64,000 nt of DNA, taken from contig JANRIL010000006.1 in the NCBI GenBank assembly GCA_033764955.1, positions 1 to 64,000 of the forward strand, in the 5' to 3' direction. Positions 1 to 64,000 of this stretch are shown one piece after another (within the stretch, counting starts at the first letter, position 1; each line of letters opens with the position of its first letter). The stretch comes from Cyanobacteriota bacterium. Its GTDB lineage: Bacteria > Cyanobacteriota > Cyanobacteriia > Thermostichales > Thermostichaceae. Under the pieces are notes generated by a model, which did no database searches, was not told where the DNA came from, and was given only the letters and a program-made list of their open reading frames with translations. The translations under genes were made by a program, and so were the position numbers.

Positions 1-2
1 CG

Positions 3-176
3 GATGGAGGTATTGCCGAGATGATAGGCTGCTACCACTTTCTTTCGGAGGTCAAGGGAATAACGGCTCATGCTGTTGGAAAACTCAACCTCTCTAACCT
101 TAACTCATTCATGTTCTATGTAAATAACGAAAAAGCTGTAATTGCTCAAAAGGCTCGATCGACCATTGAATTTTAA
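3..176 (+). CDS. 3' end of a gene-cassette ORF truncated by the window start (hypothetical protein)
   Basis: Open frame from position 3 (DGGIAEMIG...STIEF) to TAA at 174-176, followed ~60 bp later by an attC site. Confidence 0.5.
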   Translation, partial: DGGIAEMIGCYHFLSEVKGITAHAVGKLNLSNLNSFMFYVNNEKAVIAQKARSTIEF

Positions 177-234
177 GTGTAGAAGCTTGAGGGATTAATG
201 TTATCTACAAAGAGTGTGATCGCTGTGAAGCGCA

Positions 235-320
235 GGCTAACACTGCGTTGGTACGAACGTTACACAGGTTATTTGTGCGAGTCCAAGGTTATCTGCCGTA
301 GCACAACTTCACCGTTAGCT
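235..320 (+). repeat. attC site 1 (86 bp)
   Basis: GGCTAAC (235-241) ... GTTAGCT (314-320), internal imperfect inverted repeat, shared AGGTTATCTGC motif. Confidence 0.85.
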
Positions 321-394
321 GGGTGAGGCGTTAGGGGGGCGTAGCTATTGATATACCTGTTATTCTTGTCAATCATTTAGAAGTGCTTACAAGG

Positions 395-403
395 TGCTAT
401 AGT
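395..403 (+). promoter_or_regulatory. Putative extended -10 promoter inside cassette 1
   Basis: TGcTATAGT 26 bp upstream of the ATG at 430. Confidence 0.4.
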
Positions 404-429
404 AGCCCAAAGCAACCTTCATCAAGTAG

Positions 430-963
430 ATGCCTGTGAACAAAGTTGCTGTATTTGGTAATGCTGGAGGCGGAAAGTCTACACTCAGCAAACGTTTAGC
501 AGAAATGACTGATTTGCCTATGATCGCTTTAGACCTTATGAAGTATAAACCTGGCGGTGGAGAAGTACCCTATGAAGAATATAAAGCAGCTCATGATCAA
601 CTCCTCCAGCAGGACCAATGGATCATTGATGGATATGGATCTTTGGATACAGTATGGGAACGACTAGAGGTTGCGGACACCTTAATCTACCTAGATTTGC
701 CACTTCTCCGGCATTATTGGTGGGTAACGAAGCGATTTTTGAAAGGCTTTTTGGTTCCACCAGAAAATTGGCCTGAGAATAGTCCACTCCTGAAGGGCAC
801 ACTGAACAGCTACTATACTGTTTGGCTGTGCCATAAGAAACTTACTCCAAAATATCGGGAGTATGTGCATAAAGCCAAGGAAAGCAAGCGAGTGTATCAT
901 CTTCAGTCGCTTAAACAGGTGAAAAAGTTTTGCCAAGCTATTGAACTAGAATTCAAAAAATGA
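430..963 (+). CDS. Adenylate-kinase-like P-loop protein (FlaR / topology modulation protein family), cassette 1
   Basis: N-terminal GNAGGGKST P-loop, LD, WIIDGY, ADTLIYLDLP motifs typical of the family. Confidence 0.8.
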   Translation: MPVNKVAVFGNAGGGKSTLSKRLAEMTDLPMIALDLMKYKPGGGEVPYEEYKAAHDQLLQQDQWIIDGYGSLDTVWERLEVADTLIYLDLPLLRHYWWVTKRFLKGFLVPPENWPENSPLLKGTLNSYYTVWLCHKKLTPKYREYVHKAKESKRVYHLQSLKQVKKFCQAIELEFKK

Positions 964-1067
964 AGGTTATTTGTGGTGACCCAAAATTTCAAACAGCGAT
1001 CTGCCATTCCAAATTTACCAAAGAGGTTGTCTATCAGATGAGATTAAGGGACAGTGGTGTGCTCTCC

Positions 1068-1154
1068 AGCTAACAACCCCAATGCACACCGACCGCCGAG
1101 AGTTGATCGGTTATAGTTCGAGGTTATCTGCGCCGAGTGATTGGGGCGTTAGAC
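1068..1154 (+). repeat. attC site 2 (87 bp)
   Basis: AGCTAAC ... GTTAGAC; L boxes CCCCAATgCAC / GTGATTGGGG with an extrahelical base. Confidence 0.92.
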
Positions 1155-1183
1155 CGATACCCCAAACCTTCAGCATATGTGAG

Positions 1184-2218
1184 CTACTTTAATTCTGGTT
1201 CCAGAGTTAGTTGAGAGTTGGGCAATAATAGTTCAGTACGACCAGCAATCTTTTGGGCTAGATCCTTGAAATCCCAGTACACTAGCTTTACAGCAGCAAT
1301 GTGAGCACCTATAGCTCCATCAGCCGGTTTAAGCTGGAAAATGGGTTTATGAGACTCTTGAGCCATTGGCATCAAACTTTGATAGTGCTTAAGTAACGCT
1401 AAACGATTTGGATCGGTTGATGGCGTTAAGGTGGTTTCGTTTGGTTCTTGAAGAACCTCAGCACCGTAGATGTGTGGGATTCGTTCAATCCATCTTTGAA
1501 ATGCTTTTACAGGACGGTCAAATCGAACACCGTGTTGGAGAATAACATAACCAACAGGTTGCATTTTCCCTTTTGGTAAAGCGAGATCTGAGACTGGGTT
1601 TTTGGGGATACGCTCCTGCCATTCCTCTCTCCAGCGTCTTAGGGTTGGACCAAGGTTCTTGAGTCCCTGTAATGAGAAGAGATCTGGTGAGAGAGGAACT
1701 ACAACGTAGTCTGAGGCAATCAGAGCCGCTCGGTTAATTGCTCCTAAGTTGGGTCCTAAATCAACCAAAACAACGTCAGCACTATTAATGGATGCTGCTT
1801 GACTCAATATTCGCCAAAAAGCCGAGATAACTCTGAATGCTCGCTCTTTGCGATCAAGGCAATCAGACCATTGGGAGGACAATTCATCTTCAAACCCAGA
1901 CAGTTGTAAATCACCAATTAAAAGACTTAATCCATCTTCTACTTTTTCTAAATTTGGAGTCGCAATATCACCAATGCCACTTAATAAGGGTTTGACGCAT
2001 CGAAAGACAGTATTAAAGCTATCAGCATTGCTCCCTTCCCAAACCTCTTCCAATCGATCTTCATCTAGGAAAGCCGCTGTTAGATTAGCTTGAGGATCTA
2101 AATCTGCTGCTATTACTTTTAACCCCAAATCAAAGTACATCCAAGCCAAATGATAGACAAGGGATGTTTTTCCAACTCCTCCCTTGTTATTGAAGAAAGC
2201 AATAATTGGTGCGGTCAT
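1184..2218 (-). CDS. ParA/MinD-family ATPase (cassette 2, inverted)
   Basis: Deviant Walker A NNKGGVGKTS, DLDPQANLT, VLVDLGPNLG, PDLFSLQG. Confidence 0.88.
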   Translation of the reverse strand: MTAPIIAFFNNKGGVGKTSLVYHLAWMYFDLGLKVIAADLDPQANLTAAFLDEDRLEEVWEGSNADSFNTVFRCVKPLLSGIGDIATPNLEKVEDGLSLLIGDLQLSGFEDELSSQWSDCLDRKERAFRVISAFWRILSQAASINSADVVLVDLGPNLGAINRAALIASDYVVVPLSPDLFSLQGLKNLGPTLRRWREEWQERIPKNPVSDLALPKGKMQPVGYVILQHGVRFDRPVKAFQRWIERIPHIYGAEVLQEPNETTLTPSTDPNRLALLKHYQSLMPMAQESHKPIFQLKPADGAIGAHIAAVKLVYWDFKDLAQKIAGRTELLLPNSQLTLEPELK

Positions 2219-3405
2219 GAGTGCTTCCTAATAACAACTGACATATATGAATCCTCAATGGCAAATTCTGCGGGAGGATTCCCATTTTTCTTCAATTCTT
2301 TTTGAGCGGTTGGAATTCCGATACCAAAGCGCTGAACATATCCCAGGTTTTTCATCGCTTCCGCCAAATGAGGATTTCGATAATCGGTAACACCCTGACC
2401 AAAATTTTGACGATTTACTTGTCCAAACAGTCCACCTGGACTTTGAATCTCAATTCGATCACTAAACCAATAAACCCGCACCGGAGCATTAGTTTCTTCA
2501 TAGGAACGGTGCATAACAGCATTTCGTACAAGCTGCTGTAACGCTACGATGGGATAGTCAGGCTGCTTTATTTCGAGAGGTTGCGCTGTAATATCAGAAG
2601 CTGTCGAAATATTGGCTTGTAGAACTTCATCTATATAGCGTAGTAAATCGATAAGAGAACCACTAATTTCTTTTTGATCTCGAATGGGATCGGTTAATTC
2701 AGTTCCGTCAAAGCGGACAAATTGAATATAAAATCCTGGAATAAACTGCCTAGGTTCTTTCCCAGCTACTAGAATACCTAAGCTAGTTGGACGCGAATCC
2801 GGTTCTGGAGTCGCAAATCTTAGTGAGATTAGCTTCTGTGTTAAAGATCGCTGATTTTCATCTAACACTTCTGGTGCTAATGCTGATGTCAAGTATTCGC
2901 GTTGAAAAATCTCTAAATTTAAATCATCAATAGAAGCGGAAATAAAAGGGCGCAAATCAAAAGGTAAGTCTCTTGCGCGTCTTTTTTCATTAAGGCGACG
3001 TTCTTCTTCAGGTGTTGCTGTTGCGCGTCTGGGTCCAACTCGAATATATGTCCGTCCATCGAATCTAACTGGAGGAGCATCTGATGGTTCCACAATAATA
3101 ACAGCTAATTCGCAATTACCTAAAACACGCTTATTAACCTGTAGCACTGGGAACGGCAAAATCTTTCCTTCAGAGCGTATACTGGAAAGGCTTAGAAGAA
3201 GCTCGTCTGTAATAGGCAGGGCAGCGCAGGTTCCATCATCGTTAACTCCCACAAAAAGAACTCCAGGCTTTTTGTGATTTGGCAGATCGTTGGCGAAAGC
3301 ACAAATTGCCTGTCTAATTTTTTTCCCGTCTGAGATTGACGCTTTACGCTCAACTCTATCAGATTCAAGATCACCTAAAAGTGCCTTCAGCTCTTGATCA
3401 TCCAT
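2215..3405 (-). CDS. Schlafen/AlbA_2 domain + HATPase_c_4 (RecG-C-like) protein (cassette 2, inverted)
   Basis: ESDRVERK, ICAFAN, GVLFVGVNDDG (AlbA_2); NAVMHRSY, IEIQSPGG, RNPHLA, GIGI (HATPase_c_4); ATGA overlap with the ParA gene. Confidence 0.85.
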   Translation of the reverse strand: MDDQELKALLGDLESDRVERKASISDGKKIRQAICAFANDLPNHKKPGVLFVGVNDDGTCAALPITDELLLSLSSIRSEGKILPFPVLQVNKRVLGNCELAVIIVEPSDAPPVRFDGRTYIRVGPRRATATPEEERRLNEKRRARDLPFDLRPFISASIDDLNLEIFQREYLTSALAPEVLDENQRSLTQKLISLRFATPEPDSRPTSLGILVAGKEPRQFIPGFYIQFVRFDGTELTDPIRDQKEISGSLIDLLRYIDEVLQANISTASDITAQPLEIKQPDYPIVALQQLVRNAVMHRSYEETNAPVRVYWFSDRIEIQSPGGLFGQVNRQNFGQGVTDYRNPHLAEAMKNLGYVQRFGIGIPTAQKELKKNGNPPAEFAIEDSYMSVVIRKHS

Positions 3406-3468
3406 GTATTAGTCTCTAAAGTCCTCCTTACTAATCATAATCATTAAGGCTAGAATTGCGATAAATCG

Positions 3469-3555
3469 GTCTAACAACCGCGCTGCACCGGAACGCCGCA
3501 AGATGTTGGTTGAGTTGCAAAGATTATCTGCGTCCGGCGAGCACGACCGTTATGC
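3469..3555 (+). repeat. attC site 3 (87 bp)
   Basis: GTCTAAC ... GTTATGC; GCTgCACCGGA / TCCGGCGAGC arms; shared AGATTATCTGC motif. Confidence 0.9.
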
Positions 3556-3571
3556 CGACCGGAGATCACTA

Positions 3572-3622
3572 ATGAAGGCAATTCGACTTGCTAATTTGTT
3601 GGGTGCCTTTATGTTTGGGTAG
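3572..3622 (+). pseudogene. Start of a truncated further cassette ORF (MKAIRLANLLGAFMFG*)
   Basis: GGAG RBS and ATG directly after the attC3 core; no matching GCATAAC inverse core seen downstream. Confidence 0.4.
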
Positions 3623-3927
3623 TCCTATGCAAGTAATGGTAGCGCCCCTAGAGTAATGATACTATTGCCTTAGATTTTTTCTATTTCTTATTTGAGCCAT
3701 GTTTACCTGCCCAAACTGTCATTCGTCTGGCAGGCATGGGAAAGCTGATACAGATCAGTCTATATTTGGTTGAGAAGGCCTCATTTAGGAACTGGTTTAC
3801 TAAGTGCAGTAATCGTGCTATTTAATTGTCGAATGGGCTCTATCTCTGATGCGTAATCGGGAGCTACTCCTCTCCAAATCTGACCCCATACTTCTTGAAC
3901 AAATTTATCGACGCATGAGGATAGGAA

Positions 3928-4866
3928 GTGAGTCCGTTCGATTCCGATACCGATCTACAGGATAGTCAGGCTGCCACTCTAAGGCATGGGACACCTCGTC
4001 AACAAAGTAGCTGGGATCCCTATCTTTTTTTAGCACCCGCTTTAGTTCTGTTTCTTATCTCTTCCTTTTGGCCGATTCTTCAGGCTATTTGCTTAAGCTT
4101 TACCAACTACGATATTTTGAATGTCCCCAGATGGGTTGGGCTAAAGAACTATGTTCAATTAATTGGGGATCCGCTATTTTGGAAAGCACTGGTCAACACA
4201 CTTTTCTATTTGGCTTGCGTTGTGCCATTTTTGGTGATTCTGCCATTGGGATTGGCTATTTTGGTGAATCAATCCTTGCCTGGAATACGCTGGTTTAGAG
4301 TGATTTATTATTTGCCCGTGATTTTTTCTGTGGTGATTGCAGGACTTGCCTGGAAGTGGATTTACGCCGAAAATGGCCTCTTAAATTATGTCCTATCAAG
4401 TTTATTATTTCACCCTATTCAAATTAACTGGTTAACCGATCCGCGATTTGCTTTGCCTGCCCTCGCCACCGTCACCATTTGGAAAGGATTGGGATATTAT
4501 ATGGTGATCTATTTATCAGGACTGCAAGGGATCCCTCAGCATCTCTACGAAGCTGCTGCTATGGATGGCGCTAACCCCTGGCAACAACATACGAAAATCA
4601 CCCTTCCTCTGATGGCTTCTTACATGATTTTGGTGATGATTTTGTCAGCCATTGCCGCCATGAAGGTGTTTGAAGAAGTCTATGTTATGACGAGAGGGGG
4701 GCCTGCCAACAGTACCCTTACGCTGGTCTATTACCTCTACGAACAAGGTATCAGCCGCCTCAACATGGGCTATGCTGCCGCTATGGGAGCGGTGCTATTT
4801 GCAATAACTCTCTGTTTATCACTGATAGGGGTAAAATTGCTCAATAGCCGAGGGATCAATGGTTAG
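3928..4866 (+). CDS. Carbohydrate ABC transporter permease (MalF/LacF-like)
   Basis: YLFLAPAL, multiple TM helices, EAA loop LYEAAAMDGA, VMTRGGP. Confidence 0.9.
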   Translation: MSPFDSDTDLQDSQAATLRHGTPRQQSSWDPYLFLAPALVLFLISSFWPILQAICLSFTNYDILNVPRWVGLKNYVQLIGDPLFWKALVNTLFYLACVVPFLVILPLGLAILVNQSLPGIRWFRVIYYLPVIFSVVIAGLAWKWIYAENGLLNYVLSSLLFHPIQINWLTDPRFALPALATVTIWKGLGYYMVIYLSGLQGIPQHLYEAAAMDGANPWQQHTKITLPLMASYMILVMILSAIAAMKVFEEVYVMTRGGPANSTLTLVYYLYEQGISRLNMGYAAAMGAVLFAITLCLSLIGVKLLNSRGING

Positions 4867-4954
4867 CCATGAGCTTGGGATCCGCCAATTTTTCTGGGAA
4901 TGGCCTAAAGATTTTTGGCTTTGACCACTCCTTTCTAATTAATTTTAACCACTT

Positions 4955-5698
4955 TTAATCAAGCGGTTCGAGGCGATAACGGCTTAACCAGCGATCCAGT
5001 TCGCCTTCCTCTTCATCCAGCAGTTGGGCATTGATCAGTCCCCGTTTGAAAGCCAAGCGAATGGCTCTAGCTCGCAGACTAAAAGTGGTGCCCCATTCAT
5101 CACTTTCAATCTGATCATTACTGACTTCTAGCTTGTCATAGAGATTTCGCAGGCGATTGGTTACTCCACGCCGAGACAAAAAACGCCGTGCAGCAATCGC
5201 TTGATCGGTCAGGCCAAGAGCAATATCCACCAACACTTCATATTCGGCATCGCTCAACCCTGTGATCTTATTTTGGGAACGAGAATCTACTCCTCTGACT
5301 TCTCGGTCGATCACACATTGCTCATCCTGAACAACCGCCTGAATGGCACTAATTAACTTTTCATCCGTACAATTTTTCAGCAAATAGCCATACACCGTCT
5401 GAGGAGGAACAATTTTGTGTAATTCCCTCACATAGACTTCATCCGCAAAATGAGACCAAAAAACGATGCGGGTGCTCGGACGTTCCGCCCAGATTTGTCG
5501 GGCTACCTCGATGCCCGTCATTTCTGGCATCCGAATATCCATCAGCAAAAAATTAGGCTCATGCTTACGGGAAAGCTCAAGAGCCTCATGCCCATTGGAC
5601 GCAACATAAACCGGGCCAAACTGGGGCAGGTGCTTGTCGAGCAGCCCTTGCACATATTGGCGGTAAAGAACATCATCTTCGGCTAAAAGGGTAGTCAC
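4955..5698 (-). CDS. NarL/LuxR-family response regulator
   Basis: AEDD, MDIRMPEMTG receiver, YGYLLK; C-terminal LSDAEYEVL..IALGLTDQAIA HTH. Confidence 0.85.
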   Translation of the reverse strand: MTTLLAEDDVLYRQYVQGLLDKHLPQFGPVYVASNGHEALELSRKHEPNFLLMDIRMPEMTGIEVARQIWAERPSTRIVFWSHFADEVYVRELHKIVPPQTVYGYLLKNCTDEKLISAIQAVVQDEQCVIDREVRGVDSRSQNKITGLSDAEYEVLVDIALGLTDQAIAARRFLSRRGVTNRLRNLYDKLEVSNDQIESDEWGTTFSLRARAIRLAFKRGLINAQLLDEEEGELDRWLSRYRLEPLD

Positions 5699-5872
5699 AC
5701 GCGGATCGTGGCAGAGTATTCTACTCTAGAGACTACGGAATAAGTGGGGAAATAAGCAAGACTCAAAAGAGCAGTTCAACCTAGCCAACCCACAGGATCA
5801 GGGTCAAAGCAGAGGAATCATTCCATCTGAGACTATAGCGGCCAAAAGCAGACACAAACTTTCCGTTCCCTT

Positions 5873-6736
5873 TTAGCTCTCTTTTCCCTTGTGTGGATCT
5901 ATCCAATCGGGACGGCTTTGCTGAGCTGAGGTGAGCAGGTCAGATAGGGATCCCCATTCCCCTTGTTCCAGGCAGGTGGTGAGGTATTGCAGGTGCGTCT
6001 GATAGTCACGCAGAGCCGCCAGTAGAGCGGGTTGATTATATTGAGCCATAGCCAGCCCCAATTCGGGATTGCCTCCCCCCACCCGACTGGTATCTCGAAA
6101 GCCACTGCTGGCTAGCTGCTGAGCCAGTTTTCTCCTCTCTTCTGGCATCCCCTGGGCACTGCTGAGCAAACAGGCGCTAAGCATGACGGGCAGGTGGCTA
6201 ATCTGGGCTACCGCGGCATCATGGGAGAAGGGATCACACACCACCAGACGGGATCCCAGATGGGAGATCAACCCTGCTAGGCAGTCCACCGCCGACGGTG
6301 GTGTAGTAGGGAGGGGGGTGAGCACATAGGCGCGATTCTGAAACAGATCCATCTGAGCGGCTTGGATCCCCTGCTGTTCTGTGCCCGCCATCGGATGTCC
6401 CCCCACAAAAAGCGGCCACAGTTGGCTAGCCAGGGGTACAATCGCCCCCTTCACGGACGCAACATCAGTGATCACCACCGACGGAAGCAAGATTTGGCTG
6501 AGTTGCTCAATCGTCGGCAATGTTAATCCAATCGGCGTACAAACAAACACGATATCCAGCGTGGGAATAGCCAGACTAAAAAGATCTGTACTCGCCTTAT
6601 GGACAACATGGCGAGCTTCCGCTTGCTGGCAGGTTTGCGGTTGTCGGCTAACTCCCCAGACCTGATGCCCCTGCCGCACAAACTCTAAACCCAGGGATCC
6701 GCCGATTAACCCTAGCCCCACAATGCCGATTTGCAT
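5873..6736 (-). CDS. tyrA: Prephenate/arogenate dehydrogenase
   Basis: GLGLIGGS, TDVASVK, GGHPMAG, HD..VAQISHLP, GFRDTSR. Confidence 0.92.
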   Translation of the reverse strand: MQIGIVGLGLIGGSLGLEFVRQGHQVWGVSRQPQTCQQAEARHVVHKASTDLFSLAIPTLDIVFVCTPIGLTLPTIEQLSQILLPSVVITDVASVKGAIVPLASQLWPLFVGGHPMAGTEQQGIQAAQMDLFQNRAYVLTPLPTTPPSAVDCLAGLISHLGSRLVVCDPFSHDAAVAQISHLPVMLSACLLSSAQGMPEERRKLAQQLASSGFRDTSRVGGGNPELGLAMAQYNQPALLAALRDYQTHLQYLTTCLEQGEWGSLSDLLTSAQQSRPDWIDPHKGKES

Positions 6737-6822
6737 ACTGCCCTTTCCTAAAAAACTAAACAGAGTCTAGGATCCCCCCTAGCCCCCTTGATTCCGGGAA
6801 GAACCGGATTCAATTCCTAATT

Positions 6823-7887
6823 TCATCCCCCTAATACATTCGTGACCTGAATTTCTCCCGCAATGATCTTGTTTTGAGTGTCCTCCAGTTTTTGCAAGAT
6901 CTCAGGGGGGATAAGTTGTCGCGTATATTTCATAGGACTGAGGCTCACCCCTCCCTCCTTCAACCCATAGTAGGTTCCCCCCGCCTTAAAGTTGCCATCC
7001 ACAACCTTCGAGACCTCCGCGAGGGTTACATTATCCAGCCGTTTCATCATGCTGGTCAACACATTTCCGGCAGCTAAATGATCTTGATCAGCATCCACCC
7101 CAATAGCCAACTTATTTTGATCTTTGGCAGCGCGAATCACTCCGTTACCCGTAAATCCAGCCACCGCAAAAACGATATCAGCTCCCTGCTCGTATTGCTC
7201 AATAGCCAACTGATAACCCACTTCGGGATTACTAAATCCACTAAAATCGGGCACCCGACTGACAAATGTTTCTCGCACCTGCACCGAGGGATCCGCATAA
7301 GCAACACCCTCTTGATAACCCTGATGAAAGGCTTTCACCACATCGATATCTACCCCGCCAATCACCCCTACTTTTTTGGTTTTTGACATCCAGGCAGCCA
7401 AGGCTCCTGCCAAAAAGGATCCCTCATGCTGACCATAGGAGGTATAGGCCACATTGGGCAAACCGGATAGCTCCACATCATTGATCAGAAATCGGATCGA
7501 TGGATACTTCTCGGCATATCGTTTCGTCAAATCTTGAAATTCAAATCCATTCACAACAATCAGGCTGGGTTTTTCTCGAATGAGGGCTTTCATGGCATTT
7601 TCACGGGCGGCCTCCTGATCGGTTGCCTTCGCTAATTCTTGAGGAATCACCAAAATTTGCGAACCATATTTGCGTTGGGCTTTTTGCAACCCTGCATAGG
7701 TCATGTCATTAAACGATAAATCTCCTAATCCCCCCGCTCCCATCAAAAAACCAACAATTAAGGAGGAACTTTCCTCCGCTTGGGAACAGGCCGCAATGGC
7801 GATGGATCCCCCTAGGAAGCTGGCCAGTTGGAGCAAAACAGCACGGCGAGAGTGGGGGTAAAAATAGAGGGATGAAAGACGTGACAT
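6823..7887 (-). CDS. BMP-family ABC substrate-binding lipoprotein (nucleoside-type)
   Basis: RR leader plus IAAC lipobox, GDLSFND, EGSFLAG, IGVDADQ, TSMMKRLD. Confidence 0.88.
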   Translation of the reverse strand: MSRLSSLYFYPHSRRAVLLQLASFLGGSIAIAACSQAEESSSLIVGFLMGAGGLGDLSFNDMTYAGLQKAQRKYGSQILVIPQELAKATDQEAARENAMKALIREKPSLIVVNGFEFQDLTKRYAEKYPSIRFLINDVELSGLPNVAYTSYGQHEGSFLAGALAAWMSKTKKVGVIGGVDIDVVKAFHQGYQEGVAYADPSVQVRETFVSRVPDFSGFSNPEVGYQLAIEQYEQGADIVFAVAGFTGNGVIRAAKDQNKLAIGVDADQDHLAAGNVLTSMMKRLDNVTLAEVSKVVDGNFKAGGTYYGLKEGGVSLSPMKYTRQLIPPEILQKLEDTQNKIIAGEIQVTNVLGG

Positions 7888-8061
7888 AGGACAATTTCCT
7901 CAGTGCAAAACAAGAGCGCAAAACAAGGAGAATATATCGAGATGATCAGTGGGATCCGTTGAGATCCTTAGGGTTTTGAGAAGAGCAGGGATCCCATCCA
8001 AATGATAGGTGGGCAAATGATAAAGTGCGATTAACTGACGACTAAATTCTGAAGGGATCTT

Positions 8062-8775
8062 GTGTTAACCTCTCGTCGATCGCAAGTGCGCTCCATTTTG
8101 CCGCCAGCCCTTTATCCATGGGTGCATCGTGGTCTCAAAATGTTGTTTCCGGATTGTCTCTGGGAAATTTCTCGTCAACAGATGCCGCAGGGGTGCCAAG
8201 GATATAGCCTGACCTTTGATGACGGTCCCCACCCCTACTACACCCCGCACCTTTTAGAAACCCTCGATCAATGGGGACTCAAGGCCAGTTTTTTTGTGCT
8301 GGGGGAGCGAGCTGCTCAATGGCCGGAGTGCATCCGAGCGATTGCCCAGGCGGGTCACCACATCGGGATGCACGGCTATCGCCACCAATCCTTTCCCAGC
8401 CTATCGCCGCCAGACTTGCAAGCCTCCCTCCACCAAACCCAGCAGATTCTGGCGGATGCCTGCCAGGGATCCCCAACCGACTTCCGCGATGTCCGTCCTC
8501 CCAACGGCTTGTTTCTGCCACAAACGTTAACCTATCTACGGGCTTGGCAGATGCGGACGGTGATGTGGAGCGTTGTGCCGGAAGACTGGCTGTTGCCTCC
8601 GGTAGAGGTGGTGGTAGAACGGATTTGTCAACAGATTTATCCGGGATCCCTGATTGTTTTACATGATGGACGTTATGGAGGTAGTCAGGTGGCGGCGACG
8701 GTGGCAGCGTTGGCTCCCCGCCTGCGGGATGATGGCTGGCAATGTCTACCTCTACCCGTGGATGACCGATTTTGA
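8062..8775 (+). CDS. Polysaccharide deacetylase (NodB family)
   Basis: LTFDDGP, HGYRH, RPPNG, IVLHDG. Confidence 0.9.
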   Translation: MLTSRRSQVRSILPPALYPWVHRGLKMLFPDCLWEISRQQMPQGCQGYSLTFDDGPHPYYTPHLLETLDQWGLKASFFVLGERAAQWPECIRAIAQAGHHIGMHGYRHQSFPSLSPPDLQASLHQTQQILADACQGSPTDFRDVRPPNGLFLPQTLTYLRAWQMRTVMWSVVPEDWLLPPVEVVVERICQQIYPGSLIVLHDGRYGGSQVAATVAALAPRLRDDGWQCLPLPVDDRF

Positions 8776-9246
8776 GGGTATCTCGGGTTGTTGCCAAAAA
8801 TCAGCGTTGAGGATGGCATCAATATCATCCTCGTAGGGCCAATCATCGGGAAATGAGTTGTTTTTATAGCTTTTGCGGACATTGCGTAGTGCCAAAGGAT
8901 AGGTGATATGGAAAGCTTCTTCCCAAAGAGACTTGAGGCTGGGTGAATCGATGAAAAGCAGCTCAAGCTCAGTTCTCTGGGCACTGATCGTATTTTCCCA
9001 GCCGTTATAACAATCTGGCCTGTTAACGTATATCCGTTTTAGTAGATGCTCTAACAAAACAGTGAGACGACTTTTGAGTTCTTTTTTCTCCGATTTCCCC
9101 AAGCTTTCCACTTCCTCGATCAGGTTTTTGATGTCTAGCTGACTAAAGTCCTCATTTTTTAGGTGGATGACTGTTGCTTGAGTCCACAGGAAAAAGTCGG
9201 TACTGTAGAGAGATTTTACTATTGTTTCAGTCATGGTTTCAGTCAT
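8752..9246 (-). CDS. DUF29 family protein
   Basis: LYSTDFFLW, LDIKNLIEEVESLGKSE, LLEHLLK, W..TI..QR, SPSLK. Confidence 0.88.
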   Translation of the reverse strand: MTETMTETIVKSLYSTDFFLWTQATVIHLKNEDFSQLDIKNLIEEVESLGKSEKKELKSRLTVLLEHLLKRIYVNRPDCYNGWENTISAQRTELELLFIDSPSLKSLWEEAFHITYPLALRNVRKSYKNNSFPDDWPYEDDIDAILNADFWQQPEIPSKSVIHG

Positions 9247-9295
9247 TGGATCCTTCTCCCTTGGGGTCGAGTCAGTCGTAAAACGCTGCCAAATT

Positions 9296-9943
9296 CTAGA
9301 GAACGGAGATCTCAGGACGCTTGACGGTTGGCAGCAGTCGCCGATCCAAAACCTCATCAATTAGCCCATATTCTTTGGCTTGGGTAGCACTCAAATAGAA
9401 ATCACGGTCGGTATCCCGCTCAATTTTTTCGAGGGGTTGGTGGGTGCGCTCCGCCATAATTTGGTTGATCTGCCGTTTGATGAACATCACCTCATTGGCT
9501 TGGATCTCAATATCGGTGGCTTGTCCTTGCGCCCCACCCAGAGGTTGATGAATCATGACGCGGGCATTGGGTAGGGCGAGCCGTTTGCCCTGAGCCCCCG
9601 CGGTCAACAAAAATGCCCCCATGCTAGCAGCAATACCCATACAGATCGTGCAGACATCCGGTTGAATGTATTCCATCGTGTCGAAAATGCCCATACCGGC
9701 ATAAACGGATCCGCCAGGGCTGTTGATATAGAGATAGATATCGCGGGTGGGATCCTCCGCTTCTAAAAAAAGCATTTGGGCAATTGCCAGGTTTGCCACA
9801 TCATCGTCAATGGCACTACCCAAAAAGACAATCCGATCCCGCAGTAGGCGCGAATAGATATCAAAGGCTTTTTCTCCACGGCTGGATTGTTCGATCACCG
9901 TGGGCACCACAACCAGGCGGGGGTCAACAGGGGAGTGAGACAT
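9296..9943 (-). CDS. clpP: ATP-dependent Clp protease proteolytic subunit
   Basis: [23 protein letters not shown] (Ser), MIHQP (His), DRD; start codon uncertain (9943-9955). Confidence 0.95.
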
Positions 9944-10055
9944 AAATTCCATCATCAATCGATTTCTCCAGGATGGCACAGATTGCCGGACAAGAGGATT
10001 GGCCTGACAGGGACGGTTATGGAACGGGAAACTTTTTTTCGTGAATGGCTCTGAT

Positions 10056-13000
10056 TTATCCGGCTTTGGCGGCAAGCGTATGCAGATCTTTGAGAACTTC
10101 GCTGATCACCACCGCATCCACCTGACCCAATGGGATCTTTTCCAGGTATTGCGGGTAGGCTTTGGGCAGTTGAATGCCAGGAACAAAAAAGCAGCGATCA
10201 ATCGATTGGGGATCCCAGTCCATCATGTAGCCCACCGGGATCCCGTCATACTCCATAACGGCGGTGACATTGGCGCTATGAAAGGGTTTGGAATGGCTGT
10301 GAAAGCATCCGCCATCTTCGGGAATGCCGCGCATCCAGTTGAGTCGCTCCAGAATGCCCACGAGGGTGATGGCGGGAATTTTGTAGGAAGCAAAGTCGGT
10401 GATCTCGGTTTTGTTGACCAGGGCGGGATCCAGTTGATAGGTTTCTCGTCCCAGTTGAGGGAAGGGGGGCATGATTTCGTAGTCACTGAACAGTTCTCCC
10501 CAAAGGGCGGCTTGCTCAGGGGGCAGGTGGGCGGCGTGGAGGATGCCGATCTGGGTCACGGATTCTGGTAGATCGAGCGGGTCGTCTTGGGCATTGCCAT
10601 AGGTTTGGTCTTCGGTGACGCGAAAGGTGGTGACCAACTGACCTACCGCATCGTAGGCTCCCCACACCAAGAGCCGCACTAGGTTGATCATAAGGGGATG
10701 ATGCACCATCAAGCTCTCAAAATCGGCGACCGTCCAACGGCGACCCGTGATCATGGCTTGTTCAAGGCGGATGGCCTGGACTTTAGCCACTTCGTTGACC
10801 TGCTTTTTCAGCAGCTTCCAGTCGGCAATCGCTTGGTTGGCTTTGATCGGATCATCTTTGCTGTTGGGTTTGGGCAGGTCGGGTTTCAGCTTGCCCTCGC
10901 TATCTCGCAGCAGGGGCTTCATGTCAGACCCCAGCACCAGACGAAACTGGCGCGGTCCGAAATCGAGCAGACGGGATCCCCGTTCATCCAGGTCACAATC
11001 GGGCACGATCCGATCCTCTAGCTGTTCACGGCTGAGTCCACGGGCTTGGGCAATCTCCTCCATACAGGTTTGGGCTTTGGCCTGAATACCTTTGAATTTG
11101 ACTTTTTGGGCGATACCGTTGATTTGCATGAGAGCCGTATCGCTACCGATGGTACGCAGACACTCCAAACCCAGCACCGCCCGTTGATGCTGGCTTTCTC
11201 CCGGCCAAACCCGAATCAGCGGAGCCAGTTTGAGGGCGGAGGCATCGGATCCCAGCAACCCGACCGCGACTAAGCTCCATTTGTCGGCAGAAGGAGCAGT
11301 ACGGTTTAACCAGCGATCAAAGATTTTCCAGGCAAACTGATCCAGACTGACGGCATCCGCCTGTTTTTTGAGGGTTGGGATCAAAGGATGAGGGGCGGTG
11401 AGGGTACTTTGTTGCAGGGCTATCACCAGCTTTTGTATCTGGTCAGGATTCAGGCAGAATTGCCCGACAAAAATGGGCGGACAATCAGTCAACAAAAACC
11501 AATTGGGCAGGCCATTTTTGGCTTTGGCTTTCACCTGAGCAAAGGCTTCTTTCAGATCTGCGGGGGTGGTTTGCTCATCCAACGGTGGGATGCCGGCAGT
11601 GGGGGACTCCAGCAACAGAGCGGTGAGTTTGGCGGCTGCCTCTGGGGGTTGGGTTTGCAGGATGGCGGCTATCGAGGATCCCCAGCCCTGCCAAACCAGA
11701 TCGCGCAACCACTGCACAGCGGCATCGGCGGAGCGCCCTTTGCCACTGGCTAGCGGCAACAATCCCACTATCGTTAGTTGGGGATGTTTTTTTAGCCATT
11801 CGATGGCCGGAATCGCTAATTTTGACTGGAGCATTAACTCCAACATATAAGGGGCGATTTCGGGCGCTTCAACCAGACTCAAAACCTTGAGCAATTCGGC
11901 TCCGTGATCTCTGCTGGCCTGGGATCCCGCTAACACATTTTCATAAACAATATCTAACCCTTGATATTGGCTGTAATAAAGCCAGCCCCGTAAATAGTCC
12001 ACAGAAGTAAGAGGTAATTTTAGGCGACGGATATGGTGTTGTACGGCATCGGGATCCCCTAAGCGCAAGACAATATCCTGCGGCAGGTGACAACTCCATT
12101 TATAGGGATCCGCCCGATAGAGATCATCAGGCCAACTATTCACCAAGGTTTGCATCTCTCCGGTCATACCCAAATAAGCCGCGAGGTGAAAGGCTGCATC
12201 GGGAGAAGATTCATAGGGATTGACCGCTTGCTGATAATCAAAAGGCCATAAGCTGGGATGTAAGTGGGGGCGTAAAATATTGCTTAGAGATGCGACCTGC
12301 TCAGAGGATAGACGAGGAACCACATGGGTATGAAAACCCGCCAACAGTCCCATCACCATTTGAGTCCAGTAGTGCTTGTAGTAGGGATTGGGTGAGGTTT
12401 GAGCTACCTGCTGAAAGGCTGCTTCATCTCGCATTAAAGTAATCAATTCCTCCGGTGAAAAAATGACCGAAAGAGGAATCATCATTATGGCGTGATCGGA
12501 GGCATGACGACAAAATAATTGTCGTATCGTATCTAAGGTAATCGGTTGAGACTCCATTTCTTCTAAATAGGCCGTCAATGATTTAGCATTGCTTGTCTTA
12601 TTTCCCTGATATAGATTCAACCGATCTTGATGCAAGGATTCACGTGCATGGATCCAAAAGCGAGCTTCCTCTTGAGTGAGGGGCAACCGAAGTTTTTCCA
12701 TGCCAGGAATAGCTCGATGATAGTAGTGGTAGTAACCATCTTTGATGACGGTTTCAATAAAGGTTTTGGTGGCTGCCTTTCGATCAAAAGGAGGTGGATC
12801 CCCCAATGGAATATAAGGGCGATTTTTGGGATCCCAATAGCTATCTTTGACCTCCAGTTGAATAGAGCGAGTAACCATCAACTCTCTAGGAACGGCTGTG
12901 GTTAAAACTGGTTCTTTCCCTTTTTCTGGAGGATTGCTAACGATTGCTGGCGGGATCCCATCCTCTAGGTTGGCGGAGTCTACAGCTAGCCCTAAACTCT

Positions 13001-13286
13001 CTTTTGGGGTCTCTTTGACTTGAGGAGATTTGGCTTTAGAGGTGGGTTGGGATCCCGGAACGATGGTGGTACTATCACTCACCTCCACATAGCCTTTTTT
13101 GATTTTCTCTTGGATCAGTTTGTCATGGGATTTTTGCGCCTCGGCTTCGCTAGCAAACTCTTTGGTTTGGGCTTGTCCTGCCGTTCCCACCCGCCCAAAA
13201 TGTACAGTATGACTGGATCCTGTCAGGATAATTTTCCAGAATTTATCTGACTTGCCATCCGAGAAATGAAAAGTGCGCTCACTCAT
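10056..13286 (-). CDS. WGR-domain + DUF4132 protein (MolR/YehI-like)
   Basis: N-terminal SDKFW..HFGRVG..GQ..KIKKGY (WGR); C-terminal [28 protein letters not shown] (DUF4132-like). Confidence 0.8.
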
Positions 13287-13518
13287 CGGGATCCCTGCCT
13301 TGTGAAGATAGTGAAAATTTGCCGAATCTATAAACCTCAATTCTCATGCCATTCAAGCATGTCTTAGCAGGTTCAACATCGTTATGGATAGCTATGGCGC
13401 AGAAACATTCATCATCCACAAACTCTCAACATCCATTAAAGATTAACAACCGATCTCCGCTGAATAATCTCTCCTCGCTTGGGGCTACAGTGAAAGAAGC
13501 TGTTACGTTTCTTCATCT

Positions 13519-15039
13519 ATGCCCCGCGATCTGCGTCAATTTCTCCGTCTCCTGGAACAGCGTGGACAACTCCGCCGCATCAAGGCACTGGTGGATCCCG
13601 ACCTAGAAATTGCCGAGATCAGTAACCGCCTCTTGGCCTGTGGCGGGCCTGCCCTCTATTTTGAGCAGGTGAAGGGATCCCCCTATCCCCTGGTGGTTAA
13701 TACGCTGGGCACGTTGCAACGGGTCTGCTGGGCAATGGGGATGGAAACCGCCAGTGAGTTGGAAGCACTGGGGCAGAAATTGGGCAAGCTGCAAAGCCCC
13801 AAGCCCCCCAAAAATCCCAGGCAGGCGGTTGAGTTTGGCTTGCTCCTGTTTGATGTGCTGAAGGCCAAACCTAACCCCGTCCTCTGGGGAGCCGCCTGCC
13901 AAGAAGTGGTGGTGGAGGGATCCCAACTGGATTTGCATCGTCTGCCCCTATTGCGCCCCTGGCCGCAGGATGCCGGCAGAGTCATTACGTTGGGTTTGGT
14001 CATCACCAAAGATGTGGAAACGGGCATCCCCAATGTGGGGGTCTATCGACTGCAACAGCAATCGGCCACCACCATGACTGTGCATTGGCTGTCGGTGCGG
14101 GGGGGAGCCAGACACCTGCGAAAAGCTGCCGAAAAGGGCAAAAAGCTGGAGATTGCCATTGCGCTGGGGGTGGATCCCCTCCTGGTTATGGCGGCGGCGA
14201 CGCCGATTCCGGTGGATCTGTCGGAATGGATTTTTGCTGGGCTGTACGGTGGGGAGGGGGTACAACTGGTCAAGTGCAAAACCCTCGATCTGGAGGTACC
14301 TGCCCAGGCCGAGATGATTTTGGAGGGAACCATCACCCCTGGGGAAGTCTTGCCAGATGGCCCTTTTGGCGATCACATGGGCTATTACGGCGGGGTGGAA
14401 GACTCCCCGTTGATCCGTTTCCACTGTCTGACCCATCGCCGCGAGCCGATTTTTCTCACCACCTTTAGCGGTCGTCCCCCCAAAGAGGAAGCGCTGCTCG
14501 CCATTGCCCTCAACCGAATCTATACCCCCATCCTGCGTCAGCAAGTGCCGGAGATTGTGGATTTTTTCCTGCCGATGGAGGCACTTAGCTATAAAGCGGC
14601 CATCATTTCCATTGATAAAGCCTATCCGGGGCAAGCCCGTCGTGCCGCCCTCGCCTTTTGGAGTGCGTTGCCCCAGTTTACCTACACCAAGTTTGTGATT
14701 GTGGTGGATCGTTCCATCAACATTCGGGATCCCCGACAAGTGGTCTGGGCGATCACCTCCAAAGTGGATCCGGTGCGGGATGTGTTTATTCTGCCGGATA
14801 CCCCCTTTGATACCCTTGATTTTGCCAGCGAGCGCTTGGGTTTAGGAGGACGGATGGGAATTGATGCCACCACCAAAGTCCCCCCGGAAACCAACCATCC
14901 CTGGGGGGATCCCCTGGAGTCGGATCCGCAGATGGCGGCACAGGTGGAGCGGCGTTGGGTGGAATACGGCTTGGCGGACATTGTGCAAGAGGCGGTGGAT
15001 CCCCACTTATTCGGCTACGAAATGTCCACTCACGGCTGA
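13519..15039 (+). CDS. ubiD: UbiD-family decarboxylase (4-hydroxy-3-polyprenylbenzoate decarboxylase)
   Basis: DLRQFL, NVGVYR, DGPFGDHMGYY, GRPPKE, DTLDF. Confidence 0.92.
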   Translation: MPRDLRQFLRLLEQRGQLRRIKALVDPDLEIAEISNRLLACGGPALYFEQVKGSPYPLVVNTLGTLQRVCWAMGMETASELEALGQKLGKLQSPKPPKNPRQAVEFGLLLFDVLKAKPNPVLWGAACQEVVVEGSQLDLHRLPLLRPWPQDAGRVITLGLVITKDVETGIPNVGVYRLQQQSATTMTVHWLSVRGGARHLRKAAEKGKKLEIAIALGVDPLLVMAAATPIPVDLSEWIFAGLYGGEGVQLVKCKTLDLEVPAQAEMILEGTITPGEVLPDGPFGDHMGYYGGVEDSPLIRFHCLTHRREPIFLTTFSGRPPKEEALLAIALNRIYTPILRQQVPEIVDFFLPMEALSYKAAIISIDKAYPGQARRAALAFWSALPQFTYTKFVIVVDRSINIRDPRQVVWAITSKVDPVRDVFILPDTPFDTLDFASERLGLGGRMGIDATTKVPPETNHPWGDPLESDPQMAAQVERRWVEYGLADIVQEAVDPHLFGYEMSTHG

Positions 15040-15183
15040 TAGGGATCCCTTCCCCCCAGACCACATCCCATGGCAAGCCAGTCAGGGATAGAGTGCTCCC
15101 CCGCCGATCCGGCTAGACTAAAAGGTCTGAGTCCCTGAGCAAGCCTGCTCATCTCAGGGTGAAGGGTTCTTTCGGCAACGCCT

Positions 15184-16704
15184 GTGATCGAAGTTGAGGT
15201 TCACCAACAGTTGCGGCAATTGCTCCGCCAATCCCCTGATGCCGTTTGGCCTCATCAGTTGACGATGGCGCGCTTGGTGGCGCGGGGGTTGCGGTTAGGG
15301 CGCAATGCCTTGATTCAGGTGCCAGAAGGAGATCACCATCGCCTCAGCTATCTGCTGCCCGCCCTGATGTGGTCAGGGGCTACCCTGCTCTGTGTGAGTG
15401 AAGCGGTACAAGCGCAAATTTTGCGGGTGGAGATTCCCTGGCTCCAGGAGGCGCTGCAACTGAATAAACCCGTCCTGCAATCCTCCGTCTGGCCGGGAGA
15501 CGATTTTCAAGGGCTGTGGGTGATGGATCCCCTGACCTGGTTGCGCCACCGTCTGACGGCAGAAGGGATCCCCATTCCTTCGCACATCCCCCTAATTCTC
15601 GATCAAGCCGAACATCTGGAAACCTGGCTGCATACAGTTCTCACCCTCACCCTCACCGCCAGCGATTGGCACCGTTTGCAAAGAGCCGTTCCCCTCCTCT
15701 CCGAAACCATTGGGGATACCCAGATTCGCCTCACCGTAGCCCTCCTTCAACGACCGCTAGCGGAGTTCTTGTTACACGAAGAAGAGTTAAAACTGCTCAA
15801 GGATTTTTTGTGGGAGTTGCGACCCTTTGCGGGGGATCACTGGCCGAGCGTCTGGTTGACTCTGCAACAGCGCCTAGGGGATCCCTGTTTTTGTTGGTGG
15901 GCTAGGGTAGATCGGCAAACCGGACAAGTCACTCTCCTGAGTAGCCCGTTGGCCTTTTCCGCTTTGCTCAGTTCCCTCTGGCTCAGTCAACCGTTTGTCA
16001 TGATGGGCGAAAGCCTGGATCTGGATCGGAATGCCCTGTCGTTTCGCCAGCGGTTTGGTCTGCCGGATTTGACCAGTTTGCGCTTTCCCTCTGCCCTTGC
16101 CGCCGATCTGGCTCAGCCCCCCCTCACCCTCTACACCCCGCCCTTGCCTCCCCCCAACACCCCCCAGTTTCGGGATCAGGTGATCAGCGAACTGAAGCAA
16201 CTGATCTGCCAAATCGAGGGATCCAGTGTGGTGTTGGTCTCGGATCAGCCCCTCCAAACCCAGATTGCGGCAAGTTTAGCGGCGGAGTTTGGCTCACGGG
16301 TACGGCTCAATTTGCCCCACGCCGTGGAACGGGGCATTTTGGTGTGTGATTGGGACTATTGGCTGACCCAACGGGAGAGCCTACCCATCCCCCAGTTGTT
16401 GGGGATTGCCACCTTGCCCTTCCCCTCGATGGAGGATCCCTTAGTGGCGGGACGGGTTGAGCACATGCGTCAGCAACGACAGGATTGGTTTAGAACCTAC
16501 CTTCTGCCGACAGCGGCCAGCAAACTCCAGCGGGCTATCGCTCCCCTCCGCAGCCCCCGTTCCTCCTCCCAGCTAAGAGATGAGGGATCCCTGCCCCAGC
16601 TAGCCATTTTGGATAGTCGAATTCTCTATCGCAGCTATGGTCATCACTTGCTAGCCGCTTTAGGTCCGTTGGTGCAAGTTCGCCACCGCCACCGCTTGCC
16701 CTAG
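15184..16704 (+). CDS. DinG-like helicase-related protein with degenerate ATPase motifs
   Basis: WPHQLTMARLVAR, SYLLPAL, LPFPSMEDP, ILDSRILYRSYG helicase C-terminal region; no intact Walker A or DEAH. Confidence 0.75.
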   Translation: MIEVEVHQQLRQLLRQSPDAVWPHQLTMARLVARGLRLGRNALIQVPEGDHHRLSYLLPALMWSGATLLCVSEAVQAQILRVEIPWLQEALQLNKPVLQSSVWPGDDFQGLWVMDPLTWLRHRLTAEGIPIPSHIPLILDQAEHLETWLHTVLTLTLTASDWHRLQRAVPLLSETIGDTQIRLTVALLQRPLAEFLLHEEELKLLKDFLWELRPFAGDHWPSVWLTLQQRLGDPCFCWWARVDRQTGQVTLLSSPLAFSALLSSLWLSQPFVMMGESLDLDRNALSFRQRFGLPDLTSLRFPSALAADLAQPPLTLYTPPLPPPNTPQFRDQVISELKQLICQIEGSSVVLVSDQPLQTQIAASLAAEFGSRVRLNLPHAVERGILVCDWDYWLTQRESLPIPQLLGIATLPFPSMEDPLVAGRVEHMRQQRQDWFRTYLLPTAASKLQRAIAPLRSPRSSSQLRDEGSLPQLAILDSRILYRSYGHHLLAALGPLVQVRHRHRLP

Positions 16705-16963
16705 CCTCTGATTGGAGATCATGGCAGACCCAGTGGAAGGATCCGCAGCAGATCAAGGCTTGAATTGGCTATGGGTACTCATCTGTTGATGAATCCCAGT
16801 CCACTCTGTTCTTTAAAGAAGGCGTAGATTGAGCATGATTGAGGGTTCTGGACTGTTTTGAGTTACGAATTCTCCTCTACAAGTGATGCGAACTAAAGCA
16901 CCAGATATGGATTTCTGGCAAAACTGGCGCTAATCTTTCAGGTAGAGATGTGAGGATAAGCGT

Positions 16964-18565
16964 TTGAGTTTTCCCAGGTTTTTAGCCAGCTCAGGCTTGG
17001 CTGGTTTTCTCTTATTAGCTTCGGGTTGCTCAGGCACCGACAGCAGTTCTGTTGCCATCAATCCCCAATCCCCTACCGGCGGGCAAACCTTTACCGCGAC
17101 TGGAGTTGCTCAAGGGGGTGTTGTCACCTTCTCCTCAACCATTCGCACTCCCTATAGCGGCCAACTTCGTTTGGATATTCAGAATCTCGGAGATCTACCC
17201 GATGCCCTGCAGGTGAAGGGGGCAACATTTGCCCCCATGGCGGTCAGTCTCTATCCCGAATTTACTTCCTTTACAGCCAGTCTAAATTCTGCTCTCCTCA
17301 CCCTCGATGCCTTTAATCAACTGGATCTCCCCTTGCCCGATGGAACCCAAGTGCAAGTGGTTGATGCCGTCAGCAGTCCCCAGCTTGATACCGTAGGGTT
17401 CCTACTCCGTCAGCGAGGGGTTTCTCTTGTGTTTCAAGGGGATCCCAACACCGTCACGTTGGAAGATGTCGCTTTAGTTCTGGCCTATCTGCAACTGCCC
17501 TCCCAGTTCCGCACCGCTAGCAACCTGGCAGCTCAAGCCAATCAATTGCTTGGCAATGGACAAATTGATCCCAATCAACTCAATCCTCTGCCGGGGCCTA
17601 ATTTCATTGACTGCATTGCTCCCAGTGGACTGGTTGATTTACGAGATGTAGCAGGATTTCTAGCGATGGTGGGAGTTCCCACCGGATCCCTGACCGCTAA
17701 CCAGTTAGCTGCCGAGATCAACAATTTATTACCCGGCGCTGGGCTAATTGGTGCCGATATTATTGGTTTTCCGGGAGAGGAGTGTAATCCAGGAGCCACC
17801 GGCCCAGCCGGAGAACCAGGAGCTACGGGTCCAGATGGAGAACCAGGACAGCCAGGAGCTACTGGACCGAGTGGGCCTATTGGACCGAGTGGGCCTGTTG
17901 GACCGAGTGGGCCTGTTGGACCGAGTGGGCCTATTGGACCGAGTGGGCCTGTTGGACCAAGTGGGCCTGTTGGACCGAGTGGGCCTGTTGGACCAAGTGG
18001 GCCTGTTGGACCAAGTGGGCCTGTTGGACCGAGTGGGCCTGTTGGACCAAGTGGGCCTGTTGGACCAAGTGGGCCTGTTGGACCAAGTGGGCCTGTTGGA
18101 CCAAGTGGGCCTGTTGGACCGAGTGGGCCTGTTGGACCGAGTGGGCCTGTTGGACCGAGTGGGCCTGTTGGACCGAGTGGGCCTGTTGGACCTACTGGAC
18201 CCACTGGATCCACTCAACTAATTGCTACTGGTTTCTGTATTAGTCAACCCGGCACTAATACCCTGACTCTCGTTGGCCCTACCGGAGTTACAGGCGAATG
18301 TACTAATAATGGAGCTTTAGATGAAGGAGGTGTTACATCATCTGTCACCTTTAACAATCTACCCGTTCCAGATGGCACTCCGTTTAACGTACAAATCACG
18401 GTGGAGTCTTCAGACAGCGTTATTGTTGTGATCACCAATGGCAGCACTCAACTTGCTTCAGGAGGCAGTGTAACTTACGAGATCAACATCTTTGGGACTT
18501 TTAGTGAAGGTCAATCTTTTAATGGCTATAACATTGCCATTATTGAAGTGCCTCCAGTTCCGTAA
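16964..18565 (+). CDS. Collagen-like lipoprotein
   Basis: Lipobox LASGC (Cys22); duplicated ~48-aa module; 47 consecutive Gly-X-Y triplets; beta-rich C-terminal domain. Confidence 0.85.
17864..18187 (+). repeat. 18 tandem copies of the 18-bp unit GGACCRAGTGGGCCTRTT (GPSGPV/I)
   Basis: Direct reading: 324 bp = 18 x 18 bp. Confidence 0.95.
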
Positions 18566-18622
18566 TGATCCTGCGGGGATCATACGGAATCAATAACAAC
18601 GTTATCCAGCAAGAATTGAATC

Positions 18623-21223
18623 ATGAGTTCACTCTGCTTGGCGATGATTGTCAAGAACGAGGCTCACGTTCTGGGGCGATGCCTAGCCTCGGTCAAGCCG
18701 TTGATCTCGGCATGGTTGATTGTGGATACGGGATCCTCTGATGGCACGCAGAGCTTGGTTGCCGAAACCCTGAGTGGGATCCCTGGGCGATTGGAGGAGC
18801 GTCCCTGGCGAAACTTTGGGGTAAATCGGACAGAAGCCCTGCAACTAGCCCGTTCCTGGGCAGATTACAGCCTGGTGATGGATGCCGATGACTGGCTAGA
18901 GTTGACTCCAGAGTTTGTCTTACCTCCCTTACAAGCGGATGCCTACTTTCTGTCCATTCGGGATGAGCATACTCGCTATCAACGGCTGCAAATTTTCAAC
19001 AATCGTCTGCCTTGGCGCTACGAGGGAGTGCTTCATGAATATCCGGTTTGTGAAGAGGCTCAAACCAGGCAACTCCTAACGGGTATCACCTATTGTCGGG
19101 GCTACGATGGAGCCAGTTGGAAGGATCCGGAAAAATATCGCCGTGATGCTGCTTTGCTCGAATCCGCTCTCCAGACGGATCCCTACAATGCTCGCTATGT
19201 ATTTTATTTGGCGCAAAGTTATCGGGATGCTCAGTTATGGGATGAGGCGCTCACCTATTACCAGCGACGGGTGTTGATGGGGGGCTGGGCTGAGGAGGTT
19301 TATCAAGCTCTGCTTCAGATCCCCCAACTGCTAGAAAGAAAAGCGGTGGATGCTGGTTTGGTTTGGGCAGCCTACCTGCGAGCCTATCACTATCTTCCCC
19401 AGCGAGCAGAAGCTCTCTGCTATCTGGCTCGTTATTGCCGTCAGCAGGGGGAACATACCCTGGCTCATCTTTTTGCGGCACAGGCGATGAGGATTCCCCT
19501 CCCCCCCAATGGCTTATTTATCGATGAAGCCGTTTATACCTGGCAGGCCTTGGATGAATACGCAATTGCCGCCTATTGGGTTGGCAACTATCTGGAGGCC
19601 ATTTCAGCCAACCAACGCCTGCTAACGGAGGGATCCCTCCCCGCGTCGGAGCAGGCACGGGTGCAGAGCAACCTTGTTTTTTGCCTGAATGCCATCGGTC
19701 AACCCCATCAGATTGAGAGCCAACGGGTTCAACCTCAACCCCCTCCGGTTTTTCCTGTAAAGGCTTTCTCTCCCCAACCGCTTTCTGCTTTGCCGAACTC
19801 TCCTCCTCGCCCCAACAGGCGGGTGGCGGTGATTACCCCTTACTTTGATGAACCTTTGCAGATATTGCGGCAATGCCATGAGAGTGTAGTCCGCCAGTCC
19901 GTCCCTTGCGAACACATTATGGTGGCGGACGGGATCCCTCGGTCTGAGATTGATGGATGGGCAGTGCAGCACATTAAGCTGCCGAAAAACCACAACAACA
20001 AGGGCGACACCCCCCGTGCCATCGGTGGGGCATTGGCCGTAGCCCAGGGATTCGATGCAATCACCTTTCTGGATGCGGATAACTGGTATCAACCGGATCA
20101 TCTGGCCAGCCTGCTCGCCCTACATGAAACAACCGGAGCAGAAATTTGCACTACGGCACGGACATTACATCGGCTGGATGGATCCCTACTGCCCTTTCGA
20201 GAAGTGGAAGAAGGCGGTAGCCATGTTGATTCTAACTGTTTGATGATTTTCCCCCCCGCCTTTCGCTTGTTTAGTCTTTGGGGGCATATTCCCCAGCCCC
20301 TCTCGCCGATTGACGACCGCATTATTTGGCAAGGCATCCAGAAACTAGGCTTTCGCTGCGCTTTTACGGGACAAGCAACCGTGGCCTACCGCAGCCGCTA
20401 TGCTTCCCATTACCGAGCCGTAGGGGAGCCTCCCCCTGCCAATGCCTTCGATGTCGATTGGCAAGGCCATATCCAGTGGTGGCAGGCACTCTCGGAGCCG
20501 GATCGGCGGATGTATTGCCAGCGCTTGGGATTTGATTTGGTGCTTACAGGTGAGCCGACCGAGAGTCCTCCCTTCCCTCTCTCTCCCCTAGCTAGAGCAA
20601 ACCACAGCCCTCCGGAGGATCCCGTCACCCTCCTCTCTCCTTTTTTACAGATGGAGGACTGGTTACCCGAAAGGGAAGTGAAGGAATTGCTGGATTTTGT
20701 CAGCGCTGCTCAAGCCGAGTTTGTCCCCGCCGGAGTGACATCAGGGGATCCCGGTTATCGACAGGCGCTCATTTTGCACTCCTTTCCTCCTTTCGCCGAT
20801 CACATACGGCAGCGAGTGCGGGCGATCCTACCGGAGGTTTGCGCCAAGTTAGGGATCCCTCCGTTTGCAGTCAGTGAAATGGAAGCCCAGCTCACGGTGC
20901 ATGGGAACGGGGACTTTTTTAAGATCCATCCTGATAATGGAGCCGTGGGGATCCGCAATCGAGTGCTTTCCTACGTCTACTACTTCCATCACCTGCCCAA
21001 ACGCTTCACGGGGGGAGAGTTACGGCTTTATGACAGCCAGCAGGAGAAGGGAGAGATCAAAGCTGCCTCCACCTTTCATCTGATTCAGCCACGCTACAAC
21101 AGCATCGTTTTTTTCCCCAGCTATTGCTGGCATGAAGTCTTGCCCATTCAGTGTGGATCCCCAGCTTTTCGGGAGGGGCGATTGACGATCAACGGTTGGC
21201 TGCGTCACCCCGGACAGCCCTGA
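18623..21223 (+). CDS. Multidomain GT2 - TPR - GT2 - 2OG-Fe(II) oxygenase (prolyl-hydroxylase-like) fusion
   Basis: MIVKNE/IVDTGSSDGT/MDAD (GT2); FYLAQSY..AL.YY TPRs; VITPY/VADG/FLDAD (GT2); HPD..GGEL..WHEV..RLTINGW (2OG-FeII_Oxy_3-like). Confidence 0.88.
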   Translation: MSSLCLAMIVKNEAHVLGRCLASVKPLISAWLIVDTGSSDGTQSLVAETLSGIPGRLEERPWRNFGVNRTEALQLARSWADYSLVMDADDWLELTPEFVLPPLQADAYFLSIRDEHTRYQRLQIFNNRLPWRYEGVLHEYPVCEEAQTRQLLTGITYCRGYDGASWKDPEKYRRDAALLESALQTDPYNARYVFYLAQSYRDAQLWDEALTYYQRRVLMGGWAEEVYQALLQIPQLLERKAVDAGLVWAAYLRAYHYLPQRAEALCYLARYCRQQGEHTLAHLFAAQAMRIPLPPNGLFIDEAVYTWQALDEYAIAAYWVGNYLEAISANQRLLTEGSLPASEQARVQSNLVFCLNAIGQPHQIESQRVQPQPPPVFPVKAFSPQPLSALPNSPPRPNRRVAVITPYFDEPLQILRQCHESVVRQSVPCEHIMVADGIPRSEIDGWAVQHIKLPKNHNNKGDTPRAIGGALAVAQGFDAITFLDADNWYQPDHLASLLALHETTGAEICTTARTLHRLDGSLLPFREVEEGGSHVDSNCLMIFPPAFRLFSLWGHIPQPLSPIDDRIIWQGIQKLGFRCAFTGQATVAYRSRYASHYRAVGEPPPANAFDVDWQGHIQWWQALSEPDRRMYCQRLGFDLVLTGEPTESPPFPLSPLARANHSPPEDPVTLLSPFLQMEDWLPEREVKELLDFVSAAQAEFVPAGVTSGDPGYRQALILHSFPPFADHIRQRVRAILPEVCAKLGIPPFAVSEMEAQLTVHGNGDFFKIHPDNGAVGIRNRVLSYVYYFHHLPKRFTGGELRLYDSQQEKGEIKAASTFHLIQPRYNSIVFFPSYCWHEVLPIQCGSPAFREGRLTINGWLRHPGQP

Positions 21224-21338
21224 TCCGGCCTGAGAGAAAAAGCTGAAGGCTAAGCCATCTCAGGGATCCTTAATCTCATAGCTCTACAGTTGTGGGGGAG
21301 TGCCCCTTGTTCAGAATCCCAATCGGTTGGATGCAGCC

Positions 21339-22175
21339 ATGACTATACCCTGGCATGACGTCGAGAAAATAGACCCCCTTGCCCTCAGCGAGGCTCGTCT
21401 GCAACTGCACTATGCCATTCAATTTTTGGCGGCTCCGGCGGCGGCTCTGGCCGTACCTCTAGCCGATTTAGGTCACACTAGCTTGAGTTGGGAGACCATT
21501 CAGGGATCCCCAGTCTTTGTCAGTCAACCCATGCCAGCGGAAATGCCCCTGCGGGTGGCCTTGCATCCGTTGACCCTGACAGTGCTGCTGCTCTCGAACA
21601 CTGGGGATCCCTTCGCTAGTTATCCCTTGGCGGGACAGACGATGACGGCGGGGCTGGAGTGGCTGAAGACCCACTTGGCGGAACGGGGGGCTGAGGCTGA
21701 AAAAGTGGCGTGGTTGAGCTATCCTGCCGATTTCCCCCCCCATGCTTTAGGGGAGGGCAGCCCTTTTGCGGATCCTGAGGGTCTGCCTTTGGCAGCATTG
21801 GTGGCCTACTATGCCAAGACAGCCCCCCTGTTGCAAACCATTGCTCTTCCTCGGCGCGGAGCTTCTCCTCTCCGCATTTGGCCCCATCATTTTGATATGG
21901 CGGTCTTAATCCAACCCCAACCGCAACAGTTCATTGGGGTAGGACTTTCTCCCGGAGACCACTATTATGCTCAACCCTACTGGTATGTGAGTGCTTACCC
22001 TTATCCTCAGCCTGAGCCATTTCCCCCCTTACCCGAACCAGCCTTTTGGCACACCCAAGACTGGCTGGGAGCCGTCCTCACCGGATCAGCCTTGAAAGGC
22101 AGGGATCCCCAGATCGAATTACCCACTTTTTTAGAGACGGCCATCTCGATGAGTGAGGGATGGTTCCAACCCTAG
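21339..22175 (+). CDS. Hypothetical protein, DUF5996-like
   Basis: RLQLHYAIQ, SPLRIWPHHFDMA, GLSPGD..Y.QPYWYVSAYPYP. Confidence 0.6.
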   Translation: MTIPWHDVEKIDPLALSEARLQLHYAIQFLAAPAAALAVPLADLGHTSLSWETIQGSPVFVSQPMPAEMPLRVALHPLTLTVLLLSNTGDPFASYPLAGQTMTAGLEWLKTHLAERGAEAEKVAWLSYPADFPPHALGEGSPFADPEGLPLAALVAYYAKTAPLLQTIALPRRGASPLRIWPHHFDMAVLIQPQPQQFIGVGLSPGDHYYAQPYWYVSAYPYPQPEPFPPLPEPAFWHTQDWLGAVLTGSALKGRDPQIELPTFLETAISMSEGWFQP

Positions 22176-22225
22176 CCCTGTCATCCCCCGACGACGATCC
22201 CAACATCCCACAAGCCCCATTACCC

Positions 22226-22606
22226 ATGGAAGTTCTCATCAAGTCCATCGTTTCGGTGTTAATCACAGGTGTGGAATTGCTGGCGGGTTTGGTCGTGGCC
22301 TACGCCATCCTGGAGGCTGCTTACAAAATCGTGGTGCTGATGATTTTGGGGCAATGCACTCCCATGGATATCCATGAGGATATTCGTCTGGGGTTGGGCA
22401 AGTGGTTAGCCCTGGCCTTGGAGTTTTCTCTGGCGGCGGATATTTTGGCGAGTGTGGCTGCTCCTACCTTTACCGAAATTGGCAAGTTAGCGGCCATCGC
22501 GGCGATTCGCACCGGTCTCAACTACTTTTTGAATAAAGAAATTCAGGAGTTGAAAAGCCAAAGGGGAGCAACGCCAGCTTTGCCCACGGTGGGGGATCCC
22601 CGATGA
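22226..22606 (+). CDS. DUF1622 family membrane protein
   Basis: IRLGLGKWLALALEFSLAADIL..PT...IGKLAAIAAIRTGLNYFL. Confidence 0.85.
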   Translation: MEVLIKSIVSVLITGVELLAGLVVAYAILEAAYKIVVLMILGQCTPMDIHEDIRLGLGKWLALALEFSLAADILASVAAPTFTEIGKLAAIAAIRTGLNYFLNKEIQELKSQRGATPALPTVGDPR

Positions 22607-22935
22607 ACAGAGCCACCCTCTTCCTGTGGAGTTTTGGCTTTTGGGAATTGTTCGCCCAAGTCTGTGGGGCTGGGGTGGTGGTGACCTCCGTTGCCTTTTC
22701 GCTGCGATGCCTGTTTCCTCTGCCCAACCTTGAACAAGCGCGTTTAGTGGCAACAGAAGGGATGATTCTGGGACTATCGTTAATGACCTGTGTTGCTGTG
22801 CTGAAAACCCTAGAAGCCCAGACATTTAGCCAGATTGCTTACCTAGCTTGCCTGTTTATCCTGCGGGTCAGTCTAAAAAAATTTCTAGCCTGGGAAAAAC
22901 GACTATGGCACTCTGAATCCCAGTGGGATCCCTAA
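22603..22935 (+). CDS. Second, divergent DUF1622-like membrane protein
   Basis: ARL...GL.LM...VLKTL...LR..LK.FL.WE pattern; ATGA overlap with the previous gene. Confidence 0.65.
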   Translation: MNRATLFLWSFGFWELFAQVCGAGVVVTSVAFSLRCLFPLPNLEQARLVATEGMILGLSLMTCVAVLKTLEAQTFSQIAYLACLFILRVSLKKFLAWEKRLWHSESQWDP

Positions 22936-23107
22936 TCCCCGCCACAATAAAACATGCTGGCAAAAACGGATGGACGTGTGTTCAACGCCTTTAAGCTTAG
23001 GAATAGAGGCAAGCTTTCTAACACCGATGAGGCTTTGGTGTCTCTCCTCAGGGAGAATGGGCTAGGATTCAAAAGGCAGAGACCAAAACAGTGTTGGGAG
23101 TGTGGGT

Positions 23108-23854
23108 ATGACCAGACAGCCATGGCAACAAATGCAAAACCGTTTCGGGTTGCTCTTCCGAGCGATTCTCTTGGGGCTATGGGGGATCGGGCTACTCCTG
23201 ACCCCCGCCTGTACCGGGCAAGCCAACTCCCAAGCCACCTCCTCCCAACCCTCAGGGCTGACCGCCTATGCCAACCGCCCCATCCTGACCGATACTGCCA
23301 CTGTTGATATGATCGTCAATACCAGTGCTGGCAAGGGATCCATCACCCTAGAGCTAGACGGCAAAGCGGCTCCGTTGACGGCGGGCAATTTTGTGGATTT
23401 GGTGCAAAAAGGGTTTTATGACGGGCTGACCTTTCATCGGGTGGAAAAAGATCCCCAACCGTTTGTGATTCAAGGGGGGGATCCCAAGGGCAATGGGACA
23501 GGCGGCTATGAGGATCCCGTCAGCCTCCGACCTCGGCAAATTCCCCTTGAGATTGCGTTTAAGGGAGAAAGCCAGCCCCGCTATAACCAGCCCACCACGG
23601 CAGTCTCACCAGATGCGTTGCTGTTGCCTCACAAACTAGGGGCTGTGGCGATGGCTCGCTCGAATGCCCCCGATTCGGCTTCATCACAGTTTTATATTGG
23701 CCTATCAGCTCTGCCCATTCTAGATGGACGCTATGCCGTCTTTGGCTATGTCACCTCTGGCATGGATGTTGTCAACCAAGTCAAGGTGGGCGATGTCATC
23801 GAAAAGGCGCAAGTGGTGGCGGGTGCCGAAAATCTGAGTACCCTACAGCCCTAG
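23108..23854 (+). CDS. Cyclophilin-type peptidyl-prolyl cis-trans isomerase (lipoprotein-like)
   Basis: APLTAGNFVDLV, FYDGLTFHRV, QGGDP, AMAR, SASSQFYI, YAVFG. Confidence 0.92.
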   Translation: MTRQPWQQMQNRFGLLFRAILLGLWGIGLLLTPACTGQANSQATSSQPSGLTAYANRPILTDTATVDMIVNTSAGKGSITLELDGKAAPLTAGNFVDLVQKGFYDGLTFHRVEKDPQPFVIQGGDPKGNGTGGYEDPVSLRPRQIPLEIAFKGESQPRYNQPTTAVSPDALLLPHKLGAVAMARSNAPDSASSQFYIGLSALPILDGRYAVFGYVTSGMDVVNQVKVGDVIEKAQVVAGAENLSTLQP

Positions 23855-23869
23855 ATCTAGCCATCGATC

Positions 23870-24304
23870 CTACTCGCTCCGCATCCTCAGGGATCCATGG
23901 GATCCCCTCTGCTCCTGCAACCTCCGACGGGATCCGTATTCCACAACGCTGCCTTGCTGCAAAATCAGAATCTGGTCTACTCGCTCTACGGTTTGCAGGC
24001 GGTGGGCAATGATAGTCGGAGTAAGTCCTAGCAACAGACGATCAAGAGCTTGTTCGATCCGTTTTTCCGTATGGGGATCCAAGGGAGATAAAGCCAACAA
24101 CTGAGCTTGTCCCGCCAACAACCCACCACTCTCGGCGGCTAAGGGAGTTTCTAGCCCTAACGGTTGGGTGACTAGCCAATCCATCAGCCCTAAGATCTCC
24201 AGAGTAGCCAGGATCTGCTGGTCAGGGATGTGGGGGTTGAAACAGGTCAGGTTCTGGCGGATGGTGGCTTGAAACAGTTGCACTTCCTGTGTCACCAACC
24301 CCAT
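23870..24304 (-). pseudogene. Fragment of an ABC exporter ATPase domain
   Basis: Q-loop VTQEVQLF, signature-like LLAGQAQLL, IIAHRL; Walker A, Walker B and TM domain missing. Confidence 0.8.
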
Positions 24305-24557
24305 CTAGTAGCCGGGGATCCCAATCAGCGTTAGGGTTAATTCAGGTTAAGAATAAGACAACCAAGTCTAGTGAAATCCATGCTTGAAAAGCATTGTAGA
24401 GTTTTTGCTATTCTCATCGTTCAGTAAATCAACTATGCCATGCCTTTCTCCGCCGGTGATTCTAAAAACTACATGAACCAACGTTGCGGATCCCTGGTTT
24501 TTATCAAAAGATGCCGCAACAATACCCTCAGGAGAGGGGCTTATTTCACCGCAGGAC

Positions 24558-25682
24558 TCACCCAATTTCCTCCCTTTCGGTAACGTTACGATAGTAGTCT
24601 TCGAGCTGTTGAGTGGCGGCGGCCCAACTCCAGCGTTCCGCTTCTTGGCGGGCATTTTGGCGAAACTCATCCTGGCGATGACGATTGCCAAGAATTTGTT
24701 GAGCGACCTCGACAAATTCTTCATCTGAATCGGGATTAAATAGATAGCCATTCCGACCGCTGTCTACCACATCGGTAATACCGCCGGAGCGAGGAGCCAC
24801 CACCGGACATCCAGCGGCCATGGCCTCCAACAAAACCAACCCCAACGTTTCGGTGCGGGAGGGAAAAACAAACAAATCTGCGGAGGCGAACGCCGAAGCT
24901 AAGGCTTCTCCCTTCAGATAGCCCGTAAACACGACATCATATCCGGCAAAGTGCTTCTCCAACTCTCCCCGCTCAGGGCCATCCCCCACCACCGCCAAGC
25001 AAGCTTGTGGAACTTGCTCTAAAATCACCCGAATTCTGCCCACCTCTTTTTCGGCAGACAGCCTACCCACGTAGAGGAGAAGGGGGCGATCCGGTTTTCC
25101 CTGGGTTAGGCGCTGTCGCATTTCTACAGAAGCAGCCTGGGGATGAAACAGCTCGGTATCGACCCCCCGTTGCCAGAGTTGCACCCGTTCAATGCCATGT
25201 TCGCTCAGCTCCTTAACCATAGCGGTCGAGGTGCAGAGGTTGAGGCGAGCTTGGTTATGACCAAGCTTGAGCAAATTCCACAGCAGCCCTTCTAAAAAAC
25301 CCAAGCCATAGTGCTGCAAATATTTGGGCAAATGGGTATGGTAGGAGGCCACCAACGGGATCCGAAACTTTTGGCTGTAGTAGAGTCCGCCCAAGCCCAA
25401 AACAGCCGGATTGACCACATGGATCACATCGGGGCGAAAGCGTTGCAACAGTCGGCCAATCGCCGGCCCAGGAGCCGCCAAAGTCAGCTCAGGATAAAGG
25501 GGGAGAGGCACTCCAGGGATCCCATAAACCCGTGCCCTGGCAAAATGACGGGGAGCACCCCTGGGGGCAACCACCAACACCGAATTGCCGCGAGCCGTCA
25601 GGTGGCGCACCGTATGGCAAAGGCGAGTAACAATTCCATCCACCTTGGGCAGAAATGTTTCGGTAAACAAGACAATCCGCAT
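24558..25682 (-). CDS. sqdX: Sulfoquinovosyldiacylglycerol synthase (GT4)
   Basis: FTETFLPKVDGIVTRL, PLPLYPEL, ASYHTHLP, FPSRTETLGLVLLEAMA. Confidence 0.85.
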   Translation of the reverse strand: MRIVLFTETFLPKVDGIVTRLCHTVRHLTARGNSVLVVAPRGAPRHFARARVYGIPGVPLPLYPELTLAAPGPAIGRLLQRFRPDVIHVVNPAVLGLGGLYYSQKFRIPLVASYHTHLPKYLQHYGLGFLEGLLWNLLKLGHNQARLNLCTSTAMVKELSEHGIERVQLWQRGVDTELFHPQAASVEMRQRLTQGKPDRPLLLYVGRLSAEKEVGRIRVILEQVPQACLAVVGDGPERGELEKHFAGYDVVFTGYLKGEALASAFASADLFVFPSRTETLGLVLLEAMAAGCPVVAPRSGGITDVVDSGRNGYLFNPDSDEEFVEVAQQILGNRHRQDEFRQNARQEAERWSWAAATQQLEDYYRNVTEREEIG

Positions 25683-26076
25683 AGGCTGTTTGGTGAGGCG
25701 GCTGAGAAGGTGAGCCGTGTACTATAGGAGAGTTTTGCACAAAATGGACACGCTGGCTGCTCAAACCAAAGTTTTTCCCCGCCAGGTACTATCCTTTCTG
25801 CTGATCTTTAGATTTTATGGTTGGGTTGCTTTAGTTTGGGAGAATGTAACCGCTAAGTTGCCATGACATGAGACCGACAAGAAGCCTATCTTTCCGGTTG
25901 AACTTACGAAAAACAGTAGAGTTTATTGAAAAATATTTTAAGGTTTAAGACGGTTGCCGGAAATTCCTCTCTCCCTTGCGGATGCGAGTTCCCCCCTGAA
26001 TAACCAACGTTATCCTCTGAACAATTAAAATCATCAATAGAGATCCATAATTGGTTCCCAATCCGTCCCAAACGAT

Positions 26077-27105
26077 CTAGCCCACAAATCCGGTCTGAAA
26101 GACTCGCCCTATCACTTCCTCCACAGGTGGATCGGTAATTTTGAGATCGGTGACATCAAAACGGCTGAGTAGCTGGCTAACGCGAGCGGTCAGATCAGCA
26201 CGGTGGATCAGCAGACGAGCGGAGTGGGTTAGGCCATCGGTTAACCCCGCAGGATCCGCCAAACCACGGGTCGCCAGGGGAGGGCAGAGTTCACCATACG
26301 GGGTGAGTTGCTCAAAAGGGTAGGGAGAGGCAAATTCAATAGTCACCTCACGGTAGGGCGCAAATCGCTCCAACAAATCTTGGAGATGCCCATCGTAGAC
26401 CAGTCGCCCCGCATCGATCACCATCACCCGCTTGCAGAGAGCGGTGATATCGGCCATATAGTGGCTGGTTAGGAGAACGGTTGCCCCAAAGCGTTGGTTA
26501 TATGCCTGCAAAAACTGACGGACGCTCACCTGCGCGTTCACATCTAAGCCAAGGGTTGGCTCATCCAAAAACAGCACTTTGGGCTGGTGAATCAACGCCG
26601 CCATCAACTCTGCTTTCATCCGCTCCCCTAAGGAGAGCTTACGCACGGGCTGAGTAAGCTGTTTATCTAACCCCAACAATTCTGAAAGTTCTGTCAAGCG
26701 GCGCTGGAACTCCTGTTCAGGAATGGCATAGACCGCCGCATTGATGCGAAGGGAATCAAGAGCGGGCAGATCCCAAATCAACTGTTGTTTTTGTCCCATC
26801 ACCAGGGTAATTTGTTGCAAAAAAACAGCCTCCCGCCGAAAAGGGACATGGCCCACCACCTGCACCTCTCCAGCGGAGGGATAAATCAGACCCGTCAACA
26901 TTTTCAAGGTCGTGGTTTTGCCTGCTCCATTGGGTCCCAAAAAGCCGACTACCTCTCCTGCTTCGATAGAAAACGAAACCCCTGCCACCGCCTGAATAGG
27001 GCGATAGGTGCGGCGAAAGAGATGGTTGAGCGTTCCTGACCAGCCGGGATCCTTGACCGCAACCGGATAAACCTTACTCAAATTTTGGGCAGTGATGATA
27101 GGCAT
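26077..27105 (-). CDS. ABC-2 type transporter ATP-binding protein
   Basis: GPNGAGKTT, LSLGERMK, FLDEPTLGLD, TSH. Confidence 0.92.
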   Translation of the reverse strand: MPIITAQNLSKVYPVAVKDPGWSGTLNHLFRRTYRPIQAVAGVSFSIEAGEVVGFLGPNGAGKTTTLKMLTGLIYPSAGEVQVVGHVPFRREAVFLQQITLVMGQKQQLIWDLPALDSLRINAAVYAIPEQEFQRRLTELSELLGLDKQLTQPVRKLSLGERMKAELMAALIHQPKVLFLDEPTLGLDVNAQVSVRQFLQAYNQRFGATVLLTSHYMADITALCKRVMVIDAGRLVYDGHLQDLLERFAPYREVTIEFASPYPFEQLTPYGELCPPLATRGLADPAGLTDGLTHSARLLIHRADLTARVSQLLSRFDVTDLKITDPPVEEVIGRVFQTGFVG

Positions 27106-27266
27106 AGCCGATCCTTGGGGGGTAAGGTGATCAGGCTGGGGATCCATTCCCAGGAGCAGCCCTAATTTAGCTTGGACAGGGTGTTCTCAGCTTGTCGGTT
27201 CAACAGAAAAGGTTTAGCGTGAAGGAACAACATCCTTCCATCATCCTCAGAATAAGGATCACGGCT

Positions 27267-27509
27267 ATGGTACAAGCGTTAGAGATGACCCCCGCCAACA
27301 TCGAAAAAGTTTTGGACGAATTGCGCCCCTATTTGATGGCCGACGGCGGCAATGTGGAGTTAGTAGAACTGGATGGACCTGTGGTGCGCTTGCGCTTGCA
27401 GGGAGCTTGTGGATCCTGCCCCAGCTCGACGATGACCCTCAGGATGGGTATTGAGCGGAAGTTGCGGGAAACCATCCCCGACATTCTGGAAGTGGAACAG
27501 GTCTTTTGA
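27267..27509 (+). CDS. nfuA: NifU-like/NfuA Fe-S carrier
   Basis: [22 protein letters not shown]. Confidence 0.9.
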
Positions 27510-27688
27510 TTTTTAGATTGATCATTGGCGACCTCGAATTGTTTTCTAGCCCTCTCCCAAGGATCCCTATCTTTGAGGTATGGCTAGCCGATCTAGTTTC
27601 CTCCTGAGGGATTGACCCTCCTCTCCGAGTGTGGCCTTAGCCGGCATCCCCTCACTGCCCTCCCTATCCTTAATTTTCTCAATAACCC

Positions 27689-28789
27689 ATGTTTATTGCG
27701 ATTTCGATTGGCATCTTGGCTCTCCTGATTTTGGTGCATGAGGCCGGACATTTTGCGGCGGCTAAGTGGCAAGGGATCCATGTCAACCGATTTTCTTTAG
27801 GGTTTGGCCCGATTCTCTGGAGCTGGCAAGGCCAAGAAACCGAGTATGCCTTGCGTCTCTTGCCGTTGGGAGGATTTGTGGGTTTTCCCGATCAGGAGGA
27901 GGACTGCCCCTATCCGGCTAATGATCCTGACCTGCTCAAAAATCGTCCGGTTTTGGATCGGTTAGTGGTGATGGCGGCAGGGGTGATGGCGAATTTGCTG
28001 TTTGCTTATTTGGTGTTGGCGACGATGTTTGGCACGGTGGGGATCCCGGAGGTCGCCGCCTATCAACCGGGCATTTTAATTCCCCAAGTGTTGCAAGCTA
28101 GTCCCGCCCAACAGGCAGGCTTGCAGTCAGGGGATGTTGTTGTGGCTGCCGCTGATCAAGACTATCGTCAGATTGGCAACGAGACCGAGGCCACAGAGGC
28201 GATTGACCGCTTTCAGAAGCTCATCCAAAGTCATGGGGGTCAGCCCCTGTCGCTGCAAGTTGAGCGCTCCCAGCAGATCCTCTCCCTGACGGTGGTTCCT
28301 CAAGTTCGGGGCAGTGACTCACCGCCGGTGATTGGGGTTAATTTAGCCCCCCACCAGCAGAGGCAGTTTCGTGCTGCTCAGGGGATCCCGGAAATCTTGG
28401 GGCAGGCCAACCAAGCCTACAAGCGGTTGGTGCAGATTAACGTAGATGGCTTCCGCCAGTTGATCCAAAATTTTCAAAATACAGCCAACCAAGTATCCGG
28501 CCCGGTGGGGATCGTCAAAATGGGGGCAGACTTAGCGGAATCGGATGCCGTTAGTCTGTTTAACTTCACGGCTCTGATCAGCATCAACCTGGCTATTTTG
28601 AATTTGTTGCCCTTGCCTGCCTTGGATGGCGGACACATTGCCTTTTTGTTGCTGGAAGCCCTACGCGGCAAACGGCTCCCCCGCCAAATTGAGGAGCGGG
28701 TTATGCACACCGGATTGGTGGTGTTGATGGGGCTGGGTATTGTCTTGATCTTCAAAGATACAATTGCCTTGGTGGTGGGAGCCGGATAG
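27689..28789 (+). CDS. rseP: RIP metalloprotease RseP
   Basis: HEAGH, PLGGFV, AGVMAN, PDZ region, NLLPLPALDGGH. Confidence 0.92.
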   Translation: MFIAISIGILALLILVHEAGHFAAAKWQGIHVNRFSLGFGPILWSWQGQETEYALRLLPLGGFVGFPDQEEDCPYPANDPDLLKNRPVLDRLVVMAAGVMANLLFAYLVLATMFGTVGIPEVAAYQPGILIPQVLQASPAQQAGLQSGDVVVAAADQDYRQIGNETEATEAIDRFQKLIQSHGGQPLSLQVERSQQILSLTVVPQVRGSDSPPVIGVNLAPHQQRQFRAAQGIPEILGQANQAYKRLVQINVDGFRQLIQNFQNTANQVSGPVGIVKMGADLAESDAVSLFNFTALISINLAILNLLPLPALDGGHIAFLLLEALRGKRLPRQIEERVMHTGLVVLMGLGIVLIFKDTIALVVGAG

Positions 28790-28922
28790 ATCCATTTCTG
28801 GCGGAGAGACTCTGTATAAACCCGCTCACGCCGGGATCCCTGGGCTGAAAGGAGGACGGAAGACTGGATCCCTCCGCAGGGAAGGAGGCCGCCCTAGCAT
28901 CGTGAGGTGAGAAAAACTGACC

Positions 28923-29618
28923 ATGGCGGTTAAACGCAAAACTCGACAACTGGCTCTAGAGATTTTGATCCGCCTGAAGCGGCACTATCCCGATGCCACC
29001 TGTGCCCTTCACTACCAAACCCCCCTCCAGCTTTTGGTGGCAACCATTCTCTCCGCCCAATGTACGGATCAGCGGGTCAATCAGGTCACTCCGGCTTTAT
29101 TTGCTCGCTTTCCCGATGCCGTCGCTTTAGCTGCTGCTGACCGCCAAGAGCTGGAGCAGTTGATCCACTCCACCGGATTTTTTCGCAACAAAGCCAAACA
29201 CATTCAAGCGGCTTGTCAAAAAATCTTGGATGATTTCAACGGACAACTGCCGCGCACCATGCCAGAGCTAACCAGTCTACCGGGAGTAGCCCGCAAAACG
29301 GCTAATGTGGTTCTCGCCCATGCCTTTGGCATCAACGCCGGGGTGACGGTAGATACCCATGTCAAACGCTTAAGTCGCCGCCTGGGACTCACCACCCATG
29401 AGGATCCGGTGCGGATCGAAAAGGACTTGATGCAGTTGTTGCCCCAGCCGGATTGGGAAAACTGGTCGATTCGTTTGATTGAGCATGGACGAGCCATCTG
29501 TGATGCCCGCAAACCCCTCTGCCAGCAATGTTTCTTGGCGGATCTCTGCCCAACAGGGCAAACCCTGCTGACAACGCTGCTTCCTGCGGCGGAATGGGTC
29601 ACCTCGCCGGTCGAATAG
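28923..29618 (+). CDS. nth: Endonuclease III
   Basis: LSAQCTD, LPGVARKTANV, VDTHV, C-x6-C-x2-C-x5-C cluster. Confidence 0.95.
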   Translation: MAVKRKTRQLALEILIRLKRHYPDATCALHYQTPLQLLVATILSAQCTDQRVNQVTPALFARFPDAVALAAADRQELEQLIHSTGFFRNKAKHIQAACQKILDDFNGQLPRTMPELTSLPGVARKTANVVLAHAFGINAGVTVDTHVKRLSRRLGLTTHEDPVRIEKDLMQLLPQPDWENWSIRLIEHGRAICDARKPLCQQCFLADLCPTGQTLLTTLLPAAEWVTSPVE

Positions 29619-29766
29619 TTGGGCAGCAACCCCTTAGATAAGGGAAATCCGCCCGTTGCCCGCCTTGAAACCGCCGCTTCCACCTGCTTGCGAGCTAAAT
29701 TGAGGGGGCAACCCAGTCGGCTGACATTAAGATTGGGTTAACTCATCTTTCCTTTTGGTCTCGGTT

Positions 29767-30981
29767 ATGGATCTGTTGGAATACCAGGCAAAAGAGTTAT
29801 TTCGGCAGGCAGGGATCCCGATTTTGCCCTCCCAACGGATTGATCACCCCAGTCAGCTCAAGGCTCTGCAAATTCCCTATCCGATTGTGTTGAAATCCCA
29901 GGTGCGGGCGGGGGGACGGGGGAAGGTGGGGGGAGTACGTTTTGCGGACAACACGATTGATGCAATTGCCTTGGCACAAGCCATCTTTGGGTTGGCGATT
30001 CAGGGGGAACGCCCCCGTAGCCTTTTGGCTGAGGTGAACTATCGCTCGCAGGCGGAATACTATCTGGCGATTTTGTTGGATCGCTCCCTGCGCCGCCCCG
30101 TTTTGTTGGGATCCGCGGCTGGGGGTATGGAGATTGAAGCCCAAACCCACACCATTCAGCAGGTGGCGGTGATGGCCGAGTTCTCTGGCTTTTATGCTCG
30201 TGATCTGGCCTTATTGATGGGTTTGCGGGGATCTTTGATGGTGGCGGTGGCGGATGTGATTAACCGCATGTATGACCTGTTTGTCAGCTACGATTTGGAT
30301 TTTATTGAAATCAATCCGCTTGGGGTGCGTCATGCCGAGGGGGGGGCGCAACCGTTGTTAATGGCTCTCGATGGCAAAATTCGGGTAAATCCAGAGGGGT
30401 TGCGTCGCCATCCGCATCTCCTCACCCTTTGTGGCGCGCCGGAAACCCCCTTCCCTGGAGATCCCGCCAGCGAACTGAGCACTCAAGCGGCAGCCTACGG
30501 ATTTCAATGGGTGGATTTGCCAGGGGGAGAAGTTGCCATGATTGGCAATGGAGCTGGACTGACCCTGGCTACGATGGATCAGTTACAGCAAGCCGGATCC
30601 CCTGCCGCCAACTTTTTGGATATTGGCGAAACGGCGCAATGGCCACAAATTCAGCAGGGGTTGCAGCTACTCCACTCTTTTTTGCTAGCCAGAGAAAAAA
30701 AGGGACTTCCTATCTCAGTGGTGCTCTGTAATTTCGTGGGAAGCTTCGCTTTACGTTCCCACATTCAATCCGGCTTGCCAGATTATTGGCAGGAATGCTT
30801 GGGATCCCTAACCTCTCTGCCCCGCCTGGTGGTCTACTTTGTCCCCAATGGTTGGGAAAAGGAGGATCCCCAGTTAAATTTCAAAGAACAGAGGGAAGGA
30901 GGGATTTACTTGGCCGAAACCCTTGATCAAGCCATTGAGTTTTGCCAGCTCCCTCGCCTGCAAGATGTAAGTCATCGATAA
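29767..30981 (+). CDS. sucC: Succinyl-CoA ligase beta subunit (ATP-grasp)
   Basis: LLEYQAKELF, GGRGKVGGV, EINPL, GNGAGL, ANFLDIG. Confidence 0.8.
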   Translation: MDLLEYQAKELFRQAGIPILPSQRIDHPSQLKALQIPYPIVLKSQVRAGGRGKVGGVRFADNTIDAIALAQAIFGLAIQGERPRSLLAEVNYRSQAEYYLAILLDRSLRRPVLLGSAAGGMEIEAQTHTIQQVAVMAEFSGFYARDLALLMGLRGSLMVAVADVINRMYDLFVSYDLDFIEINPLGVRHAEGGAQPLLMALDGKIRVNPEGLRRHPHLLTLCGAPETPFPGDPASELSTQAAAYGFQWVDLPGGEVAMIGNGAGLTLATMDQLQQAGSPAANFLDIGETAQWPQIQQGLQLLHSFLLAREKKGLPISVVLCNFVGSFALRSHIQSGLPDYWQECLGSLTSLPRLVVYFVPNGWEKEDPQLNFKEQREGGIYLAETLDQAIEFCQLPRLQDVSHR

Positions 30982-31029
30982 CGGATCGTCTGATCCGCTG
31001 GCGGTCGGCCAATACTTAGGGATCCCTCT

Positions 31030-32121
31030 TCACCACCACCATGGCTTGGTTCCACTGCCATCTGCAAAAATCATCCCCTCAGTCCAAGTATCGCGATGTT
31101 TCAAGCCCTCCAATTTGGCTGAAGTCAGATTAGCCCGTTGCAAGTTTGCTTTCGTCAGATCCGCCCGACTCAGATCGGCTCCCCGCAGATCCGCGTGTTG
31201 TAAATTAGCCCGACTCAGATTGGCTCCGCTCAGATCGGCCTCCTGCAAGGTGGCTCCCCTCAAATCCGCCCCCCTCAAATCCGCCCCCCGCAAATCCGCC
31301 CGACTCAGATTGCTGCCCCGCAGATCCACCCCCATTAGGGATCCCTCCCGCAACGAACACCCTTGTAGGGAAATCTGGCGCAGATCGGCTTTGCTCAAAT
31401 CCACCTGGGAAAGTTGACGCTGTTCCCCTCCCTGATTTTGCAGTTGCCAGATCAGCACCACCTTCTCATCCCACAGGCTGGGATCCGAGATCTGGGATAG
31501 CCGCAGGTTAGTACCGCTCACTTTCACCTGCCCCAGCCGACAGCCCCGCAGATCCGCCCCCTCCAGGTTGGCCCCGCTTAGTTTTGATCCCGTCAAATCC
31601 GCCGCTCGCCAATCACTCTTAACCAAATTGGCTCCATTCAAATTGACTCGGCGAACCTGGCTGTTCTTCAAGTTAGCTTGAAAAAAATTGATGCCTCCCA
31701 AACGGTAGCCCGACAGATCGACCCCAGCCAACTCCCCATAGGAAAAATCTCGCTCCCCTCGCCGATAGGCCACGATCAACCCTTGCGCTCCCCCCACATC
31801 TCGAAAAGGGCTCAGTTGTTGGGTGGCAGCTTGTGCCTGCGGATCCGCCAGTTCTGAGAGCACCCGCCAAGCCGCCAGGCGAACCGCCCAAGCTGTATTG
31901 CTGCTGAGCGCCTCGATCAACAATTGGATGCCCGCTTCCCCATAGCCAACCAGCCCCGCCACCGTAGCCAGTCGCACCGACTCGTCTCCACTCAGCAGGC
32001 GGCGTCTTGCCCCCGTGATGCCTCCCAGCACCAATCCTGTGGCTTTGGGGGATCCTCCCCCCAACACCAAATCCCCCGATTGCGGCTGGGGAATGGCGTT
32101 GATCGCGGCTGTTTCCTGCAT
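31030..32121 (-). CDS. Pentapeptide-repeat protein with N-terminal HEAT-like helices
   Basis: A(D/N)LxG/R repeats in two blocks; DLVLGG N-terminal motif. Confidence 0.88.
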   Translation of the reverse strand: MQETAAINAIPQPQSGDLVLGGGSPKATGLVLGGITGARRRLLSGDESVRLATVAGLVGYGEAGIQLLIEALSSNTAWAVRLAAWRVLSELADPQAQAATQQLSPFRDVGGAQGLIVAYRRGERDFSYGELAGVDLSGYRLGGINFFQANLKNSQVRRVNLNGANLVKSDWRAADLTGSKLSGANLEGADLRGCRLGQVKVSGTNLRLSQISDPSLWDEKVVLIWQLQNQGGEQRQLSQVDLSKADLRQISLQGCSLREGSLMGVDLRGSNLSRADLRGADLRGADLRGATLQEADLSGANLSRANLQHADLRGADLSRADLTKANLQRANLTSAKLEGLKHRDTWTEGMIFADGSGTKPWWW

Positions 32122-32183
32122 AGCCAAATGTGTGTTGTGCTTACGGATCCCTACTCTGTTGCAACAAGCCAATGCTAATCAAT

Positions 32184-32222
32184 GTTGCAAAACTTTACAT
32201 TTCATCGATTGTTTGTTAAGTT
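32184..32222 (+). promoter_or_regulatory. HLR1 (RpaB) direct repeat overlapping the -35 of the hli promoter
   Basis: GTTGCAAA-AC-TTTACATT (32184-32201); -35 TTTACA, 17 bp spacer, TGtTAAGTT -10. Confidence 0.7.
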
Positions 32223-32263
32223 AGGACTATCACAATCAAGCTAGCCCCAGGGGGAGGTATCTT

Positions 32264-32485
32264 ATGACTCGGTATCGTTCGGTGGTGGTGGAAGAGGGCG
32301 GCAGACTGAACAACTACGCCATTGAGCCAGAAATGTATGTGGATTCTACCCAGCGCACCGGATTCACGGAATATGCCGAAAAGCTGAATGGTCGCTTGGC
32401 GATGGTTGGATTTTTGGCCTTAATCGCTGTCGAGGTGGTTTCCAAGAGTACCCTGATTGACTTGGTGGTTTCTTTGGGGCGTTAA
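32264..32485 (+). CDS. hli: High-light-inducible protein (CAB/ELIP/HLIP family)
   Basis: [23 protein letters not shown] chlorophyll-binding motif; GGAGG RBS. Confidence 0.92.
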
Positions 32486-33807
32486 GCCTTCTGGCTAGCC
32501 TGAGGCGAGCTGACTAGGATCCCGGCATCGTCATAAAACCTGGGATGCAAAAAAGGCTTAACCCCTTCCGGGATCCGCAACTGTCCTTCGGCAGTTTGAT
32601 AGTTTTCTAGAATAGCAGCCATCGTCCTTCCCACCGCCAGACCGGAACCATTCAGGGTATGCACGTAATGGGTTCCTTTCTGTCCCGCTTCTTTATAGCG
32701 GAGGTTGGCACGCCGCGCCTGAAAGTCCCAACAATTGGAGCAGCTAGAAATTTCCCGGTATTGGTTAGCCGAGGGGATCCATACCTCCAGATCAAAACAG
32801 CGACTCGCCGAAAAGCCCAGATCGCCTGTGCATAGCTCGATTACTCGATAGGGTAATTGCAACATTTGCAGGATGGCCTCCGCATCAGCCACCAATTTGA
32901 GGTGTTCTGCCTCCGATTGATCAGGGCGGGTTATTTTCACCATTTCCACTTTGTTGAACTGATGCAGGCGGATCAGTCCTTTCGTATCTCGCCCGTAGCT
33001 GCCAGCCTCACGACGAAAACAGGGGGTGTAGGCACAAAAATTGATAGGTAATTTTTCGCTGGCAATCACCTCTTCCCGATAGAGATTGGTGAGGGGGACT
33101 TCTGCGGTGGGGATGAGCCACAGATCATCGTCGGCACAGCGAAAGCTATCCTCCGCGAACTTGGGTAATTGTCCGGTTCCCTGCAAGACAGCGGAGTTGA
33201 CTAAGAAGGGGGGCATCACTTCCAGATATCCGGCGGCAATATGGCGATCCAACATCATGCTGATCAGGGCGCGTTCCAGGGCGGCTCCGCATCCCATTAG
33301 CGCGACAAAACGGCTTTGAGCAACTTTCACGGCTCGCCCAAAGTCCAACAACCCCAAGCTCTCGGCAATCTGGTCATGGGGCAACACCCCATGGTCAGGC
33401 TTAAATTCATCCCCCCAACGGCGCACCTCCACATTGTCGGCTTCGCTCTTGCCGATTGGCACAAGCGACTGCGGCAAATTCGGGATCCGCAAAAGCTGAA
33501 GGGTAATCTGCTCACTCAGCTCGCGCTCCTGTTGTTCGAGGGCGGCAATTTCTGCTTTAAGCTGGCTGCCCCGCTCCCGCAAAGCCACGACTTCCCCTGC
33601 TTGGGGATCTTTGCCCCGGCGGATCTCCTCCCCCACCTGCTTCCCGATGGAGTTACTTTCCGCCTGTAGGGAAGAACGCTGAGTTTCCAGATGGCGTTGT
33701 TGGGCATCCAAAGCTAGGATCCCGTCGAGATCTACAGATTCTTGGCGGTGCTGCAAACCCTGCCGAACCCAAGCGGTCTGATCTCGCAACCATTTTAGAT
33801 CCAACAC
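32482..33807 (-). CDS. serS: Seryl-tRNA synthetase
   Basis: [49 protein letters not shown]. Confidence 0.97.
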
Positions 33808-33884
33808 AATCGCAATCTCTCCTGGGAAACTGCTGTCTATTATCGACTAGTTTGCAGCCTTGTTTGGGGTTGACGACTCGACAG

Positions 33885-34544
33885 TCACGTAGCCGCTTGT
33901 GCTCCCAACACCCAGTGACCTGCCGCCGCCGCTCTTCCCAGAAATTTCCACACCCGACGCACATCCTCGGCTTCGCAGCCCTGGATCCCTAGGCTCTCAA
34001 TCGCCTGCCCCAAAGACGCTTCGCTGAAACCATCTGCTACCTGAACCACCCATTCAGGGGTGAGTAGTCCCACATGATCATCCTCATAACCCGCCAACCA
34101 AAACGGTCGAGGGGGAACCCCCAGAGCTGGACAGGGAAAGCCAATGGTTGCCAATATCCCCTGCCAAGCCGCTAGCGTCGAGATATCGGCTTGATTACCC
34201 AGGCGATCAGGAGTCAAGTGTTCGGGAGGATATTCTACCGCTACTGAGGAAAGGGTTCGACCGCCCGACCCCGACCAGCGCGCACGCCCCGCCACCGCTA
34301 CGGCAGCAGCTCCAATCACCCGGCAACCCAAAAAGAAGTCTTCCTCCTCTGGGAGGAGCCAAACCTGACCATTCTCATGCCTAACGGCGGATTCATACTC
34401 TTCCCGTTCCTCCAATAGCACATCCGCTTGCTGGCAATAGATCTCCCACTCCTCTTCCGATAAGGGATCCACTAGATACAGAAAAGGGCGGAATGCAGCA
34501 TCATCCAGAGCGAAAAGCTCCCCATCAGTATCCAGGCTTAGCAT
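33885..34544 (-). CDS. Hypothetical acidic protein
   Basis: Open frame with strong AGGAGG RBS upstream of ATG 34544; no family recognised. Confidence 0.6.
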   Translation of the reverse strand: MLSLDTDGELFALDDAAFRPFLYLVDPLSEEEWEIYCQQADVLLEEREEYESAVRHENGQVWLLPEEEDFFLGCRVIGAAAVAVAGRARWSGSGGRTLSSVAVEYPPEHLTPDRLGNQADISTLAAWQGILATIGFPCPALGVPPRPFWLAGYEDDHVGLLTPEWVVQVADGFSEASLGQAIESLGIQGCEAEDVRRVWKFLGRAAAAGHWVLGAQAAT

Positions 34545-34684
34545 GGCAACTTCTCCTCCTGGCAATCTTGATTTAGACAGCAGAATTTCGATAGTGGCTA
34601 TGGGCAGTAATACCACAAAAGCATCCGGACAAGAAAGACTGCGCAGGCAGACGACTGAATCGACCGCCTACCCACCTGTTACAA

Positions 34685-34711
34685 AGGGATCCCTTTCATC
34701 AAGGGATCCCT
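34685..34711 (-). terminator. Hairpin after psaB built from two GGGATCCC palindromes
   Basis: AGGGATCCCTT-5 nt-AAGGGATCCCT, perfect 11-bp stem ~50 bp downstream of the psaB stop. Confidence 0.65.
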
Positions 34712-34760
34712 GTTTTAGTCAACAAAGGTCAATCTAATTGCTTGTCATGGTTGTCAGGAA

Positions 34761-36986
34761 TTATCCAAACTGGGAAGCCGTGGAAGCAATCAAGAAAGCC
34801 GCATAGGTCAGGATGTAGCCAACCGTAAAGTGAGCCAGACCCACCAAGCGTCCTTGCACGATCGACATGGCCACAGGCTTATCGCGCCACTTGACCAATT
34901 TCGCCAAGGGGGTACGCTCATGCGCCCAGACCAAGGTTTCAATCAGCTCTTGCCAATAACCCCGCCAGGAAATCAAGAACATAAATCCAGTTGCCCAGAC
35001 CAGGTGTCCAAACAAGAACATCCAAGACCAGACGGCCAAATTGTTCATGCCATAGGGGGTATAGCCATTGATCAACTGGGCTGAGTTTGCCCAGAGATAA
35101 TCCCGCAGCCAACCCATGATGGTGACTGAGGTTTCGTTGAACTGCGCCGTATTGCCCGTCCAAATACCCAGATGCTTCCAGTGCCAGTAGAAGGTCACCC
35201 AACCAATGGTGTTCAACATCCAGAACATCGCCAGGTAGAAGGAATCCCAAGCCGAGATATCACAAGTGCCACCCCGTCCAGGGCCATCACAAGGGAAGCT
35301 GTAGCCGAAGTCTTTTTTGTCCGGCATCAGCTTCGATCCGCGCGCATCCAACGCCCCTTTCACCAGGATCAAAGTGGTGGTATGCAACCCAAGGGCAATA
35401 GCATGGTGAACCAAAAAGTCACCAGGGCCAATGGGTAGGAACAAGGTTCCATTGGGATCATTAATGGCCGACAACCAACCCGGCAACCAAAGATTGCTAG
35501 CGGCTGCCGAGGCGGCACCGTTGGCATTCGCCAACAGGACATCCATGCCATAGATCAGCTTGCCGTGGGAAGCCTGGATAAACTGAGCAAACACAGGCTC
35601 AATCAAGATCTGCTTCTCAGGCGTACCAAAAGCTTGCATGACATCGTTATGCACATACAACCCTAAGGTGTGGAAGCCCAAGAACAGGGAGACCCAAGAC
35701 AGGTGGGAAATGATCGCTTCTTTGTGGTCAAGGATGCGAGCCAAGACATTATTTTTGTTGGCCTCAGGATCATAGTCCCGCACAAAGAAGATGGCTCCGT
35801 GGGCAAAAGCCCCCACCATCAAGAATCCAGCAATGTACTGGTGATGGGTATAGAGAGCTGCCTCCGTAGTGTGGTCAGCCGCCATAAACACATAGGGTGG
35901 TAGGGCATACATGTGCTGAGCCACCAGAGAAGTCACCACACCCAAGCTAGCCAGAGCTAAGCCTAGTTGGAAGTGTAGGGAATTGTTAACGGTGTCATAC
36001 AGCCCTTCATGCCCGCGCCCCAACATGCCGCCAAATGGTGTGCCTTCGGGAGGCCGGTGAGCCTTGAGAATGTCACGGATGCTATGCCCAATTCCCCAGT
36101 TCGTGCGGTACATGTGTCCCGCCACGATGAAAATCACCGCGATGGCCAAATGATGGTGAGCCATATCCGTCAGCCAGAGGGACTGGGTATTGGGGTCAAA
36201 CCCACCCAAGAAGGTGAGAATCGCCGTTCCTGACCCTTGTGCTGTTCCCCAAATGTGACTGGTGGTATCTGGATCCTGAGCATAAACCCCCCAGTTGAGG
36301 GTAAAGAACGGAGCCAGACCCGCCGGATGAGGCAAGGTGGTCATGAAATTGTCCCAGCCCACGTGCTGACCGCGAGATTCGGGGATAGCGACGTGAACCA
36401 AGTGTCCAGTCCAAGCCAGGGAGCTAACCCCAAACAACCCAGCCAGGTGGTGGTTGAGGCGGGACTCCGCATTCTTGAACCAGGAGAGACTGGGGCGAAA
36501 ACGAGGTTGCAGATGGAGCCAGCCCGCGAACAAAAAGGTGGCCGCCAACATCAACAAACCCACTGCTCCCGCATATAAGTCAGCGTTGGTTCTCAGTCCA
36601 ATGGTGTCAAACCAATAGTAGAGACCGGAATACGCAGCGTTCACAGGGCCATAGCCGCCTTCTTGGGTGAAAGCATCCACAGCCGCTTTGCCAAATTGGG
36701 GATCCCAGATTGCGTGAGCAATGGGGGTAACTCCACTAGGATTGGCGATCCACTGTTCAAAGTTGCCTTGCCATGCAATATGGAAGACGTTGCCGGATGC
36801 CCACAGGAAAATGATCGCGAGATGCCCAAAGTGGGTGGCGAAGAGCTTTTGATAAAGCCCCTCTTCCGTCATGCCATCGTGGGTCTCGAAGTCGTGAGCG
36901 GTAGCAATGCCATACCACAAACGCCGTGTAGTGGGGTCATTGGCAAGGTCTTGACTAAATTGCGGAAACCGAGTTGCGGTTGCCAT
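34761..36986 (-). CDS. psaB: Photosystem I P700 apoprotein A2
   Basis: [41 protein letters not shown]. Confidence 0.99.
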
Positions 36987-37005
36987 GATTTGAATCCTCC
37001 TTGCG

Positions 37006-39267
37006 TTAACCGATGCTGGCAAATCGTGCTAGGAAGAACGCCCACGTCGTGACGATCCCTCCTAACAGATAATGCGCTACGCCCACAGCTCGACCCTGAA
37101 TGATGCTCAGAGCGCGAGGCTGGATAGCCGGAGCGACTTTCAGCTTGTTGTGTGCCCAAACAATGGACTCAATCAATTCTTGCCAATAGCCGCGGCCACT
37201 GAACAGGAACATCAGACTGAAAGCCCAGATGAAGTGAGCGCCCAAGAAGAGCAAACCATAGGCCGACAGAGCACTGCCGTAGGAGTTGATCACCTGCACA
37301 GCCTGTGCCCACAAGAAGTCCCGCAGCCAGCCGTTGATGTTGATGGCGCTTGTGGCAAAGTTGCCGCCCGTCAAATGGGTGATGGTGCCGTTGGCATCAA
37401 CTGTCCCCCAAATGTCAGACTGCATTTTCCAACTGAAGTGGAAGATCACGATGGAGATACAGTTGTACATCCAAAACAGGCCAAGGTAGACATGATCCCA
37501 ACCGGAGACTTGGCAGGTGCCGCCACGGCCAGGGCCATCGCAGGGGAAGGCAAAGCCTAACTTACCTTTGTCCGGAATCAAGCGGGAACTGCGGGCAAAC
37601 AACACCCCCTTGAACAGAATCAAGACAGTGATGTGAATGGTCATGGCGTGAATGTGATGCACCATGAAATCCGCTGTGCCCAAGGTCATCGGCATCATGG
37701 AGACCTTGCCACCTACCGCTACTAAATCTCCCCCAAAGATGGGGCTAACGCCCGCTGCCGCCAAAGGAGCGGTCACCCCCGCCGCTGCTGCGTGGATCCC
37801 TTGGAGCCACTGGGCAAAGATCGGCTGAAGCTGGATAGCCGTGTCAGAGAACATATCTTGGGGACGACCTAGGGCTTGCATGGTGTCGTTATGCACATAG
37901 AAGCCGAAGGCGTGGAAGCCCAAGAACAAGCAAACCCAGTTGAGGTGAGAAATAATCGTGTCACGGATACGCAGAACCGTATCCAGAACATTGCCGCGAT
38001 TAACTGCCGGATCGTAATCCCGCACCATAAAAATAGCGGCATGGGCGGCTCCACCCACAATAAAGAATCCCCCTAGCCACATGTGGTGGGTAAACAGGGA
38101 AATCTCTGTGGCGTAGTCAACACCCATGTAGGGGTACGGATTCATGGCGTACATGTGCTGAGCCACGATGATGCTGACGGATCCGGCCATGGCGAGGTTG
38201 ATCGCCAACTGAGCGTGCCAGGAAGTTGTCAGAACTTCGTACAAGCCTTTGTGTCCTTCACCCGTGATCATGATGGGATCTTTGTGGGCTTCCAGGATCT
38301 CTTTGATGCTGTGACCAATTCCCCAGTTGGTGCGATACATGTGGCCTGCCACGATAAACATGACAGCCAGCGCCAAGTGGTGGTGGGCTTGATCCGTCAA
38401 CCAAAGGGCACCCGTTTGCGGATCCAATCCTCCTTTGAAGGTGAGGAAGTCGCTGTAAGCTCCCCAGTTCAGCGTAAAGAACGGAGCCAATCCCTGAGCA
38501 AAGCTGGGAAACTGTTCCGCCATCAAGGCTGGGTTGAGAATAAACTGATGGGGCAACGGAATCTGATCAATGGGAACCCCCGCATCCATCATCTTGTTGA
38601 TGGGCAAGGAAACGTGGATCTGATGCCCAGCCCAAGCCAGGGATCCCAGACCCAGCAAACCTGCCAGGTGATGATTGAGCATGGATTCCACATTTTGGAA
38701 CCATTCCAGTTTTGGGGCGCGTTTGTGGTAGTGGAACCAACCGGCAAACAGCATTAAGCCAGCCATCACCAAACCGCCAATGGCAGTGCAGAGTAGCTGA
38801 AATTCGTTGGTAATGCCTGCTGCCCGCCACATGTGGAACAGACCAGAGGTAATGCGGATCCCTTCAAAGCCACCACCCATATCCCCATTGAGGATTTCCT
38901 GACCAAAGACAGGCCAGACCACCTGAGCACTGGGGTGAATGTTAACCGGATCCGTTAACCAAGCGGAATAGTTGGAGAACTGCGCTCCATGGAAATACAT
39001 ACCACTCAGCCACACAAATACCACGGCCAGGTGACCGAAGTGGGCTGAAAAAATCTTACGAGAAACGTCTTCTAGGTCACTGGTGTGACTGTCAAAATCA
39101 TGGGCAAGAGCATGGAGGTTCCAGATCCAAGTAGTTGTCTTGGGTCCGCGAGACAGGCTGCGATCGAAATGTCCAGGTTTTGCCCACTTCTCAAACGAAG
39201 TTGGAACTGGATCAACATCTACCGTAACCTTGACCTTTGGCTCTCGCTCCTTTGGCGTAGTTGTCAT
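37006..39267 (-). CDS. psaA: Photosystem I P700 apoprotein A1
   Basis: [37 protein letters not shown]. Confidence 0.99.
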
Positions 39268-39781
39268 CAAGAACTCCTCTCTTGCGACAAGGAACGAATC
39301 ATCCAACCCGTCCCTTTAGCCAAATTCAAGTACAGGAGAAAATCCCCTGTCAGCGCAAGGAGGGAAGGACTACAAGGCATTATAGGTCAGCCTATGAACG
39401 CCCTCAGTTGCTTAACAATAATTAAATCGGGGATCCCAGTTCCCACGCTGATCTCACCTACTCCAGGGAGAGTCTTTGCCGAAAAATAATAAGATTTGTG
39501 ACAAAAATTGGCGTGACTTAGAGGTTTGTTCAGCAGAAGCGTTTGCAAAAATAAACGATATCAATTTTTGTAAAGGATTCACCCCTCTGGCTGAGGTAAA
39601 TTCTTCTCAGGGAACTAGCCACGGCGGGGGAACCAGTGGTGTAGAGGCTGTAGGTTGCACAAGTTTTGGCGAAATTGAGAAGAAACTATCTTCGGGAGTT
39701 TATGGCGAGATCGAGTTTATATCCTCCATAATCAATTTGAAAACCGCACAAAATGGCAAATTTGCCCCGTTGCTTTACCCT

Positions 39782-40228
39782 ATGCCTCTTGACGTTTCCA
39801 TCCCACCCCAGGCTACCGAGGGATCCCTAGCCTTGTCTCAGGATCGCCTGATTATTTCGGGTCTGCGGGGCTATGGCTACACAGGATATGATCCGGCGGA
39901 ACAATCTTTGGGGCAATGGTTTGAGGTGGATTTTGAGTTATGGACAGATTTGCAGCCTGCGGCACGTAGCGGTGTTTTATCCGATACTATCGACTATCGA
40001 TCAACGGTGGCAGGAATTACCAAGTTGATCAACACCAGTCGGTTTGAGTTAATCGAAACCTTAATTGAGGAAATTGCCAATTTGATTTTGCGGGAGACAG
40101 GGGCTATTCAAACCAAAGTTCGCCTAACGAAATGTCATCCTCCTATGGACGGATTTCAGGGCAAGGTAATCCTAGAAATCATCCGACCTAAGCGGCAAAG
40201 CATCAACAATCTATCGAATGGCTTGTGA
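39782..40228 (+). CDS. folB: Dihydroneopterin aldolase
   Basis: GLRGYGYTG...E..LGQWFEVD, TIDY, F.LIE. Confidence 0.88.
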   Translation: MPLDVSIPPQATEGSLALSQDRLIISGLRGYGYTGYDPAEQSLGQWFEVDFELWTDLQPAARSGVLSDTIDYRSTVAGITKLINTSRFELIETLIEEIANLILRETGAIQTKVRLTKCHPPMDGFQGKVILEIIRPKRQSINNLSNGL

Positions 40229-40238
40229 ATTTTTATGA

Positions 40239-41432
40239 TCAGCAGGATTCCGGGATAGCAAACAAATCAGTCAGAATGGTGTTGGAAAATAGCCAGCCCT
40301 CCGGGGGTAGTAGCCTTAGATCATCATCTCGGCAAGCAGCCCAGCCTTTCTCGACGTAAGGAGCCAAACAATCAAGAGCCGCCTCTACCCAGGGTTCTGC
40401 AAAACGTGACCGCAGCTCACTCAACGAAAGTCCTTCCCGCAAGCGCAAGCCCAGCATCAAGGTATTTTGCCACTCTTCCACAAGCGAGGTAGGTGTAGCA
40501 TCTTGCCAAATCTCTCCCTTTTGCACCTGTTGAAAATAGTCATACAGTTTTTGGGGTTGCTTGATTCGTTGGCCTTTGATATACCCAACCGCCCCCATTC
40601 CTAAACCGTAGTAGCTGCCGTTCTGCCAATAGACACGGTTATGGCGGCATTGGTAACCCGTTTGGGCAAAGTTGGAGATCTCGTAGTGCTGATAGCCGGC
40701 GGCAGTCAGTTCCTGAATAGCTAGGTGATACATTTGCACGGTGTCTGCGTCGCTGGGCAAGGGGGGATCCCCTGGTTGATAGGTGCGCCCAAAGCGAGTG
40801 TGTGGCTCAATCGTCAGGTCATAGAGGGAGACATGGGTTGGGTGCAACCCTGTGAGAGCGGTCAAGGACTCTTGCCAATCAAGTAGGGTTTGTTGGGGCA
40901 GGCCAAAGATCAAGTCTAGGTTGAAATTTTCCAGACCCACGGCTCGTAGATCCGCAACCGCCTGATAGACCGCCTCCACCCCATGCCCTCGACCACAGGC
41001 TGCTAACAACTTTGGTTGAAAGGCTTGTACACCCAGGCTGACCCGATTCACACCCGCATGGCGATAATCAAGCAACTGAGAACGACTGATAGTACCAGGA
41101 TTAGCCTCTAGAGAAATTTCTATATCGGCTGACCAGGGGATCCGTTGCTGTAGGCGAGATAAAATACGGCTGAGCTGTTCCCCTGAGAGAAGAGAGGGCG
41201 TCCCCCCGCCAAAAAAGATAGAGGTGAGGGGCTGATCCCCCACGGGCATTTGTTCAATCTCTTGGCAAAGCACCTCGACATACGTCTCAATCAAATCAGC
41301 CGTTCCCAGGCCAGTAGCAAAATCACAGTAATAGCAGCGCTGGCGGCAGAAGGGAATATGCAGGTAGGCAGCCTGCGGCCAGGGATCCCTCCTCTGCTCA
41401 GGAAAGTCAAGCCAGTGGGCGAAAGTGGGCAT
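40239..41432 (-). CDS. hemW: Radical SAM heme chaperone HemW / HemN-like
   Basis: YLHIPFCRQRCYYCDF, GGGTPS, EANP, YEISNFA. Confidence 0.88.
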   Translation of the reverse strand: MPTFAHWLDFPEQRRDPWPQAAYLHIPFCRQRCYYCDFATGLGTADLIETYVEVLCQEIEQMPVGDQPLTSIFFGGGTPSLLSGEQLSRILSRLQQRIPWSADIEISLEANPGTISRSQLLDYRHAGVNRVSLGVQAFQPKLLAACGRGHGVEAVYQAVADLRAVGLENFNLDLIFGLPQQTLLDWQESLTALTGLHPTHVSLYDLTIEPHTRFGRTYQPGDPPLPSDADTVQMYHLAIQELTAAGYQHYEISNFAQTGYQCRHNRVYWQNGSYYGLGMGAVGYIKGQRIKQPQKLYDYFQQVQKGEIWQDATPTSLVEEWQNTLMLGLRLREGLSLSELRSRFAEPWVEAALDCLAPYVEKGWAACRDDDLRLLPPEGWLFSNTILTDLFAIPESC

Positions 41433-41791
41433 GGGATCTTAAAATTACGGAAGGTGACGTTTATTTACTCAGCTTAACTCCCTCCCCGAATCCAAGCCGC
41501 ATCTATCCGCCCACAGAGAGGGTTGTCCCCCCATCACCCCGAAGCCTTTCTAACCAGACTGAGAAATCCTTTGCAGAGCGTCATCCAGATGTTGCGGCGG
41601 GTTGCTTTTAATGTTTATGCCGTATTATCCCTCCAGCCCATCAGGGAAGCATGTCTAGAATGATTAGGTATATCTATCGGAGTATCAGAAATTAGATCTG
41701 TGACCGACGTGCTGAGCCGGATCGGTTTGCCTTTACTTCCTCTTGATCATCATCCAACATCATTCCATTCATAAAAGCCAAGGCCAAATTT

Positions 41792-42886
41792 ATGCTAGAC
41801 ATTCTCCTGACGTTCATCTTTATTGTTGCAGGTAGCGGGTTAGGGTTTTATGGTTTAGATTTTTTGCCTAGTGAGGTTGTTCAGGGAGCCAATATTGACG
41901 GGGCTCGCTTTGTTACCGCTGGGTTTGGTGTTGTGGTGGGGTTAGCAACTGGACTAGGAGTGCGCTGGGGTTATCGTCGTTTTGAAGCCAACATTCGCTC
42001 ACTTCCTCCTGACATCTTGATCAGCCGTTCAGTGGCTCTGGTGATTAGTTTGGTCATTGCCAATCTCGCCATGGTACCTGTTTATTTATTGCCTTTACCG
42101 GAAGAGTTACGCTTTATCGAACCCCTAGCGTCGGTCTTTTTTAGCTTGGCCTTTGCCTATTTGGGCACAGGATTAGCTGATACCCAAGGCCCTGCTTTGT
42201 TGCGTTTATTCAATCCCAACTATGGTCTACAAGCTGCTCTTTTGGCGGAGGGCAGTGTCAGTCCGGCTAGTGCCAAAGTGATTGACACCAGTTGCCTGAT
42301 TGATGGGCGAATTTCTCAACTGATCCAGGCGGGCTTCTTAGAGGGAACTTTGGTCATACCCCGCTTTGTTTTGGTGGAACTGCAAACTATTGCCGACAAA
42401 GCGGATCCCCAAAAAAGGGAGCGTGGACGGCGCGGTTTGGATATGCTGCAAGAATTGAGAAATGCCTATCCCGATCGGTTCGTTATTCACGAGACTAATT
42501 ATCCTGACTTGGATACGGTAGATGAAAAATTGGTGAGGTTAACCCAAAGTGTGAATGGAGCCTTATTAACCACTGATTTTAACCTTAAGAAAGTGGCTAA
42601 CGTTCAGAACGTAACCGTCTTAAACATCAATGAGTTAGTGGAGTCTCTGCGACCTGTTTATCTGGCTGGAGATAGTTTAGAAATAAAAATTACCCGTGAA
42701 GGAAAAGAACCGGGTCAGGGGGTGGGCTATTTGGAAGATGGCACGATGGTGGTGGTGGAAGAAGGATTGCGCTCGATCGGTAAAAAGCGGGTGGTGGTGG
42801 TAACCAGTGCCATTCAAACAGCGGCGGGACGGATGATATTTGCCCGCTTACAAACTCCAACAACGATCAAAGTTGGATCGGCTTAG
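41792..42886 (+). CDS. Membrane PIN/TRAM domain protein (YacL/Ycf81-like)
   Basis: N-terminal TMs, IDTSCLIDGR, RGRRGLD, TDFNL, GVGYLEDGTMVVVE. Confidence 0.9.
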   Translation: MLDILLTFIFIVAGSGLGFYGLDFLPSEVVQGANIDGARFVTAGFGVVVGLATGLGVRWGYRRFEANIRSLPPDILISRSVALVISLVIANLAMVPVYLLPLPEELRFIEPLASVFFSLAFAYLGTGLADTQGPALLRLFNPNYGLQAALLAEGSVSPASAKVIDTSCLIDGRISQLIQAGFLEGTLVIPRFVLVELQTIADKADPQKRERGRRGLDMLQELRNAYPDRFVIHETNYPDLDTVDEKLVRLTQSVNGALLTTDFNLKKVANVQNVTVLNINELVESLRPVYLAGDSLEIKITREGKEPGQGVGYLEDGTMVVVEEGLRSIGKKRVVVVTSAIQTAAGRMIFARLQTPTTIKVGSA

Positions 42887-43110
42887 CTGGGGTGGAGCTA
42901 GCCTGCTAAACCTTTATCATGGGTATTAGCCGACAACGATTAAGGGGTTAAGATTAGATCTGTAACTCCCAGGACAATGAAATGATGTAGTTCAATGAAC
43001 ATTTCTTGATTTGGAGGAGTTATGCCATATTTATTATGGACATTATCGTCACATTGCCTCCCAGCAATCAAGCCAGAGAGGAACTAGTTATCCTGAATTT
43101 TTGACTGCTA

Positions 43111-43350
43111 ATTTTTAAGGTAAACCTCGATTTCGTTTCCCTCTATCTCCCCAACCATAGCCACAAATATCACCTCATAGCAGATGGCACTCATCGACCA
43201 TAACTACTGTCAATTCTCCAAAATCCACAAGCGCTTTCCACTCTTTTAGCTTCTGGCATATTTCTTTTTTCTTTGAGTCACCACTTCCTCATCCTTCTGA
43301 GGCTATCTCTTCTGAACTTTCCTCCAGCTCATGTCAGCCTCATAAAGAGC
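43111..43350 (-). pseudogene. IS630-family transposase remnant
   Basis: Minus-strand translation SWRKVQKR*PQKD...QRK/EICQKL...VMVDECHLL*GDICGYGWG with internal stops; A-AAA-AAG slippery site between the frames. Confidence 0.75.
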
Positions 43351-43462
43351 AACAGAACCTAAAGATTTACAGGGATCCTCCTTCGCCCAGGATCGGTTGG
43401 GGAGGGCTAATATGAGTCTGATAATATAAAGTTAATTGAGAAACCCAATAGCAAGTAAGGGT

Positions 43463-43801
43463 ATGAGCGAGTTTGAAGATCCTAAGGATCGACCTCTCTA
43501 CATCATCTCGGTAGCAGCAGAACTGGTGAACATGCACCCGCAAACGTTACGCCTCTACGAAAAACGCGGGTTAGTGCAACCCCATCGAGACGGCAAGAAT
43601 CGCCTATATTCCCAGCGAGATATTGAACGGATTCTCTATATTCAAAAGCTCACCCGCGACCTAGGCGTTAACTTAGCGGGAGTGGAAGAAATTACCCGCC
43701 TGCAACAAGAATTGGAAAAACAAAAGCGCAAGATGCATGTGGAAATTCAACGCCTGCACAGCCAAATCGAAATCATGGAGTCTCAAATTGGTACCGACTA
43801 G
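43463..43801 (+). CDS. hspR: MerR-family heat-shock repressor HspR-like
   Basis: [42 protein letters not shown]-terminal coiled coil. Confidence 0.8.
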
Positions 43802-43880
43802 GATTCAGTGCCTCTGCAAGCCTCAACGGTCGGACTGGGTTGGCTAAAGTGATGAGGGCAATCCTGCTGTGCCTATTTTT

Positions 43881-45152
43881 ATGTCTCGATCGGCTGGCTT
43901 TGTTTCTTGGTTTTGGGTGGGGGGGTGGGTACCCCTGGCTCTCGCCTTGCTGACGGTGAATGTTGCCCCCAGTTTGCTGGTAATGCTGATGGGATCCCTC
44001 TGGGGGGTAAGCCATCGCGCCCTCTGGCAACCGGATCCCTTGCTGGGGTGGGTTGGGGGGTTGGGGGTGGGATTGCTGGGGGTGACCTTTTTGGCCACCG
44101 ATTGGTCGCTGAGCATTCCAGGCTTGTTCAACTATTTGCCCTTTCTCCTGTTTTTTGCAGCCAGCAGCCAGATATTGCGATATCCCGAATGGCGGTTACT
44201 GAGCCTGCAAACATTGGTGGCTGGGAGTGGTTGGGTGGCGATGTTGGGCTGGGGGCAGTTTTTTTGGCATTGGCAAGGTGAGGTGACCATTCTGGGGATG
44301 CCGGTGCTGGAACTAGCGGCAACCGACCGTCCTACCTCAGTGTTTACCTCCCCCAATACGCTGGCGGTCTACTTGGTGGTGGTGTTGACCCTAGCAGTGG
44401 GATTATGGCTAGCGCGTCCTCGCCAGTGGCTCGCTCCCGCTGCCCTTGTCCTGGGCTTGCCCCTCTTGGTTGCCACCGCCTCCCGCAATGGTTGGGCCAT
44501 CGCCTGTTTGAGTCTGGTGGGCTTTTTGCTTTTTAAGCGGATGTGGGCGGCTTTCATCCCCTTGGGGGGGATGATCGGGATCCCTTTACTTGCCGCTCTC
44601 AACTGGTGGAACCTACGCCAATGGGTGCCCGCCCTATTTTGGCAACGGCTCGCCGATGCCTTCGATCCGCAAGCCCGTCATTTTGGATCGACGATTAGCC
44701 GCCTGGAGGCGTGGAATTTTGCCCTGGAGATGATCCGCCAGCGCCCCTGGCAAGGATGGGGTTGGCAGAGTTTCCCAGCTTACTACAATGCTCAGATACC
44801 GCCACCGACCGAACTCCTTAACCACTCCCACAACCTGTATTTGACCGTGGCTGCCGAGGGGGGATTGGGGATCGCCGTGGGGTTGGTGGGGTTGTGGGGA
44901 GTGATTGTGGGACGTGGCTGGCGACAGATCCAAGGGGATCCCGTTTTGTTGGCGGTTAACCTGGCTCTGCTGGCCTATTTTGCCTCAGGATTGCTGGATG
45001 CTGTATTTTTTGATGGGCGGATCAATCTCCTGTTTTGGGTGGTGTTGGCGGTGGCACACGGCAGTTCTTTGGCTAGGTCAGATGGGGACAGATCTAAGGG
45101 GATGCCAGAAGCCGCTCCCTTACCAGGAGAGCAGCCAGCTCAAGAACGTTAA
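43881..45152 (+). CDS. O-antigen ligase / IctB-like membrane protein
   Basis: Multi-TM; R..SVF..PN, TASRNGW, RPWQGWG, HSHNLYL...E.G. Confidence 0.82.
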
Positions 45153-45207
45153 CGCTAGAGCTTGCTACAGTGGAATTTGCTCAATCTACAACCGGAGTGG
45201 CTGCTCA

Positions 45208-46626
45208 ATGAGTCGGGGAACGCTGTTTGATAAAGTCTGGGATCGGCATACCGTTACCCTTTTGCCGTCGGGGCAAACCCAGCTATTCATCGGGCTGCAC
45301 CTGATCCACGAAGTGACCAGCCCACAAGCGTTTGCCATGCTGCGGGAGCGGGGGTTGTCGGTGATGTTTCCTGAGCGCACCGTCGCCACCGTCGATCACA
45401 TTATTCCTACTGACAACCTAGCTCGCCCCTTGGCCGACAGCATGGCAGAAGAAATGCTGCAAGCCCTGGAGCGCAACTGCCAAGACTACGGCATCCGCTT
45501 TTATCCCCCTGGTTCTGGGCATCAAGGGGTGGTGCATGTGATTGCCCCAGAATTGGGTCTGACGCAACCGGGTATGACGGTGGCCTGCGGCGATAGCCAC
45601 ACCTCCACCCACGGGGCTTTCGGGGCGATTGCTTTCGGCATCGGCACCACCCAAATTGGGGATGTCTTAGCCAGCCAAACCCTTGCCCTCAGCAAGCTGA
45701 AAGTTCGACGCATTGAGGTGAATGGAGGGCTGCGACCAGGGGTTTATGCCAAAGATGTCATCCTGCACATCATCCGCATCCTGGGTGTGAAAGGGGGTGT
45801 CGGCTATGCCTACGAATTTGCCGGATCGACTATTGAGCAGATGAGCATGGAAGGCCGCATGACCCTCTGCAACATGGCAATCGAGGGGGGGGCACGCTGT
45901 GGCTATGTCAATCCTGATCCTGTCACCTATGCCTATTTGCAGGGACGGCAGTTTGCCCCGCAAGGATCGGCTTGGCAAGAGGCCGTGACCTGGTGGGAAA
46001 GCCTACGCAGTGATACCGACGCGGAGTACGACGATGTGGTGACCTTTGAGGCAGCAGATATCGCCCCCACCGTCACTTGGGGCATTACCCCTGGGCAAGG
46101 GATCCCGGTGGATGGGCGGATCCCGACTCCTGAAGAATTGGCCGAGAGTGAGCGGATGTTGGCGCAAGAAGCCTATGCCTACATGGATCTGCAACCGGGG
46201 GCATCCATTCAAGGTACCAAGGTGGATGTCTGCTTTATTGGCAGTTGCACCAACGGACGCCTCAGTGATCTGCGGGAAGCGGCTAAGTTTGCCCAAGGAC
46301 GACAGGTGGCTCCAGGGGTAAAAGCGTTTGTTGTCCCAGGTTCTGAGCGGGTCAAGCAGGAGGCCGAAGCGGAAGGACTGGATCAGATTTTTCGGGCGGC
46401 GGGCTTTGAGTGGCGAGAACCCGGTTGCTCGATGTGTCTAGCCATGAATCCCGACAAATTAGAGGGTCGGCAGTTAAGTGCTTCATCCTCTAACCGCAAC
46501 TTCAAGGGACGCCAGGGATCCGCCGCCGGACGGACGCTCTTGATGAGTCCCGCTATGGTAGTGGCCGCCGCCGTCACGGGTAGCGTGGCTGATGTGCGAA
46601 CTCTCATACCGAAGGAAACGGCATAG
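45208..46626 (+). CDS. leuC: 3-isopropylmalate dehydratase large subunit
   Basis: [46 protein letters not shown]. Confidence 0.97.
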
Positions 46627-46750
46627 CGGTCATGATCGCCATCGGCAGTTTTCTCCTGACTCCTCTCAGACAGTCATGCCAGATTCGGGGCAGGAAAAAC
46701 CTGTCGGGGCAACTGGGGATCTCAAATAGAAATATCGAAAACCATCGATC

Positions 46751-48433
46751 CTATCGGGATCCCGCCAAGGTGACGGAGGTTAAGGGGTCAGATTGAAGGG
46801 CATTAAAGTGACGATGCAGGTCAGGAATCAGGGTCAAATTGGCTAAGCCCAACTGATTGGGATCCAACTCAGGCTGTTCTTGGATGTAGCGAACCACCTG
46901 CTCCCGAATGGTTTCATCCGATTGCCAGAGCAGTTGCCCCTGCCTAAACATACTGAAGCCACTCCCTCCCACCGCTCGATAGTGATTGAGTGCCACCCGT
47001 AGCTTTTGATTGGGGAAGATCGCTTCTCCATCCAGACTTAGGTGGCGTAAGCGGTGCCCTATTGGTTGGGTGAGATCGAGGGTATAAGTGATGCCTGTGT
47101 AGAGATCCCAGTTGTAGTGGCGAGCCAAAGGAGCTTTCGCCGCTTCCGGCTGGGCGGGCAACTGGGCGGGATCCATCTGCTGAAAATATTCGGCGGTTTT
47201 TTCCAAAGCTTGCCGCAGCATCTCCCCCGTAATCTCTAAAACACAGAGATGGTTGTCATAGACCACAATGCTAAAGACATCTTGCAGGCTGACCAACCCT
47301 GCCGGGATCCCACCGCTATCGGAATTGAGGCTGGCAACTGATATCTGCACCGACCAGCCCGCCGCCTGAGCCGCCGCTATTTGGGCTTGGTTGATCAGAT
47401 GGGGAATCGGACTGTGCCACAAGCGCGCCTTAGCTCCACTGGGAAAGGCTCGTGGGGAGCGGCCAATCGGTTGGGCTAGGTAGCTGAGCACGGCTTGGTG
47501 AAAGGGTTCGGCCAATCGCAACAGCTCGGCATCGGCAGGGATCCCCTCTACCGAGAACAGGCAGGAGTCTTTGTGAACTATTCGCCAGGTGTGGTCGGCT
47601 TGCTCCTCCAGGTGGAGGTTTACTTTCGCCAGATGGGATCCCCAATGCCCCGGTTGCACCATCAGGGTGTGACCAATCGGGAGGGCAGGAATGGCTTGGT
47701 GGGTGTGTCCTGTGAAAAGAACATCAATCCCTGCTACTTGCTCGGCCAACTGGAGAGCCTGGTTCTCCTCCGGCAGTTGATGACCCATCGGCCAGTCGTG
47801 ATAATCACTCAGCCAATCCTGGGGTTGTCTCTGGTTGGGCATCCGCTCCGGCCCACTGTGTAAAACCACCACAATCACCGCCGCCCCCAAGTCCCGCAAC
47901 AAGGGCACATAGTAGTGAGCGGTTTCAATCACCGGATCAAAGCGCAACCCCACAATGTGATCCGCCCGCTCCCAGTGATCAATGCGGGGGGTAGTCAAGC
48001 CCAAGATCCCCACAGGGATCCCATCTACCTGCCTCAAGGCATAAGGTTGAAAGGCTTCACCGCCATCACTGGAGCGAATGTTGGCCGATAAGACAGGAAA
48101 GTAAGTCACTTTCATAAAGCGATGCAACACCGTTTGACCAAAATTAAAGTCATGATTTCCCAAGGTCATGCTGGTATAGTCCAGGGCATTCATCACCACG
48201 GCCATCGGGTGAGTCTGGGTAGGGATGGTCGCGTAATAACTGCCCAAAGGGGATCCCTGAATCGTATCGCCGCCATCCAGGAGGAGGGTGGCATGGGGGT
48301 TAAGCTGGCGTTCCCGCCGAACTAGGGTGGCGATTTTAGCTAAGCCATGTTCACTGCCTTGCCCTGAAAAATAATTCCAAGCCTGAATATGGGCATGGAG
48401 ATCTGAAGTTTGTAATAAGGTTAAGGTTTTCAT
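46751..48433 (-). CDS. Bifunctional metallophosphatase / 5'-nucleotidase (CpdB/UshA-like)
   Basis: TSDLH, DGGD, LGNHDF, HSG, GHTH; C-terminal N.YRA.GG. Confidence 0.9.
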   Translation of the reverse strand: MKTLTLLQTSDLHAHIQAWNYFSGQGSEHGLAKIATLVRRERQLNPHATLLLDGGDTIQGSPLGSYYATIPTQTHPMAVVMNALDYTSMTLGNHDFNFGQTVLHRFMKVTYFPVLSANIRSSDGGEAFQPYALRQVDGIPVGILGLTTPRIDHWERADHIVGLRFDPVIETAHYYVPLLRDLGAAVIVVVLHSGPERMPNQRQPQDWLSDYHDWPMGHQLPEENQALQLAEQVAGIDVLFTGHTHQAIPALPIGHTLMVQPGHWGSHLAKVNLHLEEQADHTWRIVHKDSCLFSVEGIPADAELLRLAEPFHQAVLSYLAQPIGRSPRAFPSGAKARLWHSPIPHLINQAQIAAAQAAGWSVQISVASLNSDSGGIPAGLVSLQDVFSIVVYDNHLCVLEITGEMLRQALEKTAEYFQQMDPAQLPAQPEAAKAPLARHYNWDLYTGITYTLDLTQPIGHRLRHLSLDGEAIFPNQKLRVALNHYRAVGGSGFSMFRQGQLLWQSDETIREQVVRYIQEQPELDPNQLGLANLTLIPDLHRHFNALQSDPLTSVTLAGSR

Positions 48434-48542
48434 AGAGGAGAAATCATACCCTTAAAAAATGTGTTTCATTTCCCTCAACACTATCACTCACTTTCCTGCC
48501 ACGTTTAAGATAAGGGTAGATCTTCTCCTTGATCTCTAACTT

Positions 48543-49325
48543 ATGGAAGTCTTGTTTCCTGGTTTATTGAGCCTATTGGCAGCCTTAACCATCGGTGGAT
48601 TTCGCCTGGATCGGGAATATCAACGGGGGGTGATCTATCGGTTAGGGAGGTGTCGTCATACCCTAGGTCCCGGTCTTTATTGGATTATTCCTGTCATCGA
48701 TCAAAAAGTTCAAGTGGATATTCGCACGAAGACGGTGGATGTGGCTCCCCAAGAAACGGTAACTGCTGATAGCGTGACGATTAAGGTGAATGCGGTTCTC
48801 TATTATCGAATTTTGGATCCGATTAAGGCTCTCAATAAGGTAGAAAGTTATGAGGTTGCGGTTTATCAAACAGCCATGACGACCTTAAGAAATGTTGTCG
48901 GACAAAACATTCTAGATGATATCCTACAAAACCGCGACAAAATTAATGTACGGGTTCAAGAAATCGTAGATGAGATCACCGAACCATGGGGTATTGTTAT
49001 TGAGAGGGTCGAGATTAAAGATGTAGAAATTCCTCTGGGGATGCAGCGGGCGATGGCGAAAGAAGCGGAGGCGATCCGCGAAAAACGTTCCCGTTTGATC
49101 AAGGCGGCGGCAGAACAGGAAGCCTCCATCAAACTGGCTGAAGCCTCCAAAGCAATTGTCAATAACCCAGCCGCTTTAGAATTGCGCCGATTGCAGATGA
49201 TCACCGAAATCGGAGCCGAAAACAATACGGCAACCATTATTTTGATGCCCTCTGATTTTCTCCATTTAGCCAAAAACTGGTCGCAAACCCTGGAAAAGGC
49301 AAAGCCATCTGACCCTGCCTCCTGA
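48543..49325 (+). CDS. SPFH/stomatin (slipin) family protein
   Basis: EYQRGVIYRLGR, GPGL, QET.T.D.V, AMAKEAEA.RE, ALELRRLQ. Confidence 0.9.
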   Translation: MEVLFPGLLSLLAALTIGGFRLDREYQRGVIYRLGRCRHTLGPGLYWIIPVIDQKVQVDIRTKTVDVAPQETVTADSVTIKVNAVLYYRILDPIKALNKVESYEVAVYQTAMTTLRNVVGQNILDDILQNRDKINVRVQEIVDEITEPWGIVIERVEIKDVEIPLGMQRAMAKEAEAIREKRSRLIKAAAEQEASIKLAEASKAIVNNPAALELRRLQMITEIGAENNTATIILMPSDFLHLAKNWSQTLEKAKPSDPAS

Positions 49326-49367
49326 TCAGGCAGACTAAGGTAGCCATCAGAAAATAGGCAGGTCGTG

Positions 49368-50348
49368 ATGCGTTTGCATGTGCAGCCCCAAAGTGGGATC
49401 CCGGCATCGACCCAACTCGTCACTCAGATCAGTTTTGCCATCGCCTGTGGACACTATCCCCAGGGCTATCGCTTGCCCAGTACCCGCCAACTGGCCATGC
49501 AAACAGGTCTGCACCGCAACACCATCAGCAAGGTCTATCATCAGTTGGAAGCGGCTGGCCTGGTAGAAACCCGCGCCGGATCGGGAATCTACGTGAGTGC
49601 CTCCGAGCAGGCTGTCCATTTGGCACTGCAAACCCATGACCTAGCCGATCAAAAAGCTGCTTATTTGGTGGTGAAACAAGGGCTGAACCAACTGCTAAAA
49701 AGTGGTTGTAGCCTGAGTCAAGCTAGGGATTTGTTTCTGGCAGAAATTGACTGGCGATTGCGTTGCAGTGCTCAGGTGTTGCTGTGTGTGCCACAGGCGG
49801 ATCTGGGAACTGGACAACTGATGCTGAGAGAACTTGAGACGGCACTCTCTCTGCCAATCCAACTGGTTCCCCTTGAAGATCTGCCCCTCCTCTTGACCCA
49901 ATCCCACTCCGCCACGCTGGTCACTATCCCTTATTTTCGGGCGCAGGTGGAGGCGGTGGCGGATCCCTGGGCGGTGCGGGTGATTCCTATTGAGATCTAT
50001 GACTATCAAGCGGAGTTGGAGCAAATTCAACAGCTACCCCCTGATCGTTGTTTGGGGTTGGTCAGCCTCAGCCGAGCCATGTTGGGGGTGGCGGAGGCGA
50101 TTGTCTATAGCCTGCGGGGAGAGGAGATCTTGGTGTTGACGGCTACCGCCGATGAGCGGGATCCGCTGCGACAGATGGTGAGGCGAGCGGATCTGTTAAT
50201 TGCGGATGCGGGCAGCTATGCCACCGTCAAAGCCTTACTGAGGGAAGCCCGCCCCGACTTAATCCGTTTGCCGCCCTTACTCCAAACCCATCCCCACATC
50301 AAACCGGAGTCGCTGGCTCTCCTGAAACGGGAACTGGGGGATCCCTAA
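49368..50348 (+). CDS. plmA: GntR-family regulator, cyanobacterial PlmA subfamily
   Basis: IPASTQL..QI.FAIA, LPSTRQLAMQTGLHRNTISKVY, EIDWRLRCSA. Confidence 0.85.
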   Translation: MRLHVQPQSGIPASTQLVTQISFAIACGHYPQGYRLPSTRQLAMQTGLHRNTISKVYHQLEAAGLVETRAGSGIYVSASEQAVHLALQTHDLADQKAAYLVVKQGLNQLLKSGCSLSQARDLFLAEIDWRLRCSAQVLLCVPQADLGTGQLMLRELETALSLPIQLVPLEDLPLLLTQSHSATLVTIPYFRAQVEAVADPWAVRVIPIEIYDYQAELEQIQQLPPDRCLGLVSLSRAMLGVAEAIVYSLRGEEILVLTATADERDPLRQMVRRADLLIADAGSYATVKALLREARPDLIRLPPLLQTHPHIKPESLALLKRELGDP

Positions 50349-51220
50349 CCCTCTTCGGTCAGGAAATCCAAAACGCACTGATTAAACTGGTCTGCCTTTT
50401 CCACCTGCGGCCAGTGCCCGCACTCCTCAAACACCCGTAGGCGAGCCTGTGGGATGAGAGCGACGGCACGCTTGCCATGGGCAAGGGGCAGGATGGGATC
50501 TTGGGATCCCCAGATCAACAGGGTGGGAAGATCCAGGTTGGGCAGTTGGCGAAGCAGGGGCTGATAGACCTGCGGTTTGACGCCCCAAAGGTTGAGGTTG
50601 GTTTGAGCCAGACGGAGAGCGGCGGTTTTGCTTCCCGGCCAGCCAAATTTTTGATAACTCCATTCCACCCACTCCGGCGGCACAATCCGGCGATCCACCA
50701 CATTCCCCCGCAGACTGAGGGAGGCTCCCCAGCGGGTCGGAACCGCCAATAGACCCACCCCAGGTAGGCTAGCCAACCGCAGGGGCAAAGCAATCTCCTG
50801 GCCCAGGCCAAAACCCGCCACCACCACCAGCCGCTCCACCCGTTCCGGTTGGGTAAGCGCCAGATGTAGGGCAACCCCTCCCCCCATCGAGTTGCCGATC
50901 AGCGTCGCCGTCGGGATCCCTAGGGCGGCCATAAACCCCGCCAAAAAGTCGGCTTGATAGGCCAAAGTATAGTCGGCCTCCGGTTTGTCGGAGCGTCCTG
51001 ACCCCACCATATCTAGTGCATAAACCTGATGCTGCTCCGCCAAAGCCGCCAGATTATAGCTCCAAATCTCTACGGAACTCATGCCCCCATGCAACAAAAT
51101 CAGGGGTGACCCACCGGATCCCACCTGCCAATAGCGGGCGCGCACATCTGCCACCCACACATACCGATCCTCTGGAGGCGGAGGCAAGGGTCTCCAGGAG
51201 ACTGAATCACCAATAGTCAT
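50345..51220 (-). CDS. Alpha/beta hydrolase
   Basis: LLHG, GNSMGG nucleophile elbow, IWG..D, CGHWPQVE. Confidence 0.9.
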   Translation of the reverse strand: MTIGDSVSWRPLPPPPEDRYVWVADVRARYWQVGSGGSPLILLHGGMSSVEIWSYNLAALAEQHQVYALDMVGSGRSDKPEADYTLAYQADFLAGFMAALGIPTATLIGNSMGGGVALHLALTQPERVERLVVVAGFGLGQEIALPLRLASLPGVGLLAVPTRWGASLSLRGNVVDRRIVPPEWVEWSYQKFGWPGSKTAALRLAQTNLNLWGVKPQVYQPLLRQLPNLDLPTLLIWGSQDPILPLAHGKRAVALIPQARLRVFEECGHWPQVEKADQFNQCVLDFLTEEG

Positions 51221-51423
51221 CAGGAGGAAAGGAGGGATCCCTGTTGATGTTTGCGACTTTCTAACACCTCCAAGCGAGCCAAGGTGGAGGCAGCATCCGC
51301 CAACTGCAACGCCAGGTTAGCCCGACAGACGGGGTCTTTAGCCTGCCAAAGATCTTGCCCTAAGCAATGCACCCGATAGCGAAACGCTTTGATGGAATGA
51401 GCGGGGATCACCTTGACCGACAT
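51220..51423 (-). CDS. Small hypothetical protein
   Basis: Tightly packed co-directional ORF in an apparent operon. Confidence 0.6.
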   Translation of the reverse strand: MSVKVIPAHSIKAFRYRVHCLGQDLWQAKDPVCRANLALQLADAASTLARLEVLESRKHQQGSLLSS

Positions 51424-51425
51424 GA

Positions 51426-51752
51426 TTACAACCTCTTTTCCACAGAAACATGCGTACTGAGCAGCACCCGTTCCGGCTCTAAGTAAACAAATGTTACCAA
51501 GATTACTTCGTCGTCCGATTCAATCCTAACAGCACAGGTGGCCTGGGGTGGCTCCACCCGCTCATGGCGGACACCGACACGATACTCACCAAGCGAGAGA
51601 TCATCAAAGCCTGCGTCTGCATAGACTAATTCAATCACTTCTTCGGCTGGCTCAATGCCAGCTCCCTCAAGATAGGTGACAAAAGGGATCCCGTCGATAG
51701 AAGTGAGGGCATTGTTTAGGTGGTTGCGAACCATAACAAAAATATCAGACAT
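51426..51752 (-). CDS. Hypothetical acidic beta-rich protein
   Basis: ATG 51752 overlaps the upstream gene's end; operon packing. Confidence 0.6.
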   Translation of the reverse strand: MSDIFVMVRNHLNNALTSIDGIPFVTYLEGAGIEPAEEVIELVYADAGFDDLSLGEYRVGVRHERVEPPQATCAVRIESDDEVILVTFVYLEPERVLLSTHVSVEKRL

Positions 51753-52395
51753 ACCAGCGTGCCCCTGCCTGACCACGGCTAGCCTGTAGCACCTGCAAGC
51801 TGCCGAAGGCGTGGAGAGCTTGCCGACACTCGCCAAAGCCGCAGGCTGTCAGATGGTCGGGAAGAGCCATCCCCAAAAAGTCCCAAGCGGTTTCGGTTTC
51901 AAAGGCCAGCAAAAAAGCTGCCAATCCCGGCCAGATCCAGGCTTGTTGAGGGGTATGCAGATCGAGGGCAAGCAGCAATCCATCGGGAGTCAACACCCGC
52001 CCAATCTCCCGCAACACTTCCAGGATCACCGATTGCGGCCATTCATGCAGTGCCAGACTAATATGCACCACCTCAAAACTCGCATCAGGAAAGGGCATCG
52101 CCTGGGCAAACCCCTCCACAAACTCCGTCTGAGGGAAGCGTCGGCGGGCTTCCGCCAAAGCCCGTGGGGAGGCATCTAATCCGGTCACCCGTTGCGAATG
52201 CTGGAGCAAAAAGGAGGTAGCTTCCCCTGGCCCACAGCAGAGATCCAAGACGCGATCCTGACCTTGCAGGCGGATCCCTTGCAGGGGGAGGCGGTGCAGT
52301 TGAGCATATCCCCCGACGGTGAGGGCTGCTAAACGCGCCACACTGCCATAAAACCAGGGGTAACGATAGCTCCAGGAACGGAGGATAGTAGCCAT
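51745..52395 (-). CDS. Class I SAM-dependent methyltransferase
   Basis: VLDLCCGPG, GLDAS, PFPDASF, ALHE, RVL.P.G. Confidence 0.9.
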   Translation of the reverse strand: MATILRSWSYRYPWFYGSVARLAALTVGGYAQLHRLPLQGIRLQGQDRVLDLCCGPGEATSFLLQHSQRVTGLDASPRALAEARRRFPQTEFVEGFAQAMPFPDASFEVVHISLALHEWPQSVILEVLREIGRVLTPDGLLLALDLHTPQQAWIWPGLAAFLLAFETETAWDFLGMALPDHLTACGFGECRQALHAFGSLQVLQASRGQAGARWYV

Positions 52396-52480
52396 AGTAT
52401 GGAAAGGGGATCCCTATCGACCAGTTTAAGGCCAAGGCATCCCTAGCCAAACCTGTTGCGGAGGAAAGAAGGAAACCATT

Positions 52481-53164
52481 ATGGCGGTGGTTTTGCAGAA
52501 TGTTGTGCCCTTTGGGCGTTCGGCAGCCGAGTATCAGAGAATGTTTAATCTGACGGCTCAGGATCAGCAAAAAACCATTCTGAGTGTGGCGGATGGTCCA
52601 GCTAGTTTTAATGCCGACATGACCCAGCAGGGATGGTCAGTGATATCGATGGATCCCCTCTATGCGCTGGACTCAGCCGACATTTGGCAGAGGTTTATGG
52701 AGTGTCTGGATCCGATTATTGAGCAGGTCAACAATACCCCCGATGACTGGGTGTGGAGTTATCATCAATCCCCTGCCCATCTTAAGCAAAACCGCATTCA
52801 GGTGATGCAACGATTTTTGGCTGACTATGCGGGGGGCAAACAAACAGGGCGCTATCAAGTGGGATCCCTACCTCACCTTGCCTATCCCGATCAAGCCTTT
52901 GATCTGGTTTTGTGCTCGCATTTTTTGTTTTTATATTCGGCTCATTTTGATGTTAATTTTCATCTGAAGTCCATTCAAGAGATGGTGCGGGTTGGCCGAG
53001 AGGTCAGAATTTTTCCGCTCTTGACTCTGGATCTACAACTCTCTCCCCACCTCAAACCCATTCAGCAGGAATTGGCCATATCTGGCATTCCCTCTAGCCT
53101 CGTCTCTGTCTCCTATGAACTGCAAAAAGGGGCCAATCAAATGCTTGTGCTTCGCCATACCTGA
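52481..53164 (+). CDS. SAM-dependent methyltransferase-like protein
   Basis: GRS..EY..MF.L, DGPASF, DP.Y, FDLVLCSHFLFLY, EVRIFPL. Confidence 0.8.
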   Translation: MAVVLQNVVPFGRSAAEYQRMFNLTAQDQQKTILSVADGPASFNADMTQQGWSVISMDPLYALDSADIWQRFMECLDPIIEQVNNTPDDWVWSYHQSPAHLKQNRIQVMQRFLADYAGGKQTGRYQVGSLPHLAYPDQAFDLVLCSHFLFLYSAHFDVNFHLKSIQEMVRVGREVRIFPLLTLDLQLSPHLKPIQQELAISGIPSSLVSVSYELQKGANQMLVLRHT

Positions 53165-53215
53165 GGGAGCAACCTGAGGGATGAATGGGCGGATGTTGTA
53201 GGTGGAGGAACATGG

Positions 53216-54334
53216 CTAGAAGGGGAGGGATCCCAAGTGGGTTTGGGGATAGTAGGAGCTGAGGATTTGTGCCGCAGACCGTCCGGCTTGGGCTTGTCCA
53301 TAGGCTCCCCATTGACAGAGACCCACTCCATGGCCGGCTCCCCGATAGGTGACGCGATAGCCCTGCTCTACAGGCTGCCAGTCATAGCGATTGCTGGGCA
53401 ACACCCCCCATCCCAAATCCTGCCCCAGTTGCAACCAAAAGGCTTGTCCAGTTAGGCGTCGGGATCCGACCGCGATCTGGGTGGGGCGACCGTGGGGATC
53501 CTGCTCCAGGACGTGCACCTCCCGTTCCCCAAAAATACGCTGGATGTCGGCCTGTGCAAGGTGGATCGTGTGGGGGCCATAAAACGGTGAGGGTTGGCAC
53601 CATTCACAGGGGATCCCTTGCAGATAGGGACGGGCGGGCGGGGCAAAAATGGTCTGGTTGGCGCTGGTGTGTCCGCCGCAGGTGGAGTGATAGAGGGCTT
53701 GGATCGGCTGTGGGTGGGAGGAGAAGGTCAATAGTTGTCCTGATGTGGCTTGCACCGCCCGCGTGGTAGTAGGTCGTTCGTAGGTGAGTCCGCCATAAAA
53801 TTGCTGTGCCGTCGAATCGAGCAACGGCGTCGGATCCCCCTGTTGGTGATGGCTGAGGGCGTGGGTGCGTGCCACGATTGCCTGGGCTTCTAGAGCCGCT
53901 GTCGGCCATTCCGGGGGCATTTCGCTGGGAACTACCCCATACAAATAGGCTTCCAGGGGCAAGTAATTGTGGATGGCTAGCTGATTGGCGGCGGTGATGC
54001 TGATTTCCAAGCGTCCTCGGTAGCGACGGGCAGGAGATTGTACCTGCACCTGGATGCCCTGCGCCTGCTCCACAAACAAAGATTGGCCGTAGCGGCGAGG
54101 GGAATGGTCGTGGGTCAGGCTCTCCACCCAGAGGGATCCCTCCTCTGCCCGCAACCGCCAGGATCCGTGTGCCACTGTTTTTCCGGCCAAGGTCAAGGGA
54201 GCGGTCAATATCACTTGGTCAAGCTGAGGAATATGGCTAAATAGGCGAACCCGCACCCAAGGCTGAGGAGGAGGGGGATCCCTAGCTAGCAGCACCCCCG
54301 TCCCCAAAATGACCAGCGATTGCCGACGATTCAC
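53216..54334 (-). CDS. SpoIID/LytB family peptidoglycan hydrolase
   Basis: LEAYLYGVVPSEM, ALEAQAIVART, YHSTCGGHT, GHGVGLCQWGA; start uncertain. Confidence 0.9.
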   Translation of the reverse strand: MNRRQSLVILGTGVLLARDPPPPQPWVRVRLFSHIPQLDQVILTAPLTLAGKTVAHGSWRLRAEEGSLWVESLTHDHSPRRYGQSLFVEQAQGIQVQVQSPARRYRGRLEISITAANQLAIHNYLPLEAYLYGVVPSEMPPEWPTAALEAQAIVARTHALSHHQQGDPTPLLDSTAQQFYGGLTYERPTTTRAVQATSGQLLTFSSHPQPIQALYHSTCGGHTSANQTIFAPPARPYLQGIPCEWCQPSPFYGPHTIHLAQADIQRIFGEREVHVLEQDPHGRPTQIAVGSRRLTGQAFWLQLGQDLGWGVLPSNRYDWQPVEQGYRVTYRGAGHGVGLCQWGAYGQAQAGRSAAQILSSYYPQTHLGSLPF

Positions 54335-54469
54335 AGGCTCGACCTCAAAAGGGGATCCCTGTGGGTAGGGGAGATATGCTGAACGAAAGGGTAACTCCTT
54401 CAAACAAAGAACCCATCATTGTCATCATCGCCTCCTATCCATTCTGTCTATCCGTAACCCATTCCGATT

Positions 54470-55564
54470 ATGTTGCCCAAAATTAGCTTGCAAACCCGTC
54501 TGTTGCTCTCCCATCTGGCGGTGATGGGGGTGGGGGTGGGGGCGCTGATTGTGGTGGGACGGGTCACCTCGCCCCGTTTTTTTGTAACCCACCTTGAACA
54601 GTTGGAGGTAGGGGGCATCAACCTGCGGCTAGAACGGACGGATCTGGTGCGGGGATTTGAGTTGGCCTGGACAAAAGGAGCTGATTGGTCGGTGTTAATT
54701 GGGGTGACGACCGCCGCCGGACTGGGGTTTTGGGTGTCTCACCGCATCAGTCAACCCCTACAAGAAATTGAAGAAGTCTCACGGCGGGTGGCGGCAGGGG
54801 ATCTTTCCTTTCGGGTTCCCCCCAACGAAATTATGGAGTTAGACCAACTGGGGCGCAGTTTTAACCATATGGCCGAAAGCCTTAGCCACATCGAACGCCG
54901 TCGCCGCGATTTGATCGGGGATCTCAGCCATGAACTACGCACCCCCTTGACGGTCTTGGAGGGGTATTTGGAGGGCTGTGCCGACGGGACGATTGAAGCC
55001 ACCCCCGAACTATTTGCCCGTTTGGGCAACGAGTCACGGCGGCTGCGGCGGTTGGTGGATGATTTGCAGGAGCTATCGAAAGCCGAATCCGGCTATTTAC
55101 CGATCACCCTGCAATCGGTCAGTTTATTGCCCCTTCTCAAGCGCACCCTGGAAAAACTGGGATCCCAAATTGGCGACGATGGCCCGACGTTGCGCCTGGA
55201 AGTACCCTCCGATCTGGCGCTGATTGAGGGGGATCCCGACCGGATCGAGCAAATTTTGATCAACATCATTGGCAATGCCATCCGCTACACGGCGACGGGC
55301 AGCATCACGGTGGCCGCTTGCCATCAGGAGCGATGGGTTTGGGTGTCCGTACAAGATACTGGCTGCGGCATTGCTACGGAAGATTTACCCTTTGTATTTG
55401 AGCGGTTTTGGCGAGCCGACCGTTCCCGCTCCCATGCCTCCGGCGGTTCAGGGATTGGGTTGGCGATTACCCGCCGTTTGGTGGAACTGCAAGGGGGGCG
55501 CATTGAGGTAGAGAGCCAACTGGGGCAGGGCAGTACCTTTCGTTTTTGCTTGCCAATGGCCTGA
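54470..55564 (+). CDS. HAMP-domain sensor histidine kinase
   Basis: SHELRTPL, NAIRY, DTGCGI, FERFWR, GSGIGLAI. Confidence 0.93.
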   Translation: MLPKISLQTRLLLSHLAVMGVGVGALIVVGRVTSPRFFVTHLEQLEVGGINLRLERTDLVRGFELAWTKGADWSVLIGVTTAAGLGFWVSHRISQPLQEIEEVSRRVAAGDLSFRVPPNEIMELDQLGRSFNHMAESLSHIERRRRDLIGDLSHELRTPLTVLEGYLEGCADGTIEATPELFARLGNESRRLRRLVDDLQELSKAESGYLPITLQSVSLLPLLKRTLEKLGSQIGDDGPTLRLEVPSDLALIEGDPDRIEQILINIIGNAIRYTATGSITVAACHQERWVWVSVQDTGCGIATEDLPFVFERFWRADRSRSHASGGSGIGLAITRRLVELQGGRIEVESQLGQGSTFRFCLPMA

Positions 55565-55639
55565 GTTGAGATGGCTAAAACCTCAGGGCTGGGGGAGAAT
55601 GCTAGAATGTCAATCTGCCAACGTTGGGGAGCATCGGGG

Positions 55640-56776
55640 ATGGCTAGGCCAAAAAAATCAGAAGCCCAAGAGCAGGCTGGAGATAGCGGCTTTGACAAAC
55701 TAGCCCCCGAAAAACGCAAAGCCCTCGACCAAGTATTAGGCCAGATTGAGCGCAACTTTGGCAAGGGATCCATCATGCGTTTGGGAGATGCCGCCCAGAT
55801 GAAGGTGGAGACCGTTTCTAGTGGTGCCCTCCCCCTTGATTTAGCGCTGGGAGGGGGCTATCCCAAAGGGCGGATCATTGAAGTGTTTGGGCCTGAATCC
55901 TCCGGTAAGACCTCGATTGCCCTCCATGCCATTGCGGAAGTACAAAAAGCGGGGGGAGTAGCGGCTTTTGTGGATGCCGAACATGCACTGGATCCCACCT
56001 ATGCGGCAGCCCTCGGCGTCAATATTCAGGATCTATTGGTGTCGCAACCGGACACAGGCGAATCCGCCCTAGAAATCGTCGATCAACTGGTGCGTTCCGC
56101 CGCCGTCGATATTATTGTGATTGACTCGGTGGCCGCCCTCGTCCCCCGTGCGGAAATCGAAGGGGATATGGGCGATGCTCATGTGGGTCTGCAAGCCCGT
56201 TTGATGAGTCAAGCCCTCCGCAAAATCGCCGGTAACATCAGCAAAACCGGATCCCTAGTGGTCTTTCTCAACCAACTGCGCGCCAAAATTGGCGGGATGG
56301 GGTATGGCCCCCAAGAAACCACAACCGGAGGCAATGCCCTCAAGTTTTATGCCTCCGTCCGTCTTGATATCCGGCGCATTCAAACCCTCAAAAAAGGCAA
56401 TGACGAATACGGGATCCGTGCGAAGGTAAAGGTCGTTAAAAATAAGGTGGCTCCTCCCTTCCGCCGCGCCGAGTTTGACATTATTTTTGGGCAAGGCATT
56501 TCAACGATTGGCTGTTTGATTGATCTGGCGGAAGAAGCAGGCATCGTGAAAAAACGTGGCTCTTGGTATAGCTACAAAGACGAAAATGTCTCCCAAGGTC
56601 GTGACAATCTGATTATTTATCTTAAAGAAAACCCAGAGATTCTCCATGAAATTGAGTTATTGCTGAAGGAAAAACTGGCTAGTGGAGTGGCGGTTTCTGC
56701 CACATCGGTTGCCCCCCTCGAAGAAGGCGATGAGACCGAAGTTACGGAACAGGAAACATTGGAAGAAGAGTTTTAG
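55640..56776 (+). CDS. recA: Recombinase A
   Basis: [40 protein letters not shown]. Confidence 0.99.
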
Positions 56777-56925
56777 AGCTTCTTTTCAAAGAAATGTTTT
56801 TTCAAAAAATATTGAGTCGCTGGTGGATTGCTGAGATATTGCTAACTTAGCAACCCAATACTGACCGCATTGTGTCGATCCCCTGCATGGATGATATCCC
56901 CTAGCCTGGTGAGAGTTCTCCTCCT

Positions 56926-57633
56926 ATGACTGCTAATCTCCCCCCTCTCCCTGGGGCTAGCGACCTCCGTTTTGACCCGATCCCGGCTGAGCTACGTCAG
57001 CGATTGGGGGATCCCTTATCCCCCCTACAATGGCGTCCGTATCCGTGGCTCCCCTTTGATTGGTCATTACAGGTGGGGGATTGGGGGTGGATTTATGCCA
57101 GCCCTGAAGTGGAAACGGTGGGATGGGCGGAAGCTTTGCTGCGCCTGCGCTGGTCCCACCCGCCCATCCCTTGGGTTCGTCCTCCCGATTCCCTGCTAAC
57201 CCATTTGCAGGAGCCCTCTCCCCAAGATCAGGTATTGCTCACTTTTTGCTGGAGCCTGAACCGAGTTGTGCAGGCAGCTGTGTTGGATCAAGAGTTAGCT
57301 ACCGCTGGCTACAGTCCGCAGGAGAGCCACAACCGCACCCTTGATCAGATCTGTCAGCATGTTGAACGGATCCCAGAATTTGCCAGAGTTTTACTCGTAT
57401 TGGAGTTGCTCTATCGGGAGATTTCCATTCCGCAACAGCAGCAACTCAAAGCTATCTGTGGTCAAGACGTGATGCAGGCGGCTTATCAGATGAATATGAT
57501 GTGTGTGGATCCCCATAGCCCCGACCGAACCCTGCTACAGGTACAGCGTATTGCTCTGAAGTTGGCGGGGGAGGCAGAAGCCTATTTACGCTCAAGTGTG
57601 CGGACACAATTGTCCGATGGGCGAATCGTCTAG
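56926..57633 (+). CDS. Hypothetical protein
   Basis: 235-aa ORF co-directional with recA and glbN; no family recognised. Confidence 0.55.
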   Translation: MTANLPPLPGASDLRFDPIPAELRQRLGDPLSPLQWRPYPWLPFDWSLQVGDWGWIYASPEVETVGWAEALLRLRWSHPPIPWVRPPDSLLTHLQEPSPQDQVLLTFCWSLNRVVQAAVLDQELATAGYSPQESHNRTLDQICQHVERIPEFARVLLVLELLYREISIPQQQQLKAICGQDVMQAAYQMNMMCVDPHSPDRTLLQVQRIALKLAGEAEAYLRSSVRTQLSDGRIV

Positions 57634-57770
57634 CCTCAAGAGTGGAGTGCTATTGACTATCGGAATCTCTATCGAAAACCCTAGCCCCTGTGGAGAAGGA
57701 GGATCCCTCTGGACAAACGGAAGCTTGCGACTATGATCAAGGCGAAGCATTCGGGGAGTTAGCTTTTCTC

Positions 57771-58148
57771 ATGGCAACTTTATACGAGCAAATCGGTGGA
57801 GCCGCTGCCGTTCAATTGGCGGTGGATAACTTTTATCAGCGGGTCATGGCGGATTCACGGATCAATCACTTTTTTGCTGGGGTTGATATGCAAAAACAAC
57901 GCGCCCATCAGGTGGCCTTTCTCACCTATGCCTTTGGGGGCAGTTCTCAGTATGACGGGCGATCCATGCAAAAAGCTCACGAACGCCTAGTGCAGCAGAT
58001 GGGGTTGACTGATACCCACTACGATGCCGTGGTCGAAAACCTGGTGGCAACCTTGCAAGAGCTACAAGTGGCTGAACCACTCATTGGGGAGGTGGGTCAA
58101 CTGGCCGAGTCTATTCGCAAGGATGTTTTGAGTCAGTCGGCTAGCTAA
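57771..58148 (+). CDS. glbN: Group 1 truncated haemoglobin (cyanoglobin)
   Basis: TLYEQIGG, FY, HFF, QRAHQ..FL..AFGG, Y.GR.M..AH. Confidence 0.93.
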   Translation: MATLYEQIGGAAAVQLAVDNFYQRVMADSRINHFFAGVDMQKQRAHQVAFLTYAFGGSSQYDGRSMQKAHERLVQQMGLTDTHYDAVVENLVATLQELQVAEPLIGEVGQLAESIRKDVLSQSAS

Positions 58149-58171
58149 TCGTTGGGATCCTAAATTACTTG

Positions 58172-58190
58172 CTCCCCCTCAACAGGGGAG
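58172..58190. terminator. Hairpin between convergent genes
   Basis: CTCCCC-7 nt-GGGGAG. Confidence 0.4.
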
Positions 58191-58202
58191 GAACCCATCG
58201 AA

Positions 58203-58889
58203 CTATCCTTGGATGTAAGGGGTGACATCTTCTCCACACTGATCGGCGAGGTAGGAGAGGGCTCGAAAGCGGAGAGCCACCACCTGCTCGTAGAGAGGAT
58301 TGAGTTTGCACATCGGGGGAATGTGAATCACCTTTTGTCCAAATACTGTCACATCCCGCTCAAAGGGGCATTGGGCTGGAATCAGTCGGCATAAAAACTT
58401 AGCCACCTTTGGATTTTTAACTTCAATCCCATCCATCCACTGCCGCATCGGTGCCAACAAATCGGGGCTGGTCTCCGAGGCATCCTCGCTGGTAGGGTAC
58501 ACCCCAGACACCAGCGTAGAACGCAGTAATTCTAATTGGGGAATCTGCAAGTGCAAAGCCTGAGAAAAAGCTTGTAGCAACTTGTCTTCTTCCTTCGAAT
58601 ACAGACCATCCGCCACCGCTGTCATCACGGCTGTTCTGAGAAAATCTTCTGCATGTTTCGGATCCAACTGTTGTCCTAGCTCCTCCGGACTAATCGGCTC
58701 CAGAGGCTGATCGGCTTCCTGTGGCCACTCCGAACGGATGAGATCTTCAATCAAAGCCTGCTCCTGCGGATCGTAATGACCATCCGCCCAGGCTAAACTG
58801 AGCAGACCCCGCAGCCAGAGATGGGCTTGGGCGGGACTACCGTCAAAGTCAAGGGGTTGAGCAGAATTGGCAGCAGCATGGGTCTGCAT
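58203..58889 (-). CDS. TerB-like + 'Mo-dependent nitrogenase C-terminal' domain protein
   Basis: WLRGLLSLAWADG, AVADG.YS..E; IPAQCPFERD, HIPPMCKLNPLYEQ. Confidence 0.85.
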   Translation of the reverse strand: MQTHAAANSAQPLDFDGSPAQAHLWLRGLLSLAWADGHYDPQEQALIEDLIRSEWPQEADQPLEPISPEELGQQLDPKHAEDFLRTAVMTAVADGLYSKEEDKLLQAFSQALHLQIPQLELLRSTLVSGVYPTSEDASETSPDLLAPMRQWMDGIEVKNPKVAKFLCRLIPAQCPFERDVTVFGQKVIHIPPMCKLNPLYEQVVALRFRALSYLADQCGEDVTPYIQG

Positions 58890-58970
58890 TCGATCCAAAT
58901 CCCTTTGCTATCCATCCATCGTTATTGTAGGAAGTTAGCGGATCCCCTTGCTGAAATCAGCAGATTTTTG

Positions 58971-59630
58971 TTAGTTTGTCTCTTCTTGCATGGGCTGTCC
59001 CTCCCTATTGGCCAAATTCATCAAGGAGGTAACTCCCAACGCCAATGCTCGCACCTGCGCTAAGTCATGGCTGAGGGGTTGCAGAGGGCCATCCACCAAG
59101 AGAGCCGCTAATCCATGCACCAAACTCCATACTCCCATCGCGGCTTGCTCCCGTCGCGGGGCAGCTAGCTGAAATTCATCAATAACCTGCATGACGGTAC
59201 GAAAAACCGAGGTGCAGGCGGGGTTATTGCTGGTGAAAGGGGATCCCATTTCGGGGCGAAACATCAGGCGAAAGTCCGCCGGATGTTCAACAGCAAACAT
59301 CACATAAGCCACTCCAACGGCTTGTAACTTTTCTTGGGGGGTTGTCTGGCCCAGCAAGGCACGCTGGTAAGCCTGCTCCAGTCGCTCAAAGCGATGCCAG
59401 ACCAATTCTTGAATCAACTCTGCCTTGTCTTTGAAATGGTGATAGGGGGCACCCGAACTGACTCCCGCTCGCCGTGCCACCTCCCGCAATGTCAGGGACT
59501 CAATGCCGGATTCCTGCACCAGTTGTCCGGCTGCCTCAATTAGAGCAATGCGGAGATTGCCGTGGTGGTAAGCATCGGTTTTTTTGAGAGATTTAGGAGC
59601 CACAAGAGAAACCACATGGGATCTTGACAA
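58971..59630 (-). CDS. TetR-family regulator (WHG-type C-terminus)
   Basis: YHHGNLR, LTLREVARRAGVS..APYHHF, WSLVHGLA; start uncertain. Confidence 0.92.
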   Translation of the reverse strand: MSRSHVVSLVAPKSLKKTDAYHHGNLRIALIEAAGQLVQESGIESLTLREVARRAGVSSGAPYHHFKDKAELIQELVWHRFERLEQAYQRALLGQTTPQEKLQAVGVAYVMFAVEHPADFRLMFRPEMGSPFTSNNPACTSVFRTVMQVIDEFQLAAPRREQAAMGVWSLVHGLAALLVDGPLQPLSHDLAQVRALALGVTSLMNLANREGQPMQEETN

Positions 59631-59684
59631 CGTTTAGATCATAGTTCATCTTAGAGGTGTTCAGATTCTAAGCATCGCTTAGAT
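59621..59684. promoter_or_regulatory. Three 19-bp quasi-palindromic boxes, likely TetR operators; TTGACA -35 in box 1
   Basis: ATCTTGACAACGTTTAGAT, ATCTTAGAGGTGTTCAGAT, TTCTAAGCATCGCTTAGAT. Confidence 0.65.
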
Positions 59685-59716
59685 AAAATTCAGCCACTTA
59701 ACCAAAGGAAGCCCTT

Positions 59717-60493
59717 ATGCTGTTGTTGTCCAAAAATGCCCTTGTCTTTGCGGCTAGCGGAGCAATTGGGGGAGAGGTTGCCCGTCAATTTGCGAAAGAG
59801 GGGGCACAGGTTTGGCTTTCGGGCAGAAACGCGGTCGCATTGAGCAGTTTACAAAAGCAGATTGAGGCGACGGGGGGAACCGCTCATGTCGAACTTGTTG
59901 ATGCCACCGATGCCTCCGCCGTGATCGCCTACGTCAAGCGGGTTACTCAAATGGCAGGATCGATTGATGTAGTTTTCAACGGCATTGGTGGCAGACCTAG
60001 CGATTTGGGCTACCCCAGTTCTTCGTTGGGTTTAGATGTGGAGCAATTTTTTAAGCCCCTCCGCTTGATTGTGGGATCCACTTTCCTGACCTCACAAGCG
60101 GTTGCTCAGCAGATGATCCAGCAGGGGAGCGGCGCGATTGTGACCTTATCTGCCACTCTCACGGGCATGACCGCTCCCCATATGGCTAGCATCACCGCCA
60201 CCTGCGGCGCGATTGAAGCCATGACCCGTTCGCTAGCCGGAGAATTTGGCAGATCAGGAGTAAGGGTGAACTGTGTCAGGGGATCCGCAATGCCCGAAAC
60301 CCGCACTATTCAAGAAACGATGGCCGGTCAACAGCAACTTATGGGATCCCTGCCCACGATGGAGTTACCCCCCTTAGGTCGCCCCATTTCCGTCGGAGAA
60401 ACCGCCGCCACCGTAGCTTTTCTGGCCTCAGATCGCGCGAGTGGCATGACCGGACAAGTGGTTACGGTTTGTGCGGGAGCGTTTGTGGGCTAG
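59717..60493 (+). CDS. Short-chain dehydrogenase/reductase
   Basis: ALVFAASGAIG, GVRVNCV, PLGR, AFLASD.AS.MTG. Confidence 0.85.
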   Translation: MLLLSKNALVFAASGAIGGEVARQFAKEGAQVWLSGRNAVALSSLQKQIEATGGTAHVELVDATDASAVIAYVKRVTQMAGSIDVVFNGIGGRPSDLGYPSSSLGLDVEQFFKPLRLIVGSTFLTSQAVAQQMIQQGSGAIVTLSATLTGMTAPHMASITATCGAIEAMTRSLAGEFGRSGVRVNCVRGSAMPETRTIQETMAGQQQLMGSLPTMELPPLGRPISVGETAATVAFLASDRASGMTGQVVTVCAGAFVG

Positions 60494-60652
60494 GGAATTT
60501 AGCCTGAGTTTGATGGGGTAAGAACAAATCCAATCTTTTCAACCCTTTTCTAGAGGGGGTTGACCAGAGTGGAGCCTTGCAAAAAAATGGTTCAGTAGGA
60601 TAAACAGGTTGCTACCGCTTGATCCGGATCCCATAACAGGATCTAAGGTGTA

Positions 60653-61597
60653 TTAGAGAGCTTCCGATCCGCCCACAACCTCCAAAATCTCCTGGGTGAT
60701 AGCCGCCTGCCGCGCCTTGTTATAGGAGAGTCCTAGTTTTTTGATCAAATCGCTGGCGTTATCACTGGCATTATTCATCGCTGTCATGCGAGAGGCCAAT
60801 TCGCTAGCTGCCGACTCCTGGAGAGCACGCAACAGTTGGTTATTCAAATAGAGGGGCAAAAGGGCATCCAAAATTTGGACGGGATCCTGCTCAAAGATCA
60901 TGTCCTGCGGGGGAGCTGTCAGTTGGGCGGTCACCTTGCTGCGCTCCACCGTGAAATCTCCCCCTTTCACCAGTAGCCTGAAAACTTCATCCTCGGCGGA
61001 CGAAAGCTGGGTGACGTTGAGGGGTAACAAACTTTGAATGGTGGGGCGAGAACTGATCAAGGAGACAAATCGAGTATAGATAAGCTCAACTTTATCAATA
61101 GACTCGGAAAGAAAAGCTGACAATAAAAAGTCCCCAACAGTTGCCGCTTCAGCAGCGGTGGGAATTTGTTCCAAATTCATGAAAGATTTGGCAATCGGAG
61201 CCTGCCGTCGTTGAAAATATTGGTTCGCTTTCCGACCCACCAAAATATATTCGTATTCAATTCCCGCCTGTTGCAACTCACGAGAGCGCTCTTCTGCTTT
61301 TTTGATCACATTGGAGTTATAACCTCCACACAAACCGCGATCCCCAGAAATCACCAAAAGACCTACCTTTTTCACCTCCCGATTTTGCAGGAGGGGCAAG
61401 TTGATATCTTCGAGTTTGAGACGAGTTTGCAAGCGAAAAAAGACTTGAGCCAAGCGATCCGCAAAAGGACGGGTGGCATTCACCTGTTCTTGGGCACGCC
61501 GTACCCGTGCCGCGGCTACCAAGCGCATCGCTTCGGTAATTTTGCGGGTGTTTTTGACGGATTTGATCCGGTCGCGGATCCCTTTCAGATTAGCCAT
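60653..61597 (-). CDS. atpG: ATP synthase F1 gamma subunit
   Basis: [40 protein letters not shown]. Confidence 0.98.
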
Positions 61598-61641
61598 AGA
61601 TGGTGTCCTGTCAGACTGAAATTACGGATCTGGCTTGAGGT

Positions 61642-61666
61642 TGGGGGGAAGTCAGCATTCCCCCCA
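61642..61666. other. Intercistronic stem-loop between atpA and the gamma gene
   Basis: TGGGGGGAA-7 nt-TTCCCCCCA, perfect 9-bp stem. Confidence 0.6.
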
Positions 61667-61696
61667 TTGAGAGCATCAAAGGCAAGCCTTCCACGG

Positions 61697-63241
<1,545 letters not shown>

Positions 63242-63256
63242 TCAATCGGTTCGGGA

Positions 63257-63805
63257 TCACGCTAACTGTAATGCCAGACGGCGCAGTTGCCCACGCAAGC
63301 TGAGATCCATCACCTGGGATCCCACTTTGATAATTACCCCTCCAATCAGGCTGCTATCCACATAGCTTTGCAGTTCGACACTACTGACTTGACTAAACTG
63401 CATAACCCGATCACGAATCGCCTGCTTGTGGACATCCGTCAACTCAATGGCCGAGGTCACTTCCGCCAGAGCCACTCGCTGTAGCTTGCGCTGGAGTTCG
63501 AGAAATCGTTGACAAACCGCCGTGATAAACATGATGCGTCGTCGATCCGTCAATAGCTTAAAGGTGTTAAGGATCAAGGGATGGATTTGATCCTGCAACA
63601 CGCTTTCCAAGAGCTGCTTCTTGGCTTCTACCTTGATAATCGGGCTAGCCAAAAATTGTCCCAACTCCGGTGCCGCCTCTAACGCCGCCACGACAAAGCG
63701 AATGTCGGCGGCAAACGAATCGACCAGGTTGTGGGCGGAAGCCAACGCCAACAATGCCTCGGCATAGGGATCCGCGATTTGCTGCGCCATTGCACCTGCT
63801 GCCAT
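63257..63805 (-). CDS. atpH: ATP synthase F1 delta subunit
   Basis: PYAEAL, AEVTSA..L, LIGGVIIKVG..D.S; position upstream of atpA. Confidence 0.95.
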   Translation of the reverse strand: MAAGAMAQQIADPYAEALLALASAHNLVDSFAADIRFVVAALEAAPELGQFLASPIIKVEAKKQLLESVLQDQIHPLILNTFKLLTDRRRIMFITAVCQRFLELQRKLQRVALAEVTSAIELTDVHKQAIRDRVMQFSQVSSVELQSYVDSSLIGGVIIKVGSQVMDLSLRGQLRRLALQLA

Positions 63806-63806
63806 G

Positions 63807-64000
63807 TTATCGCTGTCCTCCTAACTGCTGAATGCCTTGCTCAATCAGGGATCCCTGAATGGATTCGCTGACTCGTTGCGGGAGTTCTGCCTCCACTTGC
63901 GCCAGAGCACGCAGGGCAATTTGCCGCCGCAATTCCTGAATGACCCGCTCCCGCTCGGTGGAAGCATCTTTCTCGGCGTTGGCTCGCATCCGCTCGATAT
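63807..64000 (-). CDS. atpF: ATP synthase F0 subunit b, 3' part (truncated by window end)
   Basis: Helical ER....LRRQIA..AL pattern directly upstream of delta. Confidence 0.85.

Follow-up and report, generated by a model that had tools for sequence, protein, structure and literature searches.

The window, the whole 64,000-nucleotide stretch of cyanobacterial DNA that was analysed, carries at 1149–3549 a single integron cassette of 2,401 bp that is filled by two minus-strand genes, A and B (Table 1). The two genes probably make up a conflict system of the ‘ParA-effector’ class, a ParA-gated and ATP-latched tRNase engaged in abortive infection or addiction. The initial annotation had read the pair as an RNase effector joined to a repurposed ParB-less ParA in a candidate anti-phage or addiction cassette, a reading which all the comparative tests run fit and support. 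The class itself was predicted in an October 2026 preprint, which limits the discovery value of the locus. New are the carriage of the pair in an inverted integron cassette, the asymmetric decay in which A is lost more than B, and an E/Q toggle at the catalytic glutamate of the GHKL domain of A.

The boundaries of the cassette were defined with R1, a genome-specific covariance model of attC (19 base pairs) that finds ~70 sites in the genome at E 0.01 or better and whose training sites include the three attC sites of the window. It was used instead of a fold-based attC search, which gave 20 candidates and missed two window sites. The terminal attC shows the cores GTCTAAC...GTTATGC (3469–3555), with R''/R' cores and an imperfect palindrome. 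The three attC sites of the window are all on the plus strand; genes A and B thus share a single cassette and run against both the attC polarity and the two cassette ORFs next to them. The cassette is the final one of the array, with chromosomal genes beyond, and the window begins at base 1 of the contig. Elsewhere in the assembly there are two full intI genes (C9, C38), each scoring over the TIGR02249 cut-off. The placement of both genes in one cassette oriented against the array, as initially annotated, is therefore borne out by the attC and core sites.

Table 1. Features of the A-B cassette and of the adjoining array (positions in the window).
Feature	Position	Strand	Remarks
Gene A, stand-alone ‘Schlatpase’, 396 aa	2215–3405	-	Schlafen/AlbA_2 RNase-type domain at the N-terminus, then a linker and a GHKL (Bergerat) ATP-binding domain at the C-terminus
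Gene B, ParA-like deviant-Walker-A ATPase, 344 aa	1184–2218	-	Pfam AAA_31/CbiA ParA-type, E 1.7e-27
ATGA overlap of A stop and B start (translational coupling)	2215–2218	-	Kept in 23/24 intact related pairs
Conserved leader of A (putative function)	3406–3466	-	TATGAT 3439–3434; AAGGAGG 3429–3423
Integron gene cassette	1149–3549	+	From TT of GTTAGAC (1148–1154) to G of GTTATGC (3549–3555)
attC of the A-B cassette, terminal attC of the array	3467–3557	+	Covariance model R1, 96.8 bits, E 5e-22; in training set
Preceding cassette's attC, with the R' site that is the left boundary of the A-B cassette	1066–1156	+	R1, 66.1 bits; in training set
attC of the truncated first cassette, at the contig start	233–322	+	R1, 62.8 bits; in training set

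The cassette is a discrete mobile unit that moves as a block bounded at G|TT sites. Nucleotide homology to six related loci (L003, L004, L005, L013, L014, L016) breaks on both sides at the attC cores, at 1115–1149 and 3549–3558 of the window, and on one side in two further loci. An attC adjoins A in five loci (L004, L005, L014, L016, L027), as found with R1 and with none of these sites in its training set, while in L003 an IntI-like gene adjoins the cassette. With R1, which is specific for this genome, no attC was found in 24 of the 31 related loci; these may have divergent attC sites. Rfam gave no match in the window at gathering thresholds.

The stop codon of A overlaps the start codon of B, as the initial annotation had noted; the only exception among the intact related pairs is L025, with a 1-nt overlap. 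The annotation had also assigned upstream boxes to A. Both the Shine-Dalgarno-like AAGGAGG and the TATGAT box are present where they had been placed, but the former lies at a long spacing (17 nt) from the ATG and the latter is not called by a consensus promoter scan, which gave 3 promoter-like sites in 900–3950 versus 5.6 expected from shuffles. The leader has an in-frame TAA 6–4 nt before the ATG of A, and GATTATGAT is kept in 13 of 18 aligned upstream regions. An antisense operon behind its own conserved leader would be expressed independently of the integron promoter, wherever the cassette lands. Note that 6% of sampled words were present in one soil metatranscriptome run, where four short contigs (80–99% identity) cover parts of B (1608–1973), of A (3205–3364) and of the attC. 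These come from a relative, may result from DNA carry-over and have neither start nor strand information, so that they are not counted as expression.

Gene A codes a protein with matches to SLFN_AlbA_2 (PF04326, residues 14–127, E 2.5e-13, 51.0 bits versus a gathering threshold of 25.3) and to HATPase_c_4 (PF13749, residues 307–392, E 9.5e-19, 67.6 bits versus 26); NCBIfam has no family matching it. The nuclease motif ExxxxExK (ESDRVERK) and the downstream GVxDD of the initial annotation are both present, as E14-SDRV-E19-R-K21 and GVNDDG (residues 53–58), with the two glutamates numbered one residue too high (E15/E20) in that annotation. None of 24 orthologues deviates at E14, E19, K21, C35-A36-F37 or D56, and all have a CAFAN box at 35–39; in a wider set of 74 relatives E14 is kept in 73 and E19 in 72. 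These residues correspond to three motifs that active Schlafens have, E(x)4(D/E)xK, SAFAN and the third acid. ExxxxExK and GVxDD are generic to the domain family and nothing special to A. The structure model of A from the 74-sequence alignment has a pLDDT of 92.2 and replaces an earlier one from 24 close orthologues (pLDDT 61), which was reliable in the Schlafen domain only. Compared with solved structures (VIA-align) it is closest to 3LMM (DIP2311; Z 23.6), the best solved relative, followed by 2KYY (Z 10.2), the CA domain of HK853 (Z 9.8) and the SAMD9 tRNase (Z 9.1).

The same Pfam pair makes up the Schlatpase module of the SLFN-Argonaute RzAgo, in which ATP-bound oligomerisation of the GHKL domain is described to generate the active Schlafen nuclease (bioRxiv 10.64898/2026.05.29.728809). 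The three Schlafen motifs and the GHKL Asn of that module are all found in A. The Argonaute sensor of RzAgo is missing, and a separate ParA-like gene is found instead. The GHKL residues N295, H299, G324, R343, N344 and G363 are invariant in the 74 relatives. The Glu...Asn pair for Mg and gamma-phosphate (E314/N318 in RzAgo) is incomplete in A, which keeps the Asn and has a Gln (Q291) in place of the catalytic Glu. This Gln is found in 23 of 24 orthologues, while in the wider set 38 sequences have E and 36 have Q. Judging from RzAgo E314A, A is predicted to bind ATP and to hydrolyse it poorly, and its ATP cycle may differ from that of RzAgo.

Gene B codes a protein that keeps all ParA catalytic motifs, with K12, D39, D41 and D153 invariant in 24 orthologues. 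Its Walker A FFNNKGGVGKTS has an invariant N10 and V15, and K17 in 22 of 24 sequences (Q in L019, T in L024); D39-L-D41-P-Q43 is wholly invariant. Variation is found in three patches (residues 61–80, 241–280 and 321–344), and mean column identity is 0.80 for residues 1–320 versus 0.46 for the tail (321–344), whose length also varies, with ~80 extra residues in L009. The best solved relative is 3PG5 (E 3.1e-29, residues 6–308), which we take to be a C. diphtheriae protein whose gene lies near that of DIP2311. Relatives of B at 30–40% identity occur in overlapping operons with other effectors known from defence, namely SIR2_2 (L051, L084, L085, L086) and, together with an HTH, RelA_SpoT (L057).

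B shares its deviant Walker A ATPase fold and its motifs with ParABS systems, from which the A-B pair differs in that there is no ParB and the partner of B is a nuclease-type protein. The lack of a ParB gene, already remarked upon initially, was borne out: a ParB_N domain was found neither in the cassette or the window nor in the 89%-complete assembly. NCBIfam partition models score B far under their cut-offs (62.7 bits versus 180). A pair in which B acts as a genuine partition or positioning ATPase, with A as a DNA- or RNA-binding adaptor replacing ParB, would agree with the intact catalytic motifs of B, with the missing ParB_N and with the long-standing annotation of AlbA_2 as DNA-binding. 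It is nevertheless highly improbable, given that the effectors paired with relatives of B are of NADase and RelA type and that the Vibrio plasmid L051, which has one of these relatives, encodes a separate ParA-ParB of its own. A partition function for B was rejected on account of the invariant nuclease residues of A, the swapping of effectors, the frequent loss of A while B is kept, and a gene order opposite to that of par operons.

The initial annotation had counted a lack of joint conservation among the findings that would speak against its reading. The two genes are conserved together: of the 31 loci recovered with A, 30 have B immediately downstream (the remaining one ends at a contig edge), and so do 17 of the 18 other A-holding genomes among 401 sampled cyanobacterial genomes (the 18th has only an 85-aa fragment of A). 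In a second phylum an A-like sequence is found upstream of B in 24/24 informative loci, B having at least 50% identity, and one genome carries a second A-B pair at 42%/46% identity (L092). Of the checks proposed initially, neighbourhood analysis showed a strict linkage, and PADLOC has no model of the pair. Only domain-level matches to the pAgo and Aga models were found in PADLOC, A aligning to the first ~430 residues of the pAgo model, as well as one of B to PDC-M28B (E 7.5e-5).

Judged by sequence, the A-B pair belongs to a previously published class, since the computationally predicted ‘ParA-effector system’ (ConB1) lists the histidine-kinase-Schlafen as a partner (Li, Burroughs and Aravind, bioRxiv October 2026, 10.64898/2026.10.19.760177, section 16). 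In the sections of the preprint used here, this system is a two-gene unit, like A-B, of a ParA protein and a variable effector, and its effector list includes the Schlafen-GHKL, sirtuin and RelA-type partners that were found independently in the present analysis. Section 12 of the preprint gives as marks of PriB1-type ParA an Asn that is N-terminal-most in Walker A, and a sensor-1 DxD followed by a Gln two residues downstream. The ParA-effector marks found in B are the first-position Asn and the Val of Walker A, a Lys and not an Arg, and DxD-x-Gln; the ‘rapidly evolving C-terminal extension’ is found in its variable tail, and the operon coupling to one enzymatic effector in A-B with its histidine kinase-Schlafen. 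The model of Li et al., in which ParA sequesters invader DNA first and the effector fires if that fails, differs somewhat from the mechanism proposed below. In the text of Li et al. compared here integrons have 0 occurrences, and neither inverted-cassette carriage nor decay asymmetry is found. The literature compared, as far as its text was covered, held no bench experiments on any member of the class.

Schlafen-GHKL proteins are the commonest bacterial Schlafens (34% + 19% of the 5,930 proteins in one census, and 60,692 in a second), and none of the stand-alone ones has a demonstrated trigger or regulator. Gene product A belongs to the Slfn-HisKinase class, the commonest of the pSlfn census (34.0% of 5,930 proteins; Nat Microbiol 2026, PMC13056530). 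According to the parts of that study used here, a phage-activated tRNase was demonstrated for another class, and the two that gave defence did not include the pSlfn-histidine-kinase genes, which had been expressed alone in E. coli; this counts against the ParA-effector reading. Each validated system there is, unlike A-B, one gene with a fused sensor (Ig-like, DUF262), and the portion of the text compared has no ParA partner or operon (0 matches to ‘ATPase’ and ‘operon’). The A-B locus, a compact and mobile 2.4-kb two-gene unit with strict linkage, is an easy construct for the question of a ParA-gated Schlafen tRNase.

In the mechanism proposed for the ParA-effector reading, A would be the effector, its Schlafen domain being likely a metal-dependent RNase and most likely a tRNase. 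Binding of ATP to the GHKL domain would lead to oligomerisation that joins the Schlafen domains into an active nuclease, likely as in RzAgo. B would be a ParA-type ATP switch, made in a fixed ratio to A through translational coupling, that likely contacts and gates A and senses or binds invading DNA; growth would continue while B restrains the system. Infection or loss of the module would upset B, and A would then cleave RNA and arrest translation. The likely phenotype is abortive infection, with addiction as a side effect.

The decay of the pair bears on the role of each partner. Among 59 loci, a count biased by the fact that 28 of them came from searches with B as query, 40 have an intact pair, 12 a broken A next to an intact B, 5 two broken genes and 0 the reverse (A intact, B broken), the other 2 being truncated at contig ends; within the 31 loci recovered with A the asymmetry is 4 versus 0. 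Together with the E/Q toggle, this asymmetry is a genomic hint as to which partner is dangerous and which protective. The 12 versus 0 fits toxin/antidote logic, as would be expected of a pure addiction module in which A is a toxin and B its ATP-dependent antidote, the cassette stabilising the array or its chromosomal spot with no anti-phage role. Also in line with such a module are the inverted cassette with its own leader, the presence of most copies alone among housekeeping genes, and the finding that toxin-antitoxin cassettes are the commonest ‘defence’ class of integrons and stabilise the sedentary ones (bioRxiv 10.1101/2024.07.02.601686). Type II antitoxins are small, however, whereas B is an ATPase of 344 aa and no small labile antitoxin; B has variable surface patches, and its relatives swap effectors (SIR2, RelA/SpoT) like defence sensors. 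Addiction and defence are moreover compatible. The pure addiction module is rated unlikely. Defence and toxin-antitoxin cassettes of sedentary integrons are, like A-B, compact attC-bounded conflict modules. The study just cited covers Vibrio and RefSeq integrons, and in its text as compared here ‘cyanobacteria’ has no match and the A-B pair is not seen; with the present cassette, the connection of integrons with conflict systems comes to include cyanobacteria.

A more speculative extension of the ParA-effector reading, rated unlikely, is that B is, beyond a DNA sensor, the brake (antidote) of the Schlafen RNase. The cassette would be an immune and self-stabilising addictive unit moved between genera by integrons, and the GHKL domain would in this clade have become an ATP-binding-only latch (E/Q toggle) that is released or reset via the ATP cycle of ParA. 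B as a brake would explain that Schlafen-histidine-kinase genes tested without their neighbours gave no defence.

The pair is patchily distributed, in 19 of 401 genomes and 16 of 156 genera, and copies at 59–89% identity are found in loci labelled as four other bacterial groups. Housekeeping genes, with no defence or mobile gene within 2.6 kb, surround 19 of 28 related loci. This last finding counts against the ParA-effector reading and would suit a regulated module for growth arrest or programmed cell death that responds to physiology (temperature, stress, filamentous cell fate) and not to invaders. Its model is the temperature-restricting locus TrlG/TrlF/TrlR of Photorhabdus, a small operon described to cause growth arrest at 36 C (bioRxiv 10.1101/2020.06.02.129163). 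TrlG has the AlbA_2 + HATPase_c_4 architecture of A and, as in A-B, a nucleotide-dependent partner in its operon. Schlafen-associated ParA systems are, in addition, reported as enriched in multicellular taxa (10.64898/2026.10.19.760177). The partner of TrlG is, however, a PHP-type ‘TrlF family AAA-like ATPase’ and not a ParA, and TrlG is only ~26% identical to A. The patchy, horizontally transferred distribution, the carriage in an integron cassette and the frequent pseudogenisation are more in keeping with accessory conflict genes than with a developmental function, which leaves a growth-arrest role improbable. In the plasmid collection, relatives of A are only 24–28% identical to it and are of the TrlG type.

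The A-B locus pairs a gene for a Schlafen (AlbA_2) protein with a GHKL domain (A) with a gene for a ParA-like ATPase (B). It belongs to a class already predicted in print, the "ParA-effector systems" of Li, Burroughs and Aravind (bioRxiv, 22 Oct 2026, 10.64898/2026.10.19.760177), and its novelty is therefore modest. Added here are its carriage in an inverted integron cassette whose mobile boundaries are exact, the strict linkage of A and B down to ~45% identity and across phyla, an asymmetry of decay that affects A over B, and an E/Q toggle in the GHKL site. B has the sequence marks that Li et al. give for their ParA branch; the word "integron" does not occur in their text. Comparative evidence supports the initial annotation of an RNase effector with a repurposed ParA. 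By analogy, B would gate an ATP-latched Schlafen tRNase (A), leading to abortive infection or addiction.

Features of the A-B cassette in the window, and operons of B-like genes with other partners in related loci
Feature	Position	Strand	Remarks
A	2215..3405	-	ORF, 396 aa
B	1184..2218	-	ORF, 344 aa
AAGGAGG box	3429-3423	-	sequence
TATGAT box	3439-3434	-	sequence
attC-like site	233-322	+	covariance model; in training set
attC-like site	1066-1156	+	covariance model; in training set
attC-like site	3467-3557	+	covariance model; in training set
Cassette of the pair, last in array	1149-3549		A and B antisense to array; limits from attC sites
SIR2_2 + B-like operon	L051 3992-5847		Vibrio ponticus plasmid with its own ParA-ParB
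SIR2_2 + B-like operon	L084
SIR2_2 + B-like operon	L085 1495-3353
SIR2_2 + B-like operon	L086 626-2508
Xre-type HTH gene, then B-like gene, then RelA_SpoT protein	L057 2178-4372

The window comprises the initial 64 kb of contig C7 in an assembly of 3.8 Mb (48 contigs, 89% complete), and the closest relatives of the pair suggest that its source is probably a cyanobacterium. The two coupled minus-strand genes and the upstream boxes described initially were all found, including the ATGA overlap read in the sequence. The start of A is fixed because an in-frame TAA lies immediately 5' of its ATG. The Shine-Dalgarno-like AAGGAGG box is 17 nt from the start codon. Of 18 upstream regions aligned, 13 keep the motif GATTATGAT, among them copies with differing flanks. 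The TATGAT box was not called by a consensus promoter scan. The scan shows a promoter-like site, TAGAAA-16-TATCAT, outside the cassette (3656-3683, minus strand), from which read-through across attC into the A-B operon could occur. Pfam agrees with the domain identities first proposed: A has SLFN_AlbA_2 at residues 14-127 (E 2.5e-13) and HATPase_c_4 at residues 307-392 (E 9.5e-19), and B has ParA-type AAA_31/CbiA domains (E 1.7e-27). Among NCBIfam models there is no match to A, and partition models match B only far under their cut-offs.

A and B are conserved together, as the neighborhood check shows in each sample. In the 31 related loci retrieved with A (59-94% identity), labeled mostly as cyanobacteria but also as Cyclobacteriaceae, Bryobacterales, Nitrospirae and Gammaproteobacteria, a B relative lies directly downstream of A in 30, the remaining locus ending at a contig end, and of 24 intact pairs, 23 keep the 4-nt overlap. 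Across 401 genomes sampled evenly from the window's phylum and queried with both proteins, A is present in 19 (16 of 156 genera) and B at 49% identity or more in 20. Apart from the window's own genome, 18 have A; the two genes are side by side in 17 of these, and the 18th retains only an 85-aa piece of A. The second phylum sample gave B-like matches in 28 of 401 genomes (30 loci), with A-like sequence directly upstream in all 24 informative loci where B is at least 50% identical. One genome carries a second pair (42%/46% identity). No third gene is conserved with the pair in the 28 loci compared; a defense or mobile gene (restriction-modification, RAMP, BrnA, CHAT, IS21/IntI-like and others) lies within 2.6 kb in nine of them and in none of the other 19. 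In L029 (4415-10339), a MAG locus labeled Gammaproteobacteria, the pair has a type I methylase gene on one side and a further Schlafen-GHKL-TPR protein, of 700 aa, on the other. Identities of A and B to the window correlate (r = 0.82), and unequal values in three related loci (A/B: L014, 81%/94%; L016, 78%/91%; L030, 84%/74%) hint at possible recombination between A and B lineages.

The inverted cassette holding both genes was borne out by a covariance model of attC built from 13 aligned attC-like sites of this genome and two related loci (91 positions, 19 base pairs), whose only matches in the 64-kb window are the three plus-strand sites of the table. At a threshold of E 0.01, ~70 such sites are present in the whole genome, a high integron load given its size of 3.8 Mb. 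A plus-strand array adjoins a minus-strand integron integrase on contig C9 (C9:19-960) and a mirror-image array adjoins the integrase C38:63588-64529 on contig C38. Both full integrases exceed the TIGR02249 cut-off; many other attC-like sites are far from any integrase. The polarity of the window sites is that of the C9 array; the window array thus reads on the plus strand, and any integrase belonging to it would be past the start of the contig. After the pair's cassette come chromosomal genes, the first being an ABC permease at 3928. The neighboring cassette (430-963, plus strand) codes for a 177-aa P-loop kinase-like protein with no Pfam match and with similarity to the NCBIfam "DNA topology modulation protein" (E 7e-24) below that model's cut-off.

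The A-B cassette is a mobile unit with exact boundaries. When the region was compared by blastn with the 31 related loci, homology (82-89% identity) stopped at 1115-1149 and 3549-3558, on both sides in L003, L004, L005, L013, L014 and L016 and on one side in L033 and L027. These positions are the G|TT cores of the two attC sites that bound the cassette. The model places an attC immediately before A in L004, L005, L014, L016 and L027, all outside the training set, and upstream of A in the training-set loci L003 and L013; it is genome-specific and finds none in the other 24 loci. More distant copies of the pair are located between housekeeping genes, at differing sites. In L003 (4541-5679; record labeled Vasconcelosia minhoensis) the cassette is adjoined by a weak attC-like site and a tyrosine recombinase resembling IntI (Phage_int_SAM_4). 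It may therefore be the first cassette of an integron; an IS21 element is on its opposite side. For Vibrio and RefSeq integrons, it is established that sedentary integrons carry defense and toxin-antitoxin cassettes (bioRxiv 10.1101/2024.07.02.601686).

The Schlafen active-site motif claimed for A holds, with E14, E19 and K21 invariant in 24 orthologues together with D16, R20, C35-A36-F37, D56 and G58. They make up three features described for active Schlafen nucleases (the SLFN-Argonaute RzAgo and prokaryotic Schlafens): an E(x)4(D/E)xK motif, a SAFAN-like box and a third acidic residue. A structure model based on 74 diverse relatives (pLDDT 92.2) matches 3LMM (C. diphtheriae DIP2311) over the whole chain (Z 23.6). 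Its amino-terminal domain matches 2KYY (Z 10.2) and the SAMD9 tRNase (Z 9.1), with SLFN11, SLFN12 and SLFN14 among the Foldseek matches, and its carboxyl-terminal domain matches a histidine-kinase CA domain (Z 9.8), SpoIIAB (Z 9.5) and PDK/BCKDK (Z ~9).

A May 2026 preprint (bioRxiv 10.64898/2026.05.29.728809) names the Schlafen-GHKL supradomain "Schlatpase" and counts it in 60,692 prokaryotic Schlafen proteins out of 103,533. RzAgo cleaves tRNA with its Schlafen domain, and its tetramerization is driven by ATP binding to the GHKL domain; no ParA partner is mentioned in that preprint. All 74 relatives share the GHKL residues N295, H299, G324, R343, N344 and G363 of A. The general base, residue 291 (window ~2533-2535, minus strand), is Q in the window clade and either E (38) or Q (36) in the relatives, nothing else. 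The same preprint reports that RzAgo E314A, at the equivalent position, binds ATP and still forms oligomers while hydrolysis is lost. The toggle suggests repeated switching between putative hydrolyzing and binding-only forms. A 2026 Nature Microbiology paper (PMC13056530) reports phage-activated tRNase activity in other Schlafen classes and Slfn-HisKinase as the commonest architecture, with no mention there of operon partners. Photorhabdus TrlG has A's architecture and causes growth arrest from a small operon with a different partner (bioRxiv 10.1101/2020.06.02.129163). Plasmid annotations also show a PHP/TrlF-type ATPase as a Schlatpase partner.

Decay was counted in 59 pooled loci (L003-L033, L054, L055, L058-L081, L087, L088; L029 and L064 denote one locus). 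Both genes are intact in 40, A is broken or a remnant beside an intact B in 12, both are broken in five, none has an intact A with a broken B, and two are cut by contig ends; 28 of the 59 came from searches with B and are therefore blind to its loss. Among the 31 loci retrieved with A, four have only A broken versus none with only B broken, and the double-query survey of the window's phylum of 401 genomes likewise four versus none, one locus being common to both sets and related, non-independent genomes being included in the counts. Lesions of A comprise a nonsense codon, frameshifts, internal deletions (L032, L075), insertions (L058, L074), an IS30-like element (L067) and short remnants (L054, L055, L061). 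This pattern is suggestive of A being the dispensable or dangerous partner and of B being retained. In L033 (6001-7100) a deletion has left ~116 codons from the start of A fused to ~230 from the end of B.

In B, K12, V15, D39, D41, Q43 and D153 are invariant and K17 is kept in 22 of 24 orthologues; conservation is lowest at residues 61-80 and 241-280 and in the tail (from 321). Its best solved relative is the uncharacterized 3PG5 (E 3.1e-29). The description of B as a ParB-less ParA agrees with the absence of any ParB_N domain in the 89%-complete assembly. B relatives at 30-40% identity are not beside A-like genes. Four loci have a B-like ATPase in overlapping operons with SIR2_2, one has it between Xre-type and RelA_SpoT genes (see table), and others are alone in defense-rich plasmid regions. 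PADLOC identifies the SIR2 partners as ThsA/LmuA/Dsr-like and has no model for these B-like ATPases, except for a weak PDC-M28B match. Note that the solitary B-like gene of L056 (3248-4988; 39% identical) is oriented divergently to a fragment resembling an integron integrase and has a ParE-like toxin gene downstream.

Follow-up and report, generated by a model that had tools for sequence, protein, structure and literature searches.

The window, the whole stretch of 64,000 nucleotides of cyanobacterial DNA that was analysed, carries two neighbouring genes on the forward strand, one for a collagen-like probable lipoprotein and one for a fusion enzyme with two GT2 glycosyltransferase domains and a 2OG/Fe(II) oxygenase domain (Table 1). 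The ORFs (16964..18565 and 18623..21223, +) agree with an earlier note on this DNA, which had described an 866-residue ORF on the same strand 57 bp downstream of the lipoprotein. No terminator-like or promoter-like site was found on the + strand of the 57 bp gap (18566-18622), and we infer that the two genes are co-transcribed. Their genome (G000) has no other PF01391 locus and no other GT2-TPR gene. ORFs at 17575-18213, 17744-18217 and 17748-18221, on the opposite strand or in other frames over the repeat, were discarded as repeat by-products.

Table 1. Features of the two-gene locus, in positions of the window.
Feature	Position	Strand	Evidence
GAGGA, ribosome-binding-site-like, 7 nt 5' of the TTG start	16952..16956	+	read from sequence
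Collagen-like probable lipoprotein gene, 533 aa	16964..18565	+	ORF list, TTG start; Pfam PF01391 E 8.5e-20
Putative signal peptide ending LASG-Cys22, lipobox-like	16964..17029	+	hydrophobic stretch and Cys22, inspection only
N-terminal non-collagen domain of lipoprotein	17030..17767	+	comparison with related genomes
Collagen region, 47 uninterrupted Gly-X-Y triplets, residues 277-417	17792..18214	+	longest Gly-X-Y run
18-bp tandem array, GPSGPV unit, 18.3 copies, 97% match	17863..18192	+	repeat analysis
C-terminal 116-aa domain of lipoprotein	18215..18562	+	genome comparison
Intergenic gap, 57 bp, between lipoprotein and fusion genes	18566..18622	+	ORF list, site scans
Fusion enzyme gene, 866 aa, ATG start	18623..21223	+	ORF list, Pfam, motifs
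GT2a catalytic domain, GT-A fold, DAD residues 87-89	18623..19117	+	Pfam, PDB search, alignment, model, Foldseek
TPR-like helical repeat domain, residues about 166-360	19118..19702	+	Pfam; model all-helical 164-359; Foldseek
Pro-rich linker 1	19703..19816	+	sequence reading
GT2b, second GT2 domain, DAD residues 484-486	19817..20497	+	Pfam, motif
Pro/Ser-rich linker 2	20540..20626	+	sequence; disordered in model
PHD-type 2OG/Fe(II) prolyl-hydroxylase-like domain, H769 D771 H837 R853	20627..21220	+	Pfam, alignment, profile, model, Foldseek

The 533-residue protein is a probable lipoprotein, its hydrophobic N-terminal stretch followed by Cys22 agreeing, by inspection, with the lipobox pattern of a lipoprotein signal peptide. 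Its N-terminal domain belongs to a multi-copy family whose members open large proteins of related cyanobacteria as N-terminal modules, with 47 places in G002, 25 in G009, 24 in G025 and 22 in G027, and a single one in G000. The C-terminal 116 residues were found in G000 only, among 41 genomes, and are possibly a trimerisation or head domain. The collagen run was recovered at the coordinates of the earlier note, which had called it mostly GPS/GPV, and its triplets were counted as GPS (18), GPV (16), GAT (3), GEP (2), GPI (2) and GPT (2), with GPA, GPD, GQP and GST once each. Proline occupies X in 40 of the 47 triplets, and Y is taken by Ser (18), Val (16), Thr (6), Pro (3), Ile (2), Ala (1) or Asp (1), so that Ser or Thr stands at Y in 24/47. 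Lysine is absent from the 141-residue repeat and occurs once in the whole lipoprotein. Collagen prolyl 4-hydroxylases prefer X-Pro-Gly, an arrangement found in only 3 triplets of the repeat. The tandem array of 18.3 copies is far above chance, and the Pfam Collagen profile identified a collagen-like protein at 70.7 bits (cut-off 27.2). Assignment to the SclA, SclB or Lcl equivalogs was rejected, as the NCBIfam scores (89.7, 71.6 and 49) fell short of the cut-offs of 325, 500 and 400; these matches were limited to the Gly-X-Y repeat.

The domain order given in the earlier note for the enzyme (GT2-TPR, Pro linker, GT2, 2OG oxygenase) was reproduced by HMM domain search (Pfam) and motif positions, with Glycos_transf_2 best over residues 403-519 (E 2.4e-20), 2OG-FeII_Oxy_3 over 756-861 (E 5e-17), Glyco_tranf_2_4 over 11-93 slightly below the cut-off (24.6 bits against 27.5) and TPR_12 over 256-291, also under its cut-off. 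All of the catalytic motifs that it had named were located, the two DxD motifs as DAD starting at residues 87 and 484, HPD at 769, WHEV at 836 and RLTINGW at 853. PF11397 (Gnt1-type) had no Pfam match in the protein, which showed neither a signal peptide nor a membrane segment. None of the homologue searches returned a second protein with an oxygenase-glycosyltransferase fusion, and by these searches the fusion of a PHD-type oxygenase to glycosyltransferases is a singleton.

The N-terminal part, in which a GT-A domain bearing a DxD motif precedes a TPR domain, has the make-up of a GT2-TPR glycosyltransferase. In phmmer searches against PDB it matched ThuS (7msk, 5e-6), GmaR (22ao, 5.3e-6) and SunS (1.7e-5), and D87 and D89 of GT2a were invariant across 13 sequences. 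The AlphaFold model of the module had a pLDDT of 91.7, and its best six Foldseek matches were ThuS/SunS chains covering both the GT and the TPR parts (6e-15 to 1.8e-13). Sequence and model thus place it in a very widespread family of the SunS/ThuS/GmaR type. The GT2-TPR-GT2 part also occurs elsewhere as one protein, P0152 matching residues 8-619 in a single stretch, and P0154, P0156, P0159 and P0072 being similar to P0152 in this match.

The co-occurrence of homologues with collagen genes, proposed as a check in the earlier note, was surveyed separately for the two parts of the enzyme because the whole fusion protein had no full-length homologue; it was borne out for the glycosyltransferase part and failed for the oxygenase part. 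For the former, 595 relatives of the GT2-TPR module were confirmed and the best 80 loci from other bacteria in genome_contigs were searched, within 8 kb, for Gly-X-Y runs of 10 or more triplets. Such a run was present in 41/80 loci from many phyla (42/80 at a looser count of at least 8 triplets), and, where at least 5 kb was available on both flanks, in 25 of 44 loci and absent from 19. The nearest run lay upstream and on the same strand as the glycosyltransferase gene in 28 of the 41 loci, at a distance of 1.5 kb or less in 25 and of 3 kb or less in 31. This linkage across phyla is a direct observation, as are the gene anatomy and the family assignments described here. As controls, a collagen-like run was found in 1/79 oxygenase-family loci (640 kb) and in 1/18 loci from relatives, the latter itself a GT2-TPR locus. 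Five genomes holding such pairs carry 1-5 collagen-like loci per 3.6-6.1 Mb, and in two of these five the sole collagen-like locus adjoins the glycosyltransferase. Within the cyanobacteria the pairing is weak. The module was detected at E <= 1e-40 in 6/401 cyanobacterial genomes, and among these six a collagen-like gene adjoins it only in G037 and in the genome of the window, G011, G013, G068 and G089 having none. Thr accounts for 70.7% of the Y positions in the linked collagens. The Y residues of the window collagen, Ser and Val, differ from the Thr of the linked collagens elsewhere.

A precedent is given by SgtA of C. difficile, described in PMC7157674 as a GT-A plus TPR protein of 358 aa whose gene adjoins bclA3, and which puts beta-O-GlcNAc on Thr of collagen-repeat peptides, Ser versions also being modified. 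Ten relatives of 358-362 aa were seen, none of them named. The window pair is similar in architecture, with GT-A followed by TPR and an adjacent collagen-like gene. It differs in that SgtA is a single module of a Gram-positive spore former, whereas the window module shares one polypeptide with a second GT2 and a prolyl hydroxylase, and in gene order, sgtA lying upstream of bclA3 and the window collagen upstream of the enzyme gene. The substrates would differ too: BclA3 is described as an exosporium collagen-like glycoprotein with Gly-Pro-Thr repeats (PMC7157674), the window protein being a cyanobacterial lipoprotein with Ser/Val at Y. SunS/ThuS and GmaR gave the best PDB sequence matches and SunS/ThuS the best fold over GT2 and TPR, at 14-16% identity to the window module in the structural alignment. 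SunS and ThuS are glycocin S-glycosyltransferases that modify peptides, and GmaR glycosylates flagellin; unlike the window module, they act on small-peptide Cys or on flagellin, with no known collagen linkage. The glycosylation writer-substrate pair proposed in the earlier note is well supported as a reading and would be of an already known kind, because of the linkage of the family to collagen-like genes, the predicted SunS/ThuS fold and the SgtA architecture. The glycosyltransferase part probably does modify the window collagen.

In the oxygenase domain H769, D771, H837 and R853, the facial triad and the 2OG-binding Arg, were invariant in 20 aligned family members. Its alignment profile matched DdPhyA (6t8m, 5e-14), PPHD (4iw3, 9.3e-6) and PHD2 (about 1e-4) in PDB, and Foldseek with the model (pLDDT 84.3) gave PHD-type prolyl hydroxylases in all 50 matches listed, the best being PPHD (7.7e-12). 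By profile and model the domain is a PHD-type prolyl 4-hydroxylase whose nearest relatives are PPHD, Dictyostelium PhyA and PHD2. A PLOD/LH3-type lysyl hydroxylase was rejected, since no PLOD or L230 was among 39 profile matches or the 50 fold matches listed, and a lysyl-hydroxylase substrate likewise, since the Gly-X-Y repeat has no Lys. LH3/PLOD3 and mimivirus L230 are described as joining a glycosyltransferase and a 2OG/Fe(II) hydroxylase in one collagen-modifying polypeptide (PMC9614988), and the earlier note had called the fusion LH3-like. This label was not supported: LH3 and L230 have a PLOD-type lysyl hydroxylase and place sugar on hydroxylysine, whereas the window oxygenase is PHD-type, the repeat lacks Lys, and the glycosyltransferases are of the SunS/ThuS/GmaR rather than the GLT25D/LH3 type. 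As judged from sequence and models, the window enzyme shares their logic but not their ancestry. Pseudomonas PPHD, the EF-Tu prolyl hydroxylase, is a bacterial PHD-type enzyme and the best fold match. Bacillus anthracis P4H is described as hydroxylating prolines at both X and Y in (Pro-Pro-Gly)n peptides (PMC8968730). Unlike the window domain, both enzymes are free-standing, neither fused to nor beside a glycosyltransferase. To our knowledge, neither PPHD nor B. anthracis P4H has an established natural collagen substrate.

In the mechanism that we infer, including the nature of the sugar, the acceptor residues and, above all, the action of the hydroxylase on the collagen, the two genes would form a unit in which a collagen-like surface lipoprotein is modified in the cytoplasm by its partner enzyme and then exported. 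The TPR surface of the GT2-TPR module would most likely hold the unfolded Gly-Pro-Ser/Val chain, and the module would add the first sugar to Ser/Thr at Y, in the way of SgtA on BclA3. A further sugar would come from the second GT2 domain, and the fused oxygenase would most likely hydroxylate prolines in the same chain. Counting against this reading are the singleton fusion, the location of most repeat prolines at X, the Ser/Val at Y where linked collagens elsewhere have Thr, the weak pairing within cyanobacteria and the 19 fully flanked loci that lack a collagen-like run. We put this complete reading, with glycosylation by both GT2 domains and proline hydroxylation of the collagen, at a little under an even chance; action of the hydroxylase on the window collagen, taken by itself, is tentative and somewhat more doubtful than that.

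It is rather unlikely, though a serious contender, that the glycosyltransferase modules modify the collagen while the fused oxygenase keeps the job of its free-standing relatives, which could be hydroxylation of another protein in the manner of PPHD on EF-Tu, or sensing of oxygen or 2-oxoglutarate by the enzyme. These relatives (about 300-350 aa, 44-48% identical) are common in related cyanobacteria, where no collagen or GT2-TPR matches were found, and their neighbourhoods vary, lying after purH, as tandem copies, or next to genes for Nif11 or PqqD. A relative of either GT module was found in 0/79 oxygenase-family loci, and an oxygenase relative in 0/80 GT2-TPR loci. As a family the oxygenase would then have a substrate other than collagen, because its relatives are not beside collagen or GT genes and the GT2-TPR loci lack it. 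In G000 the only other member of the family seen is a more distant paralogue on C11, so that the fused domain could be the copy resident there. Against this rival reading, fusion to a substrate-recruiting module usually suggests a common substrate or pathway, and the long branch of the fused domain (length 1.14, median 0.14, in a quick and unresolved tree) would fit a changed role. Locus L167 also lines up, in order and on one strand, genes for a secreted (Gly-Leu-Pro)n protein, a Glyco_tranf_2_4 glycosyltransferase and an oxygenase-family member. L167 is a separate-gene parallel to the collagen and fusion pair of the window. Prolyl hydroxylation of the window collagen is therefore no more than plausible, the fusion having been found nowhere else and the free-standing relatives adjoining collagen or GT genes only exceptionally.

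Improbable, on the evidence at hand, is a sequence of hydroxylation followed by glycosylation, in which hydroxyproline would be made in the Gly-Pro-X repeat and receive sugar from one or both GT2 domains. A route from hydroxyproline to sugar is known for Skp1 in Dictyostelium and for plant hydroxyproline-rich glycoproteins. Among solved structures the profile comes closest to DdPhyA, described as a cytoplasmic prolyl 4-hydroxylase whose product, hydroxylated Skp1, is then glycosylated (PMC7864055), and the many prolines at X would offer acceptors. The Skp1 pathway of Dictyostelium and Toxoplasma (PhyA, Gnt1, PgtA) differs, however, in having separate enzymes, a single Skp1 proline and a first transferase of another family; Skp1 itself is not involved in the window system. 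At locus L148 an oxygenase-family gene is paired with a PF11397 'GlcNAc' glycosyltransferase, PF11397 being the family to which the Skp1 Hyp-GlcNAc transferase belongs, but the 866-residue protein has no Gnt1-type domain. Moreover, the GT2-TPR relatives are linked to Thr-rich collagens with no oxygenase nearby, which points to a Ser/Thr acceptor, and SgtA is described as using Thr/Ser (PMC7157674).

Still less probable is incidental adjacency, with the collagen unmodified and the enzyme building another glycoconjugate, for instance a polysaccharide or the glycan of some other protein. Most relatives are named 'glycosyltransferase involved in cell wall biosynthesis' at source, and the fully flanked loci lacking a collagen-like run and the 4/5 other module-bearing cyanobacterial genomes lacking a collagen neighbour would agree with it; it is opposed by the enrichment (41/80 against 1/79 loci), by the single collagen gene and single GT2-TPR gene of G000 lying so close on one strand, and by the predicted fold of a peptide glycosyltransferase. 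Very improbable indeed is an assembly or sequencing artefact joining two or three genes, which the singleton fusion, a genome in 48 contigs at 89% completeness and the low-complexity Pro-rich domain junctions might suggest, but against which stand a frame open across 2598 bases, the recurrence of the GT2-TPR-GT2 part as one protein (P0152 and others) and an even G+C content along the gene.

The reading with the widest consequences, that one polypeptide hydroxylates collagen prolines and builds a glycan there, with sugar on the new hydroxyproline of Gly-Pro-X, is one to which we give little credence. If true, bacteria would have an equivalent of Skp1 or plant Hyp-O-glycosylation that acts on collagen, convergent with LH3 and L230, and the window protein would be the first natural case of a bacterial collagen whose hydroxyproline is made by an enzyme.

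The collagen-like gene and the gene of the adjoining fusion enzyme are well supported as a glycosyltransferase-collagen pair of the kind formed by SgtA and BclA3 in C. difficile, found here in a phylum where such pairs are rare. Both genes are read from the forward strand and are separated by a gap of 57 bp, in which a search for terminator-like sites returned none; promoter-like sites in the region of the unit were no more numerous than expected by chance. The two genes are likely co-transcribed (see table for all coordinates). Pfam matches on the enzyme comprised a GT2-like domain (residues 11-93), a weak TPR match (256-291), Glycos_transf_2 (403-519) and 2OG-FeII_Oxy_3 (756-861), with the motifs DAD at 87 and 484, HPD at 769, WHEV at 836 and RLTINGW at 853. 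The earlier note's description of a collagen-like lipoprotein followed by two glycosyltransferase domains and an oxygenase was upheld, as the ORF positions, the triplet run, the Pfam matches and the motif positions were all found in their places.

Table. Features of the collagen-enzyme unit and its downstream flank, in window coordinates
Feature	Position	Strand	Description
GAGGA	7 nt upstream of the TTG start of the collagen-like ORF	+	
Collagen-like protein ORF	16964-18565	+	533 aa, TTG start
N-terminal family region of the collagen-like protein	16964-17767		268 aa
Unbroken Gly-X-Y run	17792-18214		47 triplets, residues 277-417
Fusion enzyme ORF	18623-21223	+	866 aa
Downstream gene	21300-22175		DUF5996-like
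Possible gene remnant	23870-24304	-	144-aa ORF

The likeness of the downstream gene to DUF5996 was given by ESM Atlas features (0.96) and by structure (TM 0.83-0.90). It had no Pfam match and no relative among the 80 GT2-TPR and 79 oxygenase-family loci compared, and was left outside the unit, to which it shows no link. The 144-aa ORF further on resembles the C-terminal piece of an ABC-transporter ATPase with the N-terminal part missing, and by its sequence may be a gene remnant.

The collagen-like protein begins with a hydrophobic stretch up to Cys22, judged by inspection to be like a lipoprotein signal peptide. Its triplets are GPS (18), GPV (16), GAT (3), GEP, GPI and GPT (2 each) and four singletons, and the core of the repeat is written in DNA as an 18-bp unit repeated 18.3 times with 97% match. 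Position X is Pro in 40 of the 47 triplets, position Y is Ser or Thr in 24 and Pro in 3, and lysine is absent from the repeat. The protein was matched by the Pfam Collagen model (E 8.5e-20), and the NCBIfam adhesin models SclA, SclB and Lcl matched the repeat only, far under their cut-offs. The N-terminal region is of a family strongly expanded in some related cyanobacteria (genome G002 has 47 places, G009 25, G025 24 and G027 22, against one in the window's own genome, G000), where it heads ORFs of roughly 200 to 1650 aa. The C-terminal 116 residues found matches in G000 alone among 41 genomes. Based on this expanded N-terminal family and the confined C-terminus, the protein seems to represent a family of surface proteins, the variable part of which would here consist of a collagen stalk and a unique head.

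The first module of the enzyme (GT2-TPR) is predicted, from its sequence and its structural model, to be a glycosyltransferase of the peptide or protein type. The closest PDB sequences to residues 4-216 were ThuS (7msk, 5e-6), GmaR (22ao, 5.3e-6), a flagellin glycosyltransferase, and SunS (1.7e-5). The AlphaFold model of residues 1-370, which rests on 13 aligned sequences (mean pLDDT 91.7), consists of a GT-A domain and then an all-helical repeat domain from about 164 to 359. When the model was searched against the PDB with Foldseek, its top six matches all came from ThuS or SunS, with both parts included in the alignments (6e-15 to 1.8e-13), and TPR proteins and other GT-A enzymes ranked after them; ThuS and SunS, the nearest in fold, glycosylate peptides. 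The module also has the size and architecture of SgtA, to which it is likened on these grounds and not by sequence. PMC7157674 places C. difficile sgtA directly upstream of bclA3, describes SgtA as a 358-aa protein with a GT-A domain and then TPR repeats that attaches beta-O-GlcNAc to Thr in peptides of the collagen repeat, and adds that it also converted peptides carrying Ser instead of Thr. Other relatives of the module, among the 120 listed of 894 matches, carry fused GT4 domains, FkbM or other methyltransferases, sulfotransferases and further GT families. This suggests a family theme in which the first module would begin a glycan and the fused partners would extend or decorate it.

For the survey of collagen linkage, the module was aligned with 12 relatives and used to scan one genome per species, and at least 595 relatives were confirmed. 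The best-scoring 80 of these, which are not a random sample, were compared with up to 8 kb of flank per side. Collagen-like runs were sought as stop-free Gly-X-Y runs in six frames; as runs were detected by pattern rather than by gene calling, loci were counted and not ORFs. A run of at least 8 triplets was present in 42 of the 80 loci and one of at least 10 in 41, counts that are not independent given the kinship of the relatives. Where at least 5 kb was available on both sides, 25 of 44 loci had a run of at least 10 triplets and 19 had none. In 28 of the 41 positive loci the closest run precedes the glycosyltransferase and shares its strand, which is the window's arrangement; the distance from run to gene is at most 1.5 kb in 25 of the 41 and at most 3 kb in 31. 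Positive loci came from Polyangiaceae, Alpha-, Beta- and Gammaproteobacteria, Chlamydiae, Terriglobus, Flagellimonas, Pirellulaceae, Planctomycetota, Longimicrobiaceae, Actinomadura, Marmoricola, Sporichthyaceae and Mycolicibacter.

As controls, the same run search was positive in 1/79 loci (640 kb) around oxygenase relatives and in 1/18 loci of the window's relatives, the latter being itself a GT2-TPR locus. Five pair-holding genomes contain just 1-5 collagen-like loci per 3.6-6.1 Mb, and in two of them the sole collagen-like locus is the one adjoining the glycosyltransferase. In the linked runs, Thr occupies 70.7% of the Y positions, and at X Ala accounts for 45% and Pro for 20.5%. These collagens are much richer in Thr than the bacterial average, for which the review PMC8968730 gives Thr at 31.6% of Y positions across all bacteria. 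A literature search, which mostly covered sources other than subscription journals, found no account of a cross-phylum pairing of GT2-TPR and collagen-like genes, only SgtA/BclA3 and the glycosylation of BclA.

Among cyanobacteria the module is rare: at E <= 1e-40 it was found in 6/401 genomes and 3/169 genera of the class, the window's genome included. In G000, the single Collagen-family locus and the single first-module gene are these two neighbours. In another genome, G037 (L029 7167-10308), a GT2-TPR protein carries a fused beta-mannosyltransferase-like (PF12141) domain, and the gene 146 bp upstream of it encodes a 268-aa protein in which RTX calcium-binding repeats are joined by a short collagen-like tail (GPT, GPQ and similar). 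G068 and G089, which belong to the genus of G037, have the GT2-TPR enzyme without this collagen-tailed neighbour, and in G011 and G013 the module is free-standing (362 aa, 56% identical); near the enzymes of these four genomes there was no run of 6 or more triplets, save one Gly-rich six-triplet stretch in locus L013.

The oxygenase domain is predicted, again from profile and model, to be a PHD-type prolyl hydroxylase. In an alignment of residues 621-866 with 19 relatives, H769, D771, H837 and R853 are invariant, and the resulting profile matched Dictyostelium PhyA (6t8m, 5e-14), Pseudomonas PPHD (4iw3, 9.3e-6) and human PHD2 (about 1e-4) in the PDB. The AlphaFold model (pLDDT 84.3) has a disordered linker in its first 35 residues, and the 50 Foldseek matches listed for it were PHD-type prolyl hydroxylases only (PPHD 7.7e-12, DdPhyA 1.5e-10), with PLOD-type lysyl hydroxylases absent among them. 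The 6t8m enzyme hydroxylates a proline of Skp1, and the product of this prolyl 4-hydroxylase is afterwards glycosylated (PMC7864055). A quick tree left the fused domain unplaced on a long branch (1.14, median 0.14), and no origin is claimed for it.

The fusion with a prolyl hydroxylase is a unique form among the proteins searched, as four homology searches found no second protein joining this oxygenase to a glycosyltransferase. No oxygenase family occurred among the 120 listed of 894 matches to the fusion enzyme; residues 390-866 as query gave 33 matches, none spanning GT2b and the oxygenase; residues 655-866 gave 5, with a GT domain in the window's own protein only; and phmmer against 1.84 billion representatives gave 17708 matches, none of the 150 listed extending into the oxygenase part. 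The GT2-TPR-GT2 order exists elsewhere in single proteins: P0152 (639 aa) covers residues 8-619 in one stretch, and P0154, P0156, P0159 and P0072 resemble it, whereas P0183, close in length to the fusion enzyme, consists of four copies of GT2b. GT2b itself (residues about 399-625, with the Glycos_transf_2 match and the second DAD motif) was kept as a generic GT2, because its PDB search yielded nothing beyond a weak PglI-like match and a spurious one to a designed repeat protein. A relative of GT2b was present in 1/80 GT2-TPR loci.

Across 40 relatives, the oxygenase part is met with as free-standing ORFs of about 300-350 aa and in other fusions, among them one with pentapeptide repeats; the free-standing ORFs in G002, G006, G007 and G009 are 44-48% identical, and these four genomes had neither a Collagen-family nor a GT2-TPR match. 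Relatives of GT2a (the first GT2 domain) or GT2b were found in 0/79 metagenome oxygenase loci and oxygenase relatives in 0/80 GT2-TPR loci. The two families are thus not linked as a rule, and the family of the oxygenase is not one of collagen enzymes. Co-occurrence of homologues with collagen genes, to which the earlier note had given weight, thus holds for the GT2-TPR module and not for the oxygenase.

The neighbours of the oxygenase family vary, and include purH, tandem paralogues, Nif11 genes and PqqD genes. A free-standing oxygenase directly follows purH (AICARFT/IMPCHase) in L116, L123, L124, L127, L128, L137, L139 and other loci, where its other neighbour is often a 493-aa ankyrin-repeat gene, and in several loci the oxygenase is present as two or three paralogues in tandem. 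G000 has a second, more distant copy (C11:135938-136363; L030 7025-8494; 141 residues aligned at 40% identity), which forms the end of a 489-aa ORF; the N-terminal part of that ORF has no Pfam match. The relatives P0144-P0151 (520-540 aa) carry in their N-terminal part a P-loop-like GRS.TGKS motif, also with no Pfam match there. In locus L167 (5913-8585), the genes of a (Gly-Leu-Pro)n protein that is secreted (Collagen, 35 bits), a Glyco_tranf_2_4 transferase and a family oxygenase follow one another on the same strand, with a second oxygenase (10179-11105) 1.6 kb further on and a methyltransferase close by; it is a suggestive separate-gene parallel of the window's unit. Locus L148 (2618-7022) holds a PqqD gene, a MauE-oxygenase fusion (520 aa) and a PF11397 'GlcNAc' transferase fused to NTP_transf_5 (nucleotidyltransferase). 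PF11397 is the family to which the GlcNAc transferase acting on Skp1 hydroxyproline belongs, and L148 looks like a peptide-modification cluster in which this oxygenase family is paired with a Skp1-Gnt1-like transferase.

The fusion enzyme lacks both a signal peptide and a membrane segment (over 19 residues, its hydrophobicity is highest within the GT-A core), and it would therefore act in the cytoplasm on the unfolded collagen precursor, ahead of export and lipidation. HMW1 and AIDA-type adhesins are glycosylated in the cytoplasm and then exported in a Sec-dependent manner. With the repeat held by the TPR domain, GT2a would place the first sugar on Ser or Thr at Y and GT2b would add a second one; prolines of this chain would be the targets of the hydroxylase. 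We consider it probable that the putative glycosyltransferase part modifies the window's collagen. A role of the putative hydroxylase on that collagen is proposed more tentatively, with chances somewhat below even: its family is unlinked to collagen genes, and Pro stands mainly at X, the X-Pro-Gly arrangement being confined to three triplets. On the other side, prolines at X as well as at Y are hydroxylated by the B. anthracis enzyme when it is given model peptides (PMC8968730). Of the dedicated writer-substrate pair proposed in the earlier note, the glycosyltransferase-collagen linkage is therefore retained, and the hydroxylation part is not backed by the oxygenase-family loci (1/79). The LH3-like architecture, also proposed there, is ruled out together with the L230 reading by the PHD-type profile and fold, with no PLOD-type entry among the matches listed, and by the lysine-free repeat; in L230, as described in PMC9614988, the transferase is GLT25D1-like and its fused partner is a lysyl hydroxylase of the PLOD-like kind, whereas the window's oxygenase is of the PHD type.

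Because a Thr-rich collagen-like gene adjoins half of the 80 best GT2-TPR loci, in many phyla, O-glycosylated bacterial collagens may be common. This is contrary, as regards sugar, to the view in the review PMC8968730 that most bacterial collagens are without hydroxyproline and without glycosylation. If the hydroxylase does not act on the collagen, the glycosyltransferase-collagen pair would be an ordinary locus of the SgtA/BclA3 kind in a new phylum. If it does, the fusion enzyme would allow collagen to be both hydroxylated and glycosylated in bacteria by the compact cytoplasmic product of one gene, which would interest makers of recombinant collagen, and it would be a clear case of convergence with the collagen-modifying enzymes of animals and giant viruses.
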